A stretch of 64,000 bases of DNA, taken from positions 2,914,001-2,978,000 of the forward strand of contig JAMWBK010000002.1 in NCBI GenBank assembly GCA_029953675.1, written 5' to 3'. Numbering within the stretch: position 1 is the first letter of the stretch; every line of letters starts with the position of its first letter. The notes below the pieces were generated by a model that saw only the letters and a program-made list of their open reading frames with translations, did no database searches and was not told the origin of the DNA. A program made the position numbers and the translations under genes. The DNA comes from Rhodosorus marinus CCMP1338. Its lineage: Eukaryota > Plantae > Rhodophyta. Below are positions 1 through 64,000 of this stretch, one piece after another.

Positions 1-91
1 AGTTCGAGGTGACAATGTAAACGAGCTGGCCACGTCCGACGCAATGATGTAGTCGTTCTTCTGTTCAATTTATTTTCTGTTAAAATAGTGC

Positions 92-769
92 CTAGAACCT
101 CAGCTTAGTGAAGAACCACTGATTCTTTCCACCCTTATATCTCTGACTGGAAAGATTCGCGAAAACCTTTCTCAAGTCCTTGCGCGCCTGGGTTCTGACA
201 CTGACGTCGCTGTTCGTAAAAGACGGGACCGCCGAGGTCACTGTCTCTCCAAGCTCGAACGTGTACCGAGTGGGCATCAAGTGATTGTAGTTTACAACCT
301 GAACGGCAACAAAAGATAGATATGAGAACCAGCCTGACAAGCGCTTCCAACGGCCCAATCTGCACTTCCGCCGGATAGATCCCGGCAACCTTTGGCACTA
401 CATTCCGGATCGCACAATACCTTCACAAAAGTCTTAATCTTGGACCTCTTCTGCACCTTCTTCTCACCCATGTTCTTCGTAACCTTCATCGGATACTTCT
501 CAATTCCACAAACCAGGGCATGTCCATACGGGTGCTCAGAGGTTCCCTGATCATAATTCTGCACAATCACCGCCTTCTTTCCAGCATACTTTCCGCTGAG
601 GACAATCACGACCTTGGAGGTCTTCAGACTACAAGAAAACAAACACAAAGCAAAGAGGACAAACAGAATTAGACTACAGCTACCGAATAAAAGCCATGAT
701 CCAGACCTGCATAACAACACAAAGTACAGAGTTTCTTAAAGACGAAAATTATACTTACACCTTCACCAT
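92..769 (-). CDS. RPL27: 60S ribosomal protein L27 (eL27); exons 769-759, 628-421, 298-92; 141 aa
   Basis: The spliced product reads [26 protein letters not shown]...[20 protein letters not shown]...[12 protein letters not shown], typical eL27. GT..AG sites are in matching phase. Confidence 0.96.
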
Positions 770-1481
770 CTTGAATAGCTTCCTTCTTATTGGAAACAAT
801 ACACCCCTCCGATCCCACCCGACTTCCCACACACCCACTTCCCCTTCCTCTCTCCCCCTCCCAAACGCGCCTACTGATATCCGCAAAACCTGTATTCTCG
901 ACTCGAACCATTTCCGCGTCGTCCATCAAGGCAATAGCCTTTAACAATACTTGAGCTACCCCCCTTCCTCAAAGTGTTTCCTTCAACTACAACCGTACTC
1001 CCGCCTCACCCCTTGTAAATATTGTATGTCTAATTATATACAAAATCTAGGGGGTTAGAAAATTGACCAATCTCACCAATAATGAAAAACTATTTTCTTG
1101 TTTACAATCTTAGTGAAGAGTGATACCCCATCTATTTCTTGCTTCATCGATATTAACAATGCTATAAAAATGGGGTACAAATCGACCGAGCATATAGTAA
1201 AGGACGGACGAGTAGTAAATGCTCTTTCAAAACCCCGGGGGTTATGATCGTAAGAATTGGAATTGAGGGGTAAACCCACCGACACGAAAATACTTCACCG
1301 GTCCGCCATTATTATCAAAAATTGAAACTCTAGAGGCTGGGTCAATTATTTCTCTGAGAGGGGAGTTCGGCGACGACGACGGTTTATTTTGTTGTTTTCT
1401 GGCTATGTATTTGTTTTCGAGATATTTTTGAGCCTAGGGCTGTGTTTGGTTGTTTTTTTTGGTTGCAGAAAGTTTTTTGTG

Positions 1482-1682
1482 GATCACCCTGAAGCAGTAT
1501 ATGTACATATTTATTTTGGAAAGATCTGATTACAATTGAAATATAGATCACCCTGAAGCAGACAGGAGGTTGGAGGGTCACCCTGAGGCAAGGTTGAGGG
1601 TGGGTCACCCTGCAAGACTATTCCAGCCCGCCGACGCCTGTAGTGTCCTACAGGGGCGATTGAAATCTAGATCACCCTGAAG
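1482..1682. repeat. Five dispersed copies of a TCACCCTG-core motif
   Basis: Copies start at about 1482, 1546, 1576, 1603 and 1670. The first two share an identical 16-mer (gatcaccctgaagcag). The segments 1535-1558 and 1659-1682 share attgaaat[a/c]tagatcaccctgaag. Confidence 0.8.
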
Positions 1683-2876
1683 TTGGGGCCGAGTGTTCAC
1701 TGCTGTTCACGACGTTGGGTGCTTTGTGGGTATTTACCGAGCTGTCTTTCGAACTCATTGGGTTCAACTGCTGCTCTGTTGCTGGACGCGCGTCATCAGC
1801 ATCTTATTTTCCCGCTTGTCGAGGTAGCTAGGCTCTGAAATAGACGGTTGTTGCCTGGCGTTGTGGATGGATGCGGGGCACCTCGCTGAGGGTAGGAGAG
1901 AATTGTACGATGCGGGTTGTCCGCTAGACCTGCCACGGCGACTTTTTGCGTCATGATGTAGATATTTTATGAATCCGGAGCGCTCGTCTGTGTAGGTTGC
2001 ATAACATTTGCAGGACTGTAGGCACTCGGAGTGTGCGACACGGCTGATCCGGCTATGCATCGGTTTAATAGGTTGGTGTGCCCTTGCGGGAGGCGCCGGG
2101 TTGTGTCGCTACTCAGCGGATGCTGACCGAATCCTGCACCAGTGGAGAGTACAGAGCACCTACGGCGACCCGCTGAGCACCCAGAGTCCTGCTGGGCGCA
2201 GCATTAGCCACCATTTACGCAGAGAGACGGGCATTCTCGTACCCACGCGCGGAAGAAGAGTGTCTTTCGCTATGACCCCGGACGTCTTCCCAGCCTCCTC
2301 ACTCAGCTGTCTTTGACACTCTGGCACTCTAACATTGCCTTGTTGTTGGATGCGCGTCATCAGCGTGTCCCTTTATCCTCCACGGTGGCGGTTGCACTGA
2401 GTAAAGGCCCGATGCAAACAAGACCTTGGAAATGTGTTCTGCAGGTAGGGCATAAGTGCGTTACTTTGTTTGTGAAGGTTGAGAATCTAAATAGGCTTGT
2501 TATAGAAGCACTTAGACGTATTATGAGAGATGGCGCGCTGGTCTTCACGCATTAACGAACCTATCCGTACTCGTTTGTCTGTTAATAGCTCATGACTTTT
2601 TTTCTTTTTCGGTGTGCTTTTTCGTGCCTTGCCTTGACGAGGGATATTCTGCTATCTTGTTTTTGCTCGGTAGGCTAGCACTGGGTCCATCAAGGCCATG
2701 CCTTGATCAGGATACGATGTGCAGCACTGCTGGTGCTCAGCGCGTGTTCAATGGATCATTTGGAGATCAGAACCAGGTGTGGGAGTCAGTTCGAAGAGAA
2801 CTTTACCACTCGAGTTGAGAATTATTTTCTTTATCTCTTAGTAACAGTCTCTCCCGTCCTACTCATACGAGGCAAA

Positions 2877-4032
2877 TCAGCAGGAGCCAGCAGCAGTGGT
2901 CGCGAGGTTGTTAGCATACATATGTCGAATATTATACAGTGCTTCTTTGGTCTCGTGTGGCAGTGCTTGTGATGTGTGCTTGCGTCTCATATACTCTTGG
3001 TATCGTGCAGCTCGCTTGTCCATGTCGGCCTTGGCTCTTCGATAGGACAAAACTACCCTCGAGTAATGGAACGCGTTGAAGTCTGGCCACATGACTCGCA
3101 GAAATGCAAGGTGCGAAAAGGCAGATTGCCAGAGGAGGAAGTCAGAGAGCCGAGTTTCTCCCGACGTGCGTATGAGGACGTCCGGCCATCCATCAGACTT
3201 AAGGCCTCCACGGCAGGTGCCGGACTCTAAGAATTCAGCGAGTAACTCCTCGTTCACCTCATCGGGTACTATCCCGTCCGAAATCGCGTTTGTCACAGCT
3301 GCTATAGCTTGCGCAATCTCTACCCTAGATGTGTAGGCAAAACAAATATTCAGGGAAGCACCCTCGTACTTGCTCGTAACGCACGTGAGCTTCGCTGCTA
3401 GAACCCTTAAAGTTTTAGGAACCATATCCATTTCGCCCCAGAATCTCACCCTTATCCTTTCTTTGTGAACAGCGCTCCTAAAATGCAAATGTAAGCGGGG
3501 CAATGGACAAAGTCAGAAAATCTTTGGTGCAAGGGAGCTTAGAGAGTCTGCCCATCGCGTACAAGACCGCGAGCGTAACACCAGAGTAATAGAAACGCAT
3601 CATTCAAGACGCTCAGATCCGGGATCATCTTGAATTTGACGAAATTTGCATTTCAGGCTCTCTATCTCACCAGGGTTGGAGCATGTCTTCAACGTTCTGA
3701 ATCGCAAGATCCATGATATAGTCCACTTCACCCTTCGGACGCTTGAAATTTTCAATCGAAAACGCGTAAACTGTGATAGTAGATATATCTGCATCGCGAC
3801 ACCACGTTAAGAATTCAACCATCGTGTTCCCTCCACGTCTATGACCATCACGAAAAGCCATAGACTTCCTCCGGGCCCACCTCCTGTTTCCATCCATGAT
3901 AACGGCGACATGCTTCGGGCAGTCTCCTGAGTACCGCAGGGCCGCAAGCACCAGCTTTCTCACAGGTCTTCCTCGACTAAGAACCACCAAAACCACTACA
4001 ACGAGCAGACCAAAAGTCCACTCTACCAACAT
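2877..4032 (-). CDS. DHDDS: cis-prenyltransferase (dehydrodolichyl diphosphate synthase / UPPS family) with N-terminal TM anchor; exons 4032-3671, 3477-2877; about 320 aa
   Basis: Family motifs PKHVAVIMDGNRRWAR, TVYAFSIENFKRP, FAYTSRVEI, PDVLIRTSGETRLSDFLLWQ and WPDF are present. A phase-2 intron joins the two ORFs. Confidence 0.92.
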
Positions 4033-5185
4033 CAGGATGAGGCGCTTTACATCTACCCCACATCTAAGCAAAAACAAAGAAGATCAACCTACGACTGCTA
4101 ACGCCTAGCAGCGCCCTTTTCCACCCCTCACATCAATCTCGACTTGTCCTATCATAAGGTAACTTCTAGACTCAAGATCGATTCCCTCAAACGGAACCTA
4201 CATTGGCACAGCCCCCTCACCGGAAAACTTGTTGGTTCCCTCCAGTCGAGAGACTGAAAGCTTAGTAACCGCGGTCACAGTTGAGAAGGTCGGGTCGCCC
4301 GTAAACTAGCCTCGCGATAGAAACTGGAGGTGGTCGCCGGGAGCCAGAGCCTTGACGAGAACGAAGCGAACGCAAACTCGATGCCGATGGCCACACTACT
4401 TGACTGAGAAACGCTTAAAAGATGCCCCGCTCCTCTTGGAACTACCTCCAGCTTGACCCCAAGCAACCCATACGCTTTCCGTTCGTTGGGGTCGTGGTTC
4501 GGCCTACAAGCAGAGAGAGGCATCTCTTTGTCCCCCTCGCCACAGGAGCCGGGACGATGGGCATTAGGTTTGTTTCAGTGCGGTGCCATGGAATATCTTG
4601 AGGCCTAAGTCTCTAGCTTAGCTGGGAAATGACGATTCCCTTCCAATACCTGGTCGATATGGTCATTAGGGGGCGTCATGTTCATGACAAGCGCCTTACG
4701 CTGAGGCTGTAGAGCGAATGTTCTGCCAGTCCGGGTGAGTCGACTGACCGCTGTCGTGCCGTGCGATTTCGAGGTTCCTGAGGATCGTCAACGCATGCCT
4801 GTGGTTTTTACGGCTCATGGGCGGTCAATGCGACTAGGCCCAGCCCTGCTATTCGGAGGATTCCGATCCAAACGGGGGATGAGCTGAGCAGACACATGTG
4901 TCAGTCTGGACGGGAAGGTTTGTCCCAATACTCCCAGCAGTCCCTGATGAATTGAGACTACTGCCAGATCCGTTCGCCGAGGTTGCTGAGAATCGGACGG
5001 CGAGAGCCATCGGATTTTGTCAGTGGGTACTTGGACGAACCCACCCCTCCGCTTTTCTGAGCCGCCTTCGGCTCCTTTTTCGTCCGTGTAAAGCGCTCTC
5101 CCCAAGGGCAATTGTTTCGATTTCCTTTCACCGTGCCTATAAGAACTATCACGAAAATACCTCACGACCAGGACGGAGGGGCCCA

Positions 5186-6239
5186 CTATTTCCTATGTGT
5201 ATTGAGGTGCATCGGACCCATGAAACCGGTGTCATATCTCCCAGGGCGCCCCATACAACCCATACTGCTCCTCATCCCTCCCATGCTCGCTGCACTGCAT
5301 GTCCTGCCCATGTGTTTCATGCCGCATCCATGGGTCATGCCTGCTCCAGTATTAGAAGTCGGCACATCCCTCCACCAGTCTGTTCCTCCCTTGGGACCTA
5401 CTGAACCAGGCGGTGGTAGTTTGAAATTGATCTCGCATTGAAATACCTCCCAGGCATTCTGCAACTCGTCTAGGATCATCTCGGCTAACACAACGTCCTT
5501 GAGTTTAAGACCTTTCTGTTGGATCTTATCTGGATGAACAAGTAGCACCTGGCGAGTAAAAAAAATGCCTTCAGCTAAAGGTATTAGAGCAGCACTTTGG
5601 ATGGCCAATGCTTACGGCTTTGTAGTAGTGGATCTTAATCGTCGCCTGCTCTTTTAGCTGAACCGTCGATAGAGGATTCCATGATGTTCCTTCGTAGATG
5701 ACTTGATGAAATCTAGAGAGCAATTCGCGAATATTGCCTCGATGAGTGCCTCTGTCGGTCCATTTCTCAAGCACCGGTTGAACGACAACGCGTAAGCCAT
5801 CCTTGGCATTGCTTTCGTTAGCCTGAGTTCGGCAAAAAAAGCGGTGCGCGAGGAGGTTCGGAGGGCGGCTAAGTTATTACTACAGCAGGATCTTCAAGAA
5901 TACTGTAATCTGCACCACGCATGGGAAACTCACCTGCTTCTCCGAACGGGCCCGCACCTCGGCAATTTTCTCATCCACGCGACCTTGAGTTTCATCTTCA
6001 TTCCGTTTCTGTATCGCCTGCCTCCGCCTCAGTTCAGTTTTTTTATCATCAGCAGTGGTTGTGGTTGTGGGCATTGGTTTCTTGTTTGCTGTGAGCGACT
6101 TCACGGGATCTGCGTTGACATGCTTCGAACAGCTTCCATCGCCTCGTACCGCGTGCACCAAATTACTGACAGTTCCTCCACGAGCAAGCCAAAGCAGGAC
6201 CACGGAAGCAAACACGCTGAACGTCCACTCCAGAAACAT
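5186..6239 (-). CDS. Chimeric protein: cis-prenyltransferase-derived N-terminal membrane anchor fused to an auxilin-type J-domain; exons 6239-5934, 5822-5616, 5548-5186; about 291 aa
   Basis: The first 41 aa (MFLEWTFSVFASVVLLWLARGG...CSKHV) align to the DHDDS N-terminus. The remainder aligns to the last three exons of the gene at 7141-10319, with the same intron positions. KAVLLVHPDK is intact and the spliced frame has no stops. Confidence 0.82.
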
Positions 6240-7140
6240 CAAGGTCAACAGATCAGGAGAACAAAGAAAACAAAAAAAACAGAGAGAGAGAGAGAACTTC
6301 TCTCAAACCAACATCATTACCTCCGACAAAGAGGAAAACCTCCACTGGATCCTAAACACTGCTGACTTCCGTCGTTCACATCGCTACCAGCCTAAATCAC
6401 TTCAAAGAAACCCATCAGGAAAAACACGTATGAACATAACCACCCAAAAACACACACGGACCACCAGATTACCAATAAGATCCATGTCAGCAAGCTGCAT
6501 TTGCCTCGCCGGTAAGAAATCCTCAACTTCAAATTTTAAACGGCGAACCAATGATAAGGAAGAGCTTTTCTTTTAGTACATAGTACTCACCAACTCTATG
6601 TACTAAGTGACCTTAACATGAAACGATGTATGATGGGGCCCGGCGGCAATGGGACAATGGAGTATATCCCCCTCTGAAGAGGCCATTCCCAATGCGATCT
6701 TGATAAAAATTTCCATGGGTAACGCTTGACTTTGGACTACATTGCTCTTCGCTCCGTCAAGAGTTTCGCCATGATTCGTCGACTCCTCGTGTCCCATTCA
6801 AGCGGCAGGGGGAGGGCGGGTGTACTTGTGTGAAGGATGGTTTTCCTTTTTCTTTTTTTTGCAGCAACTAGCTGATGTGGTAGCGCTGCTGGGTCTACTC
6901 TATGGTGATCGTGCTTTTTGAGGGCTGAGAGGACCAGTACATCTAGGGGAATTGAATAGTTAATTTTTCAATAGCCGTTAGGAGTCAAAAAGCGCTGTGA
7001 TCCGTATGTGCAACGCCCAGTGGTTTCTAAAGAGCGCTGCTCTGGTGGCCCTGCAAGCACTGCACGAGCGACCAAGAATCTTGCTCTCCGCGTACTAACC
7101 AACCTTACAACAAAACGCAGAAGGACTGCAAAATGATAAA

Positions 7141-10100
7141 TCACTTCCTTTGAGTTGAGCTCGTGCGATTCATTGAGCCCATTGAGCCCATTGAGCCCAT
7201 TGAGCCCATTGAGCCCATTGAGCCCATTGAGCCCATTGAGCCCATTGAGCCCATTGAGCCCATTGAGCCCATTGAGCCCGTATTCATACTGCCAGAGCGG
7301 GCCATGTTACCCATACTCCCCATGCTGCCTCGGCCGCCCATGCTACCCATACTGCTGTTCATGCCTCCCATGCTGCCTTGACTTCCCATATTCCCCATTC
7401 CACCCATACTGCCTTGACTTCCCATACTGCCCATGCCTCCCATGCTTCCCATGCCTCCCATACCACCCATACCACCCATACCACCCATACCACCCATACT
7501 TCCTCCCATGCCACCCATACCACCCATACCCCCCATACTTCCTCCCATGCCGCCCATACCTCGCCCCATATTGTTTCCCATGCTACCCATGTTGTTCATA
7601 CCACGTCCAGCGGCCATGCCGGCGCCCGCGTTTGCGGTACCCCTTCCCATCCCACGGCCCATTCCACCCTTAGGACCAACAGACCCCGGCGGGGGCGGTT
7701 TGCCATCAATCTCACACTGAAATACCTCCCAAGCGTTCTTCAGCTCGTCAAAGATCATTTCCGCCAATACGACTTCCTTCAACTCAAGGCCTTTTTGTTG
7801 AATCTTGTCTGGGTGGACGAGAAGCACCTACAGATACGTGGCAAGCGTTTCAGCGCATGCGGTGATGCCGATAAAACGTAGAGTCCGTACTTACCGCCTT
7901 GTGGTAGTGGATTTTAACTCTAGACTGCTGCTTTAGCTTATCCATGGATAGCCCCTTCCACGAAGTTCCTTTGTATAGAACTTGATCAAGTCCACAGAGC
8001 AAAGCGCGAATGTTCCCACGACGAGACCCTTTTCCGGTCCAATTGTCCAGCTTCGGCTGTACTGCATCGCGTAATCCATCCTTCGCATCGTTTTCCTTGA
8101 CCTGGAAGGACAAGAAGTGGTCACCCGAAGAGGAGGAAGGGATTGAATGAGCCTTTGGGGAAGACGCCAACAGCTAAGAGGCTAACACTACGAATCAGGA
8201 ACCATACAGAAACGCGTAGTTGATTCTCACCTGTTGCTCTTCGCGGTCCCGCACCTCGGCAAGCTTTTCATCCGCACGACTTTGTATTTCATCCTTATGC
8301 TGCTTTCGTAGTTCTTCTCGTCTCTTCAATTCACTTGCGGAATCCTTCGTTACGGCGGCGGGTTTTGGTGTAGGTTTGGAGGTTGGGGAGCTTGTGGGAG
8401 CTGACGCTCTTGACGAGCTGTGGGTTTGTGGCGCAGACGAGGTCGGCATATTGCTGAAGAAGCTGGGCTTTGCCGACTTTGAGGCTGTGTTGTTAAAGTC
8501 TCCAAGCAGGTCGCCTTCAGCACTCGCAGGCGCCTTCCGGCTGCTGGTCTGTGTAGAGAAACCCATTAAGTCCTCCAAATTGCTGCCGGGCGGTTTCGAC
8601 TGAGTAGTACTAGTTGACGACTTCTTAGCTGGTTCGTCAAAAATTCCTAGCAAATCCCCATCCTTCGTGCCCCCTGACGGCCTCGACACCTTGGAAGGTG
8701 GCTTGCTCTGTACGCCAATACCAAACGGATCATCTTTTGAAGCAGTCTGCGTTTTTCCCTTCGAGATGCTGGTGTGCTCCAAGCTCTCCCTGGAGGTATC
8801 GACGGAAGATCTTTGTGAACCCTTGGAGCGAGCGGGCGTTCCTCTTAAGGGCACGCTGCTTTCGTTTCCTCCAGCTCCCGTGGCTGGGTAATCGCTAGTG
8901 GATTTACGTCTCCCTTTTTCTTCCTGGGCCTTGTTGAACGATCCGGCGAATGAATTGGGATCGGCGTCATTAGTGTCATCAACAAAAAGCTCGTTCATTG
9001 TATTCCCTCCGCTTTGGGCTTTGTCATCACTTGAAATCTTCTTGGAATCTCTCTTCATGGAAGCTTTCGGAGTGGTTCGGCCTAGATGTAACCAAAATTC
9101 AGAACACCATCAGACCACCTCATTTCCGAAGAGTAACTACGCGCTGGAAGTTTTGGAAAGGATAATACGCACTTGCAGCTTGGGGCGAGAACTTGCTGCG
9201 ATCTTCCATAGTCTCCGGACCTATCGTCTCCACGATTCCCTCGAATATCCCAATTGATTCCGCCATGAAAATCTTCTGTGCCTCAAGCATCTCCGCCAAG
9301 CTGTATTCGATCAGTTGTGCTCTTTGCGGAATGGCCGCTTGGAAAGTGTCCTATGGAGTTTTTAAAGGCCAAAGTCAAATATTATTCAGAGCAAGTTCGT
9401 GGTGGCTCTCTTGTTCGTGAAGACTGGAGTTCTCAATCCTACATCCAGATGCACAGTGATTCCTGTAAGCTCAGACAAGGTATCATCTCTCTTCGCTGTG
9501 TCTTCTCTGCTAGAGTGGCCATCAACTCGAGCTTGATACCTATCATAATCCAAGAGGATTCTCTTTCGTTTTTCGAGTCGTGACTCAACGTCTCGAGCCC
9601 GGTTTAAATCCTCTTCCAACGGTCTCAGAATCTGCCGCTCAACTCGAGACTCAAATCTGTAAAACGTCTCGTCCGCAAAGGCCATCTGCACGAATTACGG
9701 GGTTCAATTGAGACGGTTAAAAGACGAGTATGCAAACTCATGCAGATTTTGATCTGGAATCGAGTCATACGTATCCGGCCATTGACGCCTCGGCGAGGGT
9801 TGTCGTAGATTCCGACGGATTTCCAATCATGAGCACGTCATAATAAGTTGTGGCAAGCCCATGGCTCGCTGAACACATTCGACTGTGCTGTACAAGGACC
9901 GCTTCCGCCCCGTCCTTGATCTTCCTAATATTCGCAGACTGTCGCATGAAGGTCGCTATCATTCGCTCGAACTCTGGGTTCTCGCCCCTAGATTCGGAGA
10001 TTCCGACCTTAAGGAACAGTAGAGTAGACGGACCAATCAATTAGAAAAGGCCTGTGCTTATTTGATTTCAAGCATGGCGCTAGCATGAAGATGAAACTCC

Positions 10101-10319
10101 CGCCACAAGAACAAAACGAGTTCTATCAACGCAAGGCAAACAGAACAGAAGCCAAACCTTGGCGCGAGTTCCCGCAAAGCCTGGTTTCACGAGGCAGAAG
10201 GAGCAGAAAAAACATACCCGCTGATAAAACGACTGCTTAGCCCTTTCCGTAGCTCGCTTTGCCTCCACACCAAACGACTTCAGCGCTCCGAAGACATCGC
10301 CCCCTCCGGCAGACGACAT
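7141..10319 (-). CDS. BAR-domain + low-complexity linker + auxilin-type J-domain (HPD) + Met/Gly-rich tail; exons 10319-10218, 10007-9771, 9685-9443, 9350-9173, 9081-8231, 8101-7895, 7827-7141; about 834 aa
   Basis: The BAR-like segment reads RLEKRKRILLDYDRYQARVD...LEAQKIFMAES. The auxilin-like C-terminus reads RGNIRALLCGLDQVLY...W...VKIHYHKAVLLVHPDK. All six introns are GT-AG and phase-compatible. Confidence 0.85.
7172..7279. repeat. Perfect 12 x 9-bp tandem repeat (ATTGAGCCC), encoding (GSM)12 in the J-protein tail
   Basis: Units were counted directly. Degenerate GGM-type repeats continue upstream to about 7620. Confidence 0.97.
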
Positions 10320-11951
10320 ATCTCGGGAAGACACGAACCCCCGCAACCCCCCAAAAAGCAAAACAAAAACACGCACACAAGAACAGACCACCAAAGCAAC
10401 ACCAACAGCAAAAAAAGGAAGATTAACCGCTACCCACTTTCACAGGCAGCAAACCATAACCTAGTACACCATCCCTACCTTCACCTTCTCCCACGCCCCC
10501 ACACCCACTTCACCTTCTCACATCCCCAATACACAACCTCAACTCGTACCAAAGTCTCAATCTCCAAAAAACCCCCAATTCAATAGCCGGGAAAATCACC
10601 TCCAAAAACCACATAAAGAGCTCTTCCTTTGCACAGGCAAAAGCCCCCAAACACCAAAAAAAACATTCATGAGAGTCATCTGTCACCAAACTCGAAAAAA
10701 CTAGAACGGAACAAACTAGTCCCGCAGTGAGAAAAAACATAGAAGAAAACTATGCATCCAACTTCTGTCCAATGTTCACTTGTGAAAAGAAAAAAACTAA
10801 TTTTGTCGGCTTTTCGAAAATGGCCACCGATTCTTCCGCAAAACTCGGTACTTTTTTCATTGTGACACGGTGGACTGTCCCAATGGTCCCCTTCCCAATG
10901 CCAGCTATAGTATATTTTATAGTTAGTCCCATGCATATCTAGAATATTAATATTTTTCAGCTTGATTTGATAATCGTATTTGGCTTACAAAATACCGTTT
11001 TTCGGTGCTCTTTATTGTTCATTCATACATGTTACGAAACGTACTAATAATTACTATATGTACAGCCAGACTGTCCCACGAAAAAAGTCCCAATCTTTCT
11101 TTTTATGCACGCAAGAATCCTTCCAACGAACGGGGTGTAGAAAATTGCGTACACGGTTGAGGCCAAGCCAAGAAACCTGCCAATGGGAACTCCCTGCTAG
11201 CTGAATATCGCGAAATTGTAATGATAATCTAGTTCTTATATCGTTTTAACGGTAAATGATTCTTGTGCGGTGAAAGCAGTTTTCTTCAGTCGGGGGTTGT
11301 CAAAATCGTGCGGAGGAAAATGCGGGGGGGTTTTGCAAAAGGCGTTCAAGCGGGGTTTTTTGGGGGGTTGAGAGGGATAGTATATTATTCTTCTAAAATT
11401 CAGATATGTCTTTTTATGTGGTTTTCAGGTGGTCAAGGAGTGGATATTTCGTTTGGTTGCATAACAAAGAGCGATGCAGGAAGGGGTGGGGGGGGAGGGA
11501 ATAGATTTTAGCTATTGAGATGGCGCACGCTCGGGGAAAGGGCGACTTTTTTTTAGTTGATATGAACGATCGTTTCTGATGTCAGTTGATATAGTGTTCA
11601 AGGTTAGGGGGAAGGGAGAGGGTCGGAGGGTCAATAGCTGTTTTGGCCTGGCTGAAGGGGTATGCAAAATTTCTAATTAAAAAGAGGAGGAGGGTTTATT
11701 TTATTTAGTAAATTTTGTTGAAGTCCAATGGGTATGGGGGTGGAGGTGACTGTTCCAGTTCCTGTGGTTCTCTCTGACAGGTGACTCGGTTGGCTTTGCT
11801 GGATGATGTGTGGGTGACAAGGAATCTACGGCTAGAGGGCTTAGGATAGGGAGGGGAGAGGGAGAGATTTTGGAGGTGGGCTGTGAAGAGAGGGGATCCT
11901 TTTTTTTCTTTTTAGATTAGGAGGGGGCAAATGGGTTGGATGAGCAGGTAG

Positions 11952-14900
11952 ATGGCGTTGTTTTCGTTGATTCGCAAGAAGGGCTCGGACGGTAAGTTCG
12001 AGCGCTGGGCGAATAATTTTGTTTCGGAGGATGATCAGCTTGCCGTTGCGTCCATAAACGAGCTTCAGGCAGAAATTATCGATGCGCAGAAAGTGGGCTA
12101 CGGGAACAGCTTGGATAAGCTATCGCTCCTAGAGACTGTCCTCGTGGCTCTGCTTGGCCATCCGGTACCGTTCGTAAAGGAGAGATCTGTGGTGCTTTTA
12201 AATGTCTTATACGATGGGCATCAATTGCAACTGGACGAAGCACTGCCGGTCACTGTCTCGTGTGTTGGCGAGACTCCAGAGATCGCAGTGCCCCTATTCT
12301 ACTCTCACGTGGAGCATTCGCACTCCCTCAAGTTCAGAATTTTCGGACCATCCGCAGAACAAAGCCAGCCTGCCTGGAGCGAAGCCGATGTACACTTGAA
12401 TGAAGATGTGGTTGAGGTTAGTTTGCCTCCCTTTGCTCGGAGTGGGTTTTACGATTGGATCATAGTTTCTCGGGATGGCTCAGTGGTGATTGAGATTGAT
12501 GATGAAAAGCGATTGCGAGGGAGGTTCATCGTTCAACCAGCGGGAGCCAGGGACATGGTCATCACCGAGGTCCCCGTTGACCAAGTCGGTGCGACATGGG
12601 ACGAATCTACCGGGGAGCTTACATCCAGAGGCTCTTTTGACGCTGTTATTGAGAAACTGCCAGAGTTGAAGCTGCGAGGGTCTTCCGCAGTTTATCTCAT
12701 GGGAGCACTTGAAAGACCTAATGATGATTCTGAAGCATCACCTTTTAACGTCACTGATCGAAAGCGAGTTGCTACTGTCCTGGGCGGAGCGAAGAGTTTT
12801 CAGAATCTCGTTCGGGAGATTCAGAGGCTGGACATGATTCCAATCCTAGATGGCATCGAGAGAGTGGCAAGAAACCGCGCTCATAGGAAGTATCGCCCGT
12901 TCATGGTGCAGACCGTCGACAATACGGGGGCGATGTTCACGCATCCAGGCACGGACGGCCGAGAAGTACAGTGGGAACAGTCCGGGCTGCTGAACTACCG
13001 GGACATAAGAGTATGGGATCTGATGATCGAGGAGATTAAGTATTTGGCGAACGAGTACGGAATTCGAGGAGTGCGACTGGATAACGGGCAGAGCTACCCT
13101 CCAATAATGGCCTTGGACACAGAAGAAATGTTTGCTCGCGATCCTGATGGCGAGCTGCACTATTCCAAAAGTGAAATATTCTACGGCCTTGTTGTTAAGG
13201 CGAATGAGGAAGTCGGATATTGGACCTCAGATTCAGCGCTTGAGTTCAACTATCCGAATCCTTTCCTCGTGAAGTTTGCGAGAGAAATGTGGCATACATA
13301 CCCAAATTTCTATATCATATCCGAGTGCCATTTCCAGAGGGAGGCGCTTCTTACTAGCTCAGGTGCAATCGTGCATTCCGTGCGAGTGCCTCAGATTCTT
13401 GCGTCGATTGGCGGCAAATCGCTGAGAAGGGATGGAACAGTGGCCGGTATCAGGGCAGACAAACGTTCCAGTGCTAGAACCTTGTCTAGACTAATGAAGA
13501 ACGAGAGCATGTTCTTGCCAAAGGGAGCCCTGGTGATCAACTGTACCTGCACTCATCTTTCACCATATCCCTCTGTGATGCTTGGTCGTCGGGCGTGGGT
13601 AGCTGTTGATATTATTCACTTCCTACCGGGCATTCCTATGTTGGTGAGTCCCATCAGAGTGGAGGCAAATCGCTTCTACATCGCCGCTACAGTAGTTTAC
13701 ACCTAACCATGAGCTCCCCTCTCTGATCACCTACACAGTTGTATGGAGAAGAAACGGGTTCAACGTATCGTCTGAACATGGCACCAGTAACAAATAATGA
13801 AGAGGACTCAATTTATGATGTCAACTACGACTCTTTGCTCCCGAGATCACCAAGAAAGAAGAAACCCATTGCTGAACCAACGCTGCCCAAAGCTGGCATG
13901 AAGAGGTCTTCTTCGAAACTGGCCTTAAGAAAATCCGGATCGTTCTTGAACATGAAGAGAGAGGGCTCCATATCCAATCTTGCAAAGTCTGCTTCTCAGA
14001 ACCTTTCTCCTGTACGAACATGCCTTCCACAGCGCAGCGTACTCGTCTAGTTGCTTGCATGGCTTGGACTGATGCGAAACGCTTTCTTGTTTGTTGCCTG
14101 TCACGTACTAGGCGGGATCTGGGGCAAATACGCCGAGAAGACAACCTGTGAGTAGTACAACGAGACGTACAGCAAGCAACAGAATCTAGGGGATCCTCTG
14201 ACCAATTTTTTCAATCGATTCTGAACAGGTTCGAAATGTATCTCTCTCAGATATGAAGAGCATGAACGTGAGGAGCGTTAGCGCTGAAGACTTCAGGCAA
14301 CTGGCTATCATGGATCAGCGCACAAAAGCGGAGTTGGGACCGCATAAGGGCTTCGATATTTCTCAGATTCTTGGCCATTATGAGCACCGATTCATGCTTC
14401 GTCAAGAGCACAAAATCTTCCGCACCGGGGTAGTGCACAATGTTCCGGTTGCGCCGCAGCAGGAGGATCAGGTTTTTGCGTTCGCTAGGGTTACGGAAGA
14501 GGAGTTCGCGCTAGTGGTGATAAACCTCAAGAGCGAACAGGATGGGAGTGAGTATGAACACCCTGTGACAGTGGATCTCAAGCTGTCCTCACTGCTTCCT
14601 ATTCTCCCGGAGACGCTGACGCAGAAGCTCGGTAGCGTCTGCAAAGTGGTTGACATGCTTTCTAGTGAGGAGACCTCAACACAGCTTTTCACCCTCGAAG
14701 AACTTATGTTCAGAGGCTACTCGGCAGAAGTGAGCGCTATGGCTAGCGTGTGCTTCCGCTTCGAACCTTTGCCGATGTCGGAGGCGCTGAGAAGGGAGCA
14801 TTTCGATCAAGCATTAAACCGTTTGCAAAACGAGCATGAGAGCATTACGGATCCACGGGAGAACCACCTGATGTCTCTCGTATCAAGAAGCGCAGCTGAG

Positions 14901-17068
14901 TCGCTGGATTCCTTCGCACAGGCGATCAAGCAGGTTTTGGAAGGGTTTGAGAAGCTTGATATGCACGAGGCACATGAGCAATACTTGTTCCAGATAATAT
15001 TCCAACGCGCTAGCCAGCTGCACTACCTGGTAACCTACGAGGGATACATGAAACCTACAGACTTCGACCCACCGACGGGTGAGCGAATTGTCAGCTATCT
15101 TAGTATCCTGGCTTGCTCTGGAAGAAGTGAGAAGCTGAAAACGTTTGCCAGGGGGTTGGTAGAAAAGGTGAAGACAATAGGGCCGATAGTCTTTGCAGCC
15201 CCGGAACTCGGGCGCTTCAGCACTGCTGGTGGTCTCGGGGTAATGGTAGACGAACTCACGAAAGGAATGGTCTCCCTTGGAATGGAAGTCTACGTCATTT
15301 CACCTGTGTACACGGTTAACCGCAAGGGTGAAACCGGTTACCTTCAGCGAGATGGATTCCAGTGGACAAGAAATATTGATGTCAACCTTGGCACTCATGT
15401 TGTAACCTGCGGGATGTACGAGGGACAGGAACATGGTGTTAACCTCATTTTTATTGAGAGAGGCGACTACTTTCCAAAGGTTTATGCGGATGCGGGATCT
15501 CAGGAGAGACTCTTGCAGACGATTATTCTCATGTCACTCGGTTCTCTCGAAGCATGCTGTCACAAGGGTCTGGTACCTGCCGTTTTCGTGACGAATGACT
15601 GGATGCCCGCGATGGCAGCTGGATACGCGAAGAACGGCTTCTTTGGATCATACTTTGACAATACAACGTTCTTCCACATCATTCACAATCTTGGTGATGG
15701 TGCATACGAGGGAAGAGTGTACCCGTCACCGCAACAGGGTCTCTTCGAGTCGGTGCATCGACTACCCACTCATGTGCTCGTCGATCCTTGGTGGGCGCAG
15801 AAGATTGTGAACCCCTCCAGGTGTGCTTTACTCTGTTCCGATTCCTGGGGCACGGTTTCTCCGTCATATCTTGAGGAACTCCTGGCGGGTCATCCTCTCA
15901 AAGTGGCTCTTGAGAGCGCGAAAAAGCCGTTTGGTTTCCCGAACGGTATCAGGCAAGCAGACAGAGAAAGGCTGCTTCGCGAAAAGGGTGCGCAAGACCA
16001 TGCTGCGGCGAAGGAACTCCTTCAGCAAAAGTATTTTGGTTTTGAGCGTGGAGATCCTTCCATCCCTCTTCTCGCCTTTGTTGGCCGGATCACGTCCCAG
16101 AAAGGTGTCCACATGATCCTGAATGCAGTAGATGAACTGGTCAATCACACAGGTGGAAAAATTCAGATTATCGTCGGTGGTCCAGCAACATATTCGGATG
16201 ATTACTCTGCGTCATGTGCTCGTCACATGCAAGATCTGAGAAATCGCCACAGGTGGTGCTTCTGGGCCGCTCCGGACGAATTCTTCACTGATGGCCCCAC
16301 TGTAAATTTAGGAGCTGACTTTGGACTTATGCCGTCAGTTTTTGAGCCTGGAGGCATTGTACAGCAAGAATTCTTCGTGGCTGGCACACCGGTCATCGCG
16401 TACCGCACCGGAGGCCTTAAGGATACGGTACATGAGTGGAACGCCATTTCAAGAGAAGGGAACGGGTTCACATTTGAAAACTACAACCATGGCGATTTCA
16501 CTTTCGCCGTAAAGAGGGCGCTACGGGTGTTCTCCATGCATAACGACTATCTGGAGCTAAGACGGTCGGCGTATGACACGACAATCGATGTTGCCCAAGT
16601 TGCATGGGCATGGTATGTACATACACGACAGTCAAAGAGTAGCGAGTGAGATCGAGGGATACTGATGTTGACGTTTTTGCTTTGCCCGCTCTAATTTCTT
16701 TCAGGACGAGCGAGTTCCACAGATTGCGCAACGCGATGTTCACAAGACATCACATGCTTGAGGATGATATGAAGGAGGCTGTGCTAACCGACTCTGACTC
16801 ATCCTATGAGTTGGTGAGCAGCACACGAGCCGTCAAGATAGAGTACATGGGAGGAGGAACCTCAGTTTCCGTGAAGGGAGCTTTTGACGGCTGGAACCAG
16901 AGCTGGCCAATGAAGATGAGAGATGACGGGGTTGCTGAAATCTGGTTGCGTCTTGCGCCCGGTGATTATACCCACAAGTTCCTGGTTGACGGCCAGTGGG
17001 TTGTTGCTCCGGATGCTCCGAAGAAGGAGGAAGATGGCTTTGAAAACAATCTCCTGGTTGTACCTTAA
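11952..17068 (+). CDS. Floridean starch/glycogen synthase: GH13-like alpha-amylase domain + GT5 glucosyltransferase + C-terminal CBM48; exons 11952-13643, 13739-14011, 14112-14147, 14229-16612, 16705-17068; about 1582 aa
   Basis: GH13-like motifs are GVRLDNGQ and FLPGIPMLLYGEE. GT5 motifs are PELGRFSTAGGLG, VTNDW, FVGRITSQKG and PSVFEPGGIVQQE. The CBM48/AMPK-beta-like end reads VKGAFDGW...HKFLVDGQW...NN. The exons sum to a multiple of 3. Confidence 0.92.
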
Positions 17069-17433
17069 GTATGCCACTTGCCATCTTCGTCAGTAGCCAC
17101 TGATGAGCGCGAGCCGACGAGTGGGCTTTACCGTGCAACTAATCGATTAACATGTAGGGGTCCATCTCGGATGGCACAATGATTCGTTCGGGACATCAGA
17201 ATCGATGTGCTCTCAGGGCGGGGGATGAGATTTGCAAAATGGCGTTGCTTAACTCGCTCTTGGGCGCGCTCACATGAACTCACGAAAGTTCTATGAAATA
17301 GGTGTTTGAGAATATCTGTTTTACTATAGTTCAAAAAAAAAACCCTCCGAGGATGCCATTCTTAAATATTTGCTTGAAACGAATAGTCGCGACGTCAGGT
17401 CTGTTGCCACAGCTACTGTCCCAAGCTAACCCA

Positions 17434-18507
17434 CTAGAACACTGGTTTCCTCACCTTTCGGCGAGTGCTGGTTAGGAAGACTTCATCTACACTTTGCTGC
17501 CTGCCTGGTACGTATGACAAGGCGGCGTCCAAGTCACCCATCCTATCTGGTGCCTTCTCTTCAGAAATCTTTGTCTTCAGGACATCGTGCTTTTGCTTCT
17601 TCTCCCTCAAAAGTATAGGCAGGATGTAAGAGCTCCTCAACCCGTAGTTGATTAGAGCAGAGAAAAAGGCGTTCGGAATCCAATAGAAGAATATTGCAGC
17701 AGGTACTTTCCATGTGAACGCCAACGCCATCACCGAGAAGCCACGACCCACCCATTTAACTAACACGGCTCCCGTTTTCGAAGTGTCTTGTGGATTAATT
17801 GCTCGCTGAAACTCCATCAACCCAAGGGTAGTTGCGAACGATAAAAAGGGCGCTATGTGCAAGTCATCCGATTTGGTGAGGTCCTGGAGCCAATAAACAC
17901 CCCCTGTCTTAAGCGAATCGTCGTTCTCAGCGAGATAAGTAAGACTTCGATACATGCTAAGGAAGATCGGCATTTGGCATAAAGGCCCCAGAATTCCTTT
18001 CATAATACTCCCCTGTCTCCCCATAAGCTCCTGAATTTTCTGCTGTTCCTTCTTTGCCTCGTCAACCATACCTTGTTGAGCGTATGCCTTGGCCTTTTCA
18101 GTCAACGCTGATACCTGTGGTTGAACAGCCCGCATATTCTCCGAGAATTTGACGCCCAAGATGTTCGCCGGCATCACGATTATTCGCATCGCCGCCGTCG
18201 TAAGCAAGATCGTTCCCCACCAAGGCAATCCAATATACTCATTGGCACTTCTCAACACAAACCGCATCGGATGCCACCAAGCAAAAGACTCCTCCCGCTC
18301 ACCAAACGTTGAACCTTCCGCCACCCTTTTGGCTATGTCGATGATTCTCCGCGCGGTATCATCGGCAGGCGTTCCACCACTCCCGTCACCATCATCACCA
18401 TCACAATCAATACCGGACATAAACCCCCGACTCAACACAGGGCGACCCAAATGACCCCCATAATGCCCCCTCTCCGCCCTACGCAACAACGACAGGCACC
18501 TCAACAT
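17434..18507 (-). CDS. OXA1: Mitochondrial OXA1/YidC-family membrane insertase; single exon, about 357 aa
   Basis: Contains GLPWWGTILLTTAAMRIIVMP, PLCQMPIFLSMYRSL, LKTGGVYWLQDLT and PAAIFFYWIPN. The N-terminus is Arg-rich and presequence-like. Confidence 0.9.
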   Translation of the reverse strand: MLRCLSLLRRAERGHYGGHLGRPVLSRGFMSGIDCDGDDGDGSGGTPADDTARRIIDIAKRVAEGSTFGEREESFAWWHPMRFVLRSANEYIGLPWWGTILLTTAAMRIIVMPANILGVKFSENMRAVQPQVSALTEKAKAYAQQGMVDEAKKEQQKIQELMGRQGSIMKGILGPLCQMPIFLSMYRSLTYLAENDDSLKTGGVYWLQDLTKSDDLHIAPFLSFATTLGLMEFQRAINPQDTSKTGAVLVKWVGRGFSVMALAFTWKVPAAIFFYWIPNAFFSALINYGLRSSYILPILLREKKQKHDVLKTKISEEKAPDRMGDLDAALSYVPGRQQSVDEVFLTSTRRKVRKPVF

Positions 18508-18940
18508 CCTGACCAAAGAAAACCGAAACACACACCTCCCCCTCCCCTTCTACCCCCAAAAAAACCTCAAAAACTCACAACAAGCCCAAAGCCCTTTTAC
18601 TCAAAACTTCCAAAATCCCACTAAACACCCCTCCAACGCCCCGTACACCCTTCGATCCTCCTCCCCAAAACCTCAGAATTCCAAAAACCTGATCCTTTAA
18701 AATCAAACCACTGCACAATATATCCAAAACCAAGACCAAAAACATCAAACCTCCTTCCCTTCACCATCCACTTCTCAATCCAAACAGACCCGATCCTAAG
18801 TCTCTTCACCCTCTCCAAGACGCTTTCTACGGAAGACCAATTTTTTTCATCATGGATCCGTCTGCGGTCGTCGAACTAACTAATTTAAAATAAATTATCC
18901 ATATATCTATTTTTAAGTCGATTTACAAGTTTTTATATGA

Positions 18941-19676
18941 CACGTGTTTTTAGTGTTCAATTATTTATTGACAAGTGTTGATTGTGATTATTTATATCCA
19001 ATATATTTTAGATACGTGTTGTACGTAACTAATTAAAAGTTAACACGTGTGGAATACCAAATTGCTTCTGGACGGAGACTTTTGGATCAGTCACCAGAGG
19101 ACTGGACAAGACAAAGAGAGTGTATCCCTCGGTAAGCATATGCCCAGACGAGTACGCCCTTTGAAAGGAAGCCGAAACCACACAACTTGTTACATATTCG
19201 GGGCAGGATCACCTTCAAGAAACAGTCAAAGGGTGAAGCTGCAGAAGCTCGCACCTAGGGCGATGTCAGGAGTCGTGATGCACATAAATAATGCCCGTTG
19301 TGGCGGCGGTATAGGTTAGGACTCTTGTTAACAACCCTACCAGTATCCTTGCCAGTAGAAGTCAAGTTCGTCCGCGCGGAAAAGACGAAAAAAGAAACTA
19401 AACAAAAACCCAATAAAGAACGGCGATAAAGACCAATTCGCAAAATTTAAAATGGAATAAGTGTTCTTATTTATCAATTAAATATTAACAAGTGTCTTTT
19501 CAATATTTATATCGAATAATATCTAGAGACGTGTCCTTCGTAGCTAATCAATTATTTACGCGTGTATGTGTCTGGTTGGTATGATGATAGTATTTATTTT
19601 TGGCGAAAGACAGTAAATTTTGACCAATGAGGAATATAGAAGGGTGGTAATATAGCGAATGGTTGTGATACACGTG
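18941..19676. promoter_or_regulatory. Cluster of G-box/ABRE-like ACGTGT motifs in the divergent OXA1/lipocalin intergenic region
   Basis: CACGTG occurs at 18941, 19044 and 19671, TACGTG at 19013 and GACGTG at 19528, each followed by T. Three AAGTGT variants also occur, all in AT-rich flanks. Confidence 0.5.
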
Positions 19677-20105
19677 TCCTTGAATTTCATCTTTTCCGTT
19701 ACTTTGGGTCGTGAAGGGATAAGGAGATTGATCGTTCAGCGGGGTAGGCGTTCTAACCGTCAGCATGATTTCTGAATTGATGTTGAGCTCTGATCAATAC
19801 TGAGCCTGCTCTTTGAAAGAGCTAGTTCAATCCCTAAATTTCGGAGTATCTGAATTTGACGTAAGGGATGATCAGAGCCGATTGTGGATCTGGACCTATC
19901 GACGTTCGGAGAATCCATTGCGCACGACTGTGGCACTTTTACACGTGCTACGTACTCAGTAGCATCGATCGGGAACAAGGTTCGTAGCTTGAGGTTTCCT
20001 TGAGGCAGTAAGACCCGATAGGATCAGCGATTGAGCTCGGGGGAAGGTTGCGTGGATTTTTTTTGCGTGGGGATTCCAGGCTTGGATTGTCAAGGATAAG
20101 AAAAA

Positions 20106-20714
20106 ATGGGCGGAAGCACGTCGAAGGAAGAGTTGGTCCCGCTGGAGGTGGTGGATCACGTCGATCTGGAGAAGTACGTGGGGATGTGGTACGAGTACGG
20201 GAGATACCCCAACAGGTTTCAGGCAGAGGATGGAGAAAATGTAACTGCTACGTATACGCTAAACGAAGACGAGACCATAAAGGTTGTCAATGAAGAATTT
20301 ATTGAGGGCAAGAAGAAAACTATCAATGGGAAGGCGTGGGTCCATAACAAAGAGGAGTCTACGAGTAAGCTGAAGGTTTCCTTCTTCTGGCCTTTTGCTG
20401 GGAACTACTGGGTGATCCAACTCGGTGAAAACTACGGTTAGTCAAGCCATCTCCTCCGTTCTCGATCGAAAGCTAGCTCTTCTTGTTACATATGGTTACC
20501 ATTGTTTGAGTGTGCTTCTCCATCGGCTACAGAATACGCGGTCGTTGGGGAGCCAAAGAGGAAATATCTCTGGATTCTGTCCCGAACTACAGAGATTCCA
20601 GAGGAGATTGTATCCTCCATACTGACTAAACTGAAGGAGCAAGGTTATGATCCAGAAAAAGTGAAAATGACGAAGCAGGTTCCCCCACGCGAGGAAGCGA
20701 CAAACACGGCCTAA
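20106..20714 (+). CDS. Lipocalin (Blc/ApoD/TIL-like); exons 20106-20436, 20533-20714; about 170 aa
   Basis: SCR1 reads VDLEKYVGMWYEYGR; also LKVSFFWPFAGNYWV and SCR3 YLWILSR. The N-terminus MGGSTS fits the MGxxxS myristoylation pattern. Confidence 0.92.
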
Positions 20715-20940
20715 CGATGTAGGCTGGTTTTTTCCAGCCAACGGTCGTACCGTATCTAAATCACAGCTTTTCTGAGACCGCTTTCTGGTGTTGCACGATC
20801 TGATCGTATTGCATAAGGTGCATTCGCACCTCTTGCTCTTACCCTTGACCGAACTATGTTGTTTAAAAACCCATTGTCCGACGCCGGGAGATATGCGTCC
20901 ATGCACATCGTTCCGACCTCTATTTCTTTCTGTGCTTTAC

Positions 20941-22409
20941 TTAGTCGTTGTACTTTCCGAAAATGACTGAACTGTTGTGGCCACCGAATCCGAACGAGTT
21001 GCTGATGGCAACGTTCACGGTATGGTCCTTGGCCTCGTTCGGAACAATGTCTATGTCTAATCCGTCCTCGGGGTCGTCATTGTTAATCGTCGGATGTAAC
21101 TTGGAGCGCTGGATAGCCTTAATCGTGGCGACCGCTTCCAAGCCGCCCGCACCACCCAAAGCGTGACCAATCATTGACTTGGTAGCGTTCATCTTCACTT
21201 TGTCGGTGTGTCCAGCAAAAATTTTCTGTCAATTCGGAGCAAAACAATCAGAAACAAGGGAACCGTCAGCACGACTCAAACGCCAGGAACGAAGATCTTG
21301 AAGGCTTGCGCAGGCCTCGGTCAACTCACCTTGACGGCGTTATATTCGGCCATGTCACCTGCTGGTGTAGAAGTAGCGTGGGCATTGATGTAATTCACAT
21401 CTCCGGGAGAAATTTGAGCGTCGTTCATGGCATTCGTCAGACACGCTGAAACCATCATACCATCCGGCCGAGGTTCAGTCATGTGATACCCGTCGCAAGT
21501 GTGCGCGCCGCCAAGGTACTCGCAGATAATATTTGCGCCTCTAGCTTTTGCGTGCTCCAAGCTCTCAAGAACCACCAGACCACCGCCCTCTCCCATAACG
21601 AACCCATCTCGACCCTTGTCCCATGGCCTGCTAGCTTTCTCTGGCTCCGCGTTCCGTGAGGAAACTGCCCGGCAGGCTATGAAACCGCCCAAACCAATGG
21701 GTTCGATAGCCGCCTCAACACCTCCGGCCAGCATCAGATCTGCTTCTCCGCGCATGATGTGCATCGCCGCAGTGTTTATAGCATAATTTCCGGTTGCGCA
21801 TGCTGTTGAAACGGAATAGTTGGGGCCCATGAATCCTAGATCTATAGCGAGCAGCCCGCTGCCCATGTTTGTAATCGCATATGGAATAAAGAAGGGCGAT
21901 ACTCGGGAGTAATCCCTTGTGTTGAGCATTTCTGCAGCAGCTGAGTATACCTTAAGGCCGCCCATTCCACTACCACAAATGATTCCGCACCTAAACTTGT
22001 CCAGCGCCTCATTTGCTTCCGATCCTGGCTCCAGTCCAGCATCGATCAGCGCCTTCTTCCCGCCGATGATTGAATACAGGAGGAACGGATCGAGTCTCCT
22101 CACGAGCTTGGGTGTAACAAACTCCTTGGCATTGATCATATCCGGGGAAATCTCGGCCGCGATTTTTGTATTCCAGCTTTCCACGTCGAACTTCTGGACT
22201 GTTCTCACCCCGCTCTTCCCTTCCAACAGCGAGTCATAAAAAACATCCGGGTCGGTCCCAAAGCAGGACACAACCCCTTGCCCAGTGATCACCACGCGCT
22301 TGCGACCATCCAGACGAGTGTTCGCACTCATCCGAATCCGACTTGCATTTTTTACCCTCCTCTGTCCACCCAAATCTCTGCCACCACCAGTGACAACGAA
22401 CGCAGCCAT
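20941..22409 (-). CDS. fabF: Plastid-targeted 3-oxoacyl-ACP synthase II (KAS); exons 22409-21330, 21225-20941; about 454 aa
   Basis: Contains KRVVITGQG, STACATG (catalytic Cys), INAHATST, KSMIGHALG and SNSFGFGGHN. The N-terminus MAAFV is transit-peptide-like. Confidence 0.95.
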
Positions 22410-23437
22410 CGATTCAAACCCCCACCCCCCCCCTACCCCCACCCACCCCACCCAAAAAAAAGCTGTTCCAAAAAACGAAACGGAGTGGATACAGAAACAC
22501 TCCCAAAAAAACACCTCAACAACCCGCTTCTACCTTAAAAAAAAAATTCACCAACCCCACCACCACCCCTCCCGTTCCTCACTACACCAACTAGCTTCTA
22601 CCTGTACCTCCTCCATCACCATCGTCCATAGCCACCCCAAAATTAATCAATCCAAACCTCCCCTCTCCGTCAACATCCTATTAATCTATAAAAAAAACCT
22701 CCCAAACCAGGTTGCTTCGACCAAAACCCACCCAAACCTCGAAAAAGCGATTCAAATATATTCACAAAATTATAAAACGAACTTTTAGCGTGCCAGAAGG
22801 CAAACCTAAGTCATCTCCCACGCAGTAGAGAAATTTTGATCCACAGGACAGTTCAGATCAGTCCACAGCACCACGGCGGGTGATTTACTAATATATCCTA
22901 AGGGATCTATTTTCGAAATTATATTCTGTACTATCTGTCTGTTTGTGTACTAATGGCCGTTCGGGGGCTTTGGAAGGATCTGTACTATGTCCTTTTGCAG
23001 TTTGTACTATTTAAATGAGATCGTGGTTTTTTATTTGTTTTGAGGGGGTGATGTGTTTTTCCCCCGGTTTTTTTGTACTAATGGAAGTGAGTGGGAGGGG
23101 GCTGGCTTTTTTTGAACAACTTAGGGATTTGCTGAGCGGATTGCCGACGGGCCTCGTTGACTAGACGGAACCGTGGAGTCGATTGTATTGTATGATTTTC
23201 CAACGTCACTTGCTGGACGCCTCGGACGCCTCCCAGCGAAAGCCCGAGGCGCGGCTGCTGTCCGGAGGCGTCGTCCGGAAACAAACTATGTTACAGACCA
23301 GATCGGTTTTTAGCTCTTTACGGTGAAGATGTAGCTACATCTGAACTCGCTGGTCCTGCCCTGTAACACATCCTCATTCCTCTTATGATGGAAGGTCTGG
23401 TCTCATGGGCCGCGACGCGCGTCGAAGTGTTTTCGCT

Positions 23438-24358
23438 GTACTTCCAAGGTTCTCATTCTCCTCGGCGCAGACTTACTTCGTTGCATTTCAAGTAGTCTGA
23501 GTAGCCGAGGGCAGAAAAAGTATTGAGCAGTCTTAAGTCTTCTACTTGAGATCATTTCTGTTTAACGCACGGGGCGCCATTTCCAAATGCCCAGATGTGG
23601 AAGTCCGGCGAGAGTCAGCCTCATCTTTCCTTAAGTAGTCAATCATTTGCCAAATCAAAATCCTATATTGATTGACTAGTCTCTGAGTGAGTTGCCAGTT
23701 TGCCTAGTCGGAAGAGAGAATGGCCTTACGATACCGGTGTAAACCCGCAGCCATCCCTTCGTAGTCGTTTATATGACCAGTTGAGAAGCACTGAGTACGG
23801 TAGGAAATTCTCTTCCTCATCGCTCTCACCGCTGGCGGTTGCCCGGAGCTTTCAACCCCGAGCTTATGAATGTCAACATTTCAGACTCTACCTTTCGACG
23901 GAGAGTTGTTTCCCAGCGCTTAGCATCAGTTCGAACCAAAGTATCATTAAACACGTACGATTCTGCCCATGTTCGCCCTTCAATCCTCAAACAGGGCGCA
24001 AATGTGTCAGCACCGTCCGACCTAAGGTTAGCTCCTTCTCATGCGCCACATACAATCATCGAGCTGGTATATCAGGCTCTCGCGCAACCTGCTCCCAGGC
24101 TTTCGTTCAACGAGCACTGATTCTTGCAAAGCAAATAGGCTCCTTGTGGAGCTGAATAAGTCGCCTGTAAACAGTTTACACAACTTATCATTCTCAGCTC
24201 TCTCTAGAAAGAGCTTTTCGGCTCTGGGAACCCCCCTCTCACGCACACATGAACATAAACAGCGGGCATCGGCTCTTGAAGGAGGGGCCTCGGAGGAAGC
24301 AGAGCTGGAGATTGGACTGAGTTTCTTTCGGAGATTGAGAAGTCTAGCTTCTATATGA
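23438..24358 (+). CDS. Possible multi-exon hypothetical gene; 5' end unresolved; last exon about 24076-24358
   Basis: Open frames 23839-24026 and 24076-24358 can be joined by a 49-nt GT-AG intron. Upstream exons need weak splice sites. No family was recognised. Confidence 0.3.
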
Positions 24359-24361
24359 GTT

Positions 24362-25208
24362 ATGTCACTTTTTCAACCAGTAGGGCAGGTTCGTATGACC
24401 AACGTTGCCGTCGTACGGCTGAAGCGGAAAGGCAAGCGGTTTGAGGTTGCTTGCTACAAGAACAAGGTTGTGTCATGGCGGTCTGGGAGTGAGAAGGATT
24501 TGGATGAGGTTCTACAGGTGGAGAATGTGTTCTCCAATGTATCAAAGGGAATAGTTGCGAACAAGAAGGATCTTGTGGCGGCTTTTGGGACGGAGGATGT
24601 TCAGAAGGTTATCCTTGTGATTTTAGAGAAGGGGGAGCTGCAGGTTTCGGAGAAAGAGAGACAGCATCATAGCGATAAAACATATCAGGAAATAGCGTCG
24701 ATCATCGCGGATAAATGTGTAGACCCAAAAACACAGAGGCCCTATCCTGTCACAATGATTGAGAGGGTTATGAGGGAAACGCTGCACTACACAGTGCTTC
24801 CCAATCGCTCTGCTAAACAGCAGGCGTTGGATGTTGTAAAGCAGCTCAAAGAGCACATGGAAATACAGCGGGCGCTTATGAGAATTAACTTGACGGCGCC
24901 AAGCAAGAGTGGTAAACAGTTGAAGGAAAGCATGAGCAGTCTCATCACTGAATACGAGAATGAGAACTTCTCCGGAAGGTTCTATGAGGCGGTAAGGCCC
25001 CAACTTGGGAAGGTCGAAACGTAACCCTGCCATGCACATCGACTAACGGGTTGTTTTTCATCCTTGTGCTTGCGTGAAGACTTTTCTCATAGATCCAGGC
25101 AGGTTTAGAGAAATTGATGAGCTTGTAAAACAGGCGACAAAGGGACAGGGCAGCATTGAAATCGTTAATATCGCAGTCATTCAAGAAGCTCAAGAGAGGT
25201 TGGAATAG
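24362..25208 (+). CDS. SBDS: Ribosome maturation protein SBDS/SDO1; exons 24362-24991, 25080-25208; about 252 aa
   Basis: Starts MSLFQPVGQVRMTNVAVVRLKRKGKRFEVACYKNKV. Also contains DPKTQRPYPVTMIE, SAKQQALDV and, in exon 2, LIDPGRFREIDEL. The intron has a GACTAAC branch point. Confidence 0.95.
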
Positions 25209-25507
25209 CACCGGGCGCCAGCGCAAATGACTGTGTTGGGCTTTTGTGCGATTCAGTCCATGTCCAGCTGCGATGAGCTTCGGAATGTTCAAGTTCGCTC
25301 ATGAGAACTTCCTGGTAGACTGAAGGTTGATAAGGTGTGTTTGGTTCGTTATAAGCTCACTGCGGATGAGCAGTGCCATGTTGTGCCCTTTTTTTTTTGC
25401 TGCACAGAAGTCTGAGTTTGTGACATATACGGCGGAACAAATCTCGCGCTCCACACCTACTTTGAGGTCCTATACATCGAATGCTCCAGCTCCTTTTCGC
25501 CGGTTTC

Positions 25508-26617
25508 CTATTTCGCGGTGGCTGGATTGAACCAATCGCGGGGAAATATAATGGCGAGGCAAGCTTCGCGACCGTCCTCGCAGAGAATATTGTATGTGCT
25601 TGCAGCATTCTCCTATTATAGCGGTATTTGGTGAAGAATATCATTCGCTTAGGTTGGTAAGCTAATATAAAGAGGATGCTTTTGCTCGAATAAGCAGAAC
25701 TTACGATGTTCATCACCTCCCATCCGACGCCTAGTGACTTCAAATATCTCATGGTCTCCGTCGGCAACAGCTTGTTTACTTCCTCTGAACCAACAATCAG
25801 CAGGCCTGGAATCAATGGACGGAATCTGTTTCAGTTTGATTCAGATCCCTCTCTGGATCTCCGAAAAATTCGTGTCACCAAACCTACTTGGTCTTGGATA
25901 GTACAGCTCAAACGCAGCTAGTGACTTTGGCCAAACCTCCGCCAAGCTCTTCACGTGCCAGATGTAGCATTGATAAGGGAAAAGGAAAACCTAGGCCGCG
26001 AAGAAGAAGTTCAGAGGGGATCGATACCCTAATGACCTAGAAGGTCACACATCAGGTGGCTTCGCAGGTAACAGCTTACGGATTGACGGAACAGCATGTT
26101 ATCGATCTCGACACTCTTTTCACTATGACCTAGGAGAGTTCAAAGTAGGTATGAGGAGATCTAGGGATGGGAGAAGCACGTTGAAGCTTTCTAAGCTACC
26201 TGTTACCAGACGTCTTCCACCCAGACCGTTTCGCTCATCTACTTCGCGCTGCAGTAAGTTCATGTAGTTGTTCGACCCGTAGATTTCTTCCTCGTTAAGC
26301 TCATTGGTATATTCTCCTCTACGCCTTAGCTTCCCAGCCTTTTCCAAGAAATCAAGATGGTACTTGTTGCGCTTCGCACGATGCTCAATTCTCGCTCTTG
26401 GAGAAGCCCAGGGTTTCTCCTTTGTAATCTTGGCGCCAGTTCCAGGCTCGTATTGGGTATTGTCAGGCATTTCACCTTCTTCCCTGCTTGATCCTTCTGG
26501 ATTATCATCCTTTTTGCTATCCCTGGCCCATGTCGGCCCAGCTTGACCGAGCACGACCCTCGTGCGACATAGCCCTCTCCTCGCGAGACGACTCCTGGCT
26601 GACATCTGCATAAGCAT
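25508..26617 (-). CDS. NDUFAF3: NDUFAF3/Mth938-like complex I assembly factor; exons 26617-26200, 26129-26080, 25990-25888, 25805-25705, 25612-25508; about 258 aa
   Basis: The spliced C-terminal half reads VFLFPYQCYIWHV...PRPSLLIVGS...YLKSLGVGWEVMNIENAASTYNILCEDGR, matching the Mth938-like fold pattern. The N-terminus is presequence-like. Confidence 0.82.
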
Positions 26618-27048
26618 CTTCCACAGAAGCAATGAAGGACTCTAGTCAGTCCCTCAAACGCAAAGAAAACTCAACATCAATATGCGTTTTATGAAGGCCC
26701 CAAACACAAGCTAAAGCTGCCAAAGTGCAGAGCGGACCTTATCATCTTCCTCGGCTAGAGAGATCGTTTAGGATAATTAAAGCGCTCTGGGTAGAATTGC
26801 GGAGGATACTATTCGAAAGGTTGGGCTTGACAAAGTGGTGATCTGCATAACAGATATCCGCAATATAATATCACCCATGGGCGCGGTTTCCTGCCTTCAC
26901 GCATATATTCCTCGGACTTTTATATACCGCACCTCAGAAATTCTTGTTTATTCTCGTCTTGAAAATGGACGGTGACGTGCGTTGTTCCGCATTCAAGCTT
27001 GGCGTGTTAACACGAACGAGTGAGAAGTGCGTCTGAATCGTTTTTCAT

Positions 27049-30000
27049 CTAACGCAATCCTGTCTTTGACTCAGACAATCTCGCTTCTTCCGACGCTGGA
27101 AAACGGGATGACAAATTCAGGCATACTGACTGAGATGCAAATGAACGATCCCGGTAGATTCCTACAAGGACATCTGCACGCTTGAAAAAGGAGTCCTAGA
27201 ACAAATACAAAGTCGGCGGGACATGAGTTCATTCACGTCGGATTTGCTTGATTGCGGAAAGGGCTGCGCACCTTGAGGCTGATGACGATGAGTTGCGTAT
27301 CAGCGCTTCGTGAGCGAAGGAAAGAGGACATATTCTGTACGTTCCGGTTGTCCAATGCCGCGTCGGCTTCGTCCATGATCAAAAATGGTGTTGGTGAGTA
27401 CTCATTAATAGCGAAGAGAAGGGCTAGTGCTGCCATTGTCCTCTCGCCTCCGCTTAGTTGGTCCATGTCCCTGAACCTCTTGGAAGGTGGCATAGCGCTG
27501 TATTTGATACCCTTAAGGAACGGAGAATCTGGTGACTCCAACGATAGGTAAGCCGTTCCACCGTTTGGGAATGCGGCAGTGCTCGTAAGCTCCTTATATA
27601 GATCGGACGTCTTTCGTGCCACACTCCGGAAACAAGTATTGAAGAGCTCTTCTCTCCTCCTTCTCACGCTTTCAAATGTTCTAGTCGCTTGTACAGAGAT
27701 TTTTCTCGCTTCTAGTAGTTCCTGCATAGGATCAAGAGAGCGCCCAAGACATTTGTAAGATTTTTCTTCTACGTTGCAGATTTACCGTGCACCCGATCGT
27801 TAACAGACGTTGTTAGTTGCCTCAATTCGTCTGTTGAGGTCTTGCATCCGCTCCATGGCGCGCAAGTTCGGTTCAATTGCGTTGATTCTGGTTTCTAGAT
27901 CCAGTGACCTCTTCTGCTGCTCCTCTTCCCATGCAGCCCTTTCCTCAATTCCGGTTATGGCCTTCTCTTTGCGAGAGAGAGAGCTAAAATCTACTGCGCC
28001 TGGGGAGATTTCGTCCACGCCGGGTGCTCCGCCCTGATGTGCTCCAGTTTGCAGTTCTCCGCTCAACGCGCGCACAGCCTCCTCGTGCTTGGATATCAAA
28101 GCGCTGCAGTCTTGTTTTACGGACTTGAGCTTCTTCTTGACTGCTGACAGTTCGTCAGACGCGTTTCTCACTTCCCTTTTCGTTTCTTTTTGCTGCTCCT
28201 CAGCTTGTCTGATCTTCGCCTTCCACGTTAGGTATTCTTCCTCGAGTTTTGCTGTTCCAGACCTTCCCTGCTGCATCTCGTCTTCCAGAGATACTGCTGA
28301 TTCCTGGTGGTCTTTCAAACTCTGAAGAAGCTTTCCATGCTCTGATTCGATTTCTGCAAGTCGCTCGTGGAGCCCACGAGTTCGTTCGTATTCCACCTGC
28401 GCTGTCAGACGATCCCGCTGTCTCTGGAGACCTTGGATTCGGCTGGACATGTTTTTTTCCTTGTCGATAACTTCCTCGTCGAATGCTTGGAGGCTGTCGA
28501 AATTCCTCGATTGTAGAAAGTCCCCCATGACAGCCTCGCGAACTGCGCGCAACTCCTCCTCAAGCCGTGCGGAGTCCGCTGATAGCTGTTTCAAGTACTC
28601 CTCGCCCTCAGCAAGGCTATGCCTTGTCCTTGGTACTCCTCTTTCAACATTTGAGCGAACCCTCTCTCTGTCGTCGATGAGTGCAGATATGCGGGCAATC
28701 TCGATGCCAAGAGAGTCGGAGTTCGCCTTCGACCCATCCAGGCGATTTCGAAGCTTGATGAGGTCTTCCCCTTCAAGAGATCGGTAATCTTGCTCAAGCT
28801 GGTACATCCTGTTAAGAGAAACTTTCAAGAGCTCTTCATGCGCTCGGCATTTCTCCTCGTCACTTGCTGAGTGCGATTTGTGATTTGCTGAACTTGTTCC
28901 ACCGGTAATGAAGCCCTTTTTGTTTATCACAGTTCCGTCGTGCGTGCAAACTTTGGCGTGAACAGGATTTCTTCCAAAGCGGAGTGCTCTTGCCTCTGAA
29001 AGCGTTTCGCAAACGAGTGCTGAGCCCGCTGCATAAAACACTGCCGGCCGGACGCTTTCGTCGTCAACGGCGATTACATCGCGCAGTAGAGCCACCGAAC
29101 CCCCCAACCGCCTGAATTGATCCGGAATGGTCTCAAACCTCAGGGAATTGAGCGGTAGAAATGTTAAGGTGCCGATGCGTTGCTCCCGGAGATATGCTAT
29201 GCATTCAGTGGCCGTTTTATCCGTGTCCACTATGCATGCGTTCAGGAGGGAGCCCAAGAGCACCTAGTTTGTCACGCATCGAGCTTTCAGGCAAGTCTCA
29301 TGGATAGGCAGATGTTTCGCTTCTGTTTGGTGAACTTACCCTCACAGGCACAGCATACTTCTGATTCACTGGTCTGCAAAGTTCCCCAAGGGTTCCCTTC
29401 ACTCCTTTGTAAAGCCTCTTCAAAGTTCTTAGACCATGAACCATCGTGTTTCTCTTGTTGGATTCTTCCATTTGATACTTGTTGATATGGATTTCGGAAC
29501 TAAGGTTTTCGCACTTGGTATGTAGTTCTGCTCTCTGCCTCTTGTTTTCCATTGCAGCGCTCTCTCGGCTAATGAGATCTGCCTCCAAGCTCCTCACCAG
29601 CTCCTTCGCGGTTTTTAGCTTGGCCAAAGTCGCTTGCTTTCTGTTGTGCAGCTCTTCAAGATCCGCTGTAATTTTTGCTCCACATTCTTCGTCTTCGGCT
29701 ATGGTGCTCTGAAGAATGCTCAGTCTCTGCTTGCGAACGCCCGCCTTCCTGATCATCGAGTTGAGCTCTGCTTGGACGACGCAATTCCGAGTCTTGCACA
29801 ACTCTTGCAATCGACGATATTCGTCCAAATCCGCGTGGCTGATCCTTCGGACGGAGTGTTCATCGGAGCACCGTTTGGCTTGAGTAAGAGAATCCTCCGT
29901 ATCCGAGAGCATTGTCTCAAGCTTCCTTATCGTATCAATTTGCTCGTCGAGTTGTTGACGAGCCTGGTGGAGGCGGAGCCCGTCTATCTTGCTGCTAAGC

Positions 30001-30996
30001 TTTGCAATCTCGGCGTTGGTCTCAACAGCACGAATGTTAAGTCTGTCCTGCTCTTTTTTAGATCTTCGGATTCTTTGCTCACACTTTGATTCCTCTATTC
30101 TATGGGAAGAAAGTTCTCTTCTGTAAGCGCTCAGTTGGTCCAGTTGTGCTTTGTGCATCTCTTCCGCGGACTCGACTTCTCGCTCTACGCTCTTGACTAT
30201 CTCCCGTTTGCAATTGAATTCTTCTTCCATATGAAAAATTTTGAAAAGGCGGCGCCTATTGTCGCATTCTTCTAGTTGCTCCTGTGTTTGTATGAAGGCT
30301 TCTGCCTCTTCCTTCTGCTGCCTCAGGGCTTTCTTGGCATTGTTCAGACTTTTCTTCTTTTGAAAGATGAACGTCACCTCTGCTTCGTATTTTTCCATTT
30401 TCGAAACCGCCTTATTGTACTCCTTTTTCAGTGCTTCCGAGCCAGAAACCTCCTCAAAAAGCTCAGACAGAGCTTTAGGTGTCTTCGAGGCCAATCGCTC
30501 AACCTGCCGTGCCGTAGTGCGTTCGATAAGGAATTGTACGCTGGAACGGTATCCGGGTACGTCTTACCTCATTCTGAAAAATCATGAAGTTTTTTATGTG
30601 CCCATGCATTCCGGCTTCTCGCAGAGCAGCTTGGTACGCTTCAAAATTAACGATCTCGCCGTCTACGCAGTCCTCTACTAAACCAGAAGGGCTGAGTATC
30701 CGCCTTTCGAATTCTTTTGTTTCGAAATCGTCAGTACTATAGACCAGGGTTACACAAGCCCTCGTTTCACCGACAATATCTGATACACTATCTGGTCGAT
30801 GAATTAAGTCAATCATCTTGCCTCCCCTCAGCTTCTGCGATGCTGCGCCCAGAACGAAACAAATAGCATCCATGACGTTGCTCTTCCCCGCTCCATTCTG
30901 ACCAATAACACAGGTATAGTCCGCAAACGGACCTATAGCTATGTGACTTCCAAATGATTTGAAGTTTTCAAGCTCCAATCTGATGATTCTACCCAT
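27049..30996 (-). CDS. SMC1: Cohesin subunit SMC1; exons 30996-30568, 30503-29340, 29263-27809, 27721-27272, 27195-27049; about 1214 aa
   Basis: N-terminal RLELENFKSF with Walker A GQNGAGKSN; hinge LTFLPLNSL; C-terminal KYSAMPPSKRFRDMDQLSGGERT and Walker B FLIMDEADAALD; long coiled coils between. Confidence 0.95.
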
Positions 30997-31778
30997 ATTC
31001 GATTTCGAGAACCACAAATCACACCTTGGGGGAAAGCCCTCCTACCTACTACCACTCCTCATCGCACGGATGGTATCAGAACATTTCTCACCCATCGTTC
31101 TTATAGGTGAAGAAAACATCATCCCACTCAAGGAGCCCAAAAAAATCTTCCTCACATTTCCCGCCTTCAAGAACACATATCTTACCCCAGAGATTTTACA
31201 GGAACCATAATCCATGCCACCCGTCACAACGACTCTCCAACCTTTTCTAAACATTTTTTCCTGGCCAAGCCCCAGTCCCCTCGGCATGGCCGATGTTCAT
31301 CCGATCAATGGTCGATTTTATTTCAATAAGACAACATCCTGGATATTTCGGATCGACTTAGGATACGGGTTTAAAACTATCGTTATACAATTCCAATCAA
31401 TTTTCTACGACCGTTGGTGGCTGACACTAAACTGTGTTCCTTTGACTGATGGAATCAAAAGCAACCCAATAAAATGTAATTGTAAATTAAATTACTTCTT
31501 TTGCTTCACATTATTATTATTATTTAATATAATATTGATTGCTGTTCCGTTGCTGGGGTTGCGAAGGATTTATGACGATTGACGTTCCTCGGCTTCTTTC
31601 AGGGAGGTGCGCTGCAAAGCTTTGGAGAGAAGTCATGGATTGACGAAGCAACTTTCCATAAGCGATCCTTTCTATGTTCTTTCATTACTGGAATCATTTC
31701 TATTGATCTCGTTTCTCCTTTTTTTTGATTTTCCGTTTGAAGACGGTGATGGTGTGTCAAAGAGACTAACGAGATAGA

Positions 31779-32992
31779 ATGGAGGTTGGACAGAAAGTCA
31801 GGGTCACGAGCGTGGCTAGGGACATGCTTGGGATGGCTATCGTTGTGGATTTTTCGTGGGTTAAGGAGATCTCGATGAGCGGCTGCTTCTTTTGCTACGG
31901 TGCGGAAAGCATCCAGAGCGTGGGGAAGGAATTCGATGCGGTCTAGGACAGGCAATGGGCTAAACGGACTGTGCTTTCGTAGGTGTTTGCAAAGTTTTGT
32001 CGGATATTTGTCAAGTGATACGTCTTCACAATAGTCCAAGGAATAGGATGAGAGTTATAGCTCTGTTCCACATGCCTGAGACAGAACCTGTCGGGGTTGA
32101 GGTATCTACACTACAATTTGCTGCTTGGCTTCCGCTTGACCTGCCCCCCAACTGAAACCCAGCTGGATGTAGATATGTTCATCACTCAAATCCTTCAAGA
32201 AAGTTCAAATCGCAGCTTCGGAAAATCTTCTTTCTAAGCTGATGAGCCTGAGGTCTCCCATGCGCGTTGACCTAGGATCGTTCCCGAGGCTTGCTACCTT
32301 TCCCATGTCGTCCTTGAAAACAAAAACAAGACACTATCGTCTTATGTTGTACAGTTTCGAGCACTCGAACGCAGAGCAGTCGGTTGTGAAATACTTTCCT
32401 CGGATTCTCGACGAAAGGGCTACCTCTTCCTGGTTCGTTATTCGAGGCAATGGGAGCCTTCTTTCCAAGCTGGACACGCGAAGGTCCGCGATTGTAGTGG
32501 ACGATCACATCATGGCAATCTGGAGTTCGATGTTCCAACACGTAGCGGAATGGCTTCAGCAACCGGCAAAGATTTTCGAAGGGCTTGCTGAGGATGGATC
32601 AGGAGGAGGTTCCGTCTTCCTCCGACCAGTACTTCGGTATGGACAAGGAAGAGTCTTCAAAAGCATTGACGCAGTAAGTACCGAATATACGTTTTTCATC
32701 CCTACTAGGGCGAGACTAAGCGATGTTGGAATCATATGGGCAGGAGTTTATCATGTTGCGGCTGCTACATGACGACGTGTACGCGACTCCGCAAACAACG
32801 GGGACGGTGCGAAATCCCATGATTGAACTTGTCGCCCCAGACCAATTGTCGCAGTCACGCTTTTCCCAGCTGTTGGCGGATCGGACCGAAATCACTCTGA
32901 AAACCGCTCGGTTCAAGTTGAGAGGAAGGAGTGTTAATGGGCGCCTGGTTTTCGCGCTGGACCAGGCGAACGAGGATATAATAGAAGGGTAG
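31779..32992 (+). CDS. Hypothetical protein; proposed exons 31779-31899, 31983-32101, 32173-32673, 32744-32992; about 329 aa; start uncertain
   Basis: Three 70-83 nt GT-AG introns with branch-like motifs give a stop-free frame. No domain was recognised. Confidence 0.5.
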
Positions 32993-33190
32993 ATCAATTG
33001 TTAAAACTGTTCGTCGATTGCGTTGGTTGCCGGCAGAAGGAGTTCTCTATTCGAAGCTTGGGAGAAACATTCGAAGTCGTAGGCGGTAATATTGTTGACT
33101 TGAATGTTTGCCTGTGTTAGACCAAGACTAACTGCGTTCTCAGTATCATCATCGATTGTATCGAATCGACCGAGAAAATCCGTCTGCGGA

Positions 33191-33778
33191 ATGAGTGTGG
33201 ATTCGGCACGGGCGGAGAAAAACGTGATAACCTTCGTAACAGGAAATGCGAAGAAGTTGGAGGAATTTCGCGCCATAATCGGAGATGAAGTTAAAGTGAC
33301 TTTCGTTTCCAAGAAAGTAGATCTACCTGAGCTTCAAGGAGAACCCGAGGATATTGCCAAGGAAAAATGTCGGCTGGCAGCGCAGGACATACAGGGACCA
33401 GTTATTACGGAGGACACCTGCCTCTGCTATAACGCTCTTAAAGGTCTCCCAGGCCCGTACATCAAGTGGTTTCTCGAGAAGCTCGGACACGACGGATTGA
33501 ACAGGATTTTGGACGGTTTTGAGGACAAATCCGCTTACGCGCTGTGCACTTTCGCCTTCTGCAGCTCTCCTGAGCAAGAACCGATCATATTCGCAGGCAA
33601 AACTGATGGGAAGATTGTTCCGGCGAGAGGGCCGACAGACTTCGGATGGGATCCCGTCTTCGAGCCGGATGGCTACTCGACGACATATGCGGAGATGGAC
33701 AAAAACGTGAAGAATTCAATTTCACACCGATACCGAGCTCTATCGAAGCTCAAGGACTATCTCCTTAGCACCTACTAG
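33191..33778 (+). CDS. ITPA: Inosine triphosphate pyrophosphatase (HAM1/ITPase); single exon, 195 aa
   Basis: Contains [42 protein letters not shown] and [11 protein letters not shown]. Confidence 0.97.
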
Positions 33779-34110
33779 AGATTCGGTTTTGAAAGAGATC
33801 CCCGTTAACAAAACCTGACCACTGCGAGTTGGCCCCCGAACAAAACGTCAACATCGGATGTCGAAGCCAAGATTTGAATGCGTAGTCGCATAAAAGCCAG
33901 GCAGCGCCAAATACAAGTCCAGGACATCTGATTCGGAAGATCCGTTCAAGGTTGTGAGATCCGAGTTCTGCATCAGCTACTAGGGATAAAAACAAGAGTT
34001 TCTCAACCGCATGCCGAAGTCCCAGCTCTTGCGTCAGTATTGTCTATCTCCCCAGGGATATCGATGATTACCTCCAGAGTCCCGAGTCCAGACGTAGAAT
34101 GTGAGATCAG

Positions 34111-34735
34111 ATGGAGGACGCGTCTATTCCTCTGCCGCTTTTGAGGGCGAACGCTTGGAGGGTAGTCAGGAAGAATATGCTTTCAAAGGAGCTGTAGTGG
34201 TACCCCGGCGGAGGTCGGGGCTGGTAATTTTCTTATGAAAACTGACCGGGGGGGTTACCTCTTGGGTTTGATAGTTGGAGCACTGACTAGTTTTGTCCTT
34301 TGTACTCTGTTCGGATGCGTCCTGTATAAGAATTCTTTCCGCAAGTGAGTTTTGTAAGATGAGCATGGGAAATGGCATTCTCTGAGAGTATCCTGACCGT
34401 GGAGTCCTTTTTATTTGTTTGCGCCGATTTGCAGGACTTATGCGGACGTTCGGATCGACGTTGAGAGCATGGGTCTGTGGCCTTTACCGGAACTTCCGCT
34501 GTGGGAACCCGGGAGGTTTGAATGGGAGTTTCTCCCAAGCGCAATCATAGGACAGCAGGAAAATTTTAATTTTGGAATCGGCCCCGGAACTTCATGCCCA
34601 CGAGAAGAGGCTAATAGCTTGTTGAAAGGCTTCTGTCCCAAAGCTAGGGACTTGGACGTCCCTGCACCAAAAAAACCGTCCTCCAATCCTCAACAGAAGT
34701 CTATTAAGGTATCTGTCCATAGGCTGATTGATTAA
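34111..34735 (+). CDS. Possible hypothetical spliced gene (exons about 34111-34161, 34331-34344, 34435-34708 and onward)
   Basis: A protein-like Trp/Pro-rich exon (MGLWPLPELPLWEPGRFEWEFLP) has phase-compatible splice sites. Both ends are uncertain. Confidence 0.3.
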
Positions 34736-34912
34736 TCGCGTCTTGAATCGGCCGCTTTCAATCTCTACGCTTTAAATGCTGAGCAAAGCTAACTCGCCGA
34801 AACCGTTCGTCTAAGAGAAGTGGCATTTTAACAATTGAATAAGAATGGAGTACAACAATTGGAGATCCTGACGGAGGAGAAATCATCACAAAAGAACTCC
34901 TTGGTGCTCCCA

Positions 34913-35426
34913 TCACTCGGCGTATGGCCTATCCCGAATGAGCACTCCATCGTAGAATGTGCGCTTCTTCTCCTCGGGCATCTCCACTTCAAGGGTTCCG
35001 TACATGGTACTACACTTTCTTTCGTAACCCAGATTTTCATATATATTCGGTTTCACGAGCGCTTGTGTATCCATCTTATTCATCTCCCATCTCTTCGCAA
35101 GCCGTTCATACTAACCGCGATGGAAAACAAACGACGCATAAGTCAGTCCCTATGACGCAAGCGCAGGGGTAAAGCCAGGGCCTGGACTATAAAGAATATT
35201 CACAACTCCCGTTCGCAAGGTATTCCAACAATTCAATGTGGAATCGCCGAGGGGCAGAAAGTGCTACAACTAGTGAAAGTCGATAAGTACTTACCCCAGC
35301 GTTTTGCTTATCCACTAAACGTGCCTCAAGCCACTCCGACTCAAGTAGAGTGAAATATGCGGCAAATCCACCAAACACGGACACAGTGGAAAGACTACGC
35401 CTAAACAATGATGAGGGCGTCGCCAT
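34913..35426 (-). CDS. Small single-TM hypothetical protein, possibly mitochondrial; exons 35426-35295, 35110-34913; 109 aa
   Basis: MATPSSLFRRSLSTVSVFGGFAAYFTLL is followed by a GTAAGT donor, a CTGAC branch point and a TAG acceptor, then an open second exon YERLAKRWEMNK...RPYAE*. Confidence 0.55.
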
Positions 35427-36155
35427 CTCTTCTAAAGAAACCAAGAGACCACGCCTACGCCCCCTGGCTGCTCCAAAATAACCTCCAAAACCAAATAACC
35501 GCGAACACAATAGGAGCACAGGTTTACCTTTTCCAACTCAAACCAATCCGTTCACCAAAATCCTTTCCCCGTCGAGCTAGCCCACACGCCCCCCTCCTTG
35601 CTTACTACCCTGCACCCTCCAATAACCACTCGTCCCGTTTCACGCACACAACTCCATCAAACCAGCCACGCAAAAACGTCAAACATCCACGTTGGACAAC
35701 TTCCTCCCCTTTTTGGGGGTACCAGAAATCCTTATTAATCCATAAAACTTCTTAATTTGGCTTCATCTAACAACAAATCTCCTTTTAAGAAATAATTACT
35801 CCTCAATAAGACGAATAGACTTCTATTTCAAAGAATTCAACGGACCAAACTGAAAAAAAAAAATCCCCACCCCCCCCCCCCAAAAAACTCTTCTGAGCAG
35901 CTAAGAATCTCCAACAGAATCGGAGGTGTTTTCAGGAATATTATATATTTTTGGTTATTGTAATGTTTTTAAGTTAATTTGAAGAATTCCCTCCTGAAGT
36001 GCGAAAAACAGGTTTTTTATATTGAATAAAAACTAAAAATAGTTTTGGGCTCGTAATTATTAGAATTATACTTATTTTATTTTTATAATATAGGTTTTTT
36101 TATCGGAAGTGAGGATCTCTTTGAAGATTTGGTGGTCTTGGGGGTTTTTGACGAC

Positions 36156-36220
36156 AGCCAAGCAGTGCTCTGGCTCTTCAGCGGTGCTCTGGCTCTTCAG
36201 CGCCAGAGCACTGCTTGGCT
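36156..36220. repeat. Perfect 19-bp inverted repeat with a 27-nt spacer and an internal 19-bp tandem duplication
   Basis: agccaagcagtgctctggc (36156-36174) pairs with gccagagcactgcttggct (36202-36220). gtgctctggctcttcagcg occurs at 36165 and 36184. Confidence 0.9.
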
Positions 36221-36794
36221 TTGGTCCAAATCTGACTTACTAGAGCACCTTGAAGCTCCAGTACCCAGTTGTTTTATGTATCCGAAAGCTACTGAGCTCC
36301 GCTTGGGGCATCATTTGATGTTCTGCCCGAATCCTTTTTTGCTGTGCAAACGGATGGGAGTGGGGTGAGTTTTGCGCGATATGTCAAGCTTCTCTACACT
36401 CTGCGCACTACTACCATAGAAGATAAGTCACTGGAAACGGACTACCCAGGAACAATGTGACTTTGATCAGGTGAAGGTTGCGATCGGCGAAGCGGCGGTG
36501 TTCTCGATAGGCGACCCCCAACTTGGCTCCCCGAGAAATTGGGTAGCGCAGCATACTTTGGTCAGCTTGTTGAACGCTTGTCCATCAAGATTCTTCGTCC
36601 ACTTGCGAGCTGCTCCGACGATGGCGTGGATTTCATAAGCACCTTAAGGTTTGGTTCATGATGTCCCGGGTCACTGTCCTCGCCTCGCAGGTTACGCCTC
36701 TGGCAGTATAGATCTTCGAGTTCATACTGGTTATCCCCGTCTAATTTTCCTTCGCAGTACACACCAACTGTGACATCGCTTGCTTGGTCTGCAG

Positions 36795-38019
36795 GTCAAG
36801 AACGTAGGGAAGATACCCCTGACTGCTGCCGTTCAGCTTCTATCAGTCGGTAAAGGTATTGATGATAATCTGATCGGACTACAAAAGCAGGTCAATGCAC
36901 GGGTTGGTGTCGCCAGCGAGGTTCGTGATTCAGACAAGCCGTGGTCTTTTAGAATGATATGGACGTGGTGCGGAGGTGAGCGAGCTTCGTCTAGCTCCAA
37001 GGTATTGTCATAATGCTGACCGATTTGTGTTTGTATTTGCCGGTCAAGGGCACGCGGACTGGTCTGACGAGAAGTGGTTAGAACTTCTCGACAGGCTAGT
37101 ACAGGCCGGGATCAGCGGTGTCCTTCTCGGAGGTCCCCCAGCACAGGTTCGCAGAGTTGCCCCCGTGGCGAAGTCTGCGGGTTTAGCAGTGCATGCATGG
37201 ATGTGGACATTCTGCAGGCCTTCAGATGAGGTTGCCGAGAAGCACCTCGACTGGTATCAAGTCAGCCGAGAAGGAAAGTCTTCCCTCACCGTTCCTCCCT
37301 ATGTGGGATACTACAAATGGCTCTGTCCAAGTAACGAAGACGCTGTGCAACACATTCTAAAGACGGCGGAGGCTCTAGCGGTTATACCTGAAATCGATGC
37401 TGTTCATATGGACTACCTACGCTTTCCTGACGTTATACTGGCAAAGGGCCTCCAACCAAAGTATGGGATAGTGCAGGACCGAGAATACCCTCAGTGGGAT
37501 TTTTGTTACTGTGAGAGATGTGTTGCAGCCTTCAAAAAGGCGTCTGGAATCAGTGTCAACGAGGCCGACGACCCCCCATCCATTCCGGCTTGGAAAGAGT
37601 TTCGCTATGCTCTTATCCAGAAAGCCGTGGACAGAGTTCGGTCAGTATCTTCAAGAGGAGGAAAACAGTTATCCGCAGCCGTTTTCCCCCACCCGGAGCT
37701 CGCTAGATTCATCTGTCGGCAATCGTGGGACGACTTCGATGTTGACGCGTATTTTCCCATGACCTACCAGAACTTTTATGAGGAATCCATTGAATGGATC
37801 GGCGAGGCATGCTCCAAAGGAGTTTCAGCACTAAGATTGAAAGGAAAGGAGAGCGCCCTTTACGCAGGATTATACTTACCGTCACTTTCCTCCGAGGACC
37901 AATTTCGCGAGGCAATAGAGGCTGCTCTCTCAAACGGTGCCGATGGCGTCAGCCTTTTTGACGCGGAAAACCTCCTCCCGTACCATTTCAAGGTGTTGAC
38001 CAGTCTCAACTCCGGCTAA
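36795..38019 (+). CDS. Glycoside hydrolase, GHL10/DUF187-like TIM barrel; exons at least 36795-36975 and 37049-38019; further upstream exons likely
   Basis: Contains GLAVHAWMW, HLDWYQVSREG, YYKWLCPS, VHMDYLRFP, FCYCERC, LSAAVFP, RQSWDDF, YFPMTY and GADGVSLF, the motif order of GHL10-type proteins. There is one phase-1 intron at 36976-37048. Confidence 0.8.
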
Positions 38020-38520
38020 TTTGCTTGCCACGTCTTTCGGGTGGGAGAATTTTACACATGGAGTTTTGAACTTGAGATCAATGACTACAGATGAAAAGTG
38101 TTCGTATCTATTTATTTGGAAAAACACAAACGACAGCTCTTTCAAACGAGGATTGGCTCCCAAGCTTATCACACGGAACCAAACACGTGCGCGCTTCCCG
38201 GAAAATAGAAGCGCAATAGTTTATAGCTATGAAACAACGGCAAGCTGGACATCGGGACAGCTAGCGAGCTTAGTCACACGGAATCAGACGCATGTCTCCT
38301 CCTCGGCAGAACAGAAGCGCAATTGAGACAGGTCGTGAAAGGAATACAAAGTCACCGGCAGACCATTCTTGGGCCTCGACTCTCAAACCGACGTACACAG
38401 TTGCAAGGGGATCGCAAAATACTCCGATACAAACTTGTACTCGAAGGTGAGCAAACTAACCTCCAAAGTAAGACCCCCACTGTTTCCCCTCGCAGAATCT
38501 TCTAGTACCGTCACATAGCA

Positions 38521-39255
38521 TTACAACGCGGCCAGGTTCTCGCAATCCTCAATGCTGATGTTATTACACAGGTCAATATATTCACAGATAACAGGACGAC
38601 TGAGCTCCGTCCACTTACGAAGTCCCAGCACGACTACTTCGTTCGACGCAATGCCCCCACCCATCCGGCGGAAAAATTCCGTTTTCGAAGGAGCGCCGTT
38701 CATTAGTAGTCTGAAGGCGTGGGCCCTAAATCCGTGGCAGCCAGCGAGAGTTTCATTGTACGCCTTCTTGAGAACCCGGCTAAGGTTTCTATCATCTGGA
38801 TCCGCGATACAGTAGTCGATGCTCTTCCAAAAGAACTGCAGTGTTCTCTTCAGCCAGAGGAGACCTTCTCGGCCTGAATCGCGGTAGTAGGCATCCAGAT
38901 CAGTCTCTTTCTCGACAATTTCTGTCACAGTCTTAACCCCATTGACAAGAGCGCTTTTTTCTATCTTCTTCAAATTGCCCGTCATGTCTCCGACAACAAT
39001 GCCCGCTGCTGGTCCCGCACCTTTCATTAGCGCTTCCACAACTGTGACAAGGCCATCGACGGCGCCTCTCAGATCTTCGACAGTGGCCACATCAAACCAG
39101 GATTCAATAATTTTATCTGCTCTCGACGATGCCTTTTCGACCTCCTCCACGATTTTCCGGGGCTCCTCCAATCCCCCGCACCCCCGTTCTTCCGTGAATG
39201 TCCAAAGCGCATCCTCAGCAAAGGTCGGCTTCGCAAGAGCGCAGTCAGCGTCCAT
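38521..39255 (-). CDS. Glycolipid transfer protein (GLTP) domain protein, paralog 1; first in-frame ATG at 39255, upstream exon possible
   Basis: Contains GDMTGNLKKI, SGREGLLWLKRTLQF and AYNETLAGCHG. Confidence 0.85.
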   Translation of the reverse strand: MDADCALAKPTFAEDALWTFTEERGCGGLEEPRKIVEEVEKASSRADKIIESWFDVATVEDLRGAVDGLVTVVEALMKGAGPAAGIVVGDMTGNLKKIEKSALVNGVKTVTEIVEKETDLDAYYRDSGREGLLWLKRTLQFFWKSIDYCIADPDDRNLSRVLKKAYNETLAGCHGFRAHAFRLLMNGAPSKTEFFRRMGGGIASNEVVVLGLRKWTELSRPVICEYIDLCNNISIEDCENLAAL

Positions 39256-40786
39256 ATCGCCGCTCTCTTCAAGAATAAGAACGGCCTCAACCAAAACAAT
39301 AATCGACAACCTCACAGCTGATCAAACCATCACAACCCTACCTCTGTCTACAAACCCAAAATTCTAGCCCTCCATGTCGTCCTCACCCTCAGCCGCTCCT
39401 CCCATATACCAGACGCGAAAAGCCTCAGGACACTTACCACTCCCCCTCGGCGTCCTCGCAGCCGTACAATCATATCCCCATCAAACAGCGATGCCTTTTT
39501 ATCATCTCAAATCGGATAAGAGAACCCCTCCACCCCCTTGCCACATTTCGTAACCGCCACAAAATGACCAATCCAGCGATGTCCAAAAATTTCTTCATAT
39601 CCTACTAAACCAACCATCAACATACAGGTGTCATTATTATCCAATAAATATCTACTTAAATATCTTCAAGCAACAAATTCTTTACGCGTGTCTCCTAGAT
39701 TTTTTTTGGACGAGCAAACCTCACCTCCTACCCCCGCGCTCCCTCGTTTCCAACCCCCTCTTTCACGGCCGATTTCGTCCCTCTTGTGGGAATGGCGAAT
39801 TTTATATATATCAAACATTACAAATGGTAATTGAAAAATGCAAGAAAAATTGAGTGATGGAGGATATTTTTTTTAACGGAAAGGTTTTGGGACGATCATT
39901 TTGATTCTGCACGTCCATGATTGGTCAGCACGGTAGGATTTTATTTTGGAGAAAAAACAAATATCTTGAAAAAGAATGAATTTTTTGAATTCGTGTTTTT
40001 TTTTATCTCGAGGGGTTGGGTTTAGCGGCTAAGATTGGGACAACGGATTCCCGGGAGTTTCGTTTGAAATAAAAGTGAAAAAGAGTAAGAGCTCAGGATT
40101 GTCATTTTCTAAGGAGCGTTTACCCTCCTTGTCTTTTGGCGTAGGATTGTGGTACGGGACAACTAAAGTAATATTTTAGAAGAAAACGATACTTGAATTT
40201 TTGAATGTTTTTTTTTCAAATTCAATGGATTCTTGGGGTCCTGCTGCTCTGGTGTTGAAAGGGAATCTGACGTGATCTGATAGTGGGTTGGATCGTGAGT
40301 TGTTGGACAAGATTTGAGCGTGAGGAGGACTTGTCCACGGCTGGTGGCAGGTGGCTCGAAGGTTCAGCCTCATCTATTGGCGTCCTAGCAATAGCATGTG
40401 GCTGATGAACACGACAAGGATTTCTAGCTCGCCATGACACATGCGACTAGCACTCAAACCGGTCCTTCCGAGCCGTTCTGTTTCACCAAAATCCTGGTTT
40501 GTGCAGGAAGTGAGAGCCCAAATTTGAGGGCGAGACGGCGTGCAACGTGCGTATGGTCTCTCGCCATCATTCGTGATCAACGAAAGCGAAAAAACTCCGA
40601 CACTGCGTAGGTAAAGTCGTCAGATTATCCGTGAACTCATCAGAAACTCTACCAGACCGCAGTTTTTTAGGTTTCTGGTCTCCGAAGGCACGAGGCTAGT
40701 GGTAATTGAACCAGAAAAAAAGCTCTTCTTTAAATGTTTCAATTGTTGAGAGATAAAATAATACATAAGAATCTACAGTAGACAGC

Positions 40787-41467
40787 CTAAACAACTTGTT
40801 GGCAGGTCATAACGTTTTCGATCTGTAAGTTATTGAACTCTACCACCAAGTTGGAGATCATTGGGTACGAGCAATACAACCACGCAGAAAGTTCGTTCTG
40901 TACAGTAGCAGTATCCGAGGAAAGGCGTTCGAAAAACACGCGCTTCTTCGGCATACCGTTCATAGCGAACTTGAAACCGCGAGCATTCAATCCGTGACAG
41001 GGTGCGAGCGTCTTATCATAGGCAGATTTTGTTACGCTAGCAAGGCCCTTCTCGAATCCCTCAGCAACGGCGTTCCGTATGATCAATCGGACGAACTGCA
41101 GCGTCCGCTTCATCCACAGGAGCGCCTCGCGTCCAGAGTTTCTGAGCGCGACTCCAGAGGAAATTTCGTTTTGGATCATCTCCCGCACTGTCCCAGCTCC
41201 GACCCTCCGTGCGGCTAGGACTAGTTTCTCGAGGTTTTTCTCGTTGTCGCCCTTGACCATACCGCTCATGAGCATTCCTTTCAGGAGTGAATCGAAAACT
41301 CCAATCACAGCCTGGTAAGCTTTCTCAAACACCTCGATGGACGCATCCAGACCTTTTCCATCTATTCTCTTCCACGAACTCAAAAGTTCCACCAGCGGAC
41401 CCTCAGTCACCCTGACCTCAGGACCTAAGTCCAAGACGGGCTTCGTCAATACAATTCCAGTTGCCAT
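40787..41467 (-). CDS. Glycolipid transfer protein (GLTP) domain protein, paralog 2; 226 aa
   Basis: Contains GDNEKNLEKL, SGREALLWMKRTLQF and AYDKTLAPCHG. Confidence 0.88.
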   Translation of the reverse strand: MATGIVLTKPVLDLGPEVRVTEGPLVELLSSWKRIDGKGLDASIEVFEKAYQAVIGVFDSLLKGMLMSGMVKGDNEKNLEKLVLAARRVGAGTVREMIQNEISSGVALRNSGREALLWMKRTLQFVRLIIRNAVAEGFEKGLASVTKSAYDKTLAPCHGLNARGFKFAMNGMPKKRVFFERLSSDTATVQNELSAWLYCSYPMISNLVVEFNNLQIENVMTCQQVV

Positions 41468-42807
41468 TCTTGACCACCGTGTTTCTTATGTGCAAACAAG
41501 CAGCTTTCGTATTGCGTACGTGAACGACCAGATCGCGCTCAGTCCAAGCCTCCCAAGTACATGAGTACATCAGCCTTTATACCTGTCAACCATCAAACTA
41601 ACCACTCCGTCTACGCAACACAAGCAGATAATCCATCCCCAAAATTAGGAAAAGCCACCCCCTCTCAAAAACAAAAGGCATAAACTAAAAAGCTAAAAAG
41701 GACCTCTACCCCATGACAACCAAGAACAGCAACACCATCACGGAAAATTCCATTCCCAATATCCACCAGGCTCTTGTGCTTTTTTCCTAATAAAATGCAA
41801 CAGTCTAGTCAGAGAATACCAACTCGGAACCCACTCTTAGTCCTCGCCCGACCCGACCGACTTTGCACAGCCCGATGAATAAAAAAGAACAAAAAACAAA
41901 CCAATAATAATTTTCATTTATGAGTAAATAAAATTCCGTATTTGGACAGTCCTAATACATAAAACAACGAAAATACATACATAATAATGCCATATAATAT
42001 ATAAATTTATTAGGTATCCGATAATCTATATAGAATCTGAAGGGTTTTCTACAAAATTTCATAGCCGGTGGAATACAGTCCATTTTTCTTCTTACGAAAC
42101 GAAAATACTGTCCGAAATGTTTGAGGTAGGGCTTTGTAGTATTGGTGAATTTTTTGAGGAGTCGCCCGGCCAGCAGGCTGGCTGAGGTGGTTTATCGAAG
42201 AGAGGCATTGGATCGGCATAAAATGCTTCTTTGATTTTTTAATGATTTCTTAAACTTCCTTTCTAACCCAACCGCACCCCCCCCCCCTTAGATCGTGGTC
42301 ATTTCGAAATTTCCTCCTTTGCGATCTGCTTGTTTTTTCCTTTTTTTCTCTATGCTTGAAGAAATCTGATCCGAGAGGAAAAAACGAGAGGAAAATGAAA
42401 GGGGGGCGGGGGGTTTGTTTGAAATGGACTATTATTTATTATCTTTTATTGATGTTATGAGGGACATCAACTGCTTTTGGAGCCGAGTCAAAACTGCGCG
42501 TGCTAGACGCAGCCAGGATGTTTGCAGCTACTGCCCCGTCCTGGTTTGGTTGCTGGGAGAGCTTCTTTGTCCCTTCGGACGTTTTGGCTTTGTTCCCGAG
42601 ACTGCCCTGAGCTGCAAGAATGGTACAAGTGGCCGTAGCCAGTCAGCAGAGGAGCTGTCCTCGGACAAGGAATCATAGAACTTCTGCGTTCCTTGTGTCT
42701 GAAAGTTTGCAAGCTACGAGCTTCGTTGACTTGCCGTGGTATCTATGTGCGTTAAATATTTATTTACACAGAATCAATAATAATACTCTTAGGCAAAGTC
42801 TGAAACA

Positions 42808-45615
42808 CTAGTGGCGGTTAAGATGCGGCAAGTTTAACTGCCACTTCTGAGATGGCTTCTTCATCTGCTTTTCTAGCAGCTCTCCTATGCCTTCACTGTT
42901 CACGGATTGCCTCGCTGCTACTAAAGCATGCAAGCGATGCGACCAAAGCCTGCTGATCTTCCTCGATGCCTTCACGAAATTAAGCCCAGCACCTCCCGCG
43001 CTCTGGAACATGAGAACGGCATGAGTATCATGCACGGAAACATCAATTGCAAGCTTCATGTCGTGTTCGGGAAGCGTGCAGAAAAAGATTTCCCTATCCT
43101 TCTCGCGGGAGGCCACTCTATGAGCACCGCCATCAGAGAGAATCGACTCCACGATCTTCGATGCCAGCTCAACTTGCGCTGCACCTCGCAGCGTTACGGG
43201 AGATTCGTAGCGATACGACGTCAACAGTGGTTTCAACGAAGTCTTAGAGTAGGACGTGAACCAGTTATCAACCAACACCTCGCTTGCCGTCGGTCGCGAG
43301 GCCGGATTTACTGACAGTAGCCTGGCAAGTAATTGCTGCGCACTTAACGAGATCCCTGTTATCGGCTCATAGTCATGAGCCCTGATAGCTTTCACTACTC
43401 CATCAGGGCTGTTTGCCACAAAGGGTGGTCTTCCTTTCAACAGCCAGTACATACAAACACCAACAGCCCACATATCGGCAGCCATTCCGGAATAAGCTTG
43501 CTTTGCAATCTGCTCAGGGGATAACGCGTACAGAGAGCCGACCACGGCCTCACCATCAAGAATGTCCCACCCCGGCGGCATTTGAAGAGCAGTGTCGAAG
43601 TCAGCAAGTTCTACCATGTCCTTCGCTGTGTTGTAAAGCAGGTTCCGCAATTGCAGGTCACGGTGGCAAATTCCCCTCTCGTGTAGGCCCAGCAATGCAC
43701 TAGCGAGCGCATGAATTATCATCTGTGCCTCTTCTTCCGAAGCTAGGGGTCCGTCTACGTGCTCCGCCGGTGTGTCGGGAATATTGCACTGACCTCCAAC
43801 AGAAGCGAGCTTGTCTGTGCGGTGCCGCAAAGAAAGCACGCGCAAACTATCGCGGACCTTGTGTCGTTGCTCCATTCCAGTGCGATGACCAACATCAACT
43901 TTCGCCGCCGGCATGTGAACCATAGTCTCAACACTCATTGGACTTCCCCTGAAGTTCAAAAACAAGAGCTTTTAGTGAGAAGAAGACTTAGCTTTTGGAG
44001 CTTTGTAGATGGGGCCTTACGTTCTGTGGCTGAGCGCGTGCGAGCGTCTCTCATCAAAGCTGTTTCTCGGCGAAGCCCTTGGCGAAGTCCTCGGCGAAGC
44101 CCTCGGTGAGCTCCTCGGCGAGCTCCTAGCGGAACCAATATCGGACATATTGTCCGTGAGCTCCATTCGACGGTAGCTCAGCAGTTCAAAGAGTGAGCCG
44201 CCACCGCAAAACGGATAAACAAGGTTGATTTGGTCGTCCGACACAATAACGTCAATAATGCTGGTCACATGAGGGTGAGGCAGAACTGCTTCGTACACCT
44301 TGAGCAGACTCTCAACATCTGGGTTTGCTTTCATGACGGTGTCGACTTTGATTTCTGCTCCAGCGTCGCGTCTTAAATAGCTCTTCAAGGCCACCCGTTT
44401 ATCCGTAAACACATCTCGCCCCAGATGTATGACGCCGTTCGCACCCGTGCCAATACTGCTTTTAACTTCATACCTAACAACATCGCGCAAGTCCTTTGTC
44501 AGACAAGCAGCGGTGGTTGAGACTTTCAACCAAAAGGCTTTCAAGCTCACCTCCCCACTGGCTTTACCTCGCCTCCTCTCTGCTGATAGATTTTCGAAAT
44601 GAGATCCGCAACATTCATGAAGTCGTGATCCTTTAGCACATTCTTGCTTTCGTGCGAATAAACTTCAATCAGATTCACAGTAGTCTGCTTGATGGTCTCC
44701 TCATCAACGCTGATAGGATCAAACTGGTGGCATCTCTGCGCCCCAGGAAATTTCGTGGAAAACGCGAGCTGCTCAATGTCGATTGTGTCTTCATAGAGGA
44801 TTACGAGCAGCGCGCTCAGCGTATCCACTGTAACCACTGAGCGGTTCAATCCATCTTCCTGTACAGTTATCAGCTTCCACAACCAGGAACAAAAACTTTC
44901 CTTATGATCACGTATCGACTCCGCCATCCGCTCTCTGTCATCAGTGAGCATACGCTCGGACGCTAATGCGGAAATTGCCAAATTTTGCAGGTGGCAACTT
45001 TCCTCAACTGTGTCACAAGGATCCCTCAAGGACTTAATCTGACCAGCAGCCCTGTCCCAGATGCTCCGTGAGTGCACTTCCCCGAGAATCTTCCGTATTA
45101 CAAAAGGAGTCAGCAGTCGGGCATTATCCCGTTTGTCCCATTCAGATACCGCAGATAACAACCTATCTCTCTTCCATTTCGGTAATCCTCGATAGCGCTT
45201 TTTTGCTTGAGTATTGTACTTGTGCCACCTCGTCAAGGTCTACAACAAAAAAAAAGCGTCGTATCAGTATACCCAGTAGTTTATAGAACACGCCCGCAAG
45301 TGGGACGATACTACCTACCTTTTCCACATCCCGTCGTGAAAACCGGCCATCCAAATCTCCATCTGCATGGTATAAGGACGCTAGCGATATAGGCACGACC
45401 AGTTTGGACTGGCCGTTTATTGTTGCGACGTCCGTCAGTCCGTTAACGTTCCTCAAAATCTTCAGAAGATCACACTTCTTTCCGCACTCAGCCTTTCTGT
45501 CGCTGCTTTCCTCCTCAGGGCTGCCCTCGCCGTGAAGCGCGAACAGGTCCGCCGCGATATCGAACACGACAAGCGACCTACTCCCAGCAGCGGCGGATGA
45601 CATTTGGTTCCCCAT
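42808..45615 (-). CDS. Atypical CAMK/SNF1-like protein kinase with N-terminal EF-hand-like region and KA1-like C-terminus; exons 45615-45319, 45239-44551, 44473-44021, 43948-42808; about 859 aa
   Basis: G-loop IGTGANGV, VALK, HRDLQLRN, DFD, SPE and DMWAVG are present. The EF-loop reads DGDLDGRFSRRD and the N-terminus is MGNQMS. Three phase-compatible introns link the four ORFs. Confidence 0.8.
44066..44127. repeat. Degenerate 5 x 12-bp repeat encoding (x-S-P-R)5 within the kinase insert
   Basis: cggcgaagccct-type units translate on the minus strand as RSSPRSSPRASPRTSPRASPR. Confidence 0.85.
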
Positions 45616-45955
45616 TCCGCACAGAATAGACTACCCGGAACCCAAGTCGAATCCTCAAAAGTAACTACAACTCACTCCGAAACTATCAAAGAACGGCAGC
45701 TCCCATCTCTTAACAAAACTCCCAAAAGCACAACTACAAAACAAAACCTCTCAAAAGCTAAACCAAGTCAAAGACCTCACGAGAAACCCTCCTCCCTCAA
45801 AAACCATGACCTTCCCCTTAATTTATATATACCTCATTGAGGAACCCTGAAGTATTTATAAGTCGCCCTAGTCTTGACGCGGTTAGTTCCCAAGCCAGCC
45901 GTACCACCAACATTGCACACCCCGAAATCTCTTCCGCCTTCCCAGCAGCGAGAGC

Positions 45956-46052
45956 AGAAATGTCTCTTAGATTCTGTCTGCGGAACAGCTCATTGGGGCA
46001 AAAAGGCAGGCCGAATGAGCTGTTCCGCAGACAGAATCTAAGAGACATTTCT
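45956..46052. repeat. Perfect 39-bp inverted repeat with a 19-nt loop (long hairpin)
   Basis: agaaatgtctcttagattctgtctgcggaacagctcatt (45956-45994) is the exact reverse complement of 46014-46052. Confidence 0.95.
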
Positions 46053-46618
46053 ATCACGAAGATATAACAAAATTCCAAAGAAACAATATGTATATGACGC
46101 GTGTTAGGTATTAATTCGATAAATTTCAATGGTAGGTAAGTTTTTATCTGACACGTGGCCTTGTGCGTGTCATGACTGTCTGATTGGTGGACTAATTTGT
46201 CCAGACGCTTCCTCACAAGCCGATTTCGTTTTTACTATATATTTTCTGGAATCCACTAGAAGCAGGAGATTGAGGTCCTCGGTAAGTGTGGTTGATGCAA
46301 GTTGGATACGGATGGTGAAATTAGAAAGTATTTTGCTGAGGTTGCATTATGTCAAGCCCGGTGTAGCAGAGGATTGGACAACGGAATATGAATAGCTGCT
46401 GTATGGGTGAATAGATATTAGAATTGATTTTTGTTTTCGAGGTCCGAGCTTGAATATGCACATAAATATACCAATATTGAGGAATTAGTTATCCAATAGT
46501 TTCTATTAGAATATTTTAGGAGTTATGATCGGTTGGAGATTGATATGGAATAGTATAATTGGATGATTAACAGCAAAATAGGTACTGATTCGTTGGGTTG
46601 GATGCAGTAGTACGAAAC

Positions 46619-47166
46619 TTAACGGACTTGGCTCGAGAGGCAAGTCCGTGTGAAGCAGCGGGCTGGCGTAATGTCCGAGATCACATCTAAGGGACTGGAA
46701 AGATTCTTCTTGGCGAGAACTGCATCCTTGCTTGCCTTCTCCAAAACATAGAACTCGGCATGTATCACGCAAGCCGGTTGGTACTCATCCGCTGAACGCT
46801 TGAGGCCATGTGCTAGGTTTCCCATGCCGTCTGCCTTTTCCAATAGTTCCAGCTTCGCGTTTGCACCGGAAAAGATCCACTTGACAATGTTATTCTGGCG
46901 CACCAGCGTATCCGCGAGCAGCGTGGATATTCGACAGGCGACTTTGAATCATGGAATAATCATAAGAGGTAGAGACCGAAAAATTGGTCTGCACTATACT
47001 CCCATTAAACCGATCTGTCTGTCTATCTGTCTGTGTACCCAAATCAACACAAGAACCTGATGCCGGCGTGGGCTTCTCACGGGGTCCAAGACAAGCGACG
47101 AGTGCATTTATCAGGCCAGCACATCGCCAACAATTCTGACTCTGTTGTGGTTTTTGTCTACCTAAG
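46619..47166 (-). CDS. Possible hypothetical gene fragment (exons about 47166-47064 and 46944-46619)
   Basis: A protein-like open frame of about 108 codons has a phase-compatible upstream exon. No family was recognised and the 5' end was not found. Confidence 0.25.
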
Positions 47167-48902
47167 TTAGAATGACCGCATCCAGGGTTTGTCAATTAGC
47201 GGCCTCTCATGTTCAGAGCGAAGGCAGCACTACTGCACAAGATCCTTGCACAAGATCCTTGCATGTCCCGAGGCTCCATTAGGAACGCAGACCCAGGGAT
47301 TGACCACACGTGACCCTTGACCTCCGGCAGAACGTTGTTAGACTTTTATTGAAAGGCTCGCAGTTGGGCGGAGCCGAACTACTTTCCAAAGCGATGACCA
47401 ACCTACACAAAAATGCTTCAGTTTATCCAATTTCCCGGAGGAAAAAGATATAGCACAACAAGGTGTCGCTTTGTAGGCTCGCAATCCATCAACTTCCAAA
47501 GCTTTTGCCGACGCTTCTCGGCTGGAATGTCTACGGCGCAATCATGATAAGAGTTGCTCACGCTTGCGCCAAGACGCTCCAGGCTCTTCCACCGGTTTTC
47601 GTAAAGCTATCAGTCCAAATCTCACACACGTTGGCACTGAGCTTTCCAAATCCAGCGGAGCCCAGACACAGTTGATCAGCTTTGTGTCGTGAGTCCGCTA
47701 TATGGAAAGCCGCACTGAATTCTCCCCATTTTGTCAATACTGTACTCTGTCAACGTTCTTGACAAAATACCCAATCAGCAAACCAACCCCTTGTCGTAGT
47801 CCTTCTAAAACGACAATTATTCTTTAGTAAATATATTTTTGAATTATACAAAGTGCGTAGAAACCATTCCGATCCTCCCTTGGATTTCTTCTATTGCTGT
47901 AAACCAAGTAAGTACCTCTAGAAGGAGAATCTTTGTGAACTTCAAAAAAACTGTGAATTTACGGAATTTGAATTAACAGCCTGTCCTACATTATTTCTTT
48001 TTCTTTTTTTGGAATCCTGGAGAAGCGCCAGTTCGGGTGATCGAAGCCCTATTGAATTTGTAAGAATCTGTAACTGCTGGGGTGGAAGAATAAGGTACAC
48101 AACTTTCGAAACCCCTCTATTCGCATCAGCGATAGAATTTCATCTGACATTCTCAGGGTGGTTGGCGAGCTATCCGAGGAAAAGCTGCTTCCATGAAATA
48201 CTGTTAAATTTTGGGCTCCTTACACTAGTAAAACAATCATTCATATCAATCTAGAATCGGTGAGCCAGTTGGGCCAAAGCAGGAGGGCGAGGAACGGTGA
48301 AAGCGTCTTCTAGGGGGTGTAGGAAGATTCCTTTTCGGAAAGGAATCCCAACAATTTGTATCGGAAAAAAGAGACACGATGATGAGGGAATTCAGAGGGA
48401 TGGTTTCCAAGGATTTTGATTACTTGGCCGCTTTCCTTGCTGACGTTGGTAGTTAAATCATCTACAATATTATTGGAGAGCAAAGACACGATCTGCGTTT
48501 TTATTGGTTTTAAGTCATCATATTTCAACGGTTTTCATTCACAAAGGGCTGGACATGAGCCCGCATCCGTTGTCCAAAATAGATGTTTGGAATTAAAAAT
48601 GGAAATATTGCCCGACTTTCCCGTTTCTTCTCCTCAAAGCCAGGGTGGGGTGGAGAGAGCCCAAAAATTTCTACTATAGTTGAAAACCATTTATTAATCC
48701 GCGATTTTGGATGGGTTTCTGGAAGCAGCGATTCCGCTTGTGGCGCTGTGGTCATTTGGCAGATGTATATAAGACCTATGCTGAGGGAAGGAGGAGAGAG
48801 AAATCCCAGGAAGCAAGCACACAAGGCAACAGTGTGAAAAGTATTCTAAGGAAGGAGCAGTCGGAAACTATTGAACATATATTTTGTATAGGAATCGAAA
48901 AC

Positions 48903-49181
48903 ATGGTGAACAAGGGAAGGACTCAGATTTGCGCGTTTGGAGTGTGCCGGTCCTTGCGGGTGAATGGACAGGCACCCTTTGCAACAGTTGCTGTTTTGAC
49001 ACCGGCGGTCAGGGCATCTGCATCATTGGCACCGCTTATGTCATTGCTGGTGGCTGTAACGACGAAGCACCCCGAGTTGATGGGAACTGTTGTCATTCCG
49101 CTTCTGATTGGAGGTGGCTTGATCTTCAACGGACTGCAGATGTTCAAGAAGGCGCAGATGAATGCTCAAATGCAGTTGTAG
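48903..49181 (+). CDS. Small hydrophobic hypothetical protein, 92 aa
   Basis: This is an ATG-initiated ORF with a C-terminal TM-like segment (GTVVIPLLIGGGLIFNGL), in a locally more GC-rich stretch. Confidence 0.35.
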   Translation: MVNKGRTQICAFGVCRSLRVNGQAPFATVAVLTPAVRASASLAPLMSLLVAVTTKHPELMGTVVIPLLIGGGLIFNGLQMFKKAQMNAQMQL

Positions 49182-51580
49182 GGACTATAATGGGTGTATA
49201 TGAAAAAATGTCTATATAAAGCTGTGTAAGATGAAAGTTTGTGCGGTCGTCGATTGCAACTGTGAAATGAAAATTGGAGACTGTTGAATGCAGTTGCAAA
49301 GAACAGTATGCCTGTGTATATGATCCTCGAAATGGGAAGGGTGTTGAATATATGTATTAAAACTGAAACACCGTTGGAGTTGAACTGTTAGAGTTGACCC
49401 CAGCTGCCACATGACAGTCAAGAGATAATTAGTAGTACAGACGTAAGACCAGTTCAGTCGCAAGCTGAAGTCTGTGATATAGGTGTTGAGTTCACTGTTT
49501 GAGTTGATCTGAACTCATTCAGTCGCAAGCTAGCGTCTGTGAAGTACTTCTTGAGTTGAACTGATTCAGTTGACTTGACGTCGGTTAGCGCGTAGGCGGA
49601 TTTAGATGCCCATGGATGCTGATAAGAGGAATTGGTTGAACGGCCCTCGCGAATAAATCAAACGATATCTAGTGTGAACTGTCCGGTACCTTTGCCAGGG
49701 CTAACACGGCGAGAAGGGGGGGACTACGCTCTACGCAAGTAAGGATCCTCAAGAACTCTGAGTTCCCTCCGAAGTACCAGAGTCGCCTGCGAGAGTCGAT
49801 TGCTCTAAGATCGTTGGGCAGATCCAAAAACAACGGACAAAACAACCAGCCGCTTCGGCGAGGCATGTACGCTGGTTGAAGAACGCGGAGGAAACTCCCC
49901 CAAATACGGCGGCACTATGCTCCCCGTTCCTGCTTGGACGCCAGTCCTGCCCTCTTTTCACAATTGACGTAGCGTATGACAAGCAGCTTGGATGGCGCTC
50001 AACCTCGGAGCGTACTCCATTTCGGGAACCAATATTTGGAACATGTCCAGTGCATACTACGATCAAAACAGAGTTAGAGAGGAATCAAAATTTAGACTGC
50101 GACGGTCATGATTTATATCCGTTGTTTTCCACGATCACCAAAATCTTGTATTGTTCCTCAACCTAGCTTATTTTTAGCAAATTTAAGACCGTTTCCGTCA
50201 TATTCTAAATAGTATATGCTAATATATTTCTTAGTTATCACCTAAATATCTAAATCTATCTCAATGAACAAAATCTGAACAAAATGGGGCAGAATGAACT
50301 TCTTTTGAGGGTGCCTCTTTCTAATTCATGTACATCTCAATCATAATGGATGAGGGCCATACGGAAAAGTTTCTAAATATTGTTTTTTTTGCATATTTAG
50401 AAAGGCACTTTTTTCGCGAACGAGAAGCGTAAAAACTCGGTATTTGGGGATGCCACGTTGGGTAATACTCAGTGCCATTCCTTTGGATTTCCGGAGTGTG
50501 CAAAGAGTTTGAAAAGACGGGCTGTGTACCAGCAAACAGTGCAGACCAACATTGACTTGTTCTCTCCAGCGTATTCCGAGGAGGATATTCGGAGATTTCT
50601 CGTCGAGCCTTTCCAGCCGCGGAGTCCTCCGGCAACGGAACAACTTTTTCCCGATCGCGTTGGAAGCGTCTGGACGGCTGAACGACCACCACGGTCGGTC
50701 CCTCACACGGCATCTGGATCCTAATTCTTCCCCAATCTCACCAGCACTGGAGGCACTATGGAGATATTCTTGGCGGAGTACTCTTGGGTAGTATTGAACG
50801 CTGGAACGTCCCAAACCTGACTCTTAGAGAAATGCATTGACTTGGGTTTTGTTTCACTTGCTGCGTTACACGCCTCGATTCGGGAGGGTTGATTTCTAGC
50901 GGAGAGGATGGCTGTGTAGCTAAACAAAGTAGGCCGATATCGACCTTTCCCTGTCGAGCGTGTTATGAGCAACACATTGGGAAAAAAAAAAATTCCTGGT
51001 CCGGGCTTTCCAGCCTGTGCACTTATTGCCCTCCACTTTTCCGCTTCGTTTAAGAGCCAAACCGACAAGTGCAAGAATCGGGACGGGAGCTGACTTCGTA
51101 TTTGAGCATGCCTTTCTGCGTAACTTCCTACACGGTGTCTAGATTCGTGGTGATGCGAATAATCCCCACCATTTTTTTTGCGTAATCTGAAGAGCAGATA
51201 GTCTCTGATAAGCATCTATATTCTTGCAAGTTTGAGTAGCACCAGTTCATTGCGTTCATAGCGAGCAAGATCTCTACCCGCACAATTCCAAGGAAGACGC
51301 CGGAAGGAAACTTCACAATAACGTCATTCCGTAGGGTGAGCAAGATGCATGTGAAGGTGTGTGTGGGTGTCGAAACCCTTGCACATATGAAATTAGCCTG
51401 ACTATGAATTACCTGACTTCTTTCAACAAATGTTTCTCAAAGCCACATCGCAGCGCCCGCCCATATATCATCGCGGATTCTTGACCATTTGTTACGCTTT
51501 GACGCGGGCAATGGTTGCAATGGTGCCGGCAATGATGGCAACGATGGCATGATGACAACGACGGCATGATGACAACGCTG

Positions 51581-51706
51581 GCAAACGATGGCAATGATGG
51601 CAATGATGGCAATGATGGCAATGATGGCAATGATGGTAATGATGGCAACGATGTCAACGATGTCAACGATGGCAATGATGGCAATTGTGGCAATGGTGGA
51701 GATGGT
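51581..51706. repeat. Degenerate 9-bp minisatellite (GGCAATGAT), about 14 units
   Basis: Five perfect units occupy 51590-51634, followed by variants (ggtaatgat, ggcaacgat, gtcaacgat and others). A 17-bp duplication lies just upstream at about 51543-51576. Confidence 0.93.
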
Positions 51707-54061
51707 CAATGCAAAACCCAATATCAACCTGGACCCCCACCCACTGCGGGGAGCAGTCGGATGCCGTGGATTAGATGGTGTTTAGACTACACACGCAGAA
51801 ACCGTAGCCACGAGAATATCAAATCCTCTAAATTTCCAAACAAGAAAGCAGTAATTCGTTGAAGAGAGAAAAAACCGCCATTCTTGAAGAAAAAAAGGAG
51901 CATGATTGAGGCACGTGGAACGCTGCTTCCACTCCCCCCGAATGGATTCCGATCCAATCTAGAAATTCAGAATAGAGAAAAAAAAGGAGCCACATCCAGG
52001 ACAAATCTTTTTTAGCACTCTCCGAAACATATACTTTCCAAGGGGATTGTACCGACAAGCATAATTTAATCTAAAATAATATACGCGAGAGTGGTTTTGT
52101 TTTCGAATTTATGATATAGAAAATCTAGAAATTCAACTGATTGGAGCCTCTTCCTGATTGACAGATGTATGCAACCGGAGATTCAGGGCCATGGCTTAAA
52201 AAAAGGAAGGAGGATAGCAAAATGAAAACCATTACGAAATAGATTGAAGAAACCAATTTTTTTTGGACAACACAGCAATCTAAAAGTATAAAAAAAACAA
52301 AAACATGAAAATCAATTGATCAATATTTCGATGGAGCCTCCGAATTCACAATACAAAAAATGACGCTCAAGTTCTAGAGGGTCCTATTTTGGGAGCTTTT
52401 TTTGATAGCGGATATTTCGTACGTCTTATTTCGTACGTCTTGTGCTGCCGTTGAAGAAGATCTTTTTTTATGTGAATACAAGAAACTTCTAGTCGCACCT
52501 CCCTTCTTTTTTCCATCACTATTGAATTGCGAGATATCGTATTTTGATTAATTGTTCTAACCACCAAGGGGTTGCGCGCAAGTCACATTTTGAATCTGTT
52601 TTCCTGACCTCTTAAAAACTTTCATTCATTATTTAGGAAACCAATGAAAGCCACAACAAGATCGTATGGCGGGTGTTTTGTACCATCTGAAGATTGCTGA
52701 AGGGGTGCGGAGAAGTTTTCTGCTGCTTGTAATCTCAACTAACGTCCAGGAGCCGCCTTGTAGTCTGATGCACATCGGTTTTCTCTGGACGTCCTCAATC
52801 TCAAAGATTGGTGGGGCGAGGCGGGGTAAGGTTTTTTTCTTTTTGCCGAGCCCCATGGGATTTGATAGTAGTGGCCGCCGTTCCAGCAAAAAAAATTGCC
52901 GGAAGAATCCTCTTAATACATAACAGGCATGCGCTGAATGCTAGCATGACCGGCAGGCCTACCCCCCTGTAGTTTTTTTTGATGATTCCCCGTTCGAATT
53001 GACTTTTTGGTCTCTTTTGCAGGACATGCAAATCTTCTACATTCCTGATTCCACTACTTAATCACAGATCAACGATTGGCGTCCGCTTTGCGTAACAAAC
53101 TATTGATTGGATTGATACTAACGGAGCGTCAGAATCGACGATATGGCTGAGAGTGGGTGCCGTGCTTCTCCTTGTTTCGAGCCAAGAAAAATAAACATAA
53201 TGTGGACTATTTCATTTTTCCATTTTTGGGTGGGGATTCTCCATAACAGGAATCTCAAAACGTTGACCAACTGTCCAAAAATCTTGCGCATCTCCCCCCC
53301 TCCATCCTATTCCAATCTTCTTGTTGTAATCAAAAATATTCTTGAAAATTTTAAAACATTAGTAAGATTCCAACCGCTAGGTGCAATTATGTTCCTCCCG
53401 GAGGGGGGGGTTGTCGTCAGCGCACCAACCAGTAGCCCCGGGAGAATATCAAAAAGATTACGGAGAATCACGGAAAAAATTGCGTATGTCTTATTTTTCA
53501 GGGTGGTGTCGTTGCCAGGGTTACACAGCCACCATTTTCTACTAATAAATCGCTCCACCCCCCTTTTTTCTTCTTAACTTTTTTCTGAATCTTGATCACG
53601 CATCCGAACAGGAGAATTTTCTTTTTTAATTCATATTCGTCGGACGCACCTCGCGTCGAATATTGTGGCCCTCTTCGGAGGGCGCGTGTTCGGGGCCCCT
53701 GTCCATTTTTTCTTATTAAGAAGGTTTTCAATAGTGCGATGCGGGAGGGCGGCAGAGGACCAGAAAAAGTGTCACCACATCCAAATCACCCTGCGTTGAA
53801 ATGAAACCAGAAGGAACAACTATATATAAAGAGGAGACAGGATTTTCTGGACTGCTGAGTAGAAATACGGAACTGAAGCTTCAACGATAGAAGGGAGAAA
53901 TAAAAAGAGCGCGAAAGGAGCTGAATGGTTTAGACGGAGTTGGAAGTATTTTAGGCTGAGGGGGTTGAAGTTTGGATATTTATAGGGGACTTTTCTCTAT
54001 AATGCTCAGATTTGGGGTTTTGTGAGTAATTAGAAGGCTGTTGGAATACATTTGGGATATT

Positions 54062-54547
54062 ATGGGGGAGGGACAGAAAATTGTTCAAGAGCTGCAGAGC
54101 TTGTTGAGTGGTTGCGGCGATGGGCTTGACAAGGCCGATGGTGTTGCGGTGGGGTTGAAGGAGAAGGAGGAGTTGGAGGAGGCTGGGGAGGAGCTTCTTG
54201 CTGGGATTGAGGAGATTGGAAGTCAGGACTTGGAAATTGCGGAATTTGGTGTGGGGAGCGTAGGGCATGTTGTCGATGATGAGGGAGTGGAAGAAACAGT
54301 TGCTGAAGTTGAGGAGGGGGATGTAGACTTTGCGCTGCAGGATGCTCTTGTAGAATTGGAGTGGGGTTCAGCCGTGGAGTTGTTGTCTGATATTGAGCGA
54401 GATGCTGGAACGAAACGAGCTCGGGATGAATCGACAGTCGCCGAGGAAGATATTGAATCCCCGGACGCAAAGTACAGTAGAATAGATGACCAACAAGAAG
54501 CTGTAACGGAGGAATTTTTCAAGTCCGGCCTGGAGGACTTTTTGTAG
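54062..54547 (+). CDS. Highly acidic hypothetical protein, 161 aa
   Basis: This is an ATG-initiated single-exon ORF, very rich in E/D. A TATA-like TATATATAAA lies at 53821-53830. Confidence 0.55.
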   Translation: MGEGQKIVQELQSLLSGCGDGLDKADGVAVGLKEKEELEEAGEELLAGIEEIGSQDLEIAEFGVGSVGHVVDDEGVEETVAEVEEGDVDFALQDALVELEWGSAVELLSDIERDAGTKRARDESTVAEEDIESPDAKYSRIDDQQEAVTEEFFKSGLEDFL

Positions 54548-54628
54548 GACATGCTGATTGCGTGCAAACCGAATCTAACTCTACTAAATGTGTAAAGCGT
54601 ATTATAAGGTTCCATGTAATAAATTTGT

Positions 54629-56036
54629 TTACGAAGTTGAGAATTTGATGATAGATTCCAGAACCTGCTCCCGCACCTCGTCATGATAGCTGGGGTCGGA
54701 GCTTGCAATGAGCCCGTCCAGTATGAAAACCCGTGACGGATCTTTCCCGTCCAATTTCAAAGTGTTGCCTCTTCCGTCCGTGAGCGAGCCTCCGGTCTCC
54801 GTAATGGCTAGCCAGCCCGCTACATGATCCCAGGACTTGATTTCCTGTAAGCGGCTGACACCTTCGACTGGTATCCCGAACTGTACAAACGCAGATACGT
54901 GACCGAGAGCCACTTTGAAGTACTTAATTAAACTCCCTAGACACAAATAGCAAAAAGACGGGGTAAAAGGAAACGGGTGTAAGTCGTGTACGGCAATACC
55001 ACTCTCGGTTGTATTGAAACAATAGCTGTTGGCTAGTGTTGGAATGTATCTCGAGCTACTCACCACAGCAGAGCCTATCCGGTGGGTTGTTCGGACCTAG
55101 TAGGAGCGGCATTACCGGGATGCTAGGTCCGGAGAAAGTCCACGAGGTTAAGGACTTTGCTCCTTTTCGGAATGGATTTGTGTCGAAGCGAGAAGAAACT
55201 TCTTCGTTTGGCTCGTCCAGAGATACTAGTATCGATCCACGGCCTTTCACTGATGCCAAAATGCTTCCAATCGCTGGGCATCCCATCACGGACAGCACGC
55301 AGACGTCTTGGACAATCAAGGCGAGGCCTACGACATACCCGCTTTTCGCCAGGAATCCGCGAGTTCCATCTATTGGATCGAGGACCCAAAATCGTTCAAA
55401 AGTCCCGCCATCCGTGCAGCGGTCTACAGCATGAATCACGTCCTCAGGTTTCAGAGGGGAGCCTACTCGGTTGTCTGCCTCGGAGGATGATACAAGACCA
55501 GTGACACGAGCAGCTAGATGTTCATTCTCATGCAGCGGTGATGAGTCCTCTTCTCCGATAAGTCCATCCTGAAGTGTCTTGGGACGGTCAGAATACATTG
55601 CACCTATGGCTTTCTGGCGACTCGGAATGACAGATCGTACCTCTGGGAAGCATCTCTCGAGTTCAAGGCTGACGATGGCCTGGATTGCTAGGTCTGCGCT
55701 CGTAACCGGTGTAGCGTCGCATTTTTCAGTCGCACATTCTACCACATCTTCTTGAACCTGAAAAAGCATCGTCCTTCAGAATCAAACTCGAACCCACAAG
55801 CGAGCGAACATTTTGGGGTGCGCTGTTCGGAAACCGGATGTCAAAAGTACCTTGAAGCAGACTCTACATGCGCTTCGGACAGCCCTCACTGCGACTTCAA
55901 TCTCGCTTCGAAGATCTGTGCTTGCATCGTTGTCCTGACAAGTCGTTCTGGTCTTGCGCGGTCTCCTCACCACGTTTGCATTCACAACGAAGCTTGCCAA
56001 GTAGCCACCGGTTCGCATCTCTCGGGTTACATTCAT
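54629..56036 (-). CDS. Inositol monophosphatase superfamily, 3'(2'),5'-bisphosphate nucleotidase (SAL1/HAL2-like), probably organelle-targeted; exons 56036-55851, 55757-55641, 55568-55064, 54936-54629; about 371 aa
   Basis: Contains TPVTSADLAIQ, IGEED, RFWVLDPIDGTRGF and WDHVAG. The N-terminal extension includes ASFV. Confidence 0.88.
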
Positions 56037-56312
56037 GGCTCCTCAGATCGAGTATCTAAGATGACCGAACCGTCATTTCTTCCTCAAGAATCGGAAGCAA
56101 CTTCAGAGCTTTCACAACTCGTTGCCGGCGAGGAGAGGTTCAGTCAGCAAATGACTCTGGGCACTTCAGCGTTGGCCGGGGTGGTCACCTAAGCATATCA
56201 ACCTTCAGAAGCTGTGCTCAGCACGAACTTATGAAAGCCACGAAAGGGGCTTTCGATTGAACAGGAGCAGAAGGTCTGGTCAGGCAGGGTATTTTTTCCC
56301 GTTCGATGGAGT

Positions 56313-57781
56313 ATGGTGGACGCTATAAAACTCCACAGCGCAAAGCTTGGGCTGGCGATTCTTCTGGTTGGAAAGACGTCGAGAGTCTTGGGCACGTTTT
56401 GGGCTTTCAGGATGCTTTCAAACTCAAGCAAGAGTGGAGTGCCAGTTCCAATATTCCTTTTTTTCTTGCTTCTGGGATGCGCCTTCGTAGTGATCCCGGT
56501 TCAACAGCCATGGAGAGGAAGGCGGATTGGGATTAAGAAGCTGAGCAGGGTATGTCTTGTTTCCGATGGCATAGAAAGAAATCGCGAGTTTCTCTTCTAA
56601 TGCCTTTGGATATCTGTAGGTGCTCATCGGCGGATGCGTGCTGGATGCAAGCCTGTACTTGTGGCTCAAGGGCTTGGGAGGATGTGGGCCTCTCCGAACG
56701 CTTCTCCTTGATGGCGCGGAATTGCCATTACTTTACCTCTCTGCTTGGTGGACAAAACCGGAGGCTCGCGATAAGGTGAAGACGAGAGCGGTATTGTGTG
56801 TAAGTAGACAGTGAACTGATTCGAGCTCGCCATTTCGTTGGGTTTCGAGCGGCTGACAGCTTTGTTCTGTAGATGCTGCTGGCGTACTTGCTACTGCTTA
56901 TCGATGCGAGCGGAAAGGCCCCGAACCAGGAGATTGTGATCCATGAGTTTCACGAGCTCGAGCGTTTTGGGATCGGACAAAACGCGGAAAAGGCATTCCA
57001 AAGTCTGCGTAGTGGGGCCGGAGGTCAGGGCTCAGCCGCTGGAGAACGAACCGGTCCAAGCAAAAGATCGAGGCTAGCAGACAGGTTAGGCGAGGAAGTT
57101 CTGGCCAACAGGAACCGGATGTCAGCACGAGCACTCCTGAATGTTCAAACTGATGAGGGTCCACCACCAATGTCAAGACCAGAAATAGGGGCGTACCACC
57201 CAGTTGGCACGAAGAGTGAGATAGGGGTAGTCTTTGTACTCCTCTGCAGCGCGTTGCATCAAGCTACCAGGGGTTTCTCAAGGAAGCTTGGAATGGAGCT
57301 TGGCGGGGCGAAGCGATTCTATGCGCTAACCGCAAGCTTTGCTACCGTGATTGTTGCGCCGTGGGCACTGTTCGAACACCTGAACGGAGCTGTGTTCTAT
57401 AGCGTCGCTGACGTTCTTGCCATGATGTCCATAGGGTTTCTCCTGCTCGTTGTTCCGTACTACGCGCGAGCCATGATGTCACCTGATCTAAGCAATAAAT
57501 TTCTTCTTCAAGTAAGTATAGCAGGATTGTTATAGGTAACCTCCTCGCTTCTGAATTCCCGACGACTTTGTTTTCCTCCCCGCCAGGCCAATCTTACTCT
57601 ACCGTTTGTTCTCGCCGCTCTTGGAGAGTTCACAGTCGGCGCTGGAGAAGGAATGCATGGGTTTACCGTTCTCCTCCTGTTAATATTCGCTCTGGATGTC
57701 TTGGGTGTTTTCACTGCCATACACAGGTCTGAGGTTAAACGCGAACGGCCGCCTTCCTCATCTCTCCCGTACAGAAATTGA
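56313..57781 (+). CDS. Multi-pass membrane protein resembling the N-terminal (EamA/DMT-like) region of ZnT5/MTP12/Msc2; exons 56313-56549, 56620-56799, 56873-57511, 57587-57781; about 416 aa
   Basis: It has multiple TM helices and the segment SRKLGMELGGAKRFYALT, which resembles the long-CDF N-terminal region. No CDF transport motifs were seen. Confidence 0.6.
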
Positions 57782-58991
57782 GACCCATCCACGTATTCGC
57801 AAAACTCGCCAGAACTACGTAGTTGTACATGTCTATGAAAATATAACTTCCTTTGCTGCGTGAACGCCTCGTCTCACGTCGTGGGTCAATACTCCATCCC
57901 GTATGTTTCAAGGGGAACGGGGCAACCAGACATTCTTGACCTACGGGTGAACCAAACTCAGAAAAGCAGGGGTTAAGCCAAAGGAACAAGAAGCAAACGG
58001 GCCCTGAACGCAATAGTCTGCTATAGGTATTTTTGATTGGTCTGCTGTCCAAGATCGACTCACGCCATCTTCGCCTGAATGTCGTCAGCACCGACGATCC
58101 CACGGCGGAACAGGAAGCCGACGTTCAATCGATGAAGACTCGTTAATCCCTCGAGTAGTATGAATTTGATACTTTTTATATACGTTTGTCCGGTTGTCAT
58201 TTGCGTCCGATACAAGTTTATTAGACCTCACTTGAGATTACTCAGGTTGCTTGTCTTGTTGCTCGTCCGATATAAGTGCACGGAACCTGTATTGGAAAGA
58301 CAAAAACGGAATTCGTCCGAGAGCTACCCATTATCGTCCGATATGTCTCCATCAGAGACAAATATTGATTGGATTTCAATCTTTTCTTGGGGACAGTGTG
58401 TCCCCGTAATTGGCGTTGTGTCCACTGTGGCATTGTCTGAAGCCTGAGATCGGGAAATAGATTTACATGCAGCAGATTGATGACTTCTAGGAACTCAAGG
58501 TTTTGGCCTTGAAGGTCGAGGGTGTGGAGATGGCGAGTGAACTCCCCGGACGGGGCATCAAACCCCACGCTAAAACCTGCACCAGATTCGCGAGTACGGG
58601 TACACGCTCAGGCCGCACCTATCGGCCTAACAACCAAAGCATTTGCAGAAGCGCAGTTGTGCCTATCTGGGACAGTGCCTTTCCAAAACCTTAGTTCCCG
58701 TTTTACTACTTCACCACTCTCGTCCCCTTTTTCCTGCATCGTCTCCTGGGGCCTCGGCGTGTTTTATCAAGTCCACTTGGCGCTTCATTCAAGGTTTTCC
58801 TCCGCAACGAGCTATCTCCGATTCCCTAACGTTCGACTGCTGCTTTGTTGTTGGACGCACATCATCTCCCTCTCTCCCTTTCCGCTCTTCAGGTATAAAA
58901 GCTCTTAAAAAATTTGTTGTCGTCGTCTGCCTCCTGAATCTAAGTGTAAAAAGAACCGTTAGATTATTTGACAGCCTTGCCTGTCGAACTC

Positions 58992-59120
58992 AGAAGTAAT
59001 CATGATTCAATATATGAGAGTGACAGCTTGTCATCTCGAGAAGTAATCATGATTCAAATATCTAAACCGGAGAGGTTGATTGAATATCGGACGTTTTATC
59101 GGACGTTTTATCGGACGTTT
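58992..59120. repeat. 19-bp direct repeat flanking a small hairpin, plus a 3 x 12-bp tandem repeat
   Basis: agaagtaatcatgattcaa occurs at 58992 and 59039. tatcggacgttt is repeated three times at 59085-59120. Confidence 0.85.
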
Positions 59121-61010
59121 TATCAGACAAGTGTTTTGGAAGAATTTCGATCCACTGCCGTTAAGGTTCTATATTTATTCAATAGTCTATCCTCTAGAAA
59201 AAAATTATCGGATGATTTATGCCTTTTCTCTAGTGTAGTATTTCCAACATATGTTGAGAGGTTCCATGCCCCAGTACAGACGGCACAGGGCGTCATTGAC
59301 GGTCGGCAAAAAAAGGAATACTAAATTGTAATCTGAGAGGATATATCTTTTTTCTAGCTCAGTTAGAATAGCAACATGTTGAATATGCATCCTTATTATA
59401 TTTTATTCCCGAAAATTAAGGAGTATTGCATTTAATTTGGAAAACAAAATCGATAATAATGGAAACTTGTTGACACAAGTTATAGACTATATGGTTGTTA
59501 TTCTGGTCATATTTTCTTAATACCATTTTTCAGCTCTCCCTCTGTGTGTTCGAGGCGGAGCCTCATCTCCAGTAATCGCAATAGGACAACCATGCAGAAG
59601 GGGAGTATGATCCCATCAACCTGGAAATCGAGACAGACCTAGTAGAGGAAGCAGCATGGGGTTTTGTAGACGTCAAAGTATGCTCTATAATTTCATCAAA
59701 CGAAACTATTGAGTTCTGAAATTTAGATTGAAGGGGGGTAATCTGAAGGAGCTCGGACATCAATCCAAAGTTATAAATTTTTTGCAAGGGGGTATATATA
59801 AATGTTCTTTTAGAAAGGATGGCGACTAGTTTGTTTTTTTGGTTTTGCTCGAAAGGCAAACGCTGTGCCCAGTTTTTAACCTTTCATGCCCACTTTGAGC
59901 GTATATATTTCTTATTTTGGACCACTAGCATTGAAAATTCTACTATAAAACATATATAGAGGTTGTACGACCTCCATTTTGAAGAATATTGTGTCTAGAT
60001 TTTGGGCTTGTACATCCTAGAATGAAACCAACGAGGTAAAGCCGGCGAAAATGGAAAGGATAGGCGGAAGGAGCGTGGTGAGAAGCCGCTCTTCAACGTT
60101 TTGGGGGAGAAAGGGATTGAAACAAAGTAAAAGGTAGAAAGAAGGTCACTTTTGGAGGCTTGAAGAACTTCTGAAATCGCACGGAGCTCTGAAAGAGCTT
60201 GTCTATATGTAGAGCAGCTGGAGTGGAAAGGGCGGTCTTTCGTTGTTTTTTTTTGTCGGGAGGTTCGGGGAATTCTTGTGGGAAGGACATGGTCTTGTAA
60301 GGGTTTCGGGAGTTGCGGGAGTTGTTGTAGAGGAGGTTGTGTTATTTGTTTTGCGTTTTTTTCTTCGGTTTTTAAACTGTTGAGGTTGTACTAGAGCGGG
60401 CCTTTGGTCGTAGGCTTTGGTGGTAGTGGTGGTTGAGAGTTTTGCCTCTAGATTCACACTGTAGGTCTGAGGGGAGAAAGGTTCTTTGTGCGTGAGAGAA
60501 AATCTGGCTGAAGGAGCGCTGCTGTTTTTGGTTGCATAGAAATCGGAAAGCTGATCACGAAGGAGCGAGTGCCGACGGGGTAGTATTTGTAAAGGGATCG
60601 TTGGTTTAAGAATTTTGGAACGAAAGGATCTTTAGCAAGGATCTTTTGCTATATTAGTTTGGACAGCGGTTAAATCTTGAATGCTTGATGTGCTTTTGCA
60701 TCGATGAATAGTGCCGAAGCGCTTGCCATGCGATAAGTCTGGAATTTGCGAAGGGCAAAAATGGGAACCTGAGGTTTTTGCGGAGTGTTGATATGTCTCA
60801 CTTCTTTCAATGTGCTCGGATGAGAGGAGTTTGGTTTTGAATTGTACTAGGTTGCGTTTACGCGCTTCTTGGTAGCTTGGAGGGGTGAAATTATTTTTTT
60901 TGGTATCGTGCACAGTGCACAGGGAATGGATTGCGGAGATTAAATACGGATGTATACGTGAGGCGTATTAGACTGGGTTTTGATACCTTTTCTTGGGAAC
61001 TGTTTGAGGC

Positions 61011-62795
61011 ATGCCCTACTACAGTTCCAACGCAATAGAAGGACGTCTGCTCAAACCCAAGATCGCGTTTAGGAAAAAGAAGAGATTAATAAGGCTGAGT
61101 TCCCAGCGATTGGAGGTCTTCGAAAACAATTCGGTAAGCCTTCCCCCCTTTTTGTTTTTTTTTGCGCTTATTGAGAATCAGACGTTCGCTGGTATACTTT
61201 GGAGCCAAGTGTCTCACTGCGAAGGAACCCAAACCATTGTTTTGCTTTGCTGAAGGACTGCTTCGCTTTCTTATCTCCTCAAAACGCTCGTAGAAGGAAG
61301 AGCCGATCTCTGTCTATGACGTCTTGGGGTGGGACGTGTCTTTCTCCGAGCATCTTCTGACTATCAAACTGTCAGCAGATGGCAAGCTGGTTATGACATT
61401 GCAAGCCTCAACGTATAATGAGTACACTCTTTGGCTAGGAAGGCTGTTCAAGGCCTGTGGAGCGAGGGTATGTCGCACAGGCCGCTCAAGGAATTCGATA
61501 ACCAAGCTGAGTGGCGCCTTGAAAACTAAGTGCCAGTCTGCCCCTAATTCCCTTCTCGGTTAGGATCTTGAATACTTCTACGAGCTGAAGGAAATACTTG
61601 GAGAGGGTGCGTTTGCTATAGTCAAGCTTGCAATAGAAAGAGGCACCGAAGAGCAGTGTGCCGTGAAAGTCATCGATAAGAATAAGGCTGAGAAGCTGAA
61701 TTCAAAGGAGGCACTCAATAGAGAGTTGGACATCATGATTAAGTTATGCTCCATTCCGCGCCCACATGGTGGACGACCAATACCCATCATCGAAATGTGA
61801 GACAGCAGCCAGGCAAGGTGCATACCTACTTCAGACCTGCTTCACAAGCACTCACACCAAGAATCAACCTTCACCACTGCGCAGGCGTGAAATTTATGAC
61901 TTAAGTGATAGGGTGTATATTGTGATGGAGTACATGCAAGGGGGGACTTTGGAAGATGCCATGATGAGAATGGCGTTGCGAACAGAGAGAGTACGTCGTC
62001 GCGGGAACTAGAATTTTCGATGACGGTCGTGTTATGTGTCGATTCTGACTGGTTTTTTTCTTTTTCACATCGCCTTTTTCCTGAGAACAGCAAGTAAGAA
62101 CTACCATGTCGGAGATTGTAGCGGCAGTGGAGAAGCTACACAGCATGAAAATTGTACACAGAGACTTAAAGCTTAAGAATATCCTTTGTACTAATGCGAA
62201 CTTCCCACTTGAGGTAGGTCTTGAGTGCTTCGTTGAGTTGGGAAAGGAAGATCCACCATTTCTAATCGCTTTCCCAATCGCTCTACGCCAGGTTAAAATT
62301 GCTGACTTCGGGCTCTCGAACTATGTGAGGGATGGATCGGTAGCCCTGAAGTCCCATGTGGGTTCCCCGCATTATGTAGCACCAGAGGTTCTCAAAAAGG
62401 ATTGTAAATATGGGCCGGAGGTCGATCTGTGGTCATGCGGAGTTGTTTTGCACCTCATGTTCACCGGTAAGCCATGAATAGCTTTGTATTTTGACTTTTC
62501 TGGTGTTTCTTGCTCCATTTTATCTGTTCGTATCTGTTCTGAAACTCAACTGGATGGGTTTTACGTGGATGACCCAGGTCGATATCCGTTCGACGGTGGA
62601 ACGATAAAGGAGATTCTCGAATGTGTAGCTCGAGGGGACTTTAAGATGGACAGCCCCGCGTGGAAACTTGTATCTGAGGAGGGGAAGGAGTTCCTGAGGA
62701 AACTGCTAACTGTGGACATTAGACAGCGCATGACTGCGACAGATGCTCTCAATCATTGCTGGATGACATCAGACAGACTCACGAGGAGGTCATGA
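61011..62795 (+). CDS. CAMK-group Ser/Thr kinase with a PH-like N-terminal domain; exons 61011-61133, 61294-61467, 61564-61796, 61885-61990, 62091-62213, 62292-62466, 62578-62795; about 383 aa
   Basis: LGEGAFAIV, AVK, HRDLKLKN, DFG, APE and DLWSCGV are all intact. The N-terminal region ends in a PH-like helix (EYTLWLGRL). Confidence 0.88.
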
Positions 62796-63226
62796 AAACG
62801 AGCTTCAAGTGAAAAGAAAGAAGGTTGACGTTCTGGTACACGGGAATGTTAGAAAGGTTCCTGTACCTGTCGTGGATATTGAACGGTCTACACACTATTT
62901 AACGACTATTGAGTTTGTGTACGTAAATATGGAGCATGGTTTTATTATTATTTTGGATTTCGCTTGAAGGTTTAGGAGACACGTCTTAGCCCGTGATCCC
63001 CGCCGCCATAGCTCCTGACGTGAGAGTCCTGCCTTCATCGTGGTTTGACAAAGGCGGCTCTTGCGTGATGAGTAAACTTTTTCTCTCAGAGAACACCTTG
63101 AATCCGAATGTCTCAAGAATGTAGTGAGACATAGTCTTCCGAACGCTCGGGGGGCTCGGGGTGCCTACTTCTGATCTCAGGATGAGCGGTCTGCACAGAT
63201 GTAGTCTGATGAAGCTCGGTCGCAGG

Positions 63227-64000
63227 TTAGCCTTTGAAAGCTTTGGTGAACACTGCCTCGGAGTTCATCAAGAGACGCCTTCCGACTTCTTCTTCGGATA
63301 GCGACTTCACTTCGGCTACGCACGTCAAGGAGTGCACAATGTTGGAGGGAACGTTCCGGGTCCTTTGAACAGGACCTAACGCGGGCGCGTCTGTCTCTAG
63401 CAGAAGATTTTCCAAAGGGAGTCGCTCAACAAGCTTTCGCATATGCTCTGACTATATAGTGGCAACAGCAACGGTCTCGGAAACTGTTAGAAACCAGTGA
63501 ACGTGATCCGAGCACGCACCACGTGCGATAGAACGGGCTTAGCAACACGGGCATACTCTGGAAGCAGAAGGAGGGACACTGAACATAAAACTAGATTCCT
63601 CCACAGCCTTCAGCGCGTAGATTGGCCTCCCGTCAAAGGCGTGCATGACCACGTTTGAGAGTTCCAGGTTCTGCAAAAGTTTCAACGTGTGTTTCCCCGC
63701 CGACCTTGAGTGAACGGACATGGGTAGCCCAAACTCCTTCGCGAGTACAGCCTAGCCAATCGCACCAAGGGCGGCAGCTTGATTCAGAACTTTCGACTTG
63801 TTGAAGAGTATGACATGAACAGCACTATGAAGTACCTGTCTTTCTAACGCTGATCGTTGCCTGGCTTTAATGCACTCAGGTTCTCCATGGCCGTTTCTTA
63901 AAACATGAGGGCTGAAGTCGACTTGTTGGATCCGACAGAGGGGCTTTTATTAGCCTTGTGTGGCACGTTCGCTGGAATATTAAAGGAATACTTACGGCCG
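63227..64000 (-). CDS. TatD-family DNase (TATDN3-like), 5' part outside the window; exons ...64000-63996, 63921-63836, 63751-63557, about 63445-63227
   Basis: Contains GLDFSP, LPMSVHSRSAG, VMHAFDG and LLLETDAPALGP...N.PSNI. Confidence 0.88.

Follow-up and report, generated by a model that had tools for sequence, protein, structure and literature searches.

How does an auxilin-type J domain come to stand behind the hydrophobic N-terminus of a prenyltransferase, and is the resulting gene a working one or the debris of a rearrangement? The question is raised by a chimeric gene of the red alga Rhodosorus marinus CCMP1338, located on the minus strand at 5186..6239 (CDS span; 3 exons, 291 aa) of the window, i.e., the whole stretch of 64,000 nucleotides of contig JAMWBK010000002.1 analyzed here. 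The formation of a chimeric gene by partial tandem duplication is its most probable explanation, and the product is predicted, from its sequence and a structural model, to be anchored in a membrane and to recruit Hsp70 through a J domain facing the cytosol.

Gene Models and Flanking Genes

The gene models confirm the minus-strand order proposed by a first-pass annotation of this DNA: BAR-J (10319-7141), chimera, DHDDS (4032-2877). The upstream gene, which combines a BAR domain with an auxilin-type J domain (BAR-J; 7141..10319, minus strand), has 7 exons and encodes 834 aa, a length identical to that of the public annotation, although this exact sequence was not found in the protein collection. 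Its BAR domain scores 43.3 bits against a Pfam cut-off of 28.5. The downstream gene, a cis-prenyltransferase of the DHDDS type (2877..4032, minus strand), has 2 exons and encodes 320 aa, again as in the public annotation. It matches Pfam Prenyltransf (E=4e-63) and human DHDDS (6W2L, E=1.7e-56), the latter alignment beginning at residue 33. The cDNA contig L003 backs the DHDDS intron (3670-3478) and a 5' UTR extending to about 4578. An upstream ORF of 59 aa on L003 was considered as the C-terminus of the chimera on a bicistronic cDNA and rejected, as L003 begins at about 4578, in intergenic DNA, and is collinear with the genome.

The chimeric gene has a public counterpart with 100% identity and coverage (NDN08_008208 / KAJ8908113.1, GCA_029953675.1). 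As had been claimed, its frame and splice sites survive: the 291 codons contain no internal stop and both introns are GT-AG. Exon 1 (6239-5934, 306 nt) comprises the 41 DHDDS-derived codons (6117..6239) and a remainder that comes from the end of BAR-J exon 5 (5934..6116) and encodes a disordered P/T/K-rich linker (residues ~42-62), then the start of a long helix (63-123), according to AF2 and its pLDDT. Intron 1 (5823..5933; 111 nt, GT-AG, phase 0) occupies the position of BAR-J intron 5 (8230-8102). Exon 2 (5616..5822; 207 nt, 69 codons), which encodes the N-terminal part of the J domain, is the homologue of BAR-J exon 6 (8101-7895, 207 nt), and intron 2 (5549..5615; 67 nt, GT-AG, phase 0) shares both position and length with BAR-J intron 6 (7894-7828). 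Exon 3 (5186..5548; 363 nt including TAG) carries helices II-III of the J domain, the conserved PPPGSVGPKGG motif and the tail. Within it, the sequence at 5528..5536 reads His176-Pro177-Asp178, the Hsp70-contacting HPD tripeptide of J domains. The tail consists of 65 residues, contains Met, Gly and Cys, ends with NTHRK* and is disordered in the AF2 model. Spacers of 901 nt (6240..7140) and 1153 nt (4033..5185) separate the chimera from BAR-J and DHDDS, respectively. Comparison of the window with itself returned no further copies, and Rfam and tRNA scans over the window gave no matches. Outside the window, L001 carries two more distant downstream genes of 189 aa each; these were considered as possible tandem paralogues and rejected, since they share no similarity.

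The Two Parents and the Junction

Codons 1-41 of the chimera are the 5' end of the DHDDS gene directly downstream, and from about codon 45 onward the gene is the 3' part of the BAR-J gene directly upstream. First, chimera residues 1-41 and DHDDS residues 1-42 are identical at 21 of 42 positions (blastp, E=4e-8), the very count on which the first-pass annotation had based the assignment. The local score of the two N-termini is 91 vs. 19-21 ± 4-5 in 3000 shuffles, whose maximum was 50, and shuffling the hydrophobic block separately gave the same outcome. At the DNA level, 6241-6117 and 4034-3907 are 64% identical across 128 nt (blastn), the copied part of DHDDS amounting to its first 42 codons (4032-3907). 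The match stops at K-H-V, just before the IMDGNRR motif, where the sequence GAAGCATGTC is indeed present twice, at 6126-6117 in the chimera and at 3916-3907 in DHDDS. The conserved cis-prenyltransferase core, over which DHDDS can be aligned with the human protein, includes its residues 33-42 (...PKHV), and the transfer therefore ran from DHDDS to the chimera.

Second, chimera residues 45-284 align to BAR-J residues 482-720 with 57% identity (blastp, E=3e-84), and 6039-5250 to 8336-7523 with 65.6% (blastn). Both intron positions and phases of the BAR-J 3' part are retained, and the C-terminal ends resemble each other (...NTHRK* in the chimera, ...STQRK* in BAR-J). Two earlier claims had to be narrowed here. 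The middle exon had been called identical, which is true of its 207-nt length and not of its sequence, as 39 of 69 aa are shared. Likewise, everything after residue 41 had been said to align to BAR-J; this stands for residues 45-284, whereas residues 42 to ~65, of low complexity and rich in P, T and K, align weakly, so that the BAR-J breakpoint can be placed only to about aa 480-505. The copied part of BAR-J extends from inside exon 5 (about 8336-8420) through the stop codon.

Expression and Splicing

An MMETSP transcriptome of a second Rhodosorus lineage contains a transcript (P0159, Transcript_9080) with an ORF of 291 aa annotated as 'type:complete', which is collinear with the chimera through the junction and through both exon-exon joins. 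This transcript provides the spliced message that the first-pass annotation had asked for. It equals the spliced translation of the orthologous genomic contig L002 at 219 of 222 positions, and either intron, if retained, would introduce in-frame stops. The second lineage is represented by L002, L003, L004 and P0159, taken as one lineage from their near-identity (Logan runs SRR32518360 and SRR32518361). The chimera is thus a real, transcribed, spliced and selectively maintained Rhodosorus gene, the RNA evidence coming from the second lineage; the CCMP1338 gene model itself was predicted by BRAKER2 with RNA-seq as training data (PMC10250338).

The chimera and DHDDS were assembled on one transcript contig, and part of the RNA signal of the chimera could consequently be read-through.

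That the three-gene arrangement or the junction would be an artefact of assembly or annotation is a possibility close to negligible. The CCMP1338 assembly is based on Nanopore reads and its gene models are automatic (PMC10250338), but collapsed or false repeats would be near-identical, whereas the copies are only about 65% identical in DNA, i.e., about 35% different. Moreover, chimera-specific sequence appears again in the independent genomic contig L002, and the full ORF with its junction in the independent transcriptome (P0159). The assembly artefact named earlier as a refuting outcome can therefore be considered as excluded for practical purposes.

Selective Constraint

The comparison of the two chimera orthologues yielded an omega of 0.18 (synonymous vs. 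nonsynonymous change, Fisher p=2e-13), a value obtained without codons 1-70, the anchor and the junction being compared as protein. Synonymous divergence of the chimera (pS 0.38) exceeds the divergence of its own introns (0.20-0.27) and is about twice that of both parents (0.18-0.21), which probably makes the Nei-Gojobori omega of 0.18 an underestimate. A shift in codon usage as the cause of this high dS is unsupported, GC3 being alike across the three genes (0.53-0.55). The ratio to the non-coding divergence of the same contig, about 0.4 (pN 0.088 vs. 0.21, p=6e-6), is the safer estimate; it indicates that constraint is real but relaxed outside the J core and the anchor. Omega between orthologues is 0.06 in the HPD/J core, 0.14 in exon 2 and 0.39 in the tail. 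Exon 2 is identical at 58 of 69 aa, and the region of the linker and helix start at 39 of 59 residues, with indels that are all in frame. The first 28 residues are fully conserved between the lineages (28/28 vs. 78% elsewhere, p about 9e-4). Exons 2-3 contain no indel over 570 nt vs. 11 gap columns over 310 nt of adjacent non-coding DNA, and L002 and the chimera locus are 80% identical in intron 1, 73% in intron 2 and 82% in the 125 nt downstream.

Between paralogues, i.e., the chimera and BAR-J, omega is about 0.13, with saturated synonymous sites. The J cores of both proteins are identical at 48 of 55 aa despite a pS of 0.82. Recent gene conversion was considered as the source of this identity and rejected, since synonymous sites are saturated there as well. 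The estimates of dN/dS, which had been proposed as a check, are thus well under 1 both between orthologues and between paralogues, and the description of the locus as an old and selected gene holds.

Could the locus instead be a transcribed, functionless and slowly decaying duplicate, whose frame and conserved residues are mere leftovers? The chimera evolves about five times faster than its parent, constraint is weak on the tail (omega 0.39) and on the linker (39/59, with indels), no orthologue was found beyond Rhodosorus, and the transcript contig shared with DHDDS would allow its RNA to result in part from read-through. Nevertheless, two lineages that differ by ~20-25% in non-coding DNA have both kept the start, the stop, the frame and the two pairs of splice sites, all of which have outlived the saturation of neutral sites since the duplication. 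The probability that a neutral frame of 291 codons stays free of stops is at most 1e-4 at 0.5 substitutions per site. Nonsynonymous sites have changed significantly less than synonymous sites and than non-coding DNA, and the J core (omega 0.06), the fully conserved anchor (28/28) and the in-frame nature of every indel make slow decay a very improbable account of a gene that we consider to be maintained by selection.

Probable Origin by Tandem Duplication

The 5' segment of the chimera is homologous to its downstream neighbor and its 3' segment to its upstream neighbor, all three genes share one strand, the chimera standing between its parents, and the junction is in frame and within an exon. 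The model that probably accounts for this arrangement, and that the first-pass annotation had put forward, is a single tandem duplication whose breakpoints fell within BAR-J exon 5 (about aa 480-505) and behind DHDDS codon 42. Joined in frame, the two pieces would have given rise to a new gene between two intact parents, and the duplicated DNA upstream of DHDDS would have become its promoter. According to this model, the spacers are two copies of the same DNA: 6240..7140, between BAR-J and the chimera, would be the paralogue of 4033..5185 and carry the chimera promoter, while 4033..5185 contains the 3' flank of the chimera and the long 5' UTR of DHDDS.

No similarity between 6240-7140 and 4033-5185 was detected by blastn, in agreement with the earlier statement that the flanking intergenic DNA is no longer alignable, and the 200 nt preceding the two ATGs (chimera and DHDDS) gave z=1.4. 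The case for a one-step origin is consequently made solely by gene order, orientation and frame. The loss of intergenic similarity is nonetheless expected, because even the paralogous introns of the chimera and BAR-J are saturated, with no residual similarity, and are as unalignable as the spacers.

A multi-step origin could have begun with a duplicate of the BAR-J 3' part that acquired the DHDDS 5' end in a separate event, whether by ectopic recombination or by another small duplication; alternatively, a larger duplicate could have been shortened by an internal deletion. The unequal spacers (901 vs. 1153 nt), in which the hallmark of a single duplication is not visible, and the poor fit of residues 42 to ~65 to either parent would suit such a scenario. 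It is unlikely, however, as the order BAR-J, chimera, DHDDS on one strand is the exact product of one tandem duplication, and the downstream parent supplied the 5' piece and the upstream parent the 3' piece, as a one-step event demands. An in-frame junction inside an exon also speaks against several steps, and the divergence of the spacers is anticipated from that of the introns. Finally, according to PMC4069613, tandem duplications with both boundaries inside parallel genes yield chimeras and represent a documented common route. The sole outgroup locus with enough context, that of the BAR-J homologue of the very distant species Gracilaria domingensis (L005), has no prenyltransferase neighbor, but this species is too remote for the observation to weigh against the duplication model.

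Age and Lineage

Synonymous sites, introns and intergenic DNA of the paralogues are all saturated: the duplication is old enough to have saturated all neutral sites. In a neighbor-joining tree of the J region, the two chimeras group together with 100% bootstrap support, and both group with Rhodosorus BAR-J, again with 100%, apart from all other red-algal homologues. Relative-rate tests attribute 19-28 unique changes to the chimera vs. 1-5 to BAR-J, the chimera evolving approximately five times faster. Together, the tree and the rate tests assign the duplication to the Rhodosorus lineage, before the two Rhodosorus lineages split. The homologue search found no orthologue of the chimera outside Rhodosorus. 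A word-indexed protein search returned only the chimera itself when queried with the whole protein and nothing when queried with the ORF of exon 1, whereas an exhaustive search recovered the orthologue.

The J Domain, Gains and Losses

The J domain of the chimera is of the auxilin subtype by sequence and by predicted fold. The HPD at 176-178 is intact, as had been noticed, invariant in an alignment of 17 sequences, and aligned with the HPD of auxilin and JAC1. The J domains of auxilin and JAC1 differ from generic DnaJ by an additional N-terminal helix and a long loop. A phmmer search of PDB with the J domain retrieved 3AG7 (JAC1, 1.7e-15) and 1NZ6/1XI5/2QWO (2e-9 to 3e-8), and nothing else, with both JAC1 and bovine auxilin among the proteins matched. 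Foldseek searches with the AF2 model, whose J region has a pLDDT >90, gave six best PDB matches that are all auxilin-type (target-normalized TM-scores of 0.70-0.83), the best of them reaching TM-scores of 0.81-0.83 (target-normalized) with an rmsd of 2.0 Å. The Pfam DnaJ match is below threshold (18.7 vs. 27.8 bits), and the same applies to the parent and the other DnaJ-matching BAR-J homologues (16.6-21.5 bits).

The chimera shares with its BAR-J parent, and with homologues of the latter (P0004-P0008, P0152 and KAI0561578.1 of G. domingensis), the coiled-coil and J module with PPPGSVGPK, a Met/Gly-rich tail with a basic end, and equal intron positions. Unlike BAR-J, it is devoid of the N-terminal 480 residues, which include BAR and the disordered part with the DLL/DPF motifs, and its tail has shrunk from about 175 to 65 residues with a gain of Cys, while a DHDDS head was gained. 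The loss of BAR and the shortening of the tail had both been anticipated by the first-pass annotation: no Pfam match to BAR (PF03114) was found in the chimera. There was no match to PF01255 either, and the catalytic (I/V)MDGNRR core is missing, the homology ending one residue short of this motif, meaning that the chimera is not a prenyltransferase. None of the motifs DLL, DLM, DPF, DPW and NPF occurs in its sequence, whereas BAR-J has two DLL, a DLM and a DPF at aa 371-450, upstream of the breakpoint. With BAR and the DLL/DPF motifs gone, the chimera should no longer go to clathrin coats. In auxilins, the uncoating role requires such clathrin- and adaptor-binding motifs upstream of the J domain. 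The chimera thus belongs to the auxilin family by its J domain only, without being a functional auxilin, and clathrin uncoating is probably not its role.

The N-Terminal Segment and its Topology

Residues 5-19 (WTFSVFASVVLLWLA) form a hydrophobic helix of 15 consecutive apolar or small residues, two Ser among them, followed by R20 and by a remnant of the conserved N-terminal helix of cis-prenyltransferases up to K-H-V. AF2 predicts a helix at 2-19 with a confidence of 61-75 over residues 1-30. The best 15-residue Kyte-Doolittle mean is 1.94 in the chimera vs. 2.69 in DHDDS, and the Hessa-scale sum of the anchor, computed independently of position, is borderline (+1.5). The basic cluster RGRPVRK of DHDDS has become RGGTVSN, and one of the four basic residues that follow is kept. 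A hydrophobic segment and a basic cluster upstream of P-K/R-H-V/I-A-x-IMDGNRR are a conserved trait of red-algal DHDDS, found in Purpureofilum, Porphyridium and Erythrolobus, and more generally in 55/117 of the best homologues; the arrangement is missing from animal DHDDS. Given the moderate hydrophobicity and the lost basic residues, membrane insertion, topology and target membrane of the anchor are uncertain.

We lean, if slightly, toward a reverse signal-anchored J protein that faces the cytosol, recruits Hsp70 and is no longer directed to clathrin. The short N-terminal helix would be a reverse signal-anchor that is not cleaved, which is presumably also its role in the DHDDS of red algae, with the N-terminus out, the C-terminus cytosolic, and Arg20 and the following segment on the cytosolic side. 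The long helix and the J domain would be held on the cytosolic side of the ER, or perhaps of a different endomembrane, where HPD would stimulate the ATPase of cytosolic Hsp70, so that the protein would constitutively recruit Hsp70 to its membrane.

Less probable, although to be taken seriously, is another role of the same N-terminus in the same chimera: a cleavable signal peptide or an N-in anchor, in which case the J domain would lie inside the ER lumen beside a BiP-type Hsp70, or a signal-anchor for a different membrane, for instance the outer membrane of mitochondria or plastids. The segment is indeed short and less hydrophobic than that of DHDDS, the basic cluster has decayed, A-R-G at 19-21 would suit the -3/-1 rule of signal peptidase, and AF2 confidence over the first 30 residues is modest. 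Signal-anchors of outer membranes typically combine moderate hydrophobicity with a basic C-terminal flank. Conversely, no positive charge precedes the helix (Glu4 only) and Arg20 follows it, such that the positive-inside rule favors an N-out orientation with a cytosolic C-terminus. The catalytic domain of DHDDS must itself stay cytosolic for dolichol synthesis. To our knowledge, auxilin-type J domains, such as those of 2QWO and 1XI5, which are among the structure matches of the chimera J domain, are known only as partners of cytosolic Hsc70, which argues against a lumenal location, as does the tail, which contains several Cys but ends (NTHRK) without a signal for ER retention.

Comparison with Known Systems

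Membrane-anchored J proteins with a cytosolic J domain include yeast Hlj1 and human DNAJB12/DNAJB14. The principle proposed for the chimera, in which one hydrophobic helix would keep the J domain on the cytosolic side of the ER for local activation of cytosolic Hsp70, is the same, but homology is limited to the generic J fold: Hlj1 and DNAJB12/DNAJB14 have a J domain of the classical DnaJ type and other anchor positions, whereas the chimera combines an auxilin-type J domain with a putative anchor derived from an enzyme. With auxilin, GAK, plant AUXILIN-LIKE proteins and JAC1, the chimera shares the J subtype, the intact HPD and the C-terminal position of the J domain behind a long helix. In contrast to them, it carries no clathrin or adaptor motifs and no PTEN-like, kinase or BAR module, with a hydrophobic N-terminal helix instead. 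Cut off from clathrin-binding sequences and tied to a membrane, its auxilin-type J domain would amount to a natural experiment.

Regarding its origin, the gene resembles the Drosophila chimeras that arose from tandem duplications bounded inside neighboring parallel genes (Rogers et al., 2009; Rogers and Hartl, 2012; both as cited in PMC4069613). In both cases, the downstream parent contributed the 5' end with its upstream region and the upstream parent the 3' end, the new gene sits with an in-frame junction between intact parents on the same strand, the fusion alters a segment that targets membranes (putatively so in the chimera), and evolution is faster in the new copy. While the Drosophila chimeras are mostly young or polymorphic, that of Rhodosorus is old, with saturated neutral sites, belongs to a unicellular red alga with a 31-Mb genome, and has its maintenance documented in two lineages. 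No current concept is challenged, as gene birth by partial tandem duplication is well known, and so is the general principle of tethering a J domain. The value of the locus lies rather in a legible gene birth, since both parents still flank the product and one side of the junction is resolved to within a codon. The event exchanged a putative localization module and kept the predicted Hsp70-recruiting module, with expression and purifying selection in two lineages. Red algae underwent severe ancestral gene loss (PMC6811547), and documented routes by which functional diversity is regained are hence of some interest.

A bolder and rather doubtful reading is that the fusion took an auxilin-type J domain away from clathrin coats and brought it to the membrane of dolichol synthesis, thereby creating a Rhodosorus-specific, permanently tethered recruiter of Hsp70. 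The chimera would still have in common with DHDDS the regulation that derives from the upstream DNA, and the two genes were even assembled on one transcript contig; its product may therefore act on DHDDS or the glycosylation machinery, or else at another organelle surface if the weakened anchor now leads elsewhere. If this were true, the chimera would be the first described membrane-anchored J protein of the auxilin type, and a new function would be traceable to a single dated rearrangement. Hydrophobic segments comparable to that of the chimera were found in about three others among the 150 best homologues.

Gene models and parentage of the chimera

The unicellular red alga Rhodosorus marinus CCMP1338 belongs to the Stylonematophyceae; its genome (GCA_029953675.1, contig JAMWBK010000002.1) was assembled from Nanopore reads with NextDenovo and annotated by BRAKER2 with RNA-seq training (PMC10250338). 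Three minus-strand gene models, in which every intron is GT-AG, were built by hand from the sequence: BAR-J (834 aa; exons 10319-10218, 10007-9771, 9685-9443, 9350-9173, 9081-8231, 8101-7895 and 7827-7141), the chimera (291 aa; exons 6239-5934, 5822-5616 and 5548-5186) and the cis-prenyltransferase gene DHDDS (320 aa; exons 4032-3671 and 3477-2877). The public annotation has the same product sizes at these loci (834, 291 and 320 residues), and its NDN08_008208 is the chimera product (100% identity over 291 aa). Pfam recognizes BAR (43.3 bits, cut-off 28.5) and, weakly, DnaJ in BAR-J, and Prenyltransf (4e-63) in DHDDS; the chimera has a weak DnaJ hit alone and carries no public description beyond 'hypothetical / J domain-containing protein'. 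Limited literature searches turned up no account of its chimeric origin.

The first-pass annotation had proposed that the chimera joins a DHDDS head to the 3' part of BAR-J; this finding is real, and the reading given to it there is supported. Residues 1-42 of DHDDS align with residues 1-41 of the chimera (21/42 identities, E=4e-8), with a local score of 91 against 19-21 ± 4-5 in 3000 shuffles, some of which kept the hydrophobic block together, and a shuffle maximum of at most 50; the corresponding DNA (4034-3907 and 6241-6117) matches at 64%. As had been noticed, the homology stops at Lys-His-Val, immediately 5' of the IMDGNRR motif of DHDDS. The alignment of the algal enzyme with human DHDDS (6W2L) begins at residue 33 (...PKHVAVIMDGNRR), so the conserved enzyme core takes in the final ten residues that the chimera owes to DHDDS, and the transfer ran from DHDDS to the chimera.

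The body matches BAR-J residues 482-720 over chimera residues 45-284 (57% identity, E=3e-84; DNA 8336-7523 and 6039-5250, 65.6% match), with the positions and phases of both introns as in BAR-J, an intact HPD (the Hsp70-contacting His-Pro-Asp, residues 176-178) and similar C-termini (NTHRK* and STQRK*). The earlier statements all hold, barring two refinements: the middle exon, called identical, has the same length in both genes (207 nt) but differs in sequence (39/69 residues identical), and the alignment said to cover everything after the head is only loose from residue 42 to about 65. Self-comparison of the whole window revealed no further copy.

Origin and age of the duplication

A tandem duplication with one end within BAR-J exon 5 and the other just past DHDDS codon 42 would yield on one strand an intact BAR-J, a spacer, a DHDDS head joined to a BAR-J body, a second spacer and an intact DHDDS. 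The observed gene order, strand and head and body parentage are exactly those predicted, with spacers of 901 and 1153 nt, between which no similarity is detectable, flanking the chimera. Tandem duplication is a documented standard route to such chimeras (PMC4069613). The one-step origin with breakpoints in both genes, as first proposed, is probable; the chimera belongs by mode of origin to this well-described class, of which it is a very clean example. Outgroup gene order was available from one locus, in Gracilaria domingensis, which is too distant to inform on the origin.

The event was also held to be old. No similarity is left between the paralogous introns, the 3' flanks or the 200 nt 5' of both ATGs (z <= 1.4), which indicates an old duplication, and the J cores of the chimera and BAR-J, identical at 48/55 residues, are fully saturated at synonymous sites (pS 0.82). 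This saturation rules out recent gene conversion between the two genes. In a neighbour-joining tree built on 149 columns of the J region, the chimeras of two Rhodosorus lineages group together (100% bootstrap) and are joined by Rhodosorus BAR-J (100%), apart from NDN08_005124 (a further R. marinus J protein), Purpureofilum, Gracilaria and other red-algal homologues. This grouping places the duplication inside the Rhodosorus lineage and before the two sampled lineages parted. Tajima-type counts gave 19-28 chimera-specific against 1-5 BAR-J-specific changes with seven BAR-J homologues as outgroup (p 2e-3 to 5e-7), and 14-17 against 5 with two more distant BAR-J2 proteins (p 0.01-0.04). Between lineages, J-domain dN of the chimera is ~4.7x that of its BAR-J parent.

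Transcription and selection in a second Rhodosorus lineage

An exhaustive protein search recovered P0002, a 101-aa fragment 81% identical to the chimera-specific C-terminus. The contig that bears it (L002; Logan assembly, SRR32518360) is genomic DNA orthologous to 6060-5060, with 83-86% identity in exons, 73-80% in introns and 82% in the downstream flank, zero indels in exons 2-3 and splice sites kept. The 90% cluster of P0002 contains P0159 (Transcript_9080/g.39956), from an MMETSP transcriptome of Rhodosorus marinus: an ORF of 291 aa, complete and with the DHDDS-derived head. The spliced L002 translation matches P0159 at 219/222 positions, and retaining either intron introduces stops in frame. 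Thus, the chimera is transcribed and spliced as predicted in this second lineage.

All dN/dS values are Nei-Gojobori estimates. Over exons 2 and 3, the chimera orthologues have dN 0.094, dS 0.53 and omega 0.18, with 0.06 in the J core around the HPD and 0.39 in the tail. Because the pS of the chimera (0.38) exceeds both the intron divergence of L002 (0.20-0.27) and the synonymous difference of both parents, nonsynonymous change was also set against non-coding change (39/444 and 62/300; ratio ~0.4, p=6e-6). A neutral frame this long would stay stop-free with a probability of at most 1e-4 at 0.5 substitutions per site. These values bear out the proposal of a selected gene. Constraint is real yet uneven: residues 1-28 are identical in the orthologue (28/28; 78% in the rest, p about 9e-4), and identity is 51/55 in the J core, 39/59 in the linker and 47/65 in the tail.

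The dS of the chimera is about twice that of BAR-J (0.24, omega 0.13) and DHDDS (0.21, omega 0.09), with similar GC3 in all three genes. Candidate causes are a transition/transversion bias of the Nei-Gojobori estimates, constraint on codon usage in the two parents, or source strains that differ.

Architecture and proposed role of the product

The J domain of the chimera is, by sequence and by predicted structure, auxilin-type. In sequence it matched JAC1 (3AG7, 1.7e-15) and bovine auxilin (~2e-9) and no other PDB family; the AF2 model has pLDDT >90 across residues 70-210, and the best six Foldseek matches are all auxilin/JAC1 (target-normalised TM-scores 0.70-0.83). The model comprises a helix (2-19), a short helix (24-31), disorder (32-58) and a long helix (63-123), followed by the J domain and a tail disordered from 237. 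BAR-J carries two DLL, a DLM and a DPF motif at aa 371-450, which we take to resemble clathrin/adaptor-binding motifs; all are 5' of the breakpoint and absent from the chimera. The chimera therefore shares a bona fide auxilin-type J domain with auxilin but falls outside functional auxilins on clathrin binding, and it is neither a prenyltransferase nor a BAR protein. Its architecture is rare, as only ~3 others among the best 150 J-domain homologues have a comparable hydrophobic segment.

The DHDDS proteins of Purpureofilum, Porphyridium and Erythrolobus have, ~25 residues ahead of P-K/R-H-V/I-A-x-IMDGNRR, a hydrophobic segment with basic residues after it; this feature occurs in 55/117 of the best DHDDS homologues and is absent from animal DHDDS. 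The segment is thus an ancestral anchor of the algal enzyme, presumably functional. The catalytic domain of DHDDS acts at the cytosolic face of the ER and the positive-inside rule is a guide to membrane topology; together they point to an N-out, C-cytosolic anchor. With such an anchor the J domain would sit on a membrane, stimulate cytosolic Hsp70 there and no longer be directed to clathrin coats. The head is less hydrophobic in the chimera (Kyte-Doolittle mean 1.94; 2.69 in DHDDS) and has one of the four basic residues left, yet is fully conserved between lineages. The main rival would put the J domain in the lumen, or the chimera at another organelle; on balance, we favour the cytosolic arrangement. 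The chimera would then work like membrane-tethered J proteins such as Hlj1 and DNAJB12, with kinship limited to the J fold.

The BAR-J parent and other features of the locus

Besides its BAR domain, BAR-J (7141-10319, minus strand) carries on the same chain a disordered stretch with DLL/DPF motifs and an auxilin-type J domain; its homologues are P0004-P0008, P0152, P0153, P0012 and P0013. Proteins of the same layout (780-900 aa, PPPGSVGPK, a tail rich in Gly and Met) are also found in other red algae, where BAR scores below threshold (21-23 bits). In Arabidopsis, separate BAR-SH3 proteins recruit auxilin-like uncoating factors (bioRxiv 10.1101/2022.01.07.475403); red-algal BAR-J thus looks like two interacting functions fused in one chain. 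The tail of BAR-J holds, at 7171-7279 (minus strand), 12.1 copies of the perfect 9-nt repeat GGCTCAATG (Gly-Ser-Met), nested in a longer degenerate Gly/Met-coding array (7360-7570); the 100% identity of these copies points to a recent repeat expansion. The chimera tail is short and without repeats.

NDN08_005124 (P0153), on another contig of the same genome, is shorter, at 517 aa; it has a J domain of auxilin type and no Pfam domain at E≤0.01. Transcripts in MMETSP0011 support it, a Purpureofilum apyrenoidigerum orthologue groups with it (99% bootstrap), and it appears to be a BAR-J paralogue, the sole basis being N-terminal resemblance by eye. Together with the chimera and BAR-J, it brings the auxilin-type J proteins of the R. 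marinus genome to at least three. Further unusual architectures within this family are P0010 (374 aa, 16.8 kb Logan contig), which lacks a BAR region and has a tandem pair of auxilin-type J domains (HPDR, HPDK), and P0134 (273 aa), with a strongly hydrophobic segment C-terminal to the J domain.

Intron 2 of the chimera (5549-5615) and its BAR-J counterpart (7828-7894) are each exactly 67 nt, with unalignable sequences; the orthologous introns of the other lineage show 3 gap columns each. The equal lengths may be a coincidence, or this genome may favour introns within a narrow size range. The 5' UTR of DHDDS is long: a cDNA contig (L003, JGI 3300017118) extends into the spacer 4033-5185 as far as at least 4578, 546 nt 5' of the ATG. 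In one MMETSP assembly, complete chimera and DHDDS ORFs share the contig Transcript_9080; read-through transcription, UTRs that overlap or a merge made by the assembler may each account for this. Finally, self-comparison of the window revealed a short imperfect tandem repeat at 51507-51711, with copies ~80-84% identical.
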